Of a stretch of DNA of 64,000 bases, positions 1 to 64,000 are shown piece after piece. The notes below the pieces were generated by a model. The model was given only the letters and a program-made list of their open reading frames with translations, was not told the DNA's origin and did not search any database. The stretch lies in NCBI GenBank assembly GCA_045837725.1, contig JBEWZL010000215.1, positions 186,001 to 250,000 of the forward strand. Reading direction: 5' to 3'. The first letter of the stretch is position 1, and every line of letters begins with the position of its first letter. This DNA is from Vermamoeba vermiformis. Taxonomy: Eukaryota. The translations under genes and the position numbers were made by a program.

Positions 1-798
1 CTCAACATTTCTCTCTTAGCTTCAGTTCTGCTCTTAATTGTAGCGCTCGGTGAGAAGGTTAATTGCACAGCATCAACCATCGTAAATTTAACGCGAGAAC
101 TGTCAGGTTGTTCTGGTGCGAATGGATTCGCGGAGCCGGATTGTAATGCTGACAAATCCAATGGCGGGGTCTTGCCTTTAGGCGAAGAATTGCTGCTAGC
201 AAGTCCTAACACTGCTGGACGAGCAGGACTGCTTCGTTTCTCTTTTTTAACGGGAGAATTCTTGGGAGATCCCGAGGCTGTCTTTTTCGAGACTTTGTCC
301 TTGGGCGAGAAGTTAGTCAACAAGTTCTTCATAAACTCCTTGGCTTTATTCTCCTTATTCGAAGCTTTCATGCTCGAATGTTTCTCGCTGTAAACACAGA
401 AAAATTAGTACGACTAGTCGTTTCAAAAAAATCACCAAGATTACGTAACACAAATCATTGTCTTATAAGCAATATTGCAATGCATACCTCTTGCTCGATT
501 TAACAGGAGTGCTCGGCTGAGACTTTTCAATAACTGGATCGGATTGCACGAGATTCGCGTGATTATTTTCTATTTCCATTTGACCGCTTGCGAATAAAGC
601 CGCTGCTTTAAATGGTGTAATAGACAGTGATTTTCTTCTATTAATCCTCGTCTTTCCATCGCCCAGAGAGTCAATAAAGGCTAGATCGGCATTACTCGCA
701 TTTTCGAGCTCGCCGACGAGTTCAGAGACCTTTCTGCGATCTCCGGTACTAATAATATTGTCGTGATGAGTCGCCAAAGACTTTCTGCGGTGAGCCAT
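1..798 (-). CDS. Hypothetical S/P/K-rich protein, 5' part only (runs off the window start)
   Basis: ATG at 798 (MAHRRKSLATHHDNII...), exon 798-488, GTATGC...CAG intron 487-388, then a second exon toward position 1; no family recognised. Confidence 0.6.
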
Positions 799-1071
799 GG
801 TGATTACGAAAAGAATAAATAAAAATTGACCCGTTCTTTGATGGTGAAAAAATTGTGAAAATTTGACCGTTACCAAGTTCAAATTTTTAAGCGGGAAATG
901 TTATAGTGAGAATATGTTAAAGACAGTAACAAGCCCACTCGTGCTAAATTATAATTATGTGAACTTACGAATAGTATCTTCGTCAGACAAACCAGCGGCT
1001 GAATCCAAGATCGAATTGTTGGGCAGATTTGAAGCATTACTGGCGCTGGCATGATTCGCAATAGTCAAAAT

Positions 1072-3063
1072 TTATTTCTGACGGCTAATTACAACTTCTG
1101 TCAAATCGATCAAGGCTTGTTTCGCAGGTGAGTCGCTAAAAACAGAGATGGCATCCAAAGCCAATTTACAATGATGCATGGCGAGCTGTTTCGTTCTGCT
1201 CAATCCTTCGCTATTTTGTACGAGTTCTTGTGCCTATAAATTATTATTAGAATTATTTCAGGCAATTTAAATCTGTTAACGTACTCGTGCCACATCTCCT
1301 TCTTGAGAGAATTGTCTTTGCACCATAGACTTGAGTTCAGGATATTGTTCAACGGCGTAAAGTGCAGGAGCAGTGGCGAGACCTAATTTTAAGTCGTTGG
1401 CCACTGGTTTGCCGAGTGACTCTTCGGTGCCCACGTAGTCCAGCATGTCGTCGATCAGCTGCGCCAGAGGTTAGACTGCTGACTCATAACTAGATAACGC
1501 AACACTTACTTGGAAGGCGAGACCGAGGTGACGGCCGTATTGAGTGGCACGTTCGATAATGTCCTTCTCGTAACCACCAATGATGGCAGCACAACGGCAC
1601 GAGTTGGCAATCAAAGAAGCAGTTTTGAGGTAAGTTTTCTGTCAATTAGGTCAGCTACGATGTTCTTCTCTAGCTCCATGCTCTATACATACCTCCATAT
1701 AGTAATTGAAATCGAGTGCGTGTTCAGGAGTGGCTTGCATAAACTCTCCTTCGACGAGATCCGAAATGACTCTGCAAAAAATTGTGTTAAGAATAATAAG
1801 ATCGCTGTGATATGAATAATAGGGCAAAAGACGGGGATATTTAAGCAGGAAGAAGGCAAAAAGCAAGGCGAGGGAAAAGGAAAAAAAGAATTAGCCTCCT
1901 GCGGGGGTCGAACCCGCGACCTTTGGCTTAGAAGGCCAACGCTCTACCATCTGAGCTAAGGAGGCTGTTTGTTGTTTTTGAAACCGCCCTTCTCTCGGCC
2001 CCATGAGCAAGCCAAGCGGGATACACAGTACCGCTCCGTTTCCTTACCTTGACATCTGTTCTGTTACTTCGTGATTTCCGAGTTGTGCGAGACTAATTGA
2101 CGCTCGAGCCAGCAAGAAATCACCGGCGAGAATGGCCATCTTGTTGCTGTATCAAACGCGTCAGTCGTGCTTGTCCGACAAACAAATTTGACGTGCAGTC
2201 ACGTACCCAAAAGCGACGTTGACAGAGCTGACACCTCTGCGAGTATGTGCCTCATCAATGACGTCGTCGTGGATGATGCTGGCTGTATGAATCATCTCGA
2301 CAATTTCGGCAAGTTGAAGTTGCTTGGGCAGCACTGATTCTTTCGCATTTTTTACATTTTTCTGTTTGTAATTGGTCCAAAATTAGTTATCTGTTAAGGA
2401 CGATATTTTATCGGAAATTATACCTTGGCTTGAGCATTAAACGAGGTCGCTCGTGACATCAGCATTGTAATGACAGGCCTAATCTTCTTGCCACCAAGAC
2501 TGAAATAATAATTTGCGATCGATTCTAATATGCCGTGTTTAGTTGTAATTAATTCTCTGATATTTTTGTTCATTTGTTTCAGATCTCCTTCAACCACGTT
2601 CAATGGATTTTCATGAGCTTTGTCGGCGTATTTTTTAAGAGCAGGTTGTTCGTCGAGATGGAATGCAGCTTTGTTTAATTTTGTGATAATTCTCTTGGCG
2701 CGATCGTATGCTCCAGCCATGTCGCTTGCAAGTGATGAATTGTGACGAGAAAGTTGGGCGAAATTGTTATTTGTAATATCTTTGGCCTTCAATATAATAG
2801 GACAATTAGAAGACCGGATATTTAGAGTGCTAAACGTTGAACAAATCCAGCATCAAAAACTACAAAAATATTTTAATTTTTCACTGACTTACCTGAGGCT
2901 TGATTTCTGTAGTACGAGTATTCATCATCAAAGAGCTATTTACAGCACCTTTTTGTGAGAATAAATGGCGAGTTTGGACGGATCTGGTGAGAGTTTTAGA
3001 TCCCGAACTGAAGATCCTGGGCAACCGAATTTTGGATATCGAATTGAATATTGATTGTTGCAT
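1072..3063 (-). CDS. COQ1: Long-chain trans-polyprenyl (solanesyl/decaprenyl) diphosphate synthase with a mitochondrial-type presequence; 7 exons
   Basis: Spliced product has GGKKIRP, first aspartate-rich motif IHTASIIHDDVID..TRRG, AILAGDFLL, GLAFQLIDDMLD and an R/S-rich N-terminus; introns 2892-2787, 2423-2362, ~2206-2147, 2047-1772, 1509-1459, 1284-1234; TAA at 1074-1072. Confidence 0.93.
1893..1965 (-). tRNA. tRNA-Arg(UCU), intronless, inside COQ1 intron 4
   Basis: GCCTCCTTAGCTCAGATGGTAGAGCGTTGGCCTTCTAAGCCAAAGGTCGCGGGTTCGACCCCCGCAGGAGGCT folds into a full cloverleaf: acceptor GCCTCCT/AGGAGGC, anticodon stem TTGGC/GCCAA, loop CT-TCT-AA, T loop TTCGA; oligo-T terminator follows. Confidence 0.97.
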
Positions 3064-3627
3064 AATGCGTTGTATGTACAAATTATTTAACACGTTGTAA
3101 AGTTGTTGGATGTGGCTGTGCAATCATAAATAAACCACGTTTCAGTGAATACTTCCAATACACCAGTTAGTATTCAATTCCAAGGACTAATAGCTAGTCG
3201 CAGTGTGTTGGTGATGTTCGTGTAGTAATCGACACTAACAAACGTCAATTTTGTTGGGGAACTGCCAAACGGATGAGTTCACTGTTCGTGAGGTCAGCGG
3301 AGGGGCGTTCACGGAGCACCAAATCGAGTAATATTGCAAACATTAAGTCAAACTCACTCATGCGCACTCTCAGTAATGCACAACGGAAAGTGGGAACGTG
3401 CCGAGCTCATGATCCCAAACTGATCTGATCAACTGAACTCTTGCAATTACCGTAAGAATGAACCTACCTCGCTAAGATAGATCACATAAAAATATCTAGA
3501 TATTTCATATCTTGTTTGGCTCTTGTTTTTGGGTCGTGAAGTGTTTTTGTAGTAAATTGCAGTACTTTTACCTCAGCCAAAGAGAAGAACACAGACCAAC
3601 GAGTTTAATCTTCATAGTACAAAAAAA

Positions 3628-4638
3628 ATGACTAAGCTTCAGATGAAATTATGGGGCAGGACTTTTGTCATTGCTGCCTGTTGGTGTAAGTTATCGAGGA
3701 CGCAGACGCATTCGAAATTTATTTTCAGATTTCCATTCCTTGATTATTAAATATGAGTGCTAATTATAGTAAATATTAGGCATGACATTTGCTGGTGTAC
3801 CTCTTTGGTTTTACAAAAATCCTGATGGCTGGACTTTGTCGGTCTACATGTGGTAAGAATCTTTTATCAGAATATAACAATATTAATCGCAGTATCATTA
3901 TTGTCATGTTATTATATTTTTAAAATACGAGCTAATGTAGCTAGATATTATTTCATAAAATGTTTCAGTTAATGGTTGGATGTCACACGAGTGATTTTTC
4001 GATTATTCTCGAATTATAGATGCTTCTAGAATGCTGAATAATAATAAAATAACATATAATTAATTGGGTGTCAATAATACGCTTAATAAACCGTATATTT
4101 CGCAATCACAAAGAAAATTACGCAAACAAATCTGCAATAATACCAGATCAGCGGTTTAATCGATATTAAAATTTGTATAATATAGGGCTATAACGTTCTT
4201 CCTATTCCCGCTATTCTGGCCAGCAAGATGGCTCAAAGGCGCACTCATTATTGTTCAAAACTTCTGGGTCAATGGAATTGTCTTGATTGGCATGGCTGTT
4301 TATCCTTTCTTCTTCGTAAGTACCTTATATATCAATACTATGCTATTATTTATTTAAAGCCCGATCTAATCGCAAAATGTCGGATCAGGTTCCTGGATTC
4401 TTCGGTGGACTTTCACTAGCGTTTGCGGGCATATGTTTTATTATAGCAGCTATTAAGAAAGAAAAAGGAGAGTCGTTGGAGAACCTCAAAGGTAAATTAT
4501 CACCATTAGTAGCGTCCATACGATTGTTTTTACGTTATTCCGCGTTGTACGCGAAATTATTTTAATTATCTCCTAATTGTCCTTATTAATTATTAATACT
4601 TGATTATTATAGCTGGTGGTGCTGGTCCTCGAGAATAA
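3628..4638 (+). CDS. CYBA: p22phox / cytochrome b-245 light chain-like NADPH oxidase subunit; 5 exons
   Basis: Spliced MTKLQMKLWGRTFVIAACWCMTFAG...FPLFWPARWLKGALIIVQNFWV...FFVPGFFGG...IAAIKKEKG resembles recalled Dictyostelium CybA (AACWC, PLLYP, FLVP, AIKGERG); small multi-TM protein. Confidence 0.8.
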
Positions 4639-4851
4639 GCTCAGCAATAATACACTCAGCTCTTTTTATTTTATTTTTAATCGGTACTGCGATGGCATTA
4701 GGTTAAATGTACAGTTAGTATGAATAAATCTATATTATTATGACCAGTATTATATTTATTATAATATAATAGACAAGAGTAGGACAACAAAACAAGGTTT
4801 TATTTGTGTCTAAAGTTAAATTATAAAGTAGTGCTAATAATAATTTAAGGA

Positions 4852-7800
4852 TTAAAGTTCAATGGCTTTGTATCGCTCATCGACAGCTTGTTTGTTGCGA
4901 ATGTGACTGAGCACATTGCGATAGAACACTTTGACTGGCACGTCATCACCACCAGCGACATTGGGCAAGTGTTGGTTGATCAATTGAATGAGGCCGTTCA
5001 AGTACTTGCCACCGTCCTAATTATCAACCAGTTAGATACTATACGAGTACTAGTCATATATAAAAGTGCACGTACGACTTCAGGGTTGGTCTCAAAGTAG
5101 TAGAGGTACTCGTTCAAGATCTCAACGAAGAGTTGAATGTTGACGGACGTGTCCATGCAGCTGTCAGCAACTTTCATCGACTTCTTCAAGCACTCTAAGA
5201 CACGCTTGCTGTCCTTGTATGATTTCTGTCATAAGAGGTGGCGTTAGTGAGACTGGATCTTGCAGATCTAACCGCGAACATGACGTACCTCGCTATCAGA
5301 GCTGAAGAACAAGTGCGAGCACATAGCAACAGCAATGCATTGGTCAGGCTTCTTGAGCAATCTCGACGAGTGTTGAGCGGTCTTAGTGATGAGAGTGTCG
5401 TAGGACTCGTCGTCAAAGTTCTTCATGGCTTGCAAAGCACCGATGATGAGGCGAATGGAGTCGAATTGTTCGCGAGACTCGGCAATGTCGTCTTCGTAGA
5501 CAGTGTAGGCTTGAGTCATAAAGTCATAGGCGAACTCGTTCAACTTGCATTGATCGGCTTCGATGGCAGCTTGCACGTACAAACCCAATGAAATCAATTG
5601 CACGCTGCGTTGGCTGGTTTGAAAGGGTTATTAGCACGTGATTTTTTGCCTTTCACATCATTTGCGTGACATACCCAGCTTGCGCGGTAGTTTGGAGCGA
5701 TGAAGTCTTCTTGAAAGCACCGATGCACTCGTGAACAAACTTGGTGACACGACGCACCTTCTTCTCCCAATCAGCGTCCGAGGCTTGTTGCTTGCGAATA
5801 TCTTGAATCAAGCGCAGAGCCTTGAAGGTGAGAGGGATCGTCGTGTGACGTTGGCGTTTGAGGCCACCTTCGTCGAACTTCTTTTTGATGGCAATCAAAA
5901 TGCCGAAGCCGTCTTCAATGGTAGGAGCCTCGCACATGTGCAACACACGAGACAACAAGTTGAGATCTTCAACGAACTTGGGCTATAATTTCATGGATTA
6001 GTAACGTTGTACTAGCGTGAAAGATAGTTAAAGCTACGTACTGAAGCCTCGTAGGAGGTGTTGGGCTCACCGACCAACAAGGGGTTGAGGAGCTCCAACA
6101 ATTTGGCGACATTCTCAGCATCGGGGAGTTTAGTCTCGTGCTCCAAGATGTTCTGCATAACAGCATTAGCATCAAGTACAATGTTGCTATAGTCGCGTCA
6201 CTTACCTCGATGATGTCAAGGGCCATAGTCTTCTTGTTGTCGAAGTCCAAGGGAGCAAAGAGCTTGCCATAGTTCTCAAGCTTAAGCACGCTAATGATGT
6301 TGCGATACGTGTCAACGGGGATGTGCAACAACTCCATCAACTCATCGACAGTGCGTTCTTCGTCGAGCTCGCTACCATCGGCCTTCTCGATGGCTTGGTG
6401 GCAGTACTGCAACACTTCGTCGACGTATTGAGGCTGGTCGTTGTAAGTGCGAAGAGCAAAGCGAGCAAGAGAGGACATGATGGCCAACACGTTTGAGATA
6501 TGCACGTGACCGCGTTCAGAGAACACGCCAGTGACGTGATTGTAGAGCACGTGGTAGATGTCGGTGGGTCCGGGAGTGTACTTGAGCGCACGATCTGATT
6601 GGTTCAAAATGTGCATGGCCAAACGATCAATCAATGAAGTAATGATGGGACGGAGATCAACCTGCGAGGCACGAGGTTAGCTATTTGAACTAACTTAACT
6701 GGAGCACGTACTTCACCGTTAAGTTGGCCGCAAGTAGTCAACAAGGGGCCCAATGTTTGCAAGTGGAATTCATCAGGGAAGGCCTTCATGATATAACGTT
6801 AGTATTGCTGTAACCTTAGGGTGGCACTGAGTCACGTACCTGAATGACGATTTCCATCAAGTACTGTTGAGCAATACGATCACCGCATTGAACGATTTGC
6901 TCCAAAATGCGAGGCAAGATGTCGCGCTTGTAGGTCTCGATATCGACTTCGACTTGACTCAGTCTTTGCAAGTTTTTGCCGACAAGCGTGGACAAATCTT
7001 TGCGTTCCTTTTCTCGCTTCTCCTTTTCACGACCAACGATTTGATGTTGCATGCGGACCCACAACTTGTTCATTTCAATGAAGTTGGTCAAAATAAAGTC
7101 AACGGCATCGCCGACATTGCCTCCCCAACTGCGGTGAAAGAAATATCAGTAAATGGTTATGCTTTAAGATTAGAGTGGGAATATATTACCCGTGGTATTC
7201 AGAACCCTCTTCAGGCAACTTGTCCTTGACCATTTCAGACAAGAAAGTGCGCAAGAACAGACCGCGAGTGTGGTGTTGAACTCCGCGGCACATCTCGACG
7301 AGATCCTTCAAAACGTCCTTGGCAGGAGCCTTCTTTGACTTGATATATGTTGAACCAACAGTAATCAACAAGTACCTAACGTTAGTTATCAGTTAAATTC
7401 TCGTTAAACAAATTCCAAACAACAGCAGATCCCTCGAAAGCAACGCCTTGCACTCTGTTGGTATTATTATATTATGGCTGAACTTACAATCTTGGCAAGA
7501 TGTTGCCGGCGTATTGAACGATCTCGTAGAGTTCGTTCAAGCTCTTGCCGTGCTTCTCGTCAGCAATGTACATTTCGAGGTGACGCAAGTGATCAGCGGC
7601 AATGATGTCTTTAAAGAGAAATCAACGGTCAAGGAATAAATAAATATGAATGGTTAGAGTATATGATAATCCGGTCTTAAATTCAAGCGTGGGTTAGATC
7701 CGTGCGTTAGATCAAATTGAATTAAGGATACAAAGAGCATAGTAGTTTCTAGGTGACAACAAGCTGGTTCTCAATTCTCCGAGCATCAATGAAGCGTGTT

Positions 7801-8312
7801 TAAGAGCTTCCATCAATTTGTTGCCGTCCTATGAATGAATGAATGTTAACGAGAAAGGTCCTGAAAAAGATCTGATCTTCTAACGAGCTGAGGAACAAAA
7901 AAATACTCAAAATAAATATTAATTAATAATTACCAACGCGCGCTTCATGTGGAAAGCTTGAGTGTTGACAACATTCTTCGCATCGGCTAACAACTTGAGC
8001 TCGTCTTGTTGCTGCAATTTAGGGTCTTCCTTGCCAGTCTATTTAAACTAATTAATATTGTTTCTATTGTATTATTATTTAAATAAATACGGCTCGTTAT
8101 AATAAATGACAGACTTTCAATTATTGAAATAAAAATCTTTTTTAAACACTTATTGTCCACTAAATTTACGTCCGTTTCTTCAACCAAAATTAATTTAATT
8201 TATGCTAATATTTGAGCCATAAATATGTTCATTCAAGCTTGATCAGCGGATGTGGTTTGAGTTATTATTGCTAGCGTTCTCCAATCATTATCTGTAATTA
8301 TACCTTCGACAT
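4852..8312 (-). CDS. VPS35: Retromer subunit Vps35, multi-exon, with a 9-nt first exon (MSK)
   Basis: [44 protein letters not shown] (PRLYL motif), [32 protein letters not shown] at 4854-4852. Confidence 0.97.
7609..7731 (-). other. U12-type (minor spliceosome) GT-AG intron in VPS35
   Basis: Donor GTATCCTT at 7731; branch TTCCTTGAC at 7636-7628, about 20 nt before the AG at 7609; splicing restores YYAL-Y-IIAAD in frame. Confidence 0.9.
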
Positions 8313-9115
8313 TGTGACTCGTTGATTAAACTATAAGGTCAATAATAACTTGCGAGTTAAAAAACGAAAAATCAACACTAGAAGATTTTTGAGCGAAACC
8401 GCAACTAAAAAAACGGCAACCTCAACTCGACGAAGGCAGGGGAAAAAGTTCGGTCCCAACGAAATTTCGCACTTTTTGTATGGGAGTTCTACGAAATGGC
8501 GTTGATTTTATCTCGTCCCGCAACTGAAAGAAGGCCCACCATACATCGCATTATATTTTGAAATTAACTTCACCAATGTTTTTAACGGTATTTATTAACC
8601 ATAATTTTACAATTAATTCTTGGCCGAATTTACAACAACGAATCTTCAAGATCACGAAGCCCGATGCCTTGATCAGCGGCAGAAATGGGCCGGAAAACGT
8701 TCTAGTTCGTTCATCGTGCTGAAAATAATACAACTAATTAGGCCAACATTGTTTCGCCATTATTTGAGCCGTCAAATTGCAATACAAAAGCTGATTTGGG
8801 ATGTTGCTCGTGTTGCTGTGGAATCTGTTGTGTACCCTTGGAAGCTCGTCATTGATATGACTCAGTGGCTTACAGTAGTTGGTGTAGTGGCGAAGTAGAA
8901 GATTGCCTCTGTTGAGTTTTGACGGTCAAAAATTGGGAAAGGAATTTTTTCGTCAGGTTCCCGGTTTCGGGTTTTCGTCTCCTAGTGAAGAAAAATTCTT
9001 GCTGAAAAAATCAGCCCAACCTGCCGAGTCAATTTCATGAACATTTTATTCTGACGATCATGATAGTGATTAGCTACATAGTTAATTTATACTAGATATC
9101 CAATTTACTTCGTGC

Positions 9116-10820
9116 ATGGAGCTGCGCAGTGTCGTTCTTGTTGGTGGAGGGCACAGCAACGTGCAAGTGCTTAAAATATTAGCAACTGAATTGAAAAAAG
9201 CTGACAGAGTTAAAATAATATTAATATCAGGTTAGTAAACATTGTTTCTGCTTTTCTCAATTAAATATACGTCAGATCGCGGATCGCCACTTCCAGAATA
9301 ATTAAATAATTATTTTAAATAGAATATCAATTTGCTTGGTACTCAGGAATGATGCCTGGGGCAATTTCAGGATTATACAAGCCTGAGGAGACTCAAATGG
9401 ATCTGGCAGCCTTATCTCAATGGTAATTCGGGTTTTAAAGCAATAGTGTTGTATAATAATATTGCTACGTTATTTATGTGCCGGAGTCGGTACTTTCGTA
9501 AAACTGATCTGATCTGGATCTTTAGGGCCAAAGCCGAATTCATTCAAGCACGAATGACAGGCATCGATGTCGACAAAAGATTAGTGCTACTCGACGGCGA
9601 TAAGCAGCCTGTTTATTATGATTATTTATCGATAAACATTGGTTCCGTCACCAGAGTATGTCACTCCCATACACGTTCAAATGGTGCTAACAGTCTTGCT
9701 AGGATACACTCGTTGTGCCGGGAGTTAACGAGTACGCTATTGCCACACGACCTATTTCAGAGCTCGTGAGCAAAATAGAACGATTCGAACACGAACATGA
9801 GAAATACGATCACGTGCCACACGTCATTGTTGTTGGTGCTGGTGCTGCTGGTGTTGAACTGGCATTTGCATTCAAGTCCGTATACTATATTAGGCAACGC
9901 CTACAGTTTATTGCAACGGACTAATGCCTATTACACAGTACGAGGTTTAGAAAAAAGTACGGAGATGTGGCAGTCACACTGATCTCAGCAGTGGAAAAGA
10001 TTGGTCACACAGAAATGGGCCATTGGGTCTCGAGGAACATTCACCATTCATTGAAAGAGAAGAGGATAGCAGTCTACCAGGGCAAATGTGTCAAAGTTAC
10101 GAAGACACATGTGACACTTGAAGCGAACGAGACACGAGATTTGCCGTACGATTTGTTGGTCTGGGCAACTGGTGCTGAAGCTCCAGGTGTGCTTAAAAAT
10201 ACTGGGCTGCAGCTCGGTACGTGTTTTAATGTAACTTGGTCCCTTTCCTTATTTAATGGTTTGTTGAAGATGACCGTGGATACCTGCTCGTATCTCAAAC
10301 TCTGCAAACCTTGACAAGGCCTGAAGTATTTGCTAGCGGTGATTGTTGCACGGTGCAAAATTGTCCGTGGATTACTAAAGCTGGAGTCTACTCCGTGCGT
10401 GAGGTGCGTGCTTGAACTTTTTTTCCATTTTTGGAAAACTTTAATTTACTTACCGTTCTTGAAACAGGGGCCGTTCGTCGCGCATAATATATTGAAGTTA
10501 TTACGAGGTCATCACCTAACGAAGTTTCACCCGCAAAAAGTGCGTAATCATAACGACGTAAATTATTACTTTTGAGAATGTCAAAACATCGGAAATGAAT
10601 TATATTGATTGCCTTAGCTGTCAGTTTATTAATTGGCAAATAGGGGTTCTTAGCGTTGATGATGACGGGCGACGGAAGTGCCATTAGCAGTTGGAAGGGT
10701 ACATCCGCAACTGGCAAGTTAATTTGGGTTATGAAAGACAGAATCGATCGAAAGTTCATGGACCTTTTCAATGTAAATAAGCTACCCACGAATGTTGTAA
10801 ATTATGCAGTCGAACAATAA
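9116..10820 (+). CDS. FAD-dependent pyridine nucleotide-disulfide oxidoreductase of the type found N-terminal to SelD, stand-alone; an alternative last exon could end at ~10903
   Basis: VVLVGGGHSNVQVL, YSGMMPG, YDYLSINIGS, VVGAGAAGVELA, LVWATGA, FASGDC, KAGVYSVREGP, FLALMMTGDG, WVMKDRIDRKFM across canonical introns. Confidence 0.85.
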
Positions 10821-10917
10821 ATTATTGCGAACAAGTTGACGTTGATTCAATAGGGAGCGGATCCCACAAACCGAATTGCAATAAGACGAGTATTTCCGAG
10901 TTAATATATTACATAGT

Positions 10918-13079
10918 TTATTGCCTGGTGTCCTCTTGGACAGTAATATCAAAAAATGTTCGACTGCTATCGATATTCTCGTCGATCCATTGTTTCAATT
11001 CTTTTGTAATCGGATGCCAACACCATAACGTCAGAGTATTGTTTGGATGACTTTCTAGCAGCCTCTTAATGTTATGAATCGAATCTGAAGAGAAAGGGAC
11101 GTTAGTACTCGAGCTGGCAGTAATTAAATTGAGTCAATGTCAAAAGTGTCTCAACGAATCAAATCATCTTGGAATTATTACGAAGTTGACTGGTGAAACA
11201 GCGAGCCATATAAGGCCAAAGCACAAAATGACGTCACCGCACACAAATTGGCTCACATCCTCAATAGAAGACTAGCGCATAAAGAATGAATGTTTGAGAC
11301 ATATATTAGAGCGGTATGCACGAGGGGATATTGGCATACGTCGCAGTGAGTTATAAGTCAATTTAAGCAACACTTCCAATTTTAGAATCACATTTGGCGC
11401 CGGTTGGTCCACATCAGGAAGTGCAAGAAAGCGAGACAATGAGCTCGTATTGCATGAACAACAAGTACTCGCCGAGTAATGCTCACTATATAGTGACACG
11501 TGACATACCTTTAACTAAGTGCACTGCAACGGGGAATGTAACATTGAGGTTGTCGCCGCCCAGCCTTCGAGCCTTGTCTGTGACTGCCAGCATTTGTTCG
11601 ATGTGCGTGTTATTGTACACGGCCTGTTCGTTCTTGGCGACTTTCCAGCCAATTGATAGCATCGCGTCGGGGAATTCTTTCGTGCAGGTTTTGATGAACT
11701 GATTTGGGTCGAACAACACCTTGTCTGTAGACTCTGTGCCATACAAAAGATCGTTAGTATTATTGCAGGTCACGTCTCGCGCTGGAAAATCTCCGCGGTC
11801 AGCTGATTTATTGGCCATAAATGGTTAGCGAATAATCATTAGACCGGGCTAACGGCGGATAGTTTAATTAAATTGTACGACTGTATGTATAATCAAAACA
11901 CTGTATACTCGATCAACGGCATGACTTTTAAATTCGCGTATAATGCCATTAAAAGCGTTCTAAAAATAGGCAGCTGAAATTTTATGTATTTGTTGAGTAT
12001 GCGTATGAAAGTCGCTGCTAAATCAGATCTCGTCACTAATGCTTAACGGTCGTATCGTCAGTCACTAGGACTTGATGCGGGCAATACGCGCAAATTAACC
12101 GAAGACGTGTGTTGGGAGATTTCATTACCTGGTCCGGACAAAATATCTGCATTTAACCAAACGGGCATAAGTGCTGGTAATTTGTGTTCTTCTTGCAATC
12201 TCTTCAATACTTTCAAGCAGTAGTCTAGATAAGCATAAGGCGTCAGTACGTATTATAAATTATGTACCGGAAAAAAAGCCACGAAGAATTTTCAGATGCG
12301 TGCAATCTTTTTTTAGATCTGTGTGTGCGTGGTGTTCGGATCCAAGCTAAATATGCATTGGTTCGTGGGTTGTATGCCCCAAACCACTTATTCTCAAGTT
12401 TGCAACAAATTTAAAATGACAAAAGTTGCGGATTTACCGTTGTGTTTCCTCCGTACCACACAACCAAATGTAACTGCCGTTACAGTATAATTATCGCATA
12501 TAATAACATGTTTGCAGGGAATTGAATATAAACTGCACGGTCATGGTTGATTTCGCAATATTTTCTTAACGAGACGTCAGCCGAAAATCTTCAAATTCGA
12601 TTTGCTGATTTAAGCTACGGTCCAGATAAAGGTTTTTGCGTAAAGGGAAATGACCAACCTCCTTATAAAAGTCGATTTGGTATTTAGTGGGTGCACGATC
12701 GCAAAAATAATAAACCGTTTTCAGCTTACAGAAATAATCGCAATATCAGCGTGCCCAAATGATGCAAAATGGTATAAATATACTTACCAACTACTACTGG
12801 CACTTTAAAATCGAGTTTAACGCCTTTTGGTCTTTCAGCGTGAATCTGATTGTGCATGCAGACGCCAATTATGAAGTCACTGAACATTAAATCACTTTGC
12901 ACTGCTGGTGGATGTGCCATAATTACTTGGCCTTCGTGGGAAAGCAATACATCCGCTTCTAGCATGTGAATATTGGGATCGGCTAGTGAACGTTCCAAAT
13001 ATTCTTGACTATTGACGGCATGGGCCCAAACAATATCTGAGGTTTTGTTTAGTGCAAAATATCGCAGTGTATTCTCCAT
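10918..13079 (-). CDS. FAM151/menorin (DUF2181)-like TIM-barrel protein; 4 exons with long introns
   Basis: IVWAHAVNS, HMLEADVL, IMAHPP, KGVKLDFK, PVWLNADILSGP, LSIGW, VTFPV, TLTLW...RTFFDI; introns ~12787-12226, ~12128-11734, ~11508-11086. Confidence 0.88.
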
Positions 13080-14026
13080 CTAAAATAAATAATAAAAGGG
13101 GACGCGGCAAATGACCGAAATATAATACAAAGCAAATGCAAAATCGATTGACTGAGCAAAGCGTCCGCAGCAAATGGCTAGTATAAATAAAGCCACCTGT
13201 GTTGCACAGAAAAGTCGCGACAATGATTGCCAAGGATTTCGGAGGTTTTCTTTGTTGGTCAAAAACTAGAACACGAAATCCACAACTTTTCATTCCAAAT
13301 GACGAAGACGTGGCGCGGGCTTATTGCAGCGTATCTGTGTTTTTTATCATAGTCACTTATTCAGCAATACTGAATTAAAGAGGTGAGTTTTTAAACGCTT
13401 GTTGCATCTAATATTGCATTTTCGTTTATGACCCGAAGCGAACGATCATTAAATTGTCCGAGACCTCCTTTTCTGGTTATATCGGATGGCAAACTGGGGC
13501 ATCTAGTCAAATTTAAATTAAATCAAATAATACTTTTTGGATATTCATCCATTTTTTGTGCTGCTTTGCTTATTAATTGCGATTTAGGATAGGAAATGGA
13601 TTATTTAATATTCAGAATGCTAGTATCATCGCAAACAAATCGTTAATTCGTTAAAATTGGGTCACGCGTTTCGGATTAGAAAACGAAATTGCAGAGTACT
13701 TTTGTTGGCAAGATCTGCGCTACTTGGCTTCTCGTCCTGCATTATCAAAGAGAATTTTTTTGCTCGTGTTTGGCACTCCTCGCGCACGAAAGCGGAGCTC
13801 AAAATGTCTAGCTGTGACTTTTGCCCAGTACGAGCCACGCGAAACCCGAAGAAGCTCCATTTGGCACAACTTCATTCATTTTTTGGCAAATTCTTTTAAT
13901 CGTAAGTTGGGAACGTTGGTCTGTTCTGCGTTAAGGGACACGTCGTTAAAACAGCCAGCAGCTTTTCATTCGTACACTGTCCCGAACCAGCACCACAACT
14001 GAACTGGTAGTAAAGTAATCGAAGTG

Positions 14027-15823
14027 ATGTCTCACAAAAGAAAAGCAGAAGAAGGAGTGGACGTTGAAGAGTCAGCAACGAAAAAAATAAAACTGATCGA
14101 TATTTCAGATGTCAAGGTAAAAATTGCAACATGGAGCTCGTTTGCACTCCAATAATTGAGTAATTTACTGATAAATTTATCTCAATATAATTTAGAATCA
14201 TTAATAACCATTTTGAAGTCAGGAGACGCTCCGACATTTTCTTTCGTTTTTCTTCCGGAGGAGATCATCAAGCATCTCATCTTGAAGTTCTTTGACTTCA
14301 GAGACTGGCTCAAACTCGTTATCGTGTGCAAGCAGTGGCAAGCAGCAGCTCAACAGTCACAGCTGAACAAACAACTCGTTTTCCGAACACCACTTAAAGC
14401 AGCAGTCGCGTGCTCTATTATTGCAAAATATCGCGTCAACACTCTCGTAGTAGATGAACCTACAATACTGATACGTAAGCTAGATCGACTTCTCCAGGCC
14501 TCGACATCCGTCACAACACTCGTGCTAGATGAGGGCTCCGCGGTATCGATTATGAAGTCACTAGCGCAGTTACAGTGGCCTCACATCACGACACTCGCCA
14601 TTGAGAGTTCACTAGAGCAGTATCAATTCCCAATGGTATCCACTCTCGCAGTTTTGAAGGTGTTTCCAAACGTCACCAAACTCAGAATTGCATTTCACGA
14701 CCAGGATGGAATGAATGGACTCACGTGCCCAAGTGTGCGCGAGCTCGAGATAACTACTTCACGAAACGATTGGCACTATTTCGAGTTAATCAAGAAGACT
14801 TTTCCGGCCCTCACTAAGCTGTACGTGAACAGCGCTGAAAATGCAGCCGCACTGAAACAAATTGGCGCAATGATGAACCTGGAGCTGATTTATCAAAATC
14901 CACATCTTTCGCAGCGCGCAGAGCAGTTCAAACTAACAGTGCTCTCGTACCACGAGTACTTTAACGGATTTGGCAGAACACCTTTGCAACAGTTCTTGAC
15001 ATCCGACCAAGCAGATCTGTGCAAAGAATTGTTCACAAAGTACTCGAGCAAGCAGTACGAGAAAGACTTGCTTCATCGCGAGCCTCAATTCAACTTTCCG
15101 TTGCGCTGTCCAAAGTTCAGTGCAATGACTTACAAGGCACACGTGCTTGAAATAAAAAAAAAGAACGTGCTGTTGGCGATGGTCGAGTGCCGCTACGTGG
15201 ACTATTGGCGTGCCTTCGTTGGATTCCCCAAACAAGCGATGATAAACCAGTTAACGCAAGCCAAGAACTACTTGCCCCCTACACACAAGTCAATCGAGTC
15301 CATACTCTATGTATTGAGGAAGGTTGAAGGCGTGTCGCTCTTGTACATAGTTAACGCGATGGGCAGCGATGTGTTCAAAATGATAGCCAGTTTGACAGAC
15401 AAGGATGGCAGCACGTTATTACATGGCTACGTGACGCTTGATTTCAATTTGGAGGACTACAAGCACTTAATAGTGTTTTGCGATGTTAACGCGAGGAATC
15501 ATAAGAACGAGAACGCGGCTACAGTGGCGTTCAATCTCGGCCGATTGAAGTGTTGGCGGCAGTTGCTGGACGATGGCGCTGCAGTGCAATGCGAATTATA
15601 CAATAATGATGGTTCAGCGATTCCGCTCTTGAAGAGTATGTTGGAAGAAAGTACGCCCGTGTCAGTTCTTCAACGCTTCAGTCAGCAATTTTTACAAACT
15701 CTGCAATGGTTCTTAGCGAGATTGGGCTCCCCTGAACAACAGATATTTCACTTAATATTTGCGGAGCTTGTTCGACTCGGAGCCAATCCCATGGACATAG
15801 GCGACAACGATCCACTCATGTGA
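14027..15823 (+). CDS. F-box/LRR-like/ankyrin protein, copy 1, C-terminally truncated (possible pseudogene)
   Basis: Exon 1 MSHKRKAEE...KKIK, intron 14117-14218, F-box LPEEIIKHLILKFFDFRDWLKLVIVCKQW; stops at the first of two in-frame TGAs where the paralog continues. Confidence 0.8.
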
Positions 15824-16278
15824 TTGCAGCGCAATTGAGGACCGATTGTAAACTTCGACCGTTTGATCAAGAAGTGTGAACTCGATGTCAACGAATGTCA
15901 AGCCATTGGTCGTATGTTGGCTCTCTCATTCTAAGTAGAACTATTTTGCTTACCGTACTTCACAACAGATGACTTGCCTACTCACGCAGCTGAAACTGTC
16001 ACTTTAAGACCAGGTCTACTGCTACTGGCGCTAGCTTTCAGTTAGTAACATTCTTGATTGACGCGCTTGGCGGTGACGTGAGCACAGAAGATTGTAATGG
16101 TGATACATTGCTCACTCTAGTTAAGAATGATACGCCGGACCTCGTGATCGAGGGACTGCTTGCATGGGGCACGAAGATTGTTATGCGTAGCAAGCATCAA
16201 GGACTGTGCAAATCAATGCTAATTTTAGCGGGAAACTCGACTTGGGCCCAAATTCTTCATAGCCAACTCACAATATGA
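15824..16278 (+). pseudogene. Decayed 3' ankyrin region of copy 1
   Basis: GPIVNFDRLIKKCELDVNEC and DVSTEDCNGDTLLT align with copy 2 (GQITTYWKLIERWGLNINEC; DVNTEDQNGDTLLT), but with stops and a large deletion. Confidence 0.75.
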
Positions 16279-16513
16279 CGCTCTCCTGTCCACCTTACGC
16301 CAGCCTTGGCAAGAAGAAACGACAGGCTCGTCGAATGACCCGGTGGCCACCGGAACACTTTTAAAAGTTCGAACAACGTTGTTTGCAGATTTTTTTGTGT
16401 GCTCACAACAACGACCAAAGGACAAGGCGTTATTAGCACTTGTATGTTGTATAAGCGAAGAATTGAGGATAGACGCGTTAGTTGAAGATTAGGACGAAAA
16501 ACGGCACTTTAAA

Positions 16514-19417
16514 ATGGATGTCGAGGTAACGAAAAATTCTTTTCCTCGATACAGATATAAATACTGCCATGGAAAAGATGATAATGTATATTTAACGGAT
16601 TTATGTCACGTTACGCGACGCTAATCAATTTTTTTAAAAAAGAAGCCTATTCACGATCCGACAATTTCCTTCTCGGATCTTCCGACAGAAATCATTGATC
16701 ATTATATATTGAAGTACTTCGACTTCAGAGATTGGTTGAGGCTCGTTATCGTGTGCAAAAAATGGCTAGCGGTGGCGCGCCAGTCAGTTCTGCACAAACA
16801 ACTTGTTGTAAAGGAATCACGCGACGTAGATATAGCGTGCTCAATCCTTGCAGAGTATACTATACAAACTCTTGTATTGAATATGACATCTCCCCTTGAC
16901 CAGCTCGAAAGAATAATCAACGCTTCGACATCCGTCAAAACACTTGTGTTACACCCTCGCACCAAGTATAGAGGGTCTGCTCAGTTCAAGTTCATTCATA
17001 TCGAGACATTATCGGTGGGGGACTGGTCATTATTGAAGCACTTTCCTAATGTAACAAGACTCAAGATCCCGATTGCTAGAGCAGATCTACTTGAAAATAA
17101 TGAATTTCCGCTCGTACAAGAACTCGAGATCGAGGCAAATCAGACATCTTTCGAGTACTATGAAGGTGTTAAAAGAGAATTTCCTTCGCTGACCAAGTTG
17201 TACGTAGTCGGCGTTCAAATGAAAGAAAAAGACTTTAAGACCCTGGAAGAGATTGGCAACGCGTTGGACGTGCAGATCATAGGTTCTAATCCTTACTTGT
17301 CTCAAGCTGATGGGTTCAGTTTGACGGTCTCATACCACGAGTACTTCAACGGATGTGGCAATACACCACTGAAGAGATTCTTGGAATTCAGTCAACACGA
17401 GAAAAGCAAGGCATTATTCACAAAGTACTCGAGCAAGCAATACGAGAAAGATTTGTATCATCGCGAGCCTCAATTCAACTTTCCGTTGCGTTGTCAACAT
17501 TTTAGCCCATATGTTTGGAAAATTAACAAAAAAATATTGTCAAAACAGTGTTTGCTCGCGATGATCGAGTGTCAATTTATCACTCCGTGGCATGCATTTA
17601 GCAGTCAAAAGGTATCATGGAGCAGAGAAGAGATTATCAAGCTGTTGCAAGCCACTAATGACAGCGGCAATACTGTGCCACCAAAAAAGGCTATTGAAGC
17701 AATATTGCAATTGGTGAATGTCAGCAAATTCACACTCCCTGATATTATCGACATTATTGGCAATGAAACATTCAAAGCGATTGCGAGCGTGAAGTCCAAG
17801 AACAATTGCAACACCCTGCTGCACGAGTACGTGAAGAGCAATGACATATCTTTTGGTGACTATCAGAACCTAGTTAAGTACAGCAACGTCAATGCCGTGA
17901 ATCATAAGAACCAAAATGCAGCAACACTGGCGTTCAATAATCGGCAGTGGAAATGTTGGCAACATTTGGTAGCACACGGTGCCGATGTACAATGCGAGCA
18001 GTACTTAGATATTGCAGCCAATTGTTATTTGGAACAAGTGCTAGAACATTGCATATCGCTGGCTACACTTGAATTGTTCGATCAAAAGTTCCTGCAAAGA
18101 TTGTTGTGGTGCCTAGCCGGTGGTTTGAGATTTTCTTCCGATGAACAACGAGATCCAGAAGTGCTCGAGGAGCTAGTGCGGCTCGGGGCCAACCCACAGG
18201 ACCAAGGCCAGAATGACCCTCTTGTTTGTGTCATGGCCCGATCAGGACAAATCACAACGTATTGGAAATTGATTGAACGATGGGGGCTCAATATCAACGA
18301 GTGTGATTGTGAAGGGTACACTCCGCTCATGAGATCAATAGAGAAGTCTAGTTATAAGCGATTCGAGTATCTTTTGGCGAAAAAAGCTGATCCAAATGTA
18401 CTCGGTACGAGCTGCAGTGGAGAGGTGAGACATGCGGCCTTGTTGGCTAGTACCTCAGAGGAGAGATATTTGCAGCTGTTGCTGGACTATGGAGCAGACT
18501 TCACTGTTGAAGACGAGGACGGCAATACAGTAATCAATCGTGTTGTAAGGGAGAAATACAATACCTACGCCATCAGACTATTGGCGAACTGTGTGTCACT
18601 CGATAAGCCCAATAACGATGGCTATACTCCTCTCGCAGTGGCCATCAGTACGCAGCAAGAAGAGGTGGTCCGTCAGCTAATTTCGGCTGGTGCAGATGTG
18701 AACACCGTTGCTGGACCTCTAAATCAATCGCCATTACAGATAGCACTTGACTATGGATTCGAAGAAATAGTTAAAGTACTGTTGAAGACTAAAAGAATTG
18801 ATATAACGATCAAGGACACAGCCAACAGATCGTTTCTTTATTACGCCCTCAAAAAAGAGGGCTACGCATCTCTACGTAAGTAGCGCAATGAAATTTAATA
18901 CGGTTCTAAGTACGCGCTTATAGGTGCACTATTTCGTGATCCATTCAATGTCAAACTGCGAGCATACAACACGCCAGAGAACATCGAGTTCATCAAGTCG
19001 GAAGTTCTTGCTGTGCTCACAACGCCAGAACTGTCGCACTTTAAGACCCCTCTAATGCTCTTAGCGTTGACCAGCGTTGACTTCGTCAAATTTTGGGTTG
19101 ATGTGCTAGGCGTGGATGTGAACACCGAAGACCAGAACGGCGATACATTGCTCACGATGATCACTGTCGAGACTGAGCGGCGTGTAGTAGAGTTTTTGAT
19201 TGCACGAGGAGCGAATGTCAACCACCAGAACAAGCAGCTGAATACGGCGTTAATGCTCGTGGCGGAGATGACGAAGAATTTTCACTGTTGCCGTCTGGAG
19301 GCAATATTATTACGGGCAGGTGCATCGCTGACGATCAAGAATATGTGGGGCATTTCCCCGCTGGAACTCAAGCCCAACATAAAACAAGGCTGCGATTTAC
19401 TGAACACCTTGAAATAG
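16514..19417 (+). CDS. F-box/LRR-like/ankyrin-repeat protein, copy 2
   Basis: Probable start MDVE at 16514, intron, F-box LPTEIIDHYILKYFDFRDWLRL, many ankyrin repeats (GYTPLM, GYTPLAVA, QSPLQIA); intron 18877-18922 joins the 724-aa and 134-aa ORFs. Confidence 0.85.
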
Positions 19418-19570
19418 AGGTAACATTATCCAAAATTACGGCATATAACGACATATTAGATCGATATTTTATACGTATTTCAAAACGTGATTTGTACCGA
19501 TAAAAACCATTTGCATTTCTTCTTTCCGTTATTTTCAAAAAGGTTTTCGTTTATTTGCCCACACCACCAG

Positions 19571-19903
19571 ATGGAGACTAAATTGCGTACTTATGATTTG
19601 GGTGTTCTCAATATCGCCACAGACAGCACGGAGTACATCTGCGTTAAAGTCCCGCAAACACCCGTGGATGTAAGAAAAGTACTTGCCGAAGCACTAATAG
19701 CAGCAAAATTGTGGAATATCGAAGACGAGGAAGATATATTAGATGTGTTGTATACTACTACTGGGCAGAGGTGCTCTCCTATGATAATAATTAAAAATTT
19801 ATCGACACTGGCAATTCGAGTTGCGACCAAGGAGCAAAAGCGCAAAAGAAAACAGGCAGCTTCGAAGCATTCGGAAAATACGCCGCTTTTAATTAACAAT
19901 TAG
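19571..19903 (+). CDS. Small intronless protein with a polybasic tail and a C-terminal dileucine motif, tandem copy A
   Basis: METKLRTYD...KEQKRKRK...SENTPLLINN; a conserved duplicate lies immediately downstream. Confidence 0.7.
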   Translation: METKLRTYDLGVLNIATDSTEYICVKVPQTPVDVRKVLAEALIAAKLWNIEDEEDILDVLYTTTGQRCSPMIIIKNLSTLAIRVATKEQKRKRKQAASKHSENTPLLINN

Positions 19904-19974
19904 CGATTTATTATCGTGTAATTTTGCCGTTTTATTTTAAAAAGAAAAGTACAATAAACTACAACTCAACGCTC

Positions 19975-20304
19975 ATGGAAACCAAACTGCATAATTATCA
20001 TATAGCAGTGTTCAATGCTGATACACAACGTACCGAGTACCTCCGTATTGCAGTCCCGACAACCCCGGTGGATGTAAGAAAATTACTTGCCGATGCATTA
20101 ATCGCAGAAAAATTGTGGAATATTGAAGACGAGGAAGATATATTAGATGTTTTGTATACAACCGGGCAGAGTTGCCCACCTATGATGATAATTAAAAATA
20201 GATCTACGCTGGCTATCCGAGTTGCGACCAAGGAGCAAAAGCGCAAAAGAAGACAGGCAGCTTCAAAGCATTCGGAAAATACGCCACTTTTAATTAATGA
20301 TTAG
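19975..20304 (+). CDS. Small intronless protein, tandem copy B
   Basis: METKLHNYH...SENTPLLIND; frame preserved relative to copy A (one-codon indel). Confidence 0.7.
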   Translation: METKLHNYHIAVFNADTQRTEYLRIAVPTTPVDVRKLLADALIAEKLWNIEDEEDILDVLYTTGQSCPPMMIIKNRSTLAIRVATKEQKRKRRQAASKHSENTPLLIND

Positions 20305-21064
20305 CGATTTATTATCGTGTAATTTATTTCAGACCTCAGATTAAAAATTAAACTGAAAAAATTTGTTCGATCTACAAGAAGTCAGCGAACAATGCAAAGC
20401 CTGAATGAATACTATCAAGGAAAAATGACTGATCATTACTGTTGCGTACATCTATACAATGGATGCATTTACCCGAAGGTTCAGAATGAACCGGACACAA
20501 TCTGCAAATATTGCTCGTTCGGGACTCATGCATTGCAGTGTTGGCCAATGGAACGTATCCGGTTCTAGTGGGCCACGGTGACGAGCTTACCGTAATAGAG
20601 CTCGGATCTTAGCGAGCCAGTCTGTAAGCTCCTGGTCAATCACGTGACACGTTTATGCAATTATATGGTATAACGTACCTATTCTCCCTACGACGGTGTT
20701 GATCTCTTCGTGAGCGAACCATGTAACGTCCAATTAAGCTTTCGTTGTCATCGCTTGTAGCTGCTAGACGCTGGACAGAGTGTTAATGAATGCCTTGTCA
20801 AGCGTGATTTTAAAATGACATTGTTGGACCGTACCTGGCCGTTCAATTTCAGGCCTTGCACAGCCTTCTTCGTAGACCAACAACCCTTCTCCATTGATGA
20901 CTTCAACGTCGTGATCCAAAGAACTAATGTCACACGAAAGATGGCACGAAAAATCCAAGTCGTCAAACCCTTACTTGGCGCTCTTGAAAAAAGAGTTCTA
21001 TGCCAAGTATAGCGTAACTTCCATTGAAGACTTTGACACATGAGCGACTCTGCTTGGTGTACGG

Positions 21065-22687
21065 TCAAACTAATTCGACAGAGAAGGGCAGCGAGCGCTC
21101 ATTGGACTTGTGAGCAATGTACAACACGCTCAATTGCGTCAGTTTTTTGAGGTGCCAGCTGTTGGGAGGTATTTCGTATATCTTGAGCGATCTTAGCGAC
21201 GAGATCTGGCAAAGTGCTCGGCAAAACACTTTGATCAAAATATGATTAATACACATACATAATATATGAAGTAGTATGGTACTAAACAGAGGTATGTGAC
21301 TTACGATCAACAGACGTTTGTGGCTTGTGAATACTCGAAGGAAAGAACTGTACGTGCAGTAAATTCGTCAAATTCGAGCAGTGCTGGCCAAAGACTTCAA
21401 TGTCAAATGATTTGACGGCAGTGAGTTCTAGCGTTGATATTTGCGTCAATTTACATAGTCCTTGCTCGACATCCACTTTGTTGAAAGACGAATCCTCTAC
21501 TCGTAGTTTTTGAAGTGTTGGTATATTCACTAATTCGACTATATTTGCACTGCTATTGATAACAACATCTCTTAAGTGATTAAATACCGCCAAATTAAGT
21601 TGAGTTGGCTGCTTGATCACAAAAGTCAGATTCTGCAGATTCGTCAGGTTCGTTAGACCTTGCATATTTCTCGTAGCGTTAGCATTCTCTTCCAATATTA
21701 ATAGCGTCGTTAATAACGTTAGTGTTGCTATTGACTCGAGCATATTGGATTCGATCGTGGTGTAACTCAGATCCAAAAACGTTAGCTTCGTCAAGTGTTG
21801 TAATACAGTGTAGTCTTTATCTTCCAAGGACGAAGCATGAACCAGCTCTAAACGATCCAAGTTCGATAACCGCGTTAAATGTTGGATCGTCTTGCCGGTC
21901 ATCAGATCGAGCCAAGTGAATTCCAGACTGGTCAAGCTCGTCAAGTCCATAATTGGCAACAAATCATCGTCGGTCAGTTCCGTTGAAAATTGAATGCTAA
22001 GACACTTCAGTCGCGTTAATACATGCAATCCTTCAATGCCTACAAACAACTAGGTTAAATTGATCCAAAAAAAAATGGCTGAAATTAAAAATCTTACGAA
22101 CAGAATATAGCGTAGATGATACTGTATCTACTGGAGAATACATGAGCAAAGTCAAACGAGAGTGATCTTCCAAAATTGGAGCAAGATCGAGTGTTGTGGC
22201 TCCTCTAGGCTTGAGGCATAATTCATGTAAGTGCGTCATTTGCTTTAACATATTTCTTTCTTCCTCTGACGATACATCAAATGTAAAATTCAGCCACTTT
22301 AGTCTCGTCAAAGTTAATAATTTCGGATTTGCACGCAGCTGGCCAATATCCAATCTTTCAAGTGCCTTCATATGTCGTAACGGTATCTTGTCGATATTTG
22401 CCGCTGAAATCACTGTAACGTACGTCCATACAATCTCATTCAAAATCTTGGATGTAGCACTGAGCCTAATCAAAATTAAAATCAATTATTATTCATGTCG
22501 TACAACATAAATATTTATTGAAGTGAATTTGAAAGCCTAATTAATTTCCAAACCGTTTTTTAATTAACAAATTCATTCAATTAATTAGTTTGATTAGCAA
22601 GCGTAATTCCTACCTCCCACATTGCCGTGAAGGTAAGTATTTAATTATTTCACCCAATAAGTCCTTTGGGAGTGTCAGTACTTCCAT
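21065..22687 (-). CDS. F-box/leucine-rich repeat protein
   Basis: MEVLTLPKDLLGEIIKYL...RLSATSK F-box followed by LTxLxxLxL repeats over several exons; 3' end uncertain. Confidence 0.8.
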
Positions 22688-23145
22688 CAATATTCAACTT
22701 GAACTGCTTTCTTCAACCCATTTAATTTGTTAATACACTACAGTTAATCCAAAACGTAATACATGTGGTAGAATGGTTTAACGTTGACGGCGTATTGTTT
22801 GCTAGTGCGCAAGAACTCTTAATCTCGCGAGAGTCTCGCCAGGACTTAGGCGAGAAAATATTTCATGACGAGCTGACATGTACTTTATAATTCACATATG
22901 ACGAGCTTCGGCCTTGCGATTATAAGCAATGTAGAACAGACCTAGCATGTCGCGGATATTTGCAACCGCGCTGAATGGAGGTTTGAGTTTGACGCCTGTC
23001 AAAAATGTCGTTTTCAAATGTCAGAAAACAATACAGCGAGATTGCTGAATCAAAGAAGAACAAGAATCTTGTTCTTTTTTCATAAGACCACACGAGTTCA
23101 ATACTGTTTGAACTCAGACCTCTTCAAGTCTTAGATCCAATCAAT

Positions 23146-24755
23146 ATGCAGTTGAAATATTTGATCTTGGTGTCTATTCTCGTGGCCTCGACCTTGGCCC
23201 AATTTGACAACCCAACTGTCAAGTTGCCTAAACTACGAGGATTGGATAAAATTGGCATTGGTTTTGATATTGTCAAGATGCAGCAATTGTGGTCCCCGAT
23301 CGAATTGACTTACATGGGCAAAACTATCACCAATCCCTATGACGATAATGATTATGAAATCCCTATGGAAATTGCATCCATTTCGACGCCTGATACGTTT
23401 ATTAACAAGACAACCAATGTAAGTTATAATAATTATTGCTCGCAGTCTTCAGGCGAGGCTATTTTTAATATTGTTGGTGCCACAATAACATTTATAATAT
23501 TGGTAATTATTAAATAATATTAATTGGCGTAAACTAGCGGATGGAATGGAATGTTCTCAAGTGTCAACGATAATTAAAAATATTATTGAACAGGTCTGGA
23601 ATACCGTCGAAGAATTTCAAACCACTAAGGGTCGTGCTACTGGTATTAGCTTGAACTTGGGCAATATCTTCGCGTTTACCAACACCCGCGAAACTCGTCA
23701 GATTAGGTATGGAAGTTGCTTCTTATGATGTATTTACCGCTAATTCATGTTACAAATGACGTAATCGTGTTTATACTAACCCGTTATGTGGTTTAGATAC
23801 ACCATGGACAATCGCAGCTACAGATACGGTGTGACCGAGCAAACTCACATTTTCTTTGAGGCCCAATTGTTCCCTCCTTTCTTGTTGAAGCTCTCCAGAA
23901 ATGCTAAGACCATGTTGGACAAGCTGCCTCGTTTCTCTGAGGCTACTAAGGCCCAGTAAGTCAGATGCGAAATTTTCCGCGGTATTAGCGCTTACTAACC
24001 TTTACCATTAAGATGGTTTCAGTTCTTCGATTACTTTGGCACACATTACGTCAAGTTTGCTCAATTTGGAGGTACTGTTCGCCGAGAGGAGTTGGCTAAC
24101 ATCGCCGAGTTCACCAGATTCGACGAGGATTATGTCAAGAAGCAATTCGGCATCTCTTTCTCGTAAGTCACGCTGCAGTACTCCTAGTTTGGAAGGAATT
24201 CAAGTTTACAGCGTTTGGAACGAATCCCTAATTTATTTCGTTGCAGATGGGGCACCACTCCCGCTTCAACTGCCCCTTGGACCCCGGGACCAATTAATGA
24301 CCCCACTGTCGGCGTGACTCAAGGCTGGCAAATCCCTACTAGAGTCGCTGTTACCCCTAGTGCTCGCGGTAAGATACATTTTGTGACACGTGTCAAACAT
24401 GTCACTCACGCGGACCTCCGTGTTATCAGGCAAGCGCTCTGTTGAAAAGGAGAACCTTCGTAGAGAGAAGCGTGAAGCGGAGCAATTCTCTTTCTCGTTC
24501 TATCAAATGCGTGAGGACTTGAAGCGTCAATTGGAGATCCGCTACACCGAGACCAGTGACGTTACCACTCGCTTGATTGGTGGTAACCCCACTCAATACT
24601 CGCCTGAGAACTGGCGCGACTGGGTTGAGAGCATCGTTGACAACCCCGTCATGATCTCTTACACTTTGGGCTCGATCGCTGACCTCATCCAAGATCCGAC
24701 CGTCCAAGCTGACATGACTCAAGCTATTGCTGCCAGAAATAGCATGCAACGTTAA
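23146..24755 (+). CDS. Secreted MACPF/perforin-like protein lacking C-terminal accessory domains
   Basis: Signal peptide, IGIGFDI, MACPF signature YFGTHYVKFAQFGG, LIGG...WRDWVESIVDNPVMI...IADLI; 6 exons. Confidence 0.9.
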
Positions 24756-24892
24756 GTGCTCCCTACCCTTAACGCTATTCGTGCATTTTTGTTCTTGCAG
24801 CTAGCCCTTTGTACTAGCTTTAATTGTCATAAATGTAGTTCTGATACTTGGAAATTTCGAGCCTTTTTTTTGTTAATTAATCGCTGTACAAC

Positions 24893-27800
24893 TTAGATTT
24901 TATTATTTACAGTTAGGTGCTGCATAATGAATTGCTGCTGACCTATAATTACACGATTCGTAATGAGCCACAACAACCTGTTCGGCAGATCGAGCAGCTG
25001 ATCTTCGTGTTTTTCGTTCAATTCGAAGTAATGCTGCACGACGTAGCCTAATATTTTATCTTGTAGCATGGCTGATTTGTGCTCCCAGACTATCTTCAGC
25101 ATCGACAAGCAGTTCTCCAAACATAACTCAGATAACACTACTCGTTGACAATGCTTAATTAATTTGTAATGGTCTTGCGAGGGCTTAGTCTCGGGCGATA
25201 AGCAGAAAAATGGCGCGTTGAGCAATATCGATAGGCAATCGTTGATGTTCTGAAGATGATTCAGATCCGACGTGTAGAGGTAGTACATTAAGCCTTGCAT
25301 AGCTGATACTGATATGCCTCCTTGCTCTTCATTAGGGATCGCTATTACGCCTAGTTATGTAATGAAATTAGAGCGAGAAAAAAAAAATTGATAAAATTTT
25401 GTAACGGCTTGGAGCTCGCTTACCTTTTCGAGATTCAATCATATCACTTAAGAAACATCGTCTAAAGAAGTCATTATGTAGAGCCAGGATCAATTTGTGC
25501 GCAGGAACGTAAGTAGATCCAACCTTGATCTCGCAGTCCTTGGTTTCTTCGCGCATCGAAAACAAATGCTTCAGCTTTTTGATTTTCAGATCTGCCAATG
25601 AGCTGCTTAATTTGAATGAACTAGGGCCTCCTATCTCCAAGTATTTGGTCCATCGAGCTTTCAGATCCGCTGATAAGTTGTTTTGGATCAGCTTGTTCAA
25701 TTCATCACCATATCGTGTCTTATTCTTTTTGATGAAGTCGAACAACATATCCACATGCTCTTCGCTTTTTTCGAGTAATTTCAGCAGTGTCCAAACATTT
25801 TCCATCGTGAGCATTGAATACAGCACGAGATTGCACTTTTTGACCAATGTTTTGAACGAGACCGTTTGTGCCACTTGTAGTAATTCCGCTAATTCTTCAA
25901 TAGAAGTCGCATTAAAGTCCATAAAGTGGACGAACTGGTTCAACAAGTTGATGGTACTTGACTTGGTTCCAATCAACTTTGACAAGTTTTCCTTTTTCAG
26001 TAACTTGGGGCAATTCAATTTGACCAATGGCGAGTACCATTTTTCGCCCAAAAAGTCCAAGTCACATAAACTGCGACATTGCCTCCATTCATCCAACACG
26101 GCATCGAGCACCTTACTCTCGGCTGTACAATTGTTAGAATTACCCTTGAAGAATATAGGACGTACTTTTCTCGTTCACTTTGGCCCCGTGCAATGCGATA
26201 GTGTGAAATCCTCCAAGAGCTGCTTGAATGATCGTTTTTTCATCGCTCAATTGCCGCAAGACTTGAGGTGTTTGTTGGTCGGTCGTGTGATTCAGACCAA
26301 GACTGCCGTTGTTGTTCAAACCCCACACGAACACTTCGCCTTCCTCTGTAGAGTATACTTATTAGCATGGACTGAACGGCAAATCAGCGGCACTTACTCG
26401 ACACAGCACACGAGTGATGACCTCCGGCGGCGACAAAAACAACGTTGGTTTTCAACGGTAATAGTTGTGGCGTGGTTTTGTGGTTAGGTGAGCCCAGTCC
26501 TAGCTCTCCGTTGAGACTGCGACCCCATACATAGACTTCACCGCATTCTACGAAAATGGTCAGCAAATGACTGGATCCAAGGGGTGACACTTACCTAATA
26601 AGGCAATAGAATGAACTGAACCGCATACAAAGTTCTTTATGCCCTTGCCTTCAAGCGTAGAAATCAAATGCGGTGTGAGATATTCCGCTGTGTCACCGAC
26701 ACCAAGTTGACCAAAGTTGTTTCCACCCCATGAATACAACTCATCGTGCTCTGTTCGATATTATTAGTACTACAAATCACACGCAAATAATAAATGTACC
26801 TGTCAATGCCAGCGTGTGGTATTCACCGGCTGCTACTTTGACGATTGGATTATTGGAGAAAAATGTAACAAGTTGCGGAGACAGTTCGTTGTTGCGATGA
26901 CCGATGCCGAGTTGACCTTGGTTATTCTGACCCCAAGTATACAACTCACCCGAGTCTATAATAAATTGCCGCTTTTAGTAAGTGAACAAACGGCACCGAT
27001 ATTTAATGTGATCCGATTAATTAGAAGGAACCGTTCCGATAAATTAAAACGTTAAAACACTTTACCTAAGATCACTAGCGAATGTAGTTTGCCTGCAGCA
27101 ATTGATTTGATTTTTTTGCCTTCGAAGAACGTGATCTGTCGCGGTGTCGATTGATCGTTTGTATGGCCGAGTCCAAGAGCTCCTCGTTCGTTATAACCCC
27201 ATGCATATAACTTTCCTGACTCTAATAATGAACATGATGAGTAAGGGACGATACCGATGACACACGGAAGATTGGATAAATTGCGAGATTACGAGGAGAT
27301 TCAATCATGCGATTAATTAATAAGCCCAGCAAAGAAATAAATTCTTAAGTAATGTACTGGATATTATGTGTCGAATGTCGTATTAGTAATTACGCCGATA
27401 GATACGCTTGCTGGATCTGAACTTACCCGTTAAAGCCAATGAATGATAACCTCCTGTAGCTACTTGATGCACCTTCTTGCCCGAAAAGAAAGGTACTAAT
27501 TGAGGCGTTAATTGATAGCTGCCTGTGATACCTAGCTCGCCATTAGCGTTTGTTCCCCACGCATACAGATCTCCACTTTCTATAAAAGGAAAAACAATCA
27601 GTGTGCGTTTAATGTAAAGAAAAGTATGTGGAATATCAAAGAATTATTACAAAATAAAGCAATGTAATTATGATGATATCTAGATATTTACCTGTAAGAG
27701 CGAGGGAGTGGTATTCGCCTGCATCTATTTTTTTCAGCTTTTTGTCATTAAAAAATCCTACTATTTGCGGAGTCAGGCGATTAATCGTGTCGCCTGTGCC

Positions 27801-28030
27801 TAATTGGCCAAATTTATTGTATCCCCAAGCGTATAGCTCGTTCACTAGTAAGGCAGTATTAATAAATAATTTTTTATCAATAAAAAATGGCGTAGAGCGA
27901 TGAAATATAAGATATTATGATTTTATAATATAATGTATCCATTTGATCTAATTTTTGACACGCAAATATTTCAGATCAATTCGCGCGCGCTTTAATGTTC
28001 CGTACCTGATTTTGGCGATTCCTTACTCAT
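24893..28030 (-). CDS. RCC1-repeat / double BTB-domain protein
   Basis: Repeated YAWGxNxxGQLG...AGxxHSLAL RCC1 units, roughly one per exon; BTB DCEIKV..VPAHKLILALHNDFF..F..MIES. Confidence 0.9.
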
Positions 28031-28365
28031 CGGAATTTGTTCATGGTAATTAATATGCTCCTGTTGTGTATTTTAAGACAGTATACAAAATAATTAAGAA
28101 AAGAGTTCGCTGGAAGGAACTTTTTGTCAGCACGTGACATCCGCCTGGGATCGCTCCACGAACTCGTCACCGTGTCTTATAAATACAAGTTTGCCAGTAT
28201 TCCATTCTACTGCAATCATCTTTTTACGCAGAGGTTTCACTTCGAAGATCGTTCTACGATCCTGACTAAGACACGTTTGGATCCCACTTCCCGGGAGGAG
28301 ATTATGCAAACGGTTTATTATGCGAGTTCTGACATACAGTTTTAGCCTTTATCTAACCAGCTGGC

Positions 28366-30235
28366 TTATTTTTCCGCCTTCTGCTTGGAGCGCTTCTTTG
28401 GTGGCTCTCCCAGGCTAATAATTTCTATCACGCATTCAATTTCAGCAGCTTTTCGCTTTTTATCGGATTTTTTTGCGACTTTCTCGTTCTTTGACTCGGG
28501 TGATTCCGTTTCTTTCCATTTCTTTAGTCCACAAAGTTTTTTACCGAGGTCTGTTAGCTCAGGAGCTGAAACATCACAGTGTTAATATAGCATTCAATAC
28601 AGTTGTTGTAATAGGTCTTAATGTCGGAATCTTACGCGTGTAAGCAGGCTTCAAAGGTGGAACAAAGTTCTTTCGGACCCACCGAGGCTTATTATAGCCA
28701 TGTCCTACTATTCCCATGCTATTAACTCGTTCACCAGACTTGAAACTATCCGTTCGAACTCTATTTTTGGTATTAGAAAAATGTTAGGAGAAGTTGCGAT
28801 GAGATCGCATCCGGTCATCTTACTTTACGTGCTCCTTGTTGTCCTCTTTATTAGGCCACATCGTAATATATTGAACGATCCTAGGCGACGAGCTGTGATT
28901 AGGGAAGTTGCCCTGTAAACAAATGTCAGTACTGAGCTAAAAATACTTCGTGACAAGTACGTGTGACACGCGCGAATCCCATATCAACAGCGAGCCAGCT
29001 CTCAGCGGGATCTTTTGAATATGTTTTTGTTGAATATCATCAGAAGGTATTCTGCAAGACTGTGAGTCTTTGCAATTGTTTTTAAACAATTCTAACGTAC
29101 GATACTAAGTGGCTGGTAGGCGGGATCGAGCTCTTGTTCTTAACGCCCCATTCTTTGAAGTGCTTGTGGCTGCCTGGTACTGCTTGAAAACCACCGTCTT
29201 CGAGTCTATTATCCTTAAGGTTGAGAATGCCCTGTACGCGACAAAACTCCGGATCCAACAGGGGATCTGTAATAAAACGCGTAAGACTAACAGCAGTCAT
29301 GAAATGACATGATTATTACTTTGATCCAAATGCAAGAAAGTCTCAGTCGTGCGCCATGCCGATCTATTGCATTTCTTGCCATTAATCTTGAGGTTTACTG
29401 TCGGGCGCATAAATCCAAATCTATCGAAGCTAAACAGGTCTTTCGTTAGAATCATAATTATAAAACTGCAGATCCAAATTGAACGTTTAATTTTCGGCGG
29501 ATCTTTTTTGATTGCGCTCAAAAAAGTTATTTCAATTTTTGTGTGGCACGCTCGTACAACGTACCTAACCCAAAGATCTTCTCGCTCCCATACTATAGAG
29601 AAAGCTTTATGGACGTTAGCGTTTTGGCGATTATCCCAACCTAGATCAAGCCGAATTAGAGACCGCGGAAATTATTTAGCCAACTAAGCCTCCAGCGTGG
29701 CAAACCTTACCCTCTTTCAAATGAAAGATCGGAAAATCACTAAAGAAACCAAATCTAATGGCGTGAAAGCGTGAGAAAAGGTACGAAAAAATCGGTCGAA
29801 TTATTGTTACTTCATATCTGACGGCCAAAGCTTGTTCTCCCAAGTAGAATAATCGTCTCGGTCGAACGTTGCTCGAGTATCCTTCAGATATTTATATAGC
29901 GCCTCGATTGTGGCTAAACAAAGGTAAATAATCCAATTATTTTATTCAAATCCAAAACTTTTTCTTACCATTCTGCTCCTCTTTCGATAATACATCTTTA
30001 AATACTACGATGCCATATTTTTTGAAAAATTCTAACGCCTCTTTGCTCTCTTGGGTTGAAAAGGCAGTTGCAAAACCTAGGAGAGCGGTCGATCAAATCT
30101 GGATTGCTAATAACAATACCAACCTTGTTCATCAAGCGGTAGTTTAAGAAATTCGGCTACGTAAATTTAATCAGCAAATTATTTGGTTGATTTTAAACCC
30201 TTACGATCGGATTTACCAGTACTTATTTCAGCCAT
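28366..30235 (-). CDS. Phytanoyl-CoA dioxygenase (PhyH)-family 2OG-Fe(II) oxygenase
   Basis: EFFKKYGIVVF, FDRFGFMRP, FLHLDQ (HxD), RVQGILNL..GGFQAVPGSH, IPLRAGSLLIWDSR; basic C-terminus. Confidence 0.85.
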
Positions 30236-30902
30236 TCGTTGCTTTCTGATTATTCAGCAAATAATAATACATCCTCATATTTTTGTCAAACCTGCTCATT
30301 AGGTGACGTTCATTGTCGAACTAGTTACAAACTTTTCTGAAAATGGCGTTAAAATCCGGGAACCAATCCGATCCGATCGCTCGTTGAAATTGCACCAAGA
30401 CAAGGAAGGAAGCTTCCCGTGGCTTTAATTAAAGAACGGCAAGGTTTTATTCAACAAACACAATCGTAAAACGCCGCGAATTATGTTTGTCTCGATGCTA
30501 TTCGGAGGATTAAACCGAAACTTGAGTCACTTACCTGAAAATTAGCAAAAAAACCTAATTCTACGGGCCTCTTTATTCCTAAAATCAAGTCTGACGCTCG
30601 AAATTGATTATACCCACGATTGTACCACGGTTTAATTTCTAATCGAGTTTTTTGACGGTAGGATCCAGAGCACGTTCCGATTGTCGATGGTATATGGGCA
30701 AGGTCCGCGAGGCAAATCTGGTAATTAAACGCTAGATTTCCGTTGAGTTTCTATTTCGGGCATCGATTCACACAAAATGCACGTTTTTTTAATTCTAAAT
30801 TTCCCGAGCGTGCACGGATCTGCGATACTATCTCTGTGCGCGTGCAATAAGAAAAACAGTCAAGGCGTAACAACATGTTATTTTTATATTTTTTTTCGAA
30901 TT

Positions 30903-33287
30903 ATGAGCAGCGCAAAGCCGGGCAAAGTAGATGAGATCCAAGAAGCGAGCAAAAGCAGCACTGAAGAACATGCATCTAAGAGACAAAAGGCTGTAGATGT
31001 TAATGCAACAGATGCTCGGTCTCAAAATTGGACTCAATATAGTGATAGCCCACACCATTACGGGCCACCGGACACTACCCGCCAAACTGGCAACACTAAC
31101 CTGGATGGAACTTACGCCAGAGAGAAGGTAAAAATACGTTATTATGCAGCACGTTTATACCCTATCAAATCATGTTTGCTCGTGCATTTGGCCACGTAAA
31201 AACGTGTTGCTTTATTATTTTAGGGTATTCAATAATTATTTGCATACAATCAAGCCGACTAGCGCTTAGCTTGCAGCGGCAAACATTTTAATTAAATTTT
31301 ATTTTCAACGCCCACGAGGCCTATTTATTTATATTTCATAAATTTGATCTGGTGCAATAACAAGCGGACCGGCCGCGGAAGCAGATCTGAAACGTTTTTG
31401 CAGCCCAACATACGTCCCAGCTCAACCGACGTACGGGGGAATACGCTAATTTTGTTAAAAATCTCCATTTATCAAACTTTTTCTGTGTTTTTTTTTGTGG
31501 TTTTGTGTCGATCGACTAACTTTCATGAAATTCTCATAGGCGCCATCCTATACGGATCCAATGATGGTGTACTCCAATATTCTTCCGCCTCACATCGACC
31601 CTCGCATCCTCATTACGGGCAGCACGAACAATCAATTGAACATGACGACATCCAGCAGTTTTCAGATCCGTAAGTTCACGCTTATACCAACCTCACGCTT
31701 GCAAATTGATGGCCCAGCGTTATGGGTGTTTTCCGAGCGTTTGTTATCCATACACGCGTAATTATACACAAATTGTCGCGCTCTGCCAGAAAAGATTAAA
31801 AAACACTTTATTGAGGCAAAACACAAAATTTCACGTTTTTAAAAAAAAGAAATCGGCAGCTATTTCAGTGAAGAGAGAAAATTTAAATCAATTTTATGCC
31901 ATCACTTGACTGATTACAACAACAAAACATTAATGTCTATCTTTTAATTTGTCATGTATTGTTTCACCCGGATTGAGACAACAACCACGACGACAACTAT
32001 AACAATCACTAATCAAACGATAATAACAGAGAACAATACACCCCAGCCCTCAATGGCATACCCCGTTACCATGGAACCGTACAGCACTTATGCGTTTCCG
32101 GTCATGATCGACCAACGCTTCAACGCTACCCGCGATCCGACACGACCAGATCCAATGCCCTCGCCCTTCACTAACCCAGCCCAACCAAATAATACCGCCA
32201 ACGTATTCCCACCTCCATATTTACCGCAGAAAGGGCCCTTGCAAGATGTCGATCGAAGCACGAGTGACATTTTTGGCAACAAGCGGAACCAGCTCCGTGC
32301 GGAATTCTTAGCTCGCTCGAATGCTACTGATGCGGGTTCCAGTGAGCCGAATACTTCTGATCGTCCTGATTCCGCAAACACAAATTCGTCAAATCCGGAA
32401 TCCGGTAATGATCTGGAAGACGAAGAGGACGAGCTAACGGGTTAGTGGCATTATAATAATTTTTCTTTGAATTTTGTTATTTATTTGATCTTTTTTCAGG
32501 CAAGCGAAGGCCGATTTTAAAATCAAACGAAGATCGACGCGTACACCATAAATTGGTCGAACAAGAACGAAGGAAAACAATGAACAAATATATTAATAGG
32601 CTTAGAGAGCTTATGGACATACCCGCACCGACAAAAGGTAACGTCAAATTCTACGCAAGTTTGTGTTTGGGAAAATTCTCCCGATCTCATTTCATAAAAT
32701 CGATTTAGATTGATCACCAAATTAGTATTAACAAATTGAAATATAGGTCGTGGATTGAAAAAGAGTATTGTGTTAGAAAAGGCATGCGAATATGTAGATA
32801 AGATACACGATTACGTCGCGACGTTATATAACGCCAACCAGGTACGTTAAATGATTAAATTTGAATTTGACGTGGAAATGTCGAGATTAATCTTTGCATT
32901 AATTTACAGCAATTAATGAACGCGCTGAATATGCGAGGAGTAACACCACAAATGATGGCGCAACTAAATATTCCATTTGTGCCTCCACCCCCATCACACA
33001 TTTACCCGCCGAGCAATTATAGAGCACCACAATACGTCAATTCAGCGCCGATGAATCAACGAGTGGATCCGCACACTGTTCGAGGACCGATGCCGTACCC
33101 ACCGTACTTTAAGCCAGAAATGCACGGCCAACACATTGAAGGACCGTTCCCGCCACACCATTTAGACAACCCTTTAATTAACAACAATACCGCGCCAAAC
33201 CCATTCAACGCCAACTTAAATCCACAACAGCCGCCAAATCCAAACAGTTTCAATAGTTCGTTTTCTGAAAAACATACAGAACCCTGA
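30903..33287 (+). CDS. bHLH(-ZIP) transcription factor
   Basis: RRVHHKLVEQERRKTMNKYINRLRELM...LKKSIVLEKACEYVDKI with P/N-rich flanks; internal exon structure partly uncertain. Confidence 0.85.
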
Positions 33288-34019
33288 AATTGTTATTATT
33301 TATTGCAACGGTTAGTTGTGTGCGAAAACCCTCCATGTAATTAGTTTTGAATGTATAATAAAGCGATTTTTTTGATATTAAACGAACGAGATCTCTTGTG
33401 TGTCAGGATCTAAATCCTTTTTTGGAAATTTAATAAAGGGACGCACTCCAGGAATAGACGCGTGCAAATTACAGTGGAGCAGCTAGATTTCAGTAAATAA
33501 GAATAACTTCCGTCGGTTGAATAGCCAATAGGCGTGCCAAGCTTAGATCTGCAACACAAAATCTCAACTCCGAGTGGGCTAATAAATCCCCGAGCCTTTG
33601 CATTTGTGTTTCTGAAAAGAGCTGGATCTACTTTCGCGTGGCTTATTTTATTTTTAAAAAACACCTTTGTTTGGTCCAGCAAACATAAAATTAGCTGTGC
33701 TTTCGGACTTCTTTCCGGTGTTAATATCAACGTCACCCTGATGGATGACTAAACTCAAGTATTTGCTATTTACGAGTTCTGTGTCTTCCAACCTTCAATT
33801 TTTAGATCCACAACTTGTCAATTTGAGAGACAGACACGATCCACGTTAACTTTAATGCTTTGGCGACCAACGGATTATAAATTTGCATCGCAAGTCAGTA
33901 TAGAGTCAATTGAGGTCTATTCAACGCTGCGTGTTCGTTCGGGATCGAATTTCTCGTGTTAATAAAAAACCCCAAAATTAACTTCTCATTTCTGAGATAC
34001 ACCACAATTTAATGTTATT

Positions 34020-35940
34020 ATGGAAAAAGGACTATCAAAGAGCCGTAATGACGTTAAAAAGAGTCCTTTGCCGAGCAGTGACGCACTAGATGTATGGTCT
34101 TTTCTGCCGCATGAAGTCGTGCGCTTAGTCTTCACTAAACTCAACGCCGAGTCATTATTCAACACCACGTTCGTGTGTAAATCATGGTCCCAAGTTGCTA
34201 GAGACAAAAAGCTCATCAGGGTAAATTTTGCAAATTAATGATAAATATTTAAATAAAATTAAATAAAATATTTCGTGATCATAGGTAGCTTATAAGAACA
34301 GCAAAGAGTTCGAAGACGTGTTATTCAAGCTTAAATTAAAATTATCGCCCAAGAAGTTCAAAGCACTGAAAAAGAATCAGAAATTATTGAAATTCCTCAA
34401 GGTACAAAAGCAACAAATATAACAATAGCTAATTTATTATAAGGTCTATCATGAGCACTCATTCCGCATGTTAAAATTTCTCTCGAATAACTTTGCACAC
34501 GAAGCCGGATTTGTAAACGAAGATGCGCTGCGAGCTCTGATTTATATCTCATGGTTTTCGGGTACTATAGTAGATGTTATTAAGGACCTTATTGAGGAAG
34601 CGATGGTCCAATTAAGTACGATATTACGAAATTGACTAAGAAATTTACTGATCTCATTTTGCCGTACAGAGAACTACGTAACTGAAGGAAACGCGCCAAG
34701 AGGTGAATAAAATAAAATAAAATAATATTTATGGCATTTAATCATATTAATATAGATGCAGGCAACTCACTGGCTTCAGATGCGAGATTTTTCATTTTGA
34801 AGCGGAACTCGCTGGAGAACTTGACAATAATATTTTATCAACGAATGATCGCGCATGATTTGACCGAACACGTATTATCATCACATATAGAGGCTATAAT
34901 GAACGAATATGATAACGTCAGTCTAATGGTAAGTCAAAATTTTCTTCGATCGCGAAAGTCAGATCCACTCATTGGCGTTGACTGACGTAAATACTATTAT
35001 AGAAAGAAGAAGGTGTTAAAAATATGTTGCCTTTGTTAGACTCGCTCTTTAACTCGATCGTACAATCGGGTCCGTTGTTCCCACAGTAAGTCATCATAAA
35101 AAATATCTGCAATAATGACCGCGCATGAACCAACAATTGTGAATTAATAGGGAATTGTCGGATATATACGCATTCTATGAAGATAGGATTCAAAAGTTGA
35201 CAGTAGACAAAGAAAAAATTAAACGAGGACTATTGACTTCACGATTATTAATTCTACGGCTATTTGTGCCTTCAATAGTTAATATGGCTAAATCTAAAGG
35301 TATATTTGCAGCAAAAGAAATACTTGCAAAGCTATAATCGGAATACTAACAAATTTTTTCCAAGGTACCGAGCTGGATCGATTAAGTTTGTTCGCACAAA
35401 TAGCAAATGTATTAAATGGTACTATAATCCATATTATATATAATTATAGTAATATATTAACGATATTTGTAAGGCATTTCTGTGATGGCTACGGACGAGT
35501 CGAATACTTCGGACGAAAAACTGAGATCCGTTCTCATTCAATCATTTTGCAAAGAACGCGTGCCCTTAATGTCACAATTCTTAGATCATATAATGGTATG
35601 ATATACTAGTATTATTAACTTGATCAGTAACAAAGATATTTTGGATCGGATCGTGAAAATTTGCATTGACACGTGTTTGACTTGACAGAATTCGCAACGA
35701 GAAAGAGACACGGAGATCATATCGGAGCCAGATCCGAAAGAATTCATCGAACAAGCGACACTCGTGTTTGACATGTGGGACAGTTCGAAAAGCAAGTTAG
35801 AAACGGCGTTGAAAGTCATGTACAAAGACGTAAGTGTACAGACCCAACAAAACAATGCAATTCTATATTCTAATAATATTATTTGCGACCAGATCTACGA
35901 TGAATACAAACTACTCGACGCAGGCAAATTAGAAGTGTAA
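34020..35940 (+). CDS. F-box protein with a helical C-terminal region, about 11 exons
   Basis: WSFLPHEVVRLVFTKLNAESLFNTTFVCKSWSQVARD F-box; regular short GT-AG introns; TAA at 35938-35940. Confidence 0.75.
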
Positions 35941-36254
35941 TGTTAGATAAAAACAAGCTAACATAGAAGGTCGTTCATCCTATTATTGGCACTCATATGT
36001 TGATTAACTCAATGGCATTCACAATTGGTACGACCGAAATTTTGGAGATCTTACTCTTCGGGTAGTGGCACTTGGTACCCGAGGTATAATGAAGGGTTCT
36101 CGGTCTAATACTCTTATCATCATTGAAGAATTGTTGACTATTAGAGTATTAGGAGTGAACAAAATGGGGATTGACATTGACGCGGATCGAAAAAAGAAAT
36201 GTCCCTTTGGCTTATCCAAAAATCAATAATATTTATTCATTACATCATACACGT

Positions 36255-36659
36255 TCACTCGTCCTTTGAAGGTTTATTCGTGTTTCTGCGTTTTTCTGTT
36301 CGGGACGTATTTATTATTTTATAATTTGGATGTGCGAAACTGCATTGCTGCCTTTTACAAGCACTGCCAAATCGACACTCTTTGACTTTGACTTCATTCT
36401 TTGACTGCTGTTCTTCAATGAATCTCGCGCGGTCTTTTTTTATTTCGTCTTTAGCGGATTTGACATCAGCTTTATTCTTACCCTTTAAAATTATAGGAGT
36501 ATTGTCTCCCTCGATATCTTTTGATACCCGGATGGAGACATCCAAATGACGGCCTTGCAAAAGTTTAATATTTTTGCCTCCGCTTCCAATGAATCTTCCT
36601 AAAAGGTCGGTAGGAAATAATACTCGGTCTTCTACGAGTTGATCGGTCGTTACTTGCAT
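36255..36659 (-). CDS. Small KH-domain + CCCH zinc-finger RNA-binding protein
   Basis: KH GxxG loop LGRFIGSGGKNIK; finger CRFGSACKRQQCSFAHP; 3' end may splice further. Confidence 0.8.
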   Translation of the reverse strand: MQVTTDQLVEDRVLFPTDLLGRFIGSGGKNIKLLQGRHLDVSIRVSKDIEGDNTPIILKGKNKADVKSAKDEIKKDRARFIEEQQSKNEVKVKECRFGSACKRQQCSFAHPNYKIINTSRTEKRRNTNKPSKDE

Positions 36660-37177
36660 TCTAGCGAGGTGTGGTAATTGGGTTTGGTAAATAAAGTGGC
36701 AATTCTTCTTTCCGTTTTGTTGTTTCGTCATTTCGGCGTAACATTACAGTGCTTGCAATGCTTTAATTATTACTATTAATCATATTAAGTTATTGATAAG
36801 CCGAGCATTTGATCGCTCTCTCAATATTATCGCTCGATCTAGATTGTTTTTACGATTTTATTTAGTGCATTTTCGGGTGGCATATCGTTTTCGTGAGATA
36901 CTTCGTATGATGTGTTTAATTTAGCGAAATAGAGAAATTTTTGGGAATAGAAGCCTAAAAAAGTATCACCCAGACTTTCAGACCCCTCAATTTCTTGCGA
37001 TCCAGGTTTGGGGGCTGCCTTACCTTCTGAACAATTTCCAACAAAGGTATATTTAAATAAAATCTCAGCCTAAATATCTTCTATTGCGTTTCACGTTTCG
37101 AACCAAGTCAAAAACCAGATTTCTGAACTGGCTTTCATTTTTCGCTTTGTTCTCAAAGTATCACACACAATACTACA

Positions 37178-39730
37178 ATGTGCGGTATTATCGCTATCCT
37201 AGGTTGCAAAGATCCCAAAGCTAGCCGTGCTAGAGCTGTCGAGTTGGCTACCAGGTAAACAATTGCTAGATGCGTTCGATTAATTAGCAATCCGATGGTT
37301 TCGTAGAAATATAATTAATCTGTATTCCCGCATTTTACCCTATTTATTGTAATTTTATTCGCTAACCGTCGGATTCAATCCACTGTAAATTGCGGATCCC
37401 AGCTCTAATGACTAGTTATTAATGCTTTTACTACAGAATTCGTCACCGTGGCCCTGATTGGTCAGGTTATCATGTTCAAGGAAACAACGTCTTCGCTCAC
37501 GAGCGTTTGGCTATCGTAGATGTCCAAAACGGTGCTCAACCCCTCTTCAATGAGGTAATTTCTTTGGCCGAATATTATTTTTAAATTATTTAGCACGTCA
37601 TTTCGGAATTTTTAGGGAGTTTGTTGCAAATCCAGCCAAGATATTGATTTATTTTTTTGACAGGACAAATCCATCGTCTTGGTTGTCAACGGAGAAATTT
37701 ACAACCATAAGGATATTGAAGCTCACGTATTGAAGGGTCAACATAAGTTTGCCACTCAATCCGATTGCGAGTGCATCGTTCACTTGGTATGATTTCATAA
37801 TTTGACGGATCCACGCCAGAAAAAGCGATTCACGAAAAAATCAAAATTCCATTATATTAATTATTTATTATCCATTATTAACCTACTTAAAATATTAGTA
37901 TGAAGAGAAGGGCAATGATTTTGTTAACGAACTTTCGGGTGATTTCGCTTTTGTCGTGTCAAAGGGTGACACTTACTTGGCAGCTCGTGACCCCATCGGC
38001 GTCGTAAGTAATACTTTATTATGTATATAATTATTAGAATATTAATACTAACCGATTGGTTTTTTTCTGAAACAGTGCCCATTGTACATCGGTTACGCTG
38101 CTGACGGTGCTGTTTGGTTCGCTTCAGAAATGAAAGCATTGATCGACGACTGCGAAAAAGTCGAAGTACGTCATAAGAACGGCGGCCTTGACATATAATA
38201 AGCATTGATATTAATATTATTGTTATTCTAGACCTTCCCTCCTGGCTTCTACTACACCCCTGAGACTGGTTTCAAGCCTTACTACCAACCCAAATACTAC
38301 GATATTCAAGTAAGCGATATACTTTTATGACTATATTAACCAAGTATATTAATATTATAAATGAATAGCACGTCCCCACCGTTAACTGTGATTTGGCCAA
38401 GTTGCGCGGTGCCTTCGAGAAGGCCGTTATCAAGCGATTGATGTACGTTGCAAAGACAATCTTAACGAGTGTTATTGACACGTGTCACTTAGGACTGACG
38501 TGCCCTACGGTGCTTTGTTGTCTGGTGGTCTCGACTCCAGTTTGGTCGCTGCCGTCGCTAACAGATTTGCTGCCAAGCGTGTCGAAGAAGATATGACCGT
38601 TCAAGGTACGCAAACACAATTTAATTAATTCTATAGCACGTGTTAATTTCATCATTAGCCTGGTGGCCTCGTTTGCACACTTTCTGCGTTGGTGTCACCA
38701 AGGAAAGTCCCGATATGATCAAGGCCCGTGAAGTCGCCAAGTACCTCAACACCGTGCACCACGAGTTCACTTTCACAGTCCAAGACGGTCTCGACGCCCT
38801 CAGAAACGTCATTTGGTTCTTGGAATCTTACGACGTCACCACCGTTCGTGCCTCCACTCCTATGTACTTGTTGGCCCGATGCGTCAAGAGCACTGGTACG
38901 TTACATATTGTACAGTATACAGTCATAATGCTATTATTTGTAGTTCTAGTCCTTGGCTAACGAATTCAAACCTTGACAGGTGTCAAGATGGTCTTGTCCG
39001 GCGAAGGCTCTGATGAAATCTTCGGTGGTTACTTGTACTTCCACAACGCGCCTGACCCTGACTCATTCCACCGCGAAACCGTTCGTCGTGTGAAGAACTT
39101 GCACTTGTCTGACTGCTTGCGTGCCAACAAGGCCTGCATGGCTTGGGGTGTTGAGATCCGTGTGCCGTTCTTGGACAAAGAGTTCCTCGACGTTGCGATG
39201 GACATTGCTCCCGTAGACAAATTGTGCTCCAAGGAACGCATTGAAAAGTACGTTCTGCGCAAGGCCTTTGACACGCCCGAAAACCCGTACTTGCCCGAGT
39301 CTATTTTGTGGAGACAAAAGGAACAATTCAGCGACGGTGTCGGCTACTCTTGGATCGACAGTAAGTCTCCGCATATTGCCTTTTTTGGAAAGTGTCGCGT
39401 GTATGCTAACTTGATACCTTGCAGCTTTGAGAGAATGGACTGAAAGTGAAGTCAATGAAGAAGAATACGCTCGTCGTGCTGAGCTCTTCCCTCACAACAC
39501 ACCTGCTACTAAAGAAGCGTTCTACTACCGCAAGATCTTCAGCCAATTGTTCCCCAACCCCACCGCCGACAAGACTGTCGTTCCTTGGGTGCCCACTTGG
39601 TCAGCGTACGTGCACATTAATTTTCTTACTACTTAGCATTATGAACTAATACCGTGCTATTATTAGTTCTACTGACCCTTCTGGCCGTGCTCAAAAGGTC
39701 CACGAGGCTGCATACGAAAAGAAGGAATAA
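37178..39730 (+). CDS. ASNS: Glutamine-dependent asparagine synthetase
   Basis: MCGI N-terminal nucleophile, [67 protein letters not shown]. Confidence 0.98.
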
Positions 39731-39976
39731 TTTTCGAGATCTTTTTTTTGACTTTGAGAAACGAAGCGTATGTTATGAGTATTATATAACAATATTATTT
39801 AACTTATTAATAAAGCGAAAATATCACCGAGTATTTTATTGTTAAATTTTTAAAGCAATAATCGTCGTTTCCAAATTAGGAAAGTGTTGAGTACACGCGA
39901 CATTAGCTCAATTGGGAAGTCTTCGCTCCCTCTAACGTTAGATTGTTTATATTTATAAATTTTGAAGCATACAGCC

Positions 39977-42503
39977 ATGTCGGTTTCACAAGAGCAGTTC
40001 GATCAGCTTTTATCAAACGTACGTAACTCCAACGTTGGTGTATGGCCACTAAACTATGCTTTCCCTAGTTTACTGCCCTTCAAGAGCAATTTAATTCGCT
40101 CGCTGTTGCTTTTGGCGAGATGCAAGCAGCGGATCCTGTTGGTGCTGTCAACATTTTGTGGGTCCTTTTAACTGCCGCTATGGTATTTTGTAAGTCAATT
40201 AATACCAGCCTTATATGTCTCTACCATTTCGTAATTAATACGGTCATTTTTAGTAATGCAGCTCGGATTTGCTATGCTAGAAGCAGGATCGGTACGCGCC
40301 AAAAATGCTCAAAATATTCTGTTGAAGGTAAGCCCTTGACAAACAAATGCTAGAATAAACCTTTAACGCTATTTTAACAGAATTTAATCGATACTTGTAT
40401 CGGCACGGTTGCTTGGTACACGATCGGCCACGGCATTGCGTTCAGCTCGAACCCTGAGGGAGGCAACGGCTTTATTGGCAACGGCACTGGAGAGTTTGCT
40501 TTTCATGACTACCATGACTACCACAGCTGGTTCTTTCAATGTAAGTACCTATTTATTTTTATCATTAAAATTTTTACTTCGGATGTCGTTATCCTTTTTC
40601 AATCCTATTTGCTCAAATTCAAGGGGATAAATCATATTATTAGTTTGTCTGTCTATTCTCATTTTTAAACGAAACTTAAACTAATTCTCGATGACGGTTT
40701 TTATAATCTTTAATATTATAGGGGCTTTCTCTGCGTCTGCTGCTACTATTGTTAGCGGTGCCCTCGCTGAAAGAGTCAAGTTTGAGGCCTATTTAATTTA
40801 CTCCTTCGTGGTCAGCGGCTGGATTTACCCCATCATCGTCCATTGTACGTGCAGCCATAGTCAAACCACTTCAAAATTATTAATGTGACATATATTATAG
40901 GGGTATGGTCTGCGGACGGTTGGTTGAGTGCTTTTAACTCTCCTCCTGGCGTTGCTGCTAACGGAGTTCTCGACTTTGCTGGATCCGGCGTTGTTCACCT
41001 TGTACGACCGAACTTAATTTGAATAATGTCATAACGATGTGTATTTAGGTTGGCGGTACTGTCGCCCTTGTAGGATGCATCATCTTGGGCCCTCGTTTGG
41101 GCAGATTCAGCGCGGAGGGCAAACCGAATCCAGGGTTTGAAGGCCACAATGCAACTTTGGTGTTGCTAGGTGCTATCATTCTTTGGTTTGGTTGGTACGG
41201 ATTTAACCCTGGCTCTACTCTCGGAGTCACTGGAGGCTTGGCGAACGTAAGTTTAAGTAAAAAGATCCGATCTGAGTTAAATTTATTTCTTAGGTCGCTG
41301 CTAAAGTCGCTGTTAATACTACTCTTGCCCCTGGCGTAGCAGCACTTACTGTATTAATATTCGAACGATATGTCTTTGCTGGTAAAACTTGGAACTTGAC
41401 TAAGGTTTGTACAGAGGCAAATCCGCTACGAAAGAAATTCTTTCTTTTTCTAATTGTGGCTTTAATATAGACCGTAGGCGGATTATTGGCTGGTCTCGTG
41501 GCAATCACCGCTGGCTGCTCAATCGTTGAACCTTGGGCTGCAGTTGTAATCGGATGTGAGTTCTTCAGCTCTTCGTTCTCAGCCCCTAGTTTAGTAACAA
41601 TTAATTAATTAATATATGCGCAGTTACTAGTGCGTTCATATTCATGGGCGGCTATCGATTGCTCTTACGATTGAAAATTGACGATCCTGTCGACGCAGTT
41701 CCCGTAAGCCACAAACATCATCATAATGACCAAATTGTGCTTATATTATAACTCCCTATATTAGGTGCATTGTTTTAACGGTGCTTGGGGCCTGTTAATG
41801 ACCGGTTTGTTCGCTACGCAGTCAGATCTTGTTGCCGCTTATGCTCGTGCTCCTGACGTTGCAGACTATGGTGCTTTTTTGGGAGTAAGTATTAGTTCAG
41901 TTGCTTAATGTTTATAGACGCGGTTGTCTCAATATTGCATTCATCTCCCAAGCGAGATTAATAATTTTATCAACGTTATTTCTCGGTTCACTGAAAGTTT
42001 TATTCCACCAGGGCGGTGGCTTGCAATTTGCCATGCAAGTCTTAGGCATGACAATGATCATCGGATGGTGCGCAGCCAATGCCATCGTCTTGTTCATCAT
42101 CCTCAAGTACAGCGGAATTTTCCGGGCCAGCAAACAGGAAGAAGAAAGCGGCATGGACGTGGTTAAGCACGGCGCGTACGGCTATTTATTCGATTACAAT
42201 CCGATGACTGGTGAAGCCCGTCTGAAAATCAACGCTGACGACCAATCAAACAACGTTAGTATCGCCGGCACATTTGTAGCCAAAGAATCGAATGCACAGC
42301 CCGCACAAGCTTCAGCGCGCAGTGTCAATGGTGCGGCTAAAAATAGCGACAACAACGCCATGGAGATGAACGATGTCGACGTTAAGCAAGATCAAATTCA
42401 CACAATTCGTTCGTCGTCGGAGTCCCCGGAGTCCGTGAGCAATGACAGCAGCGGTCAATCGAACAACAGCAACGACTCGTCAGACAGTTCACTGAACGAC
42501 TGA
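39977..42503 (+). CDS. AMT: Ammonium transporter (Amt/Mep family) with an S/N-rich C-terminal tail
   Basis: [57 protein letters not shown] (twin His present). Confidence 0.96.
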
Positions 42504-42621
42504 TTCATGAAAAAATAACGGCGACAATTCATTCGCCGATTTTCTTTTGTACACTCGTATATTTCAGTAAAATAGTGTTGTTATTATTTACGTGAAATTA
42601 TTTACATATACGTCATTTTAA

Positions 42622-45600
42622 TCAAGGTTTCTCGGAATTATGTTCAGCTTCTTCTTTCAATTCTTTGATTTCTTGCTCCATGGTCGCTTCATCTTTCACT
42701 TCAACTTTCGCCTCGTTGATGTTATTAGAGTTCAAATTGTTGTCCATAATGTCGACTCGTTTCGGCTCCAAAGTGATGATCAGATTTGATTTTTCATCGG
42801 TTTCAACTGTTGCGTCCAACAACGAGCATTCGACACGTGACTTTAATCGATTTTTCTGTCTGGTGATTTTGAAGAAAATTGACATGATTTCTTTGCGGCC
42901 GTCAAGTCGCACGGCATAAGCAATGAACCCTGTTGGTTTGTGCACGTGATTGGGCCCTTGGAACGCGATGAACGAGATCGTGTTTTGTTTCGGGATCTGT
43001 GAAAAAATTAATGACACGTGTCAAAATAAATGTCAATGTAAAATCATGTCATTTTCAACGTACTCTATCAGGCGGGAATGTAAGCCACTCGCCGTGCTTA
43101 AGGACATTTTGATCGCGCTTTAAAATGATGTCCGTTTTGTTCTGAATCGTCACCGTGACAGTCTTGCCGAGCTGCTTTGAAGCATTTTTCTAAAAAAGGA
43201 AATAACGATGTAAGCTACGTATAATGCCTCGTATAATGAGCTTACTTTGTTGTTGTTTAGATCCACTTCGCTGCTCGACGAAGAGCTGTCAGGGTTCTCT
43301 ATGCCACCAATATCCGCGTCACTCAATTCACGTTTCATAATTGACATGGTTAGGGTCTTCAGCTCAGTACTGTCAATCACGTGGTTAGTAATATTTCCTA
43401 ATTAGGTAAATTGTAATAAATACATGTTTGTTGCAGGCTCTTGCACGGTGAATTCAATGCCGTCACTGGTCTTGCGATAATCAACGATTAGAGCGTTAGA
43501 ACTGTCGTAGGAATATTTCTTCGAAGCACCAAAATTGTTCCAAATAAAAAAGAAGGTCGCTGTTTGTTGAATAGGTTTCATCTCAGTGTCCGAAACTAGC
43601 GATTGATTGGCTGCTCGGTTTGACAGTGTAATGCTCTCTTTGCGCGGAGAAATTAAGGGGTTTTCAGGTCCGGCTACTTTTTCGACTTTAAGTTCTGAGT
43701 CAGAACGGCGTTTTTGCAACGGTTTTTTGGACTGTTGCAAAGGCTTGTAATCACATGCATATTCCATGAACCTAAAAAAGGAAATTTAAGTAAGTTGATG
43801 GTGATCTCTTTGTCGTGCCTACCCCTCAATACTATTAATATGCAACTTGTCCATTCTAATCGTAACATCGGCAGAAGTGAATGGCAACACGTAGTCGGGC
43901 GGAACATTAATCCACGTGCCATTTTTCAATTGCCACTGCTTGCGGAACAATTTGAACCTCGTGTCATTCTTGAGTGTCACTTTTAACTCGCCAGGATTGG
44001 TCGATCGTTCGTTAGAACCTTCAGAATGAGCTATAAATGGAAATTAGACGATTTTTCCGAATTAGGAAAAAATGTTGGTCTATGGATCCGTACCTCGTTC
44101 AAACTCTTGAATGGCCTGATGAATGACTTGTACTGCACGGGCAGTGCCGTGTTGTTCGCGAATATGCACGCCTAAAGTCTCAGCTTTTTTGCGCATGGTC
44201 TGATCCACGGCCATTTGCTTCAAAGCCGCGCCAAAGTTCTCGGGCGTCATTTCAACCACCTTAATGTGCTTGGGTCCAACACCCAATGCCTCAGTCTATA
44301 TTCATATTCATTAGCATTATAGTGTTATAGGTGCCGGCTAAATGACGTACGCGTTGAGCCCAGAAGAATTGGTCGCCAAAGAACGGAACAATCATGGTCG
44401 GAATACCCGCACGATAAGCAGCGGCTGCTGTGCCTGCACCGCCGTGGTGAACTGCAGCAGTCAATTGCGGGAACAGCCAATCATGTGGCACTGCGTCCAG
44501 CGGAAAAATAAAGTCGGGATATTGTTCGACATTCGTGCCACCCCAGCCTAATGAGAAAATTAGTTTACAATTTACTTATTTGGAAATATTGGTGAAACTC
44601 GTACCTTTTGCTAAGATCGCTCGTTGTCCAGATAATCGAACTCCTTCGATGATAGTTTTCGTAAGTGCATCTGGATCTTTGACGATGATAGATCCGAATC
44701 CGATGTAAATAGGCTTCGGTTCTTTCTCCAAAAATGCCTTCAACTCGGGTGAAGGCACGAAACTATATTTACGGCAGTTAGAAGTGTTATTGAAGTATTT
44801 AGAACAGATCCAGACTTACTCTTTTGGCGCATCCAAGAACCAATAGCCCACGACGTGAATTCTTCGGCCCCAGTCATGAGGTTTGGGCACGACAGAAGGA
44901 CTCCAGCAGTACATGTAATGAGTCTTGCGGAGCTCAGGAGCATTAGAGTCACTCGTGCTGATTGGCTCCAAGCCCAGCACTTGCGTCCTCAGTTTGTTGA
45001 TCATCGGCCGCAACATCAAGAAGGTACTTTGCTGCAGCACAAAGTAGCTACTAAGATTATAGATCGATGTAGTTTTTCCGCCCATAGCGAAAGGCTGTTG
45101 GGAATGTCAATTACCAAATAAGGAAATAAAAGTTTGAAACTTGCATGAGGGAACTGAGATGTCTGAGTCCAAGGCATCGTGAAGGCTACAATGAACGGAA
45201 TATTCAATTTTTCTGCGATATGAATTCCTGCAAAGCCTACATTACCAAATTAGTAAATCTCTGTCACGTGTCAAAATTAGGCATATGAAGTACGTACAAG
45301 GAGGATTCTCGATCAAGACGTCAGTGTCAGATTTGCAGGCCTCCCAACAGGTGTAAATAATGTCCTGCATGAACGACTTGAAATGTTTGTTGGCCTCGCG
45401 GATAAATTTCAACGAGAAGGTGTCATTCGTGACGCACAACTTGATGAGTTCGCGAGGGTCACCAGAGATCGGCGTGAATGCGATATTGTACGATTCGACG
45501 AAGGGCTGGTGGAGCTTGTGCGTGGCTATTTTGACTTTGTGGCCGTACTCTTGTAACTTGAGTGCTAATGCTACAAACGGCTGCACGTCACCGCGAGTAC

Positions 45601-47738
45601 CAACGAGTGTAATTGTAATTCTTTTCGACGGGATAGATTCTGAAAAAAAATTCTTAGAAAAATATGAAAAGGCATAGATTAGCTTTATACTTACTAAACT
45701 GTTCTACGTTGATATTTGACGGCAATTCTTCGTCAATACTTGTACGGTGCAAGTTGATGACTTCACCCTTTCTGCGCTTGGCTTGGATCCAAAGTTTGTT
45801 CAGGAAAGTAATAACTTTGGAGGTCTTCTTCAAGTGAATGAAATTGAACTAAAATATCATATTAGTCTCTTTCAATATTAATTATTCGTATAGTTTTTTC
45901 TTACGGAGTTGTCACGTGTCACTATTCTTAGCCCTGACGTAATGAAATGCATTGTTTTGTACTTTTTGATGGCAATAACTTCAGTGAACGGAATAATAAT
46001 CTATTATTATAGTTATTAATATAGCCTATAATAAGCTACATAATCGTGATTCCGTACCTTATTTTGTTTGCTGAAGTGATCGATAATGTTCGTGTTCCAA
46101 AAACTGATGTAATTGTCGGACAACAACAATTTGCCGTTGAAATCGAATGACTTGAACAAGGCGCAGTGATAAACAGCGTGCAAATGTTCCGTGCTCGCGA
46201 ACTTGAATTTGGACTTGAAGAGGTGTCTGTCATTGTCACTCACGACAAAAAAACTTGGCTCGACCGGGATCGGACCACTGTCAGTTTGAACATTGTTGTT
46301 GCTATTTGCGTCAGCAGTACTATCAATCTCGCCATTAGTGATAGTATTTTCTTTGGGCACCGAATCAGCATCTATTGAAAATCGGGCTTGGGAATGTTGG
46401 CGCGTGAAGATGTTCATGAATTTGAAGGGCTTTTTCGGAGCCTTTGCCCGATGTGTTTGTACTTGCTCTTTGATGAGCTTCTGGGCTATATTATTCTCGT
46501 CCATATGCAGGAATATTAACTAATAAGGCAATCGTTAGAAAGTGCTGTAAACTCACTGGATCGGAAGTTTTAAACCGAATTGGAAAAAATTTTAACTCCG
46601 CGAAATTATTAATAAATAGAAATAATATGCCTAGTAAATAGTAACTATAGTAGTCTTATTATAGCCATACCTCCTGATCATTGTCGAATTGAATGAATAT
46701 ACTTTTTGGGTATAAATACGAATCGCATATTTCTACGTCATTGACGCGCAAGTACGACAATGAAAAAGTCAATTGAACTAAAATATTGCCTTCTTGCGTC
46801 GAAGTAATGGAATCTGAAGGGCTTTGAGCCACGGCAATTTTGTGCTTGATAAGGTGGACCCAAGTATCGACTTCTTTCTCTGAGTCCAAAGAAATAAAGT
46901 AATTCCGCTTGCTTGTAGTCAATGAAATTGAGTTTTCGCGTAATGAGACAGTTTGATCGGTCTAAATTAGGAAGGTGAGCGAATCATTGCAATAATTGAT
47001 TGAGATCCATTTAGCTTACTTTCTCGACGCTAAACACATCGCACCATGGAATTACAGTCGATACTTTATACACATTCTATGATAAGAACAAAAAATTAGT
47101 CACGGGATCGCGGATTTGATTCCGTAAAACTCGGACTTACTTCTTTGTGGCTAGCGATAGACAAATGATCATTATTAGCGATAATAAAATGTCTCTTCCA
47201 TTTTTTCCCGGCCCTTCCGATATCCGCGTAGCCTTCTAGAAGCCTATTGCTCTTGAAAACACGGGATGAGATCCGCCCTATTCGCATAAAATGAAACTTT
47301 CAGACCTACCTCTAGCTTGGAGGGATCTTGTACAAAGCACAAATGATGCTCAAATATCACTAGATGCCCTAGTTGCTGATGTTTCTGAGGAGTTTGATAC
47401 GTACAAAGGAAATCTGAACCAGAATGAATAATTCGGCAAAAAATAGCATCTAATTGCAGCATTCGTACCATTTAAATATTTTTCGTCCAATGAATAATTG
47501 AAGTGAGTCCTTATTTTCTGAATATTTGCTGGATCCGAAACTTTTTCCGGCATTTTGTCAGCCTCGAATTCAACCATCGAAACCGACTCATGATCGGAAA
47601 TAGCATCACTTGTTGATTCTATTGTCGATGTCGTTGTCTCATTTTGAGCTTTTAATACGGTCAGATGCGTTCGATCGGATCAAGCGGAAGGGATTGAAAC
47701 TTACCAATTGAGACTAAATAAGTCGATAGGTCACCCAT
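42622..47738 (-). CDS. ATG26: Sterol 3-beta-glucosyltransferase (GRAM-PH-GRAM-GT1) with an extra C-terminal region
   Basis: [67 protein letters not shown]-terminal GRAM and PH segments. Confidence 0.92.
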
Positions 47739-47989
47739 GATGATATGTGGTCACTCTATTTACACAAGATTGAAATGACTCCACAAATTTTCCACCTGAC
47801 ACTTCACGAATGTTTTCGAGTTTTCGCTTCTTTTTTGCGTGATTGTTTTTGCGCAAACGAATTAACCGAATATTAAAAGTTGATTAAAGTCTCTATTCTG
47901 GTCCAGGGCCTCCCTTTTAAGAAATGTGAGTTTGCTTGAAAAAACGTATTTTATTTTACAACCGCTACTGTCAACAAAGACTTAATATA

Positions 47990-48907
47990 ATGGAACCAGA
48001 TAAAGATAGCGGTAAAAACCTTTCAGTTCGGGTGCGGATAATAAAAGGTGTAATTGCGGTGTATAGAGAATGGAAGGCGGGGGAGCCATTTCAACGAAGG
48101 TACGCCTCTGCAGCAATTTTTAATGGCTGAAAAAATGTGAAATATATGTGTGTAATATGGTACAATGTCTAGACATTGAATTATTTAATTTTAAAAAATT
48201 CTATTCAAATTCAAATAATTCAATTTAATCCAGCTCCTACGTTGTGGTTCAATACGGCGACTTGACGAAGAAAACTACAAGAAAATATCGCACCACCTTT
48301 CCTAACTGGGATCAAACTCTATCGTTCGATTTAACGCCCATTCGAAAACTCAAGATCACAATGTTTTTCCAAGACGCTCCCGTAAGAAAATACTTATATG
48401 ATTAAGTAGTATTGACATAGTTATTAGGGCAAAGAAAAACGGGTCAGCAAGATTAAGCAAAAATTTGATGTCAAAGGGCAACAAGAAATAACTTACACAA
48501 AAGATATGCTTACTTATTCAATCCAAGTCGCACCCGCACCAAAAATTACCCCACAACCAACAATACCTTCCCCCACTCCTAAACATAAGGACTTTGAGTG
48601 GGACGAGGAAGACATCAGTGACGAACTTCCTGAAGATCCACCAGCCCAAAGTGACCCACCTCAAAGCGATCCAGAACCAGCACCAAGGTACCAAGTAGTT
48701 CAAAGAGTATTTGAAGCAGTACAGCCCGCCACTCCCGGTGCCTTGCTCGATTCACTGGTGAAAACACTGGTAGAAATACAACGTACCAAGCCTCACAGGT
48801 GCGAAGACGCTCTTGGCGAAATTTGTTTATATGGTATTTTCTATTTAATTGCCGTAGTTTGTATAATATTTATGGTTATATTTGTCCTAGTAACACGGAT
48901 GTTTTAA
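47990..48907 (+). CDS. C2-like domain protein with a C-terminal transmembrane anchor
   Basis: LSVRVRIIK...PSYVVVQYGD...TTRKYRTTFPNWDQTLSFD; P-rich linker; hydrophobic C-terminus GIFYLIAVVCIIFMVIFVLV. Confidence 0.65.
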
Positions 48908-48977
48908 TTGAATTTCATGTTGTAATCGTTTGTAAATAAAAATCAAACTTTGAAATAATTCGAAACTCCGATTTTAT

Positions 48978-51475
48978 TTAATTTAGCTTAAGAACGGTAA
49001 TAACACCTTCATATTTAGCTAGCTTACCAATAATAGGGTTCTTGATATTAACTTCAACGTGCCACGAGTCCTTTGAGCCGTCAACGCAGATCGTGCTCCC
49101 TGACGGATCTATGGACAGAAATCTCGGCAGCGGAATCATATTGAATAGCCACATCTTCTTGAACACGTGCTCGAATCCAACGATATTATGATTCTTATCA
49201 AATACGGGCTTAAACTGAAAGCCAAAGCTGAAAATTCCGAACCGTTCTAGCACGAGGCCACTCTTCGTGTCCCACTTAGAAATCAAGGGTTTGCCATCAA
49301 AAGTCCGATGCCAGACATTACCACGTGTATTTACGAGCACTTCTGCGTTCTCGTTGGCCTTTGGTAGCCCGCCTAATGTTGCAAACAAATTGCCTAAGAA
49401 TTTGCCGCGCGTTACTTTAAAATTTCCTTTAGCCACACCGCCAGTCGTATGGTACTTGTAGATATGTTCCGGCAACTGCTTGCCAAGCTCGCCAATACCA
49501 TAGTCAAAAAATCCAAGCGACTCGCCTTCCCTGACCAGATGCGTGTACGTCGAGTAATTCATCGTTCGCCAGAACTGTTCAAGTTCTTCGTACTTTACGG
49601 TACCTAAGCATGGATACGCACCAGTAGTAACTTCGTTTCTATTTTGAGCTAATTTGTTGGCTAGAATAGTTGCTGGAATGACTGGATTGTTCGGACCATC
49701 GCCAACCGCGATCAGGTACCAATCAGCTGTCTGAGGCACGCCGGACTTGTCCTTGCCTTTAATGGTGACCTTCATGACACCTTCATCAAGCAACGAATAT
49801 TAGTTTTAGAAAATAAATAAAAATCTCTCGCTATCCGCTTCCGATCCCAAGCCGCCAAAAAAAAAATTCATTACGCCGACAAATGGCTACGATCCGAAAG
49901 TTGAGCAATAGGGCAAAAAAGCAAAAAGTAAAGAGCACAACACCTCCGATTCCCAGGTAGTCTCCTACCCCAGTACTAAGAAGGCCTGAACAAGCTTAAC
50001 TTCGCTGATCGGACGGGAAGCGGTGCATTCTTGTTAGTGTGGTCGTGCCCGAGAGCGACTGCAACATCGTGTTCTGAGTTGGGGTTTGGGTTGTTTGTTT
50101 TTTTGGGTGGGGGGGTCACTACTTGCGAGCACTAAATTAAGTGTTTTTTTGGCGGTTCTGGACGCGGATGTAGGAAGCAAGATCGGGTTGAGCAAGATCC
50201 GCTTTGAAAAATTGAAGCTTACCTTCTTCTCCTCCAAAAAGGGCAAAGAACCGTCGCAGAGGTTCAAATGCAATATTACCGAGCTTGCCCCACGCAGAAA
50301 ATATATTGTTTTTTGTCAGCCAGCCCATCCAAGTCATGCCGAGCTGTTGGACTTTCAATTCAACTCCTAATGATAGAACATTAACCTAATGCCCAATAAT
50401 ATAATACTGGGAACCCGCTTCTTACCAGCCTTAAATTCCATTGTTTTGAGCGAGGGATATTTTTGCGGTAAGAGCGTCAGATCTGGCACGTTAAAATCGC
50501 TGACCAAACGGCTCGTATGTAAGCCTATATAGGTCTGTAGCTTTGAATTTAAATAGCCATGCGTTGTCTTCCACTCGCCATTTTTAAGGACCTGTGCAGA
50601 GTTGTTAAAAACCGCGTACTTTCATCTAGTGAGCTACCTTAAATGGCTTTCCACAATATAATGGCGAAGACTCTATAGTGGCCTTGCCGTTGGGTATTGT
50701 TGCGCTACCAGCATTTAATGAACACCTTTGAGGACCGTTAGAAAACCTCGTGCCTGTTAATAACATCCACCTCGCCATCTAGACTTACTCGATCGATTCC
50801 ATTTCACTGAAGTGCTTAGTCAAATGTTCTACGACTGCAGAGGATATTCCTGGTACAGTTGAAGCGCCAGCTATAACAGCAACGTTACTCTTCTTGGCCT
50901 GCTCATCCAGACTGTAAATTCCGCTTACAAATTCTCTATAACGAGATATTATTAGTACTAAACTATTAATCATATATTAATGCTTACCGATCGTCAGCAA
51001 GGTCAATATAGTTAGTTCCATTCTGAATACAACTGCGCGCCACTGAATATTGCCGTTGCGTTTGATTATCAAAGGGACCACTCGTGTGAATGAGAGTATT
51101 GATGCTATGCTCTTTTAAAAACACTTCGAATTTTTCCTTGTCTTTGTAATCAACAGCAAAAGTTTCGTAAGTGACATCCGGATAGGCCGTCTTAAGTTGA
51201 GTGTGTAGATCCGCTGCTTTATTTTTATCTCTGCCTAGAATAATTATTTCTAATTTTGGTGCGTCTTTATCAGTGGCTGGATGATTTATTCGCTGCTGGT
51301 TTGACTTGGCAAGCAGATTGCATAACCGAGTTCCAAAGTTGCCGTAGCCTCCAATAACTGCCACTCGATGTTTGGGTGCCAGTGTAGAATATAGCATAGA
51401 TTGGCGTGGCTTAGAGGCTCCAAGCACGAGTCGCTTGTGAGCACGCGTGAGTGCGCGACATCCGCTCGTGAGCAT
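48978..51475 (-). CDS. Saccharopine-dehydrogenase-like oxidoreductase fused to a DUF4166-like domain, with a mitochondrial-type presequence
   Basis: VAVIGGYGNFG, IHTSGPF, YIDLAD, IAGASTVPGIS, GDGPNNPVIPA; C-terminal WHRTFDG..LVLERFG..MIPLP..YEG. Confidence 0.82.
49932..50050 (-). rRNA. 5S rRNA gene inside the last intron (50222-49781) of the saccharopine-dehydrogenase-like gene
   Basis: 119 nt GGGCACGACCACAC...CACCGCTTCCCGTCCGATCAGCGAAGTTAAGC...TTAGTACTGGGGTAGGAGACTACCTGGGAATC...GTGTTGTGCTCT; helix I pairs, A and C boxes present, T-run terminator. Confidence 0.96.
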
Positions 51476-51719
51476 GATTGTACAATGATTAGTTCGAACC
51501 TCAACTATCTCAATGTAGGTGTCATTTTGTTACAGACTTCAATTGAATTGCATGTACCTCAGTTGGTGAGTTCAATAGTGATTCGCTTCTTCTGCGATAA
51601 TTCCCTGTTTTAGCGCTTAAAAAAACGGTAAGAAAATCTCTCAACCTCAGTTTCCTACGCGAACATCATACACAACTCCGTCCGTACTAGACAAAACTAT
51701 TGAAATCAACACCGTCAAT

Positions 51720-53256
51720 ATGCAATCAAACCTTGAAGCATCAACACTTACCACCTCTGCTGAACCCAGATTGAACGTCCAAGAGACGAACAACGCTGGT
51801 GAAGACCCGCAGTATCTTTGGCGTGCCTAATAGTACAATTACTACGCAAGGTGTGTACTCACAAGGCGGGTTCAACTACGACCATTTGATCCAGCAATTT
51901 GGTGCGACGAAATTACAGCCAGATTTGATTCAAAAAATCCAAAAAATTCTCGATGATAAGGGCAAGAACATAAAGATGCACCCTTTCTTGAAAAGAGGAT
52001 TATTCGTGTCACACAGAGTAAGATCTGATTCTGATACTTCTAAATCTGACTAACTAGCTCACTGTTAATTTGCAGGATCTTGATGTATTAGTCAACGAAT
52101 ATGAGTCAGGCGAACCCTTCTATTTGTACACGGGTAGAGGTCCTAGTGGCGGATTGCATCTTGGTCACCTCATGCCTTTCACTATCACTCGCTTCTTACA
52201 GCAAGGTAAGGACTATTTATTTCGTGCACTCGAGTATTAATATTGAATAACACCTATTTCTATTAGCGTTTGATGTGCCTGTTGTCATACAACTCACTGA
52301 CGATGAAAAGTTTTTGCACCGCGATCTTGATCTCGACGAAATCCGAGTTCTGCTTCGAGGTAATATTGGCTTCATTGTTAAATATACATTTCAGCACGAA
52401 GTTAACATCGTTCGTTGTCCAGAGAATTGCAAAGACATCATTGCTTGCGGATTTGACCTCGAGAAGACTTTCATCTTTTCGAACTTTGATTACATGGGCA
52501 CCCTCTATCCTAATGTTGTTAAAATTCAAAAGCTTATTACAAATAATCAAGTTCGTGGCATATTTGGTGTTACTCGTAAGTAATCTAAACCAAATCTAGT
52601 TTCGACTTTTGCTAACGCCAGATTTAGCTTCAAGCAACATCGGACAAACGTCTTTTCCTGCTATTCAGGCTGCACCTTCGTTCTTTAGTTCATTCCCCGA
52701 AGTATTATCGCGTGCACCAGGCCTAGCTCGCTGTCTCATTCCTTGCGGTTTGGATCAAGATCCATACTTCAGAATGACGCGAGATATTGTGCCTCGCCTT
52801 AATAGCCATAATAAGAAAGAGGTGTTCTTGAAGCCAGCTATACTTCACGGCACGTTCTTGCCATCTTTGGAAGGCATTGAAGAGAAGATGAGCGCGAGCA
52901 AACCAGATTCGGCAATTTTTTTGACCGATACGCCAGCGCAAGTGAAGAAAAAGGTCGCTAGAGCAGCTTCTGGAGGAAGAGCCGATAAGAAGGAGCACAT
53001 GCGCCTTGGAGCCGATTTGAAGGTGGATGTGCCGTTCCATTTCTGCAATTACTTCTTGGAAGACAATCAAGAGCTCGAACAAATTCGTCATGAATATGGC
53101 ACTGGTGTTATGATGAGTTCTCAAATCAAACAGAGAACTTGCAAGCTGATCGACACGCTTCTCGCCGAACATCAAGCTCGTCGTGCTTTGGTGACCGATG
53201 AGCTCGTGGATCAGTTCTTGAAAGTCAGACCATTGTCTTTCGGTCCTAGCAAGTAG
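51720..53256 (+). CDS. WARS1: Tryptophanyl-tRNA synthetase, eukaryotic cytosolic type
   Basis: [65 protein letters not shown]; probable introns 51799-51850, 52058-52076+, 52206-52266, 52360-52422, 52576-52627. Confidence 0.95.
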
Positions 53257-53404
53257 AAACAATGCTGCTATAGGCTACAAGTTATTTTCGCTTATTACGT
53301 GGTACCCGAAGTTATTAACGTACATTCAATAAATGGTCTTTCAGACACTGCGATGAGACAAGATACGACGCTAGCTGAATATGTAATATAGTCCTCATTA
53401 CGCT

Positions 53405-53500
53405 ATCTAAAGAAGTCTCGTCAATGTGGTGGTACTTTTGACTTCTCGTACCAAGAATGCGACTCCACTGTACATATTCATGCAATAATCCCTACTGCAA
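53405..53500 (+). pseudogene. Inverted relic of the last exon of the neighbouring Cys-rich gene family
   Basis: KSRQCGGTFDFSYQECDSTV/YSCNNPYC (frameshifted) versus KSNLCSGSFKFSYQECDANTVYTYSCNSPFC in the minus-strand gene. Confidence 0.7.
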
Positions 53501-53681
53501 AAGTATCCTAATCCTTTGATGGAGCCACGTTACGTGCCCTTTTTATTCTAAAACGATAGTACTATTTAAAATAAACGTTTATTATCCGACAAAGATAGTC
53601 AAGGGAACCTTTAATAATCCATTGAAACAATGATTTCCATTAAAATAGCAAACTAAACACCGATTTTCAGGCAACAACATA

Positions 53682-55048
53682 TTAGTTTATTAAGGAGAAA
53701 AAAACTAAAACTAAATTCCCCGAAAGGAACAGCATTTTTTCGGCAGCCGACGCGTGTTTGTCGGATGCGCATTGATACTCGGTGCCGTTAGAGCAGGTAT
53801 TGGTCGGAGTTTTAGAGCTCAATGTACACTGGTTGCAAAATGGACTGTTGCACGAGTAGGTGTACACAGTGTTCGCATCGCATTCTTGGTACGAAAACTT
53901 GAAAGATCCGGAACAAAGGTTGGATTTGGTGTAGACCGCTGATTGAGGGCTAGGAGTAACAGAATAAGCGATAAAGTAAGTGATCATAATAAGAGTAATA
54001 GTATCATAAGCTTACTTACGTATCACAACTTTCTTTGGCGGAATTAAGCTGTTCGATCCAAGTACCAGATGGCAAGCGAACGGTATCATCGCAATCCGTA
54101 AATACATATCTATTTCCAAGCATTTGGCAACCAACTGTACAAGTTCTGGTGCTATTGACAGTGACCATGTACGCATCCGTTCCGTTACAACCAGAGCCGT
54201 AACCGAAATATTGAATAGTCACGTGATTCGCGTTACCGCATGAGATGTTGCCGTTGAAGTACGTGACAGGTGGTGTACCTGGTCCGTCAGGAGTAAATCC
54301 TGTCCACAAGATCTGGTTTGGATCGGGTACTAAAAACGAAGAATTAGTTTAGCTTGTCAAAAATTGAAATGGAATAGCCGCATACTATTGGTACTGCAAG
54401 TTAGAGTAATTATTGATGTCCTAGGGCCTGAAGGATTGCAAGTGCCGCAAACATCACCGTTTTGATACGTGATCCGAACACCAGCTCCGTTAGCTGCGTC
54501 GAACGTCAACAAGCAGCGATATAAATAATACTATAGGATTGCTCTTACTTAATCCAACAATTTGACCCGTCGTATAGCTGCCGTAACACTTGGCGTTTGT
54601 TGGCGCAGGACCCCACATCTGACAAACACCTGCCGTGATTTAAATTCGAAATTAAATCAATAAGGGTTACTATTTAACAATAAATACCTGCGGAATTGGG
54701 ACTGATACAAGCACCTGAACAAGGAGAAGGTAATGGTGCGCAAATGCTCATGTTGTAGGTGTATGTTTGCCCGTTGTTCGAATAAACGTATTGATATACC
54801 CTGATTTTACAAGTAATTATTAGAATTTTTATAGTGTTTGTTTCAAAAATTACTGGATTTGCTGAGTAAATAAAAAATTTTGAACATATCCTCGCACCAC
54901 AGCCTATTTACCTATAGGCAATATTGGAGATGTCGTATTTACTGCCATCAGGAGCAGTAACAAATGGACAGGAGTCTTGTTGACACGATCCAAGTTGGAT
55001 CAAACTAGCGGTTGCCAAATAAAACAAAATAATGGTAACTTTGTACAT
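53682..55048 (-). CDS. Secreted, probably GPI-anchored Cys-rich protein with an N-terminal mannose-6-phosphate receptor homology (MRH)-like domain
   Basis: Signal peptide; C..APDGSKYDI..YTYNMSIC..GVCQ..CYG..GVRITYQNGDVC..PRTSIITLTC pattern; C-terminal small residues plus hydrophobic tail SAAEKMLFLSGNLVLVFFSLIN. Confidence 0.75.
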
Positions 55049-55315
55049 TTTTTTGGCTATTGTTGCTATTTAATAGTCCGCATTAGCAACAAATGTTGTG
55101 TCTGTCTAGAATTATTTTTTATCTAATTTTCCGCTGACATGTGTCGGTGTTGTGTGCTACTGCTAGTCACTGTAACATATCGTTGTGACTTAATTAAGAG
55201 ATCTTTTCTTTGGTTAATGAACTTAAACTCTAAATAAGGCGATTTCACGAGGAACGTCATTATTTTACAAATTTTGTACATGTTTGTTAGTGGAGTGGTG
55301 ATCCATTCATATCTG

Positions 55316-57756
55316 TTATTTTCGCGGCATCGACGGGTTATTAGGGTCTAAATATTAAACGTTAATACCAACGCCAAGTAAAAAATAAAAAGAGATCTAG
55401 ATCTGGATCTGTCGAATCCACTTACTATTGAACAAAAGCTGTTGTTGCGCAGCTTGTTGTTGCGACATGTTGTATTGTCGTTGTGCTTGAGCTGACATGT
55501 TATTACCATTAGCTGATGAACCGTGCAATTAAGATTAAGAAAAATTCAAAAATGCAGGCGTACCTTGATACATGTTCGGATTGGCCACTTGACCCATCAC
55601 TGGCGGCTGAACAGCAGGTTGATTGGTCTGTGCGATTGGAATGCCAATGCGAGGTTGGTTCGCTAGTACTTAATAAGCCAAAGCAAGGATATAAGTGTAT
55701 ATTGTAAGAGCTTACGGTTAGCACGGAGCTGCATGCGCATTTGGCCCTGGGCTTGAGCTGGGCCAGGACCTGCTTGTGGCACACCCATGTTTTGTGGCAT
55801 GGCTGGTTGATTGGGTCGTGTTCCCAACTGTATATTTTGATTGATTGGAATGCTAGCGGGCTGTAAAAATATTATGTTGTTAGTGCACTTGGAGCCATCA
55901 AATGTGTCAAAAGTGTCAAAGTGTCAATGGCATTGAATAGCACGTGACATAGCTAAAGGTGTCAGGTACTTACTTGTCCTGGTCGGTTCATGCCTGTGGG
56001 ATTAAATCCAGGAAAAGCAGCGGGATTTTTCATGACACCTGGCGTGACAGATTTGACACTTGCAGGGATCGCCACACGCGTCGCATTAGGCTGAGGACCT
56101 TTCGGCTGTGTTGGCATTTGAATGTACTGCGGTTGTTTCATCGGTCCACCTTGCGCGCCAGCAGCGGTCATGCCCTGGTACTGCGCGGTCATTTTCGGCG
56201 GCTGCACGAGTCTGTTGGCCGCAGCTGTTTGCGTGGGAATGCCGCCCTTGGCATTGGACATCACCATCATGCCTGCAGGCATCTTCGGGGGCTGATGTAA
56301 CATCGGGTTGCCCGTGCCAGGTGTCGGCATGCCAGTGTTCGGTTGCACGACGCCAGGGCCCATCAACGGCTTCTTGGGCCACGACGCGATTTGTCCTGGA
56401 TTGTTGGGGTCCATTTGCATTTGTGCCGTGGCCTGTTGTTGCATTTGTTGTCCGGCACCTGGGGTCATGTTGGGTGGTATCAACACTTTAGGCTGAATGT
56501 GCACCATGCCATTGGTCTGCTGACCACCGCCCATTGGTTGCATCGTCGGGTTCAACTGCGTGACACCACTGACAGGCGTGGCTTGAATCGTGGGCGGAAT
56601 GAGTGGTTGTGGCAATGACGCGGGTGTCGGGATCGGTTGCGGCTTAATTTCAGGCGCAAATCTGATTCCTAATTTGGTAATAATATAATTAATACGAATA
56701 TTTGCAGAATTTGAGCTAGTTTTTGGTAGAGATTATTGTTTTTTTGCTTCAATGTTCTTTGGATCTCGGATCGTACCTTCACCGTCATTAAGTAAAGCAT
56801 CTATAGTCAAAAGTGGTGAATTAATAGCAAGGTCTTCCAACAGACCCTGTGTTTTGGGTGATTTGGCGGGTTTTCCAGTGACAATTATCGACAGATCTTG
56901 CGGCTGTTGCAATGCCTTTTTAAACTTGTCTTTATCTTTGTCGCGTAATTCGACGAATGTTTCTTCTAGGGCCTCGCAAAGTAACTGATAATTTTCAATT
57001 TTTTGCTGCAAATATAAATTACAGTTAGAAATTGGGTTGCAAAAAGTGAGCGGATCCAAAAATAAAAAATTATTCGTTCTATTAGAATGTACCTCTAATT
57101 CTACAGTATCTTCTTCTTGTTCTTTCATATCAACATAATAATTCTCGATAATTTCTTTTTCCTCGATTTCCATATCGGGTTCTAATTTCGTGCGAAACAG
57201 ATCCGGAACTAAAAATCATCAAAAAATTAGTATAAATCATGATAATTATTATAGTTAAGTTATATTATGCTTACTCAGCATAGGATCGATGCCTTGAATA
57301 TTTAGAGGCACCATTCCGATTTTTCCTAACTCTTGGCCCAATTCTTCTTGCAATGTCGCGTATTGCGTTGCGAGTACTGTAAATTGGCCTAATAAATCGG
57401 GCCTATAATACAATAATTATTAATATATTAATACTAACATTAGATTTCTTTAGCTAAAGAAAAGTTGCAATAATTTCTTTGGCTCGATCGAGCGAACTTT
57501 GTCCAAAAATTATAGTTTAATGCGTACTCAGCTGGAAAATATTTTGCAAATTATTTATAAAAAGAAGTTATTAGGCATACCATCGTTCTGGATTATCGAT
57601 CTCTGTTTTATTTAATCGAACAATTAAGTCCTCTGCTCTTGTCTTAATTAAAGACAGAGTCATTTTGAGCTGTTCAGTCATTTGCGCCTAATTCAAAAAT
57701 TAAATAATTAATTTAAATGAAATAATTAGATCTATTCATCAATGTGGGCTTACCAT
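55316..57756 (-). CDS. MED8: Mediator subunit 8 with a long Q/P/M/G-rich tail; first coding exon is ATG only
   Basis: IKTRAEDL, RWPDLLGQFTVL, IPDLFRTKLEPDMEIEE match recalled Med8 motifs; ATG|GTAAGC at 57756. Confidence 0.75.
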
Positions 57757-57918
57757 GGCTTAAATTTATATTTACAACGCCAATATTGAGTAAAATAATA
57801 ATATAATTAACAAAAGCTATTGTGGTGTTCGAGGGCCAAAATTGAGCACAAAAAAGTCTAACTCTTTTTTTTGCATTTATAATTTTTCGATCCACATCCG
57901 ACACAAGCACTACCTAAA

Positions 57919-60469
57919 ATGTTTTTAGCATCAAGGCCGCCAAGATCAGTTCCTTGGACTTCGTGGGAGGAGTGGCAAGATGTTTATCACTGGCTTTATT
58001 CCTCAGATGCTGACGAGCAGTTACAGGGTATCAAAAGAGTAAGTTAACTTCGTGATTAATTTTTAAAATATTTTACAAGAAAATAGGATGATAATTTCGA
58101 ATATTCGATAGCGATGCAGCAAATATTAATTTATTGGATCGGATTTAGGTTGCTGCATGGAAGACTCGTGGAAAATTACCCATATCAATCGAATGTACAT
58201 CTACACTAATAGAAATTAAGCGCAAAGACAAGTACGTAGTTATTATTGGAGATCTGAATCCGCGATCTCATCCCTTTTGTTTCAGATCTGAGGCAGAATT
58301 ATTTCAGCAATCAGTCATGGGCAGATTTTCATCGTCGTATCAAGAGAAAAAATTGCTCTATTCTATGGCTTTATCAAGGCAAGTCAAAAAATCAAGATGC
58401 GATCTGATCGAGATCTTTTAAACCCAAAATATTCTAATATGATGCTTAGAATGGTTAACGGACTCGTTGAACCGCTTCAAACGGGCATGTACGCCATATC
58501 TATTCAACAACTAGCCCGACAGATTGGTTTGCCTGAAGATCTCGTTGAATTGAGACACCAAGTACGCGATCCAAACAATCGAAAATTAATTCAGATTAAT
58601 AATAATATTTATTATATTATAGGCTAGTCATAAGGATCTACCTTCTATTACCCTTTTGAGAAATGCTGCTGAAGATGCCTTGGAATGGCTGCGAACTAAT
58701 TACTGGCGCGCACAATTGCACAAATTGCAAGAGACGAGACAACATATTGTAGAGGAATTGAAGAAATATAACGTCTTGTTGAAAGAATTCACCGCTGATG
58801 CTTCAAGTAAGTATACTTTTATCGCTAGCTTAGCAAAAATTTATTTCGTTCCGGATCACATCCGTTACATCGCGGTCGGATTGATTTGAACGATTGTTTG
58901 ACCATTGACATACTCGAATCATGGTTATATCTAGCGCCTTATTGAATTATATGGGCGCTTAAACGAGTTGGAGCTCCGATCTCACAATTTTTTTTCATAA
59001 TGTGCAGAGAAGGACTCAAAAAATCGCAAAAAAATTACGCAAAAAGTGAACAAATGTTTGCAGAATATTTCAACGGCAGTCTCGCCCAGCCAAGTCAACT
59101 TAGTTTTCATTCCACTATTGCTCGACAACAACTTGATGATTCCAAAGACGACTGTCGCGTTAGGCAAGGTTAATGAGTTGCCTAATAGAATTGAAAATAT
59201 GTGGATGAAACTATTGAATTTTTTGGCTGGATCTTGGCCCAGATTTTTAGACAATCTTTTGCTCAGCATTACCACCAGAATAGCATCGAGTAAGTCACTA
59301 AAATGTCCTTACATAGTAATTTTCTCATATTATCTATATTTAGCCGATGATTCTGACCAAAACGAACAAAAATTGTATTATAATTCCATGCTCGTTTGTT
59401 GGTTCAGAAAATTATTAGCGATGTTTGTAAAGGCTAAGAATAGAGACACTAAGAATGATCCTACGAGAGGCAAGCACGTCTTTAGAACTATCATTCAAAT
59501 GTGTATGAGCAACATTAACGGATGGTAAGTCGAGATCTGGATGTGCATCCGCATTTTTGTAACGAAACTAATGATTTCATGTTATAGGACTGCTTCTGTT
59601 ATGAAAATGGCTATTGTACATTGTGGTTTTGATAGAGAGACTAAAATGAGAGTCGCGCAAGTCTTCTCTTTTCATTTGAAGATCGAGCGGATCCAAAAAC
59701 TCGAAGTACGCGTAGAAAAAACTGAAAAAATCACGGTTACTAATATATATTTCCTTATTTAGCGATTGACACCTGAAAACTTTGCGATTATTCACGCGAA
59801 GGAGCAAAACGAGATTATTTTGAACGAAGACAGTTTTGACGAAGAAATTGAAAATAGCGAAGAGGACGATGAAAATAATAGCGAGAATTTCGAAGAAAAT
59901 ACTGACGAAGAAATGAACGAGGATGAAAATGAAGAGGATATGGATCAAGAAGATGAGGATAGTGAAGATGACGAAGAAGATGGCACTAATGGTCATGATA
60001 ATATGGAAGAAGATGAGGATAGTGAATCTGAAGCAATTGTCCCCGTGGAGCTCGAAGATTTTGAAAAACTCTTGCAAAGTAAAGAACTCGTAATGAAATC
60101 AATTCGAAGAACTCAAAAACAGAACAATGGTGAGGATATGGACCAATATAATAACGGAGATAATGTTGAAGATATTTGGAAGCCTGTTCATCAGGGTTTT
60201 GGAACCGGAATTGGCGTGTTATTGAACGGACAATTGCCTAATTTGGATCTGCCCGCTGAACTCGATGAATTGAAAGGAGGTACGTCAATATCGGTATAAA
60301 ATAATATACAGTTTATTAATAACATAATGTAGCATCATTTTACATTCTCGACGATCGACAAGCGAAAGCGGATGTGGTCGAAGAAGACGCTAAAAAAAGA
60401 AAACGAGAAGAGCTGCATAATAACAAGCATGAGCAGACTAGGGGCAACAAAAAAAGTAAAGCGAAATAA
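57919..60469 (+). CDS. LAS1: Las1-like pre-rRNA ITS2 endonuclease (HEPN)
   Basis: VPWTSWEEW, VAAWKTRGKLP, YSMALSRMVNG, LVELRHQASH (RxxxxH), ALEWLRTNYW, acidic tract. Confidence 0.92.
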
Positions 60470-60509
60470 ATTCTAAGAAAAAGATTTAAATAGACCTGCA
60501 GCCTTTGCT

Positions 60510-61151
60510 TCAACTAGTTTTCTCGCCTCGGATGCGTCTTGCTAAGGTCAGATCTGTTCGGAATAGAACGTTATTAACTACTCTGTCTTAAAAGAAATAT
60601 AAAGGTAGATAATAGTACCTTTAGGAGTTACAGTTACTCGTTTAGCGTGGATCGCAAGCAGATTCGCATCTTCGAGTAGTCCGACCAAGTATGCTTCAGT
60701 GGCTTCTTGAATAGCCGCTAATGCACCCTTAGTATATCGAGTATTGTCTCGAATGTCCCAGTTGATTTCGCGAATTAAAGCTTCGAAAGGTCGTCTTCGT
60801 AGCAGCAATTCAGTTGACTTTTGGTAGCGTCGTATTTCTCGCAAAGCGACTGTTCCTAATAATCCAAAATATCATTAATAGGAGTTGATATTTCCATTTA
60901 AGTAGCGCTTTAATTTGAAAAGGGAGCAGAATTTTAAATATTATTTTTATTTTTGTAATTAAATTACCTGGCTTAAATCTATGAGGTTTTTTTTGTTGCA
61001 CGGTAGAAATTGTGGGTTTTTTAATTGGTACTGAACGATTATGTTGCGCAACAGGTGCAGTCGGTTCAGTGGTCAACATCTTTCGTGTTGAAAATCCACG
61101 CGCTGACTTGCCGCCGACTGATTTTCTTGCTGTTTGCTTTGTTCTTGCCAT
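60510..61151 (-). CDS. Divergent histone H3 variant (CenH3 candidate); 3 exons
   Basis: [66 protein letters not shown]. Confidence 0.92.
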
Positions 61152-61539
61152 AGAGGTGTGGTTGACATTAGATATAAAGCTGAACTAATGAAAAAGAAAT
61201 CTGAAGTTCGCTCATCCGAACATCACTTTGCCAACCGGAGGATAATTGAGGTTAAAAGACACGTTGACTAGTCACTTTGGGTGCGTTTTAGTTATACACG
61301 TGTTTTGTTCTTTTTGATACAAAATTCTTTGGCGGTAAAACCGTAATTTTGGATCCTGTTCGCATTATTGACTTAACTGCGCATTTGACGAACAATAACT
61401 TAAGGTAATTATTTAATTTAAAAATAGACAGTCTTAATACTACTTGATAACGTCGGTTTTCAAGTACTCAGGCCTTTTTTACGAGAATTAAAATACGTAA
61501 CTTATCTTGGCGTGACTACTAGTGCCGTGCATTAATAGA

Positions 61540-62647
61540 ATGAAGAGGAAAAATTCAGGAGGCGAAGATTCACCGTCAAAAAGAATTAAATCGAGTCATA
61601 CGGACACAGAAACAATACAAGAGCTAGATTTGCTTAGTCTTCCTGTGGATATTCACGCAATAATTTTTTTAAAAGTCCACACGAACGATGCAGGCAGATC
61701 ACGTCGAGTTTGCAAATATTTGAAAGAAGTGCTGGAAAATATTCCGGATTTGCGTTGGGCTTTTCTATTCCAATCAAATTTTGGCTTGCCAGAACGCGCA
61801 ATGCCTCCTAATGGTATCATATGGCGAAAACAATATAAATACTCCGTGTCAGTGCTCAAGAATCTTGTTTCAGTGAACGATATCACCCGAACCCGCGAGG
61901 TCGCATCTGACATTACAGATCTTGAAGCAGAACAATTCAAATTCAGCGATTTAGTAGAAATGTTAAACAAAATGACAGAAAGTGATCGAGAGAAAGCTAA
62001 GGAAGCAAAGTCAACTTGGGCTATTAGAGTCAGTTATTACAGATTGACGCAGCACTTGATCCGTCACGGAATCTTTGCAAATAATTCGAATTTTTTCCCT
62101 GTGACATTGAAACAAGGATATCAAGAGGTTCTGAACCGTTCTTTGGAATGAAGAAATGTACGATAAGGCAGATCTAGAACGATATTTCGGGTTGGCAATT
62201 TCTCGTGGATCTGATTGGTTTAATTGGGCCAAGATATTTATTCAAGCAGGAGCTACAGGTTATCAAGAGATCATGTATGCTCTTAAAGAAGATGACGCTG
62301 ATTTATTGGAAAAGTTATTGAAACTCGGCGTGAAACCTCACGAAGAGGCCATTCATGCAGCTGCGTCAAAACAAATATTGAAATTATTGCTAGATTACGG
62401 CGCAACGGACAATTTCCAAGAAACTTACGTGCCAGCTCAGTCAGACCATCAGCACTTCATGATGAACACTTGGTTCGTGCCTAAACAAAGCACGAAGTTC
62501 ATGTCGTTGATAGAAAGAGGTCAATATGCAATGGCAGAAATGTTGTTATTATCAGGCAAAGCTAAAGGCGTTGAAAAAGGTTTGGAGATCGCGCAACAAA
62601 AAAATGCAAAATTTGCCCAAGTTATTCTCGACTACTTACAACAATAG
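61540..62647 (+). CDS. Intronless F-box/ankyrin-like gene split by a +1 frame change at ~62150
   Basis: NLS-like MKRK..KRIK, F-box LLSLPVDIHAIIF..RRVCKYL, ankyrin-like KLLKLGV, AIHAAA..LLLDYGA in the second frame. Confidence 0.65.
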
Positions 62648-62750
62648 ATTTGTCGTTGATTCGTATTTTATTATGTATATAAATGTAGCATTAGTATTTA
62701 CAAATTCTTCGTTCCGATTTTATTTTGACGCGTGTCAAAGAAAGTCAACT

Positions 62751-63671
62751 TTAACGACGCTTTTTGTTATTATCTTGTGCGGCTTGAGGTACTAGCTTAT
62801 GGAAGAAAAATTGCAGTATCATAAAGGGTATTAGTAGTATAGAAAAGATAACTCGTAAGAACTTCTCTTCAAACGCTGCCGTGTCAAATTTCAAAGGCGC
62901 ATCTACCCACGCGTACTTCGTGCTCAATTGTGACGGGGCTATGATATCATCGTCGAAACTAGTTTCATCGTCGTGATCTTTCTTAAGTTCCTTAATCATA
63001 TCTACGACTTCTTGTTTGTGTCTTCTCATAGTTGGTGAGATCTCGCTGACAAGATCCAGAATTTTCTTCAGATCTGAAGCAACTTCAACCTTGCTCTCGG
63101 AGACGATAGGATTCTGTTCTAATATTGGCGTTTCTTCTACTACAGTCGTTGAGGCGGTGATTGGGGCGTTTGGAGAGGCTGGCACTTCTGTTTCAGGAAT
63201 AGATTCGTGTTCGCTAGGATGCAGACTTTCAATGATTTCTCCAATAGGACTGCCGTAGCCTATTTCTTCATATGGTTCTTCTTTAAATTGAACTTTTGAC
63301 GGCGTTTGGTTCAAAGTCTCGTCACTAGCGGATCTTTTTGTTGTTTTAGATCTGTTCGGTCTGAGTCCATCAGCGATCTTCCTCAAAGCCTCCTACATTG
63401 TGCGAGTTATTACAATATTTAAATAATAAATGACATCTTTTTGGTAAAGTCGAGAATTTACGGTCTGAAAACCAGATGCGCTTACCTTAACATTGGTGTA
63501 TGCCTTGCTCTTCTTGCTTGACTTGCCTGAGGGATACGGATAAGGATCAATATCAAGATGCTGCTTAGGCTCGTCTCTAGTCTTTTTACTGCCATGAGAC
63601 ATTGGATGATTATAACCGAATCTATTTACGTGAGGTGATCCGCGAAGAATAATTTGTTGAGGCGTTGTCAT
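62751..63671 (-). CDS. Hypothetical protein with a C-terminal hydrophobic segment; 2 exons
   Basis: ORFs 63393-63671 and 62751-63386 joined in frame by a GTAAGC...TAG intron; TM-like FLRVIFSILLIPFMILQFFF. Confidence 0.6.
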
Positions 63672-64000
63672 AACTTCTTAAGTACCCTGATGTGCTATTC
63701 GTTTAATAATTAGAATCAAGGAATGCTTATTGGAATCAGTGGAAGCAATCAATAAATACGATTGAATTTTCTCAGAATTTTTGTTGATTTTTGTACGTGC
63801 TAGCGAGATTGATACATAGACTTCTTGTATTGAACGAACGCTTATTGTTACTATACTACTTTATTGTTTGGAGATTTCAAATTTCAAGCTTGCTAACGCA
63901 TCCGGTGTCTACGTTAAGCATCCGGTTAACTTAACCACGCCAAATAAGTTCCTGCTTCAGTAGTATATCCAATAATGTTTTGACCTAGTTTTGCTCGGAT

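Follow-up and report, generated by a model that had tools for sequence, protein, structure and literature searches.

The gene described here, in a 64,000-nt stretch of the Vermamoeba vermiformis genome (the window), encodes a putative sterol glucosyltransferase of the Atg26/Ugt51 type fused in frame to a tail with two beta-sandwich repeats, the second of which is predicted to belong to the aegerolysin/Cry34/actinoporin fold superfamily. The fused, spliced architecture is real; it is built of known parts and, as far as we have searched, is undescribed. We put at about one half the probability that the tail pair acts as a docking module, holding a cytosolic enzyme on a membrane by means of a domain in general-purpose use in this lineage.

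Gene organization and splicing

The gene extends on the minus strand from an ATG at 47738 to a TGA at 42622, the aegerolysin-type tail forming its 3' part (Table 1). The model is free of internal stops and can be aligned over its full length with the intronless homolog P0011; three of its 5' exon boundaries are fixed only to within 2 nt. The tail that follows the catalytic domain comprises ~395 aa with the two repeats. The ~60-aa low-complexity insert of repeat 1 is absent from a preliminary description of this DNA.

Table 1. Features of the gene and of its encoded parts, in window coordinates
Feature	Position	Strand	Content or basis
Whole gene	42622..47738	(-)	20-exon model, ~1,311 aa; GRAM-PH-GRAM-GT28_N-EryCIII_C plus tail with two predicted aegerolysin/Cry34-fold repeats
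N-terminal targeting region (GRAM, PH, GRAM)	45695..47738	(-)	Pfam on P0011; GRAM match on window exon
Putative sterol 3-beta-glucosyltransferase catalytic domain, GT-B, Ugt51/Atg26 type	44094..45639	(-)	P0011 vs yeast Ugt51; Pfam on window exons
63-nt intron joining GT domain to repeats	44031..44093	(-)	Joint 44030/44094 in X1 and X2 contigs and 8 X16 RNA reads
Repeat 1, first half, five predicted beta strands, LKVTLKNDT...LKNGTW...PP...IEGFMEY	43753..43989	(-)	Split by intron 43822-43772; pLDDT ~90
Low-complexity insert in repeat 1, ~60 aa	43567..43752	(-)	Alignment; pLDDT mostly <50; 83% identical to P0011
Repeat 1, second half (...IEFTVQ), diverged from family consensus	43438..43566	(-)	91% identical to P0011
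Repeat 2, complete predicted aegerolysin/Cry34-fold beta-sandwich	42760..43165	(-)	Split by phase-0 intron 43063-42997; Z 16.1 to 4JOX
Acidic C-terminal tail and TGA stop	42622..42759	(-)	Translation; 65% identical to P0011

Five introns lie downstream of the catalytic domain (44093-44031, 43822-43772, 43423-43370, 43245-43190, and 43063-42997), all of them GT..AG, 51 to 67 nt long, with 28 to 35% GC, and the exon chain across them is an open frame without internal stop. Four of the 18 listed public runs (X1, X2, X5, and X16) were compared with the gene. X1, X2, and X5 are RNA by inference only, and none of the runs listed as containing the gene is on record as RNA; X16 consists of raw RNA reads from a more distant relative, ~90% alike. 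All five introns are joined in at least one of these runs. At the joint between the catalytic domain and the repeats, the X16 reads show 80 bases replaced by 17 letters, i.e., 63 removed. Intron 43822-43772 is joined in X1, X2, X5, and 21 X16 reads, 43423-43370 in X2, 43245-43190 in X2 and X5, and 43063-42997 in X1, X2, and X5. A single X2 contig runs from the catalytic exons (45094) through to repeat 1 (43535), and no piece in the four runs examined covers the entire gene. The same fusion is present in the intronless database proteins P0001 (683 aa), P0011 and P0015 (1,314 aa each), and P0014, which carry the glucosyltransferase (GT) domain and both repeats in one chain; P0001 is 85% identical to the repeat-1 exon of the window.

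Translation shows that retention of the 63-nt intron leads, four codons in, to a stop at ~44080 and thus to a GT-only protein. This stop could mean that the main product is GT-only, with the repeats belonging to a separate gene or a minor isoform, and contigs do drop rare variants while no single piece spans the gene. That reading is already largely refuted and, in our judgment, highly improbable: the joint is spliced in three of the four runs examined (X5 has no coverage there), the four intronless homologs are fused, and in the paralog C63 the GT end and the starts of both repeats share one 338-aa open frame.

The preliminary description, which had proposed an in-frame fusion of the enzyme with two repeats after splicing, is thus borne out by the spliced joints and the intronless fused homologs; a transcript that ends at ~44080 ahead of a separate repeat gene is not what these data show. 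Its junctions at 44031 and 43245/43190 agree with ours, while its donor at ~43812 lies about 10 nt from the true one at 43822, and of the introns it named only three, missing 43423-43370 and 43063-42997.

The enzyme

Pfam analysis of P0011 identifies GRAM (E 5.5e-21, two stretches), PH (E 3.9e-4, below the cut-off), Glyco_transf_28, and EryCIII-like_C, and P0011 together with the window exons gives the layout GRAM-PH-GRAM followed by GT28_N and an EryCIII-like C-terminal domain. Over the catalytic domain, P0011 matches yeast Ugt51 (5GL5/5XVM) with an E value of 3e-93. The RGD motif retains its catalytic Asp (45589-45587), and the GDQ motif is kept as well. In the alignment to 5XVM, with an inferred numbering offset, P0011 retains the equivalents of Ugt51 D752, the catalytic Asp, and of D1093 and Q1094, the Asp-Gln pair for the sugar donor (residue roles from PMC8883072, partial text); S1072 is replaced by Ala and M851 by Phe. 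Conservation of this kind suggests that the protein has UDP-glucose:sterol glucosyltransferase activity. We found neither a signal peptide nor a transmembrane stretch in the protein (highest 19-residue hydropathy, 1.25), so it is probably cytosolic and would face the cytosolic leaflet.

Sequence relationships of the repeats

Aligned with each other, repeats 1 and 2 reach a BLOSUM62 score of 76, which none of 3,000 shuffles attains (mean 31.8, maximum 67). The aegerolysin family PF06355 has no match in the window exons, P0001, P0011, or the 339-aa tail, and the repeat exons match no relevant Pfam family. PF06355 does match 3 of the 29 rows of the alignment used for folding (best E 2e-4), two of these being the same domain of P0021, which scores 21.7 bits against a cut-off of 22. 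Aegerolysins are defined as small (15 to 20 kDa), acidic, stand-alone proteins (PMC9505663, partial text). The repeats fall outside a strict definition by PF06355 score above cut-off in a small acidic stand-alone protein; repeat 2 has a pI of 9.9 in P0011 and sits within a 1,311-aa chain.

More sensitive comparisons place the repeats near this family. A search with the tail against 1.84 billion representatives returned seven matches, including the tandem-domain proteins P0021 and P0022, the latter matching Cry34Ab1 at E 3e-8. Among language-model neighbours (Atlas), repeat 2 lies near clusters with 14 to 28% PF06355 members (0.92 to 0.93), and the repeat-1 exon gives only leads below 0.9. With a profile built from non-GT domains only, searched against 123 targets, repeat 1 is found at E 3.7e-9 in its P0011 copy and repeat 2 at 9e-12. 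With the window exons included, a 13-row profile reaches Cry34Ab1 at E 4e-20 and actinoporins near 0.08; OlyA, PlyA, and RahU are not listed at E values up to 10. A profile of the C-terminal half detects the second half of neither window repeat.

Identity to P0011 is 82 to 91% in the repeats, 56 to 70% in the linkers, and 83% in the repeat-1 insert, and the conservation of the insert weakens the contrast between repeats and linkers.

Predicted fold

The tail of P0001 was modelled with AlphaFold from a shallow 29-row alignment containing some near-duplicates and a few rows with intron-derived stretches. More canonical family members were among its rows, so the model depends in part on the sequence assignment. 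The alignment stayed shallow because scans of prokaryotic genome contigs for homologs were unproductive, with 41 pattern matches and none confirmed. A single-sequence model of P0001 had a pLDDT of 31 and was set aside.

The model predicts two all-beta domains, mostly at pLDDT ~90, with the 60-aa insert of repeat 1 at low confidence. Repeat 2 superposes on Cry34Ab1 (4JOX) with a Z score of 16.1 and an rmsd of 2.0 A over 111 of 118 residues, 14% of them identical (Foldseek E 1.1e-5). Lower scores are obtained with actinoporins (Z 12 to 13), RahU (11.7), OlyA (11.6), and nakanori (11.2), and unrelated folds reach at most 7.8. Structural matches to the Vps13 VAB, MSP/VAP, and thaumatin domains, all with Z below 8, were treated as background. 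Assignment of repeat 2 to the aegerolysin/Cry34/actinoporin fold superfamily is supported by this model. For repeat 1, the strand order parallels that of repeat 2, and the second half has three predicted strands and a fourth of low confidence; the top structural alignments, without exception, lie on repeat 2. By profile, repeat 1 appears homologous over its first half, and this homology together with the strand order is the basis for its proposed fold.

Both repeats had been called aegerolysin/Cry34/actinoporin-like in the preliminary description. This stands for repeat 2, whose fold AlphaFold and Foldseek relate to that of the aegerolysins, and by profile for the first half of repeat 1; the second half of repeat 1 is unrecognised.

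Fungal fruiting-body lectins also share the fold (Z 8.2 to 8.5; Atlas 0.87), which would accord with lectin-like repeats that bind a sugar headgroup, such as that of the product sterol glucoside, for feedback or retention on a product-rich membrane. We consider this very unlikely, as the lectin scores are far under that of Cry34Ab1 and sugar binding leaves the RhoGAP, SH3, and IPK carriers of the domain, described next, unexplained.

The domain elsewhere in the genome

Three exon-seeded searches locate the domain at at least 10 loci of the same genome. The ten comprise three sterol glucosyltransferases and seven other genes, and none resembles a lone 15-kDa aegerolysin. The domain accompanies a RhoGAP, an arrangement confirmed in the intronless protein P0143 (E 2e-20), and shares an open reading frame with an inositol-phosphate (inositol-polyphosphate) kinase, IPK; at a PH and FYVE-like locus, the finger (FYVE E 0.0014, below the Pfam cut-off) is in the same open reading frame as a repeat half. 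SH3 domains lie beside the aegerolysin-type domain at two loci, and a PX domain (E 0.03) and an EEP-like domain (E 0.064) at one locus each, the last two matches again below the cut-off; the SH3, PX, PH, and EEP fusions are read from neighbouring exons, not transcripts.

All three strong GT paralogs have two repeats, an insert at the same place in repeat 1, and a common phase-0 intron in repeat 2. These shared features point to a single fusion event that predates the divergence of the three paralogs.

Distribution among glucosyltransferases

Our set of GT homologs comprises the 120 listed of 5,440 matches and is dominated by fungi. Only two of these 120 carry the repeat, P0025 and P0026, which are orthologs of the C113 paralog, and it was not found in the fungal, plant, and oomycete proteins among them. 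Tails longer than 150 aa are present in 61 of the 120; the long tails of the Mortierellales enzymes, considered as candidates, gave no match to the repeat profile. The statement in the preliminary description that little follows the GT domain in fungal Atg26 is only partly true. A search for longer proteins, weak on distribution, found four among 7,999 candidates. Given the fungi-dominated listing of 120 of 5,440 matches, the fusion may also occur in other amoebae.

In a phylogenetic tree of 28 hand-picked GT proteins, the repeat-bearing enzymes form one clade (95/90). This clade groups with a Planoprotostelium enzyme and other protist proteins, a placement whose support (80/94) leaves it open. 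In the related enzyme P0041, the C-terminal slot that here contains the repeats is occupied by a FYVE finger (E 4.6e-8).

Lipid-contact loop and charge

In RahU, W94 of a W-x-x-P-W loop (W90...P93-W94) is needed for binding to sphingolipid membranes (PMC7985367, partial text). Where the family has W-x-N-P-F/Y, repeat 2 reads F-K-I-T-R, and in repeat 1 the residues are W-N-N-F-G, the correspondence with RahU being by motif. At this motif level, the P-aromatic loop appears lost in repeat 2 and shortened or shifted in repeat 1; repeat 2 of the paralog P0026 keeps W-N-N-P-I. The pI of repeat 2 in P0026 is 7.0, and that of the RhoGAP-linked copy is 4.2. Because the pI of the copies spans 4.2 to 9.9, we rejected the idea of a conserved basic patch, and since charge is not kept, no shared anionic-lipid surface is evident.

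These data bear on the suggestion, made in the preliminary description, that the repeats are toxin-derived sensors of sterol- and sphingolipid-rich domains and guide the enzyme towards the sterol on which it acts. The fold is indeed shared with OlyA, PlyA, RahU, actinoporins, and nakanori (Z 11 to 13), one carrier locus has an EEP-like domain, and the P0026 loop is preserved. Sphingolipids are found mainly in the outer or luminal, non-cytosolic leaflet, and the predicted topology here is cytosolic. OlyA6 binds sphingomyelin (SM) or CPE only together with cholesterol (PMC9905591, partial text), a requirement that would suit such a sensor, whereas the receptor of Cry34Ab1, the closest relative, is neither SM/cholesterol nor CPE/cholesterol and is described as a protein (PMC9505663, partial text). 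Further evidence against the suggestion is that repeat 2 no longer has the W94-type loop, the lipid-contact loop being degenerate in both repeats, that the 13-row profile omits OlyA, PlyA, and RahU, and that most carrier genes, among them those with RhoGAP, SH3, PX, IPK, and PH/FYVE-like domains, have no sterol substrate. We thus find the toxin-derived sensor unsupported and unlikely; in our reading the tail pair is not a pore former, nor, in all probability, a dedicated sensor of sterol or sphingomyelin.

Proposed role

We favor, at the roughly even probability given above, a UDP-glucose:sterol glucosyltransferase of the Atg26/Ugt51 type, cytosolic and peripherally attached to membranes, with a C-terminal beta-sandwich pair that would be an extra docking module, adding to the GRAM/PH region. 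The pair would attach to an endomembrane or a phagosome from the cytosolic side, and the domain would be a general module of the lineage, used much like PH, PX, FYVE, or C2. The repeats would then bind the membrane through a putative ligand. Docking is consistent with a fold from a superfamily of membrane-surface binders and with P0041, where that slot is taken by a FYVE finger, a reader of PI3P. Dictyostelium Ugt52 is likewise a sterol glucosyltransferase with a C-terminal FYVE finger. Also in favor of docking, Pichia Atg26 is recruited to membranes by PI4P binding of its GRAM domain (PMC2063888, partial text), and the aegerolysin EryA, expressed inside Escherichia coli, is found at sites assigned to cardiolipin (PMC9505663, partial text). 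The degenerate lipid loop in both repeats, the variable charge, and the replacement of S1072 and M851 count against this reading.

As the Cry34Ab1 receptor is described as a protein, protein binding fits equally well. The repeats may be protein-interaction modules through which the enzyme, like the other carriers, is anchored to a partner protein rather than to lipid, which we regard as a strong rival, if a doubtful one. Cry34Ab1 and AfIP-1A are receptor-recognition or docking subunits (PMC9505663, partial text), the degenerate loop and widely variable charge would be as expected, and there is weak structural similarity to the adaptor-binding repeats of Vps13 (Z 7.6; Foldseek E 5e-3). That similarity does not rise above background, however, membrane binding prevails among the characterised members of the fold, and FYVE in the slot of P0041 suggests lipid targeting.

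A bolder form of the docking proposal, which we offer tentatively, is that the aegerolysin/Cry34 fold constitutes an unrecognised class of cytosolic phospholipid-reading domains, like C2, PH, PX, and FYVE, that routes its carriers to one compartment. If so, the glucosyltransferases, RhoGAP, SH3 adaptors, inositol-phosphate kinase, PX, and PH/FYVE-like proteins would meet at a single site, e.g., the phagosome, and the toxin subunits would be outward-facing relatives of an intracellular membrane reader.

Comparison with known systems

Our search of the open-access literature yielded no account of such a glucosyltransferase fusion, nor of Rho- or lipid-signalling proteins that carry the domain, in agreement with the preliminary description, which had not recognised the architecture as described. 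A word search of the partial text of a 2022 aegerolysin review (PMC9505663) gave no mention of amoebae or multidomain forms; the review calls aegerolysin function enigmatic. Work on aegerolysin-fold proteins has dealt almost exclusively with small subunits of toxins and with probes for outer-leaflet sphingolipids. In this genome the predicted fold is built into probably cytosolic proteins of lipid and Rho signalling, at no fewer than 10 loci and below Pfam detection. The larger point would be that a toxin-type fold is used lineage-wide as a cytosolic module. This opens a direct way to test a non-toxin role and could yield probes for cytosolic-leaflet lipids.

Relative to Atg26/Ugt51 (Saccharomyces cerevisiae Ugt51, PpAtg26), the enzyme keeps the GRAM-PH-GRAM-GT order, the catalytic Asp, and the Asp-Gln pair. 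It differs from the fungal enzymes in its 395-aa tail with two beta-sandwich repeats and in the replaced S1072 and M851.

The relationship to Cry34Ab1 (Gpp34Ab1) is closest in fold, as seen from the superposition of repeat 2 and the profile of paralogous domains that finds the toxin. Cry34Ab1 is a free 14-kDa crystal protein that acts with a pore-forming partner, in contrast to the tandem pair within a large, probably cytosolic enzyme. OlyA/PlyA, RahU, and the actinoporins share the same beta-sandwich (Z 11 to 13). Unlike OlyA/PlyA and RahU, the window repeats lack a PF06355 match, their P-W loop is missing or shifted, and repeat 2 is basic rather than acidic; in the actinoporins, the pore-forming N-terminal helix lies outside the matched core.

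A precedent for the pair as a module is offered by apicomplexan proteins of the MAL13P1.321 type, in which a pair of aegerolysin domains accompanies an inactive Swt1-HEPN domain (Anantharaman et al. 2013, PMC3710099, partial text). P0021, recovered in our tail search, has this layout. In both cases an aegerolysin-type pair is attached to a non-toxin domain in a protist. In the apicomplexan proteins, the pair is N-terminal, the HEPN domain is inactive, and the authors propose a host-directed effector (PMC3710099, partial text), whereas in the Vermamoeba protein a lipid enzyme bears the pair in its C-terminal part, and the domain occurs across many signalling genes.

A parallel in arrangement is P0041, the same enzyme with a small domain, FYVE, after the GT domain. 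The C-terminal slot of sterol glucosyltransferases would thus accept different targeting modules, namely none, FYVE, or an aegerolysin-fold pair, and in the Vermamoeba enzyme it is filled by a toxin-type fold.

Repeat domains elsewhere in the genome

The two-repeat tail is carried by two further sterol glucosyltransferases of the same genome, the C63 and C113 paralogs. In the C113 paralog, the insert within repeat 1 is far longer and repeat 2 retains the canonical W-N-N-P motif. The aegerolysin/Cry34-like domain is also found at seven other loci, where it lies beside RhoGAP, an HR1-like coil with SH3 domains (two genes), PX, an inositol-polyphosphate kinase, PH with a FYVE-like finger, and EEP (sphingomyelinase/phosphatase-like). 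The database protein P0143 is a homolog of the C239 locus.

Features of the window and related loci
Feature	Location	Strand
MACPF-domain gene	23804-24728	+
Asparagine-synthetase-like exons (presumed)	~38637-39845	+
Ammonium-transporter-like gene (presumed)	~40388-42503	+
Linking intron, read up to the stop if retained	44093-44080	-
GC-AG intron	45144-45095	-
Upstream contig continuation	48099-48200	
Glucosyltransferase paralog	C63:85359-88475 (L003)	
Glucosyltransferase paralog	C113:17500-25500 (L034)	
Other repeat-domain loci	C239 (L005), C145 (L009), C235 (L013), C243 (L014), C123 (L016), C180 (L006), C61 (L002)	

Introns and neighboring genes

One of the introns that split the catalytic region has GC-AG ends, and it is backed by contigs from X1 and X2, two public sequencing runs presumed to be RNA. 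Retention of the linking intron, which separates the glucosyltransferase domain from the repeats, may yield a glucosyltransferase-only isoform, as the protein would stop directly past that domain; no retained copy was seen in the sequencing runs compared with the window (4 of the 18 listed).

Upstream of the gene, X1 and X2 contigs continue past 48099 with letters that match sequence farther on, which suggests a spliced, expressed neighboring transcript. On the other side, the 3' end converges with that of a gene presumed from its motifs to resemble ammonium transporters, with ~120 nt between them; the exons at ~38637-39845 are presumably asparagine-synthetase-like. The MACPF-domain gene, ~18 kb from the glucosyltransferase, is one member of a large family (27 matches genome-wide).

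Comparison with fungal Atg26

Among the 120 glucosyltransferase homologs listed, tails of 200 to 300 amino acids that do not fit the repeat profile extend the C termini of many early-diverging fungal Atg26 homologs, such as those from Mortierellales (P0037, P0039, P0042, and others).
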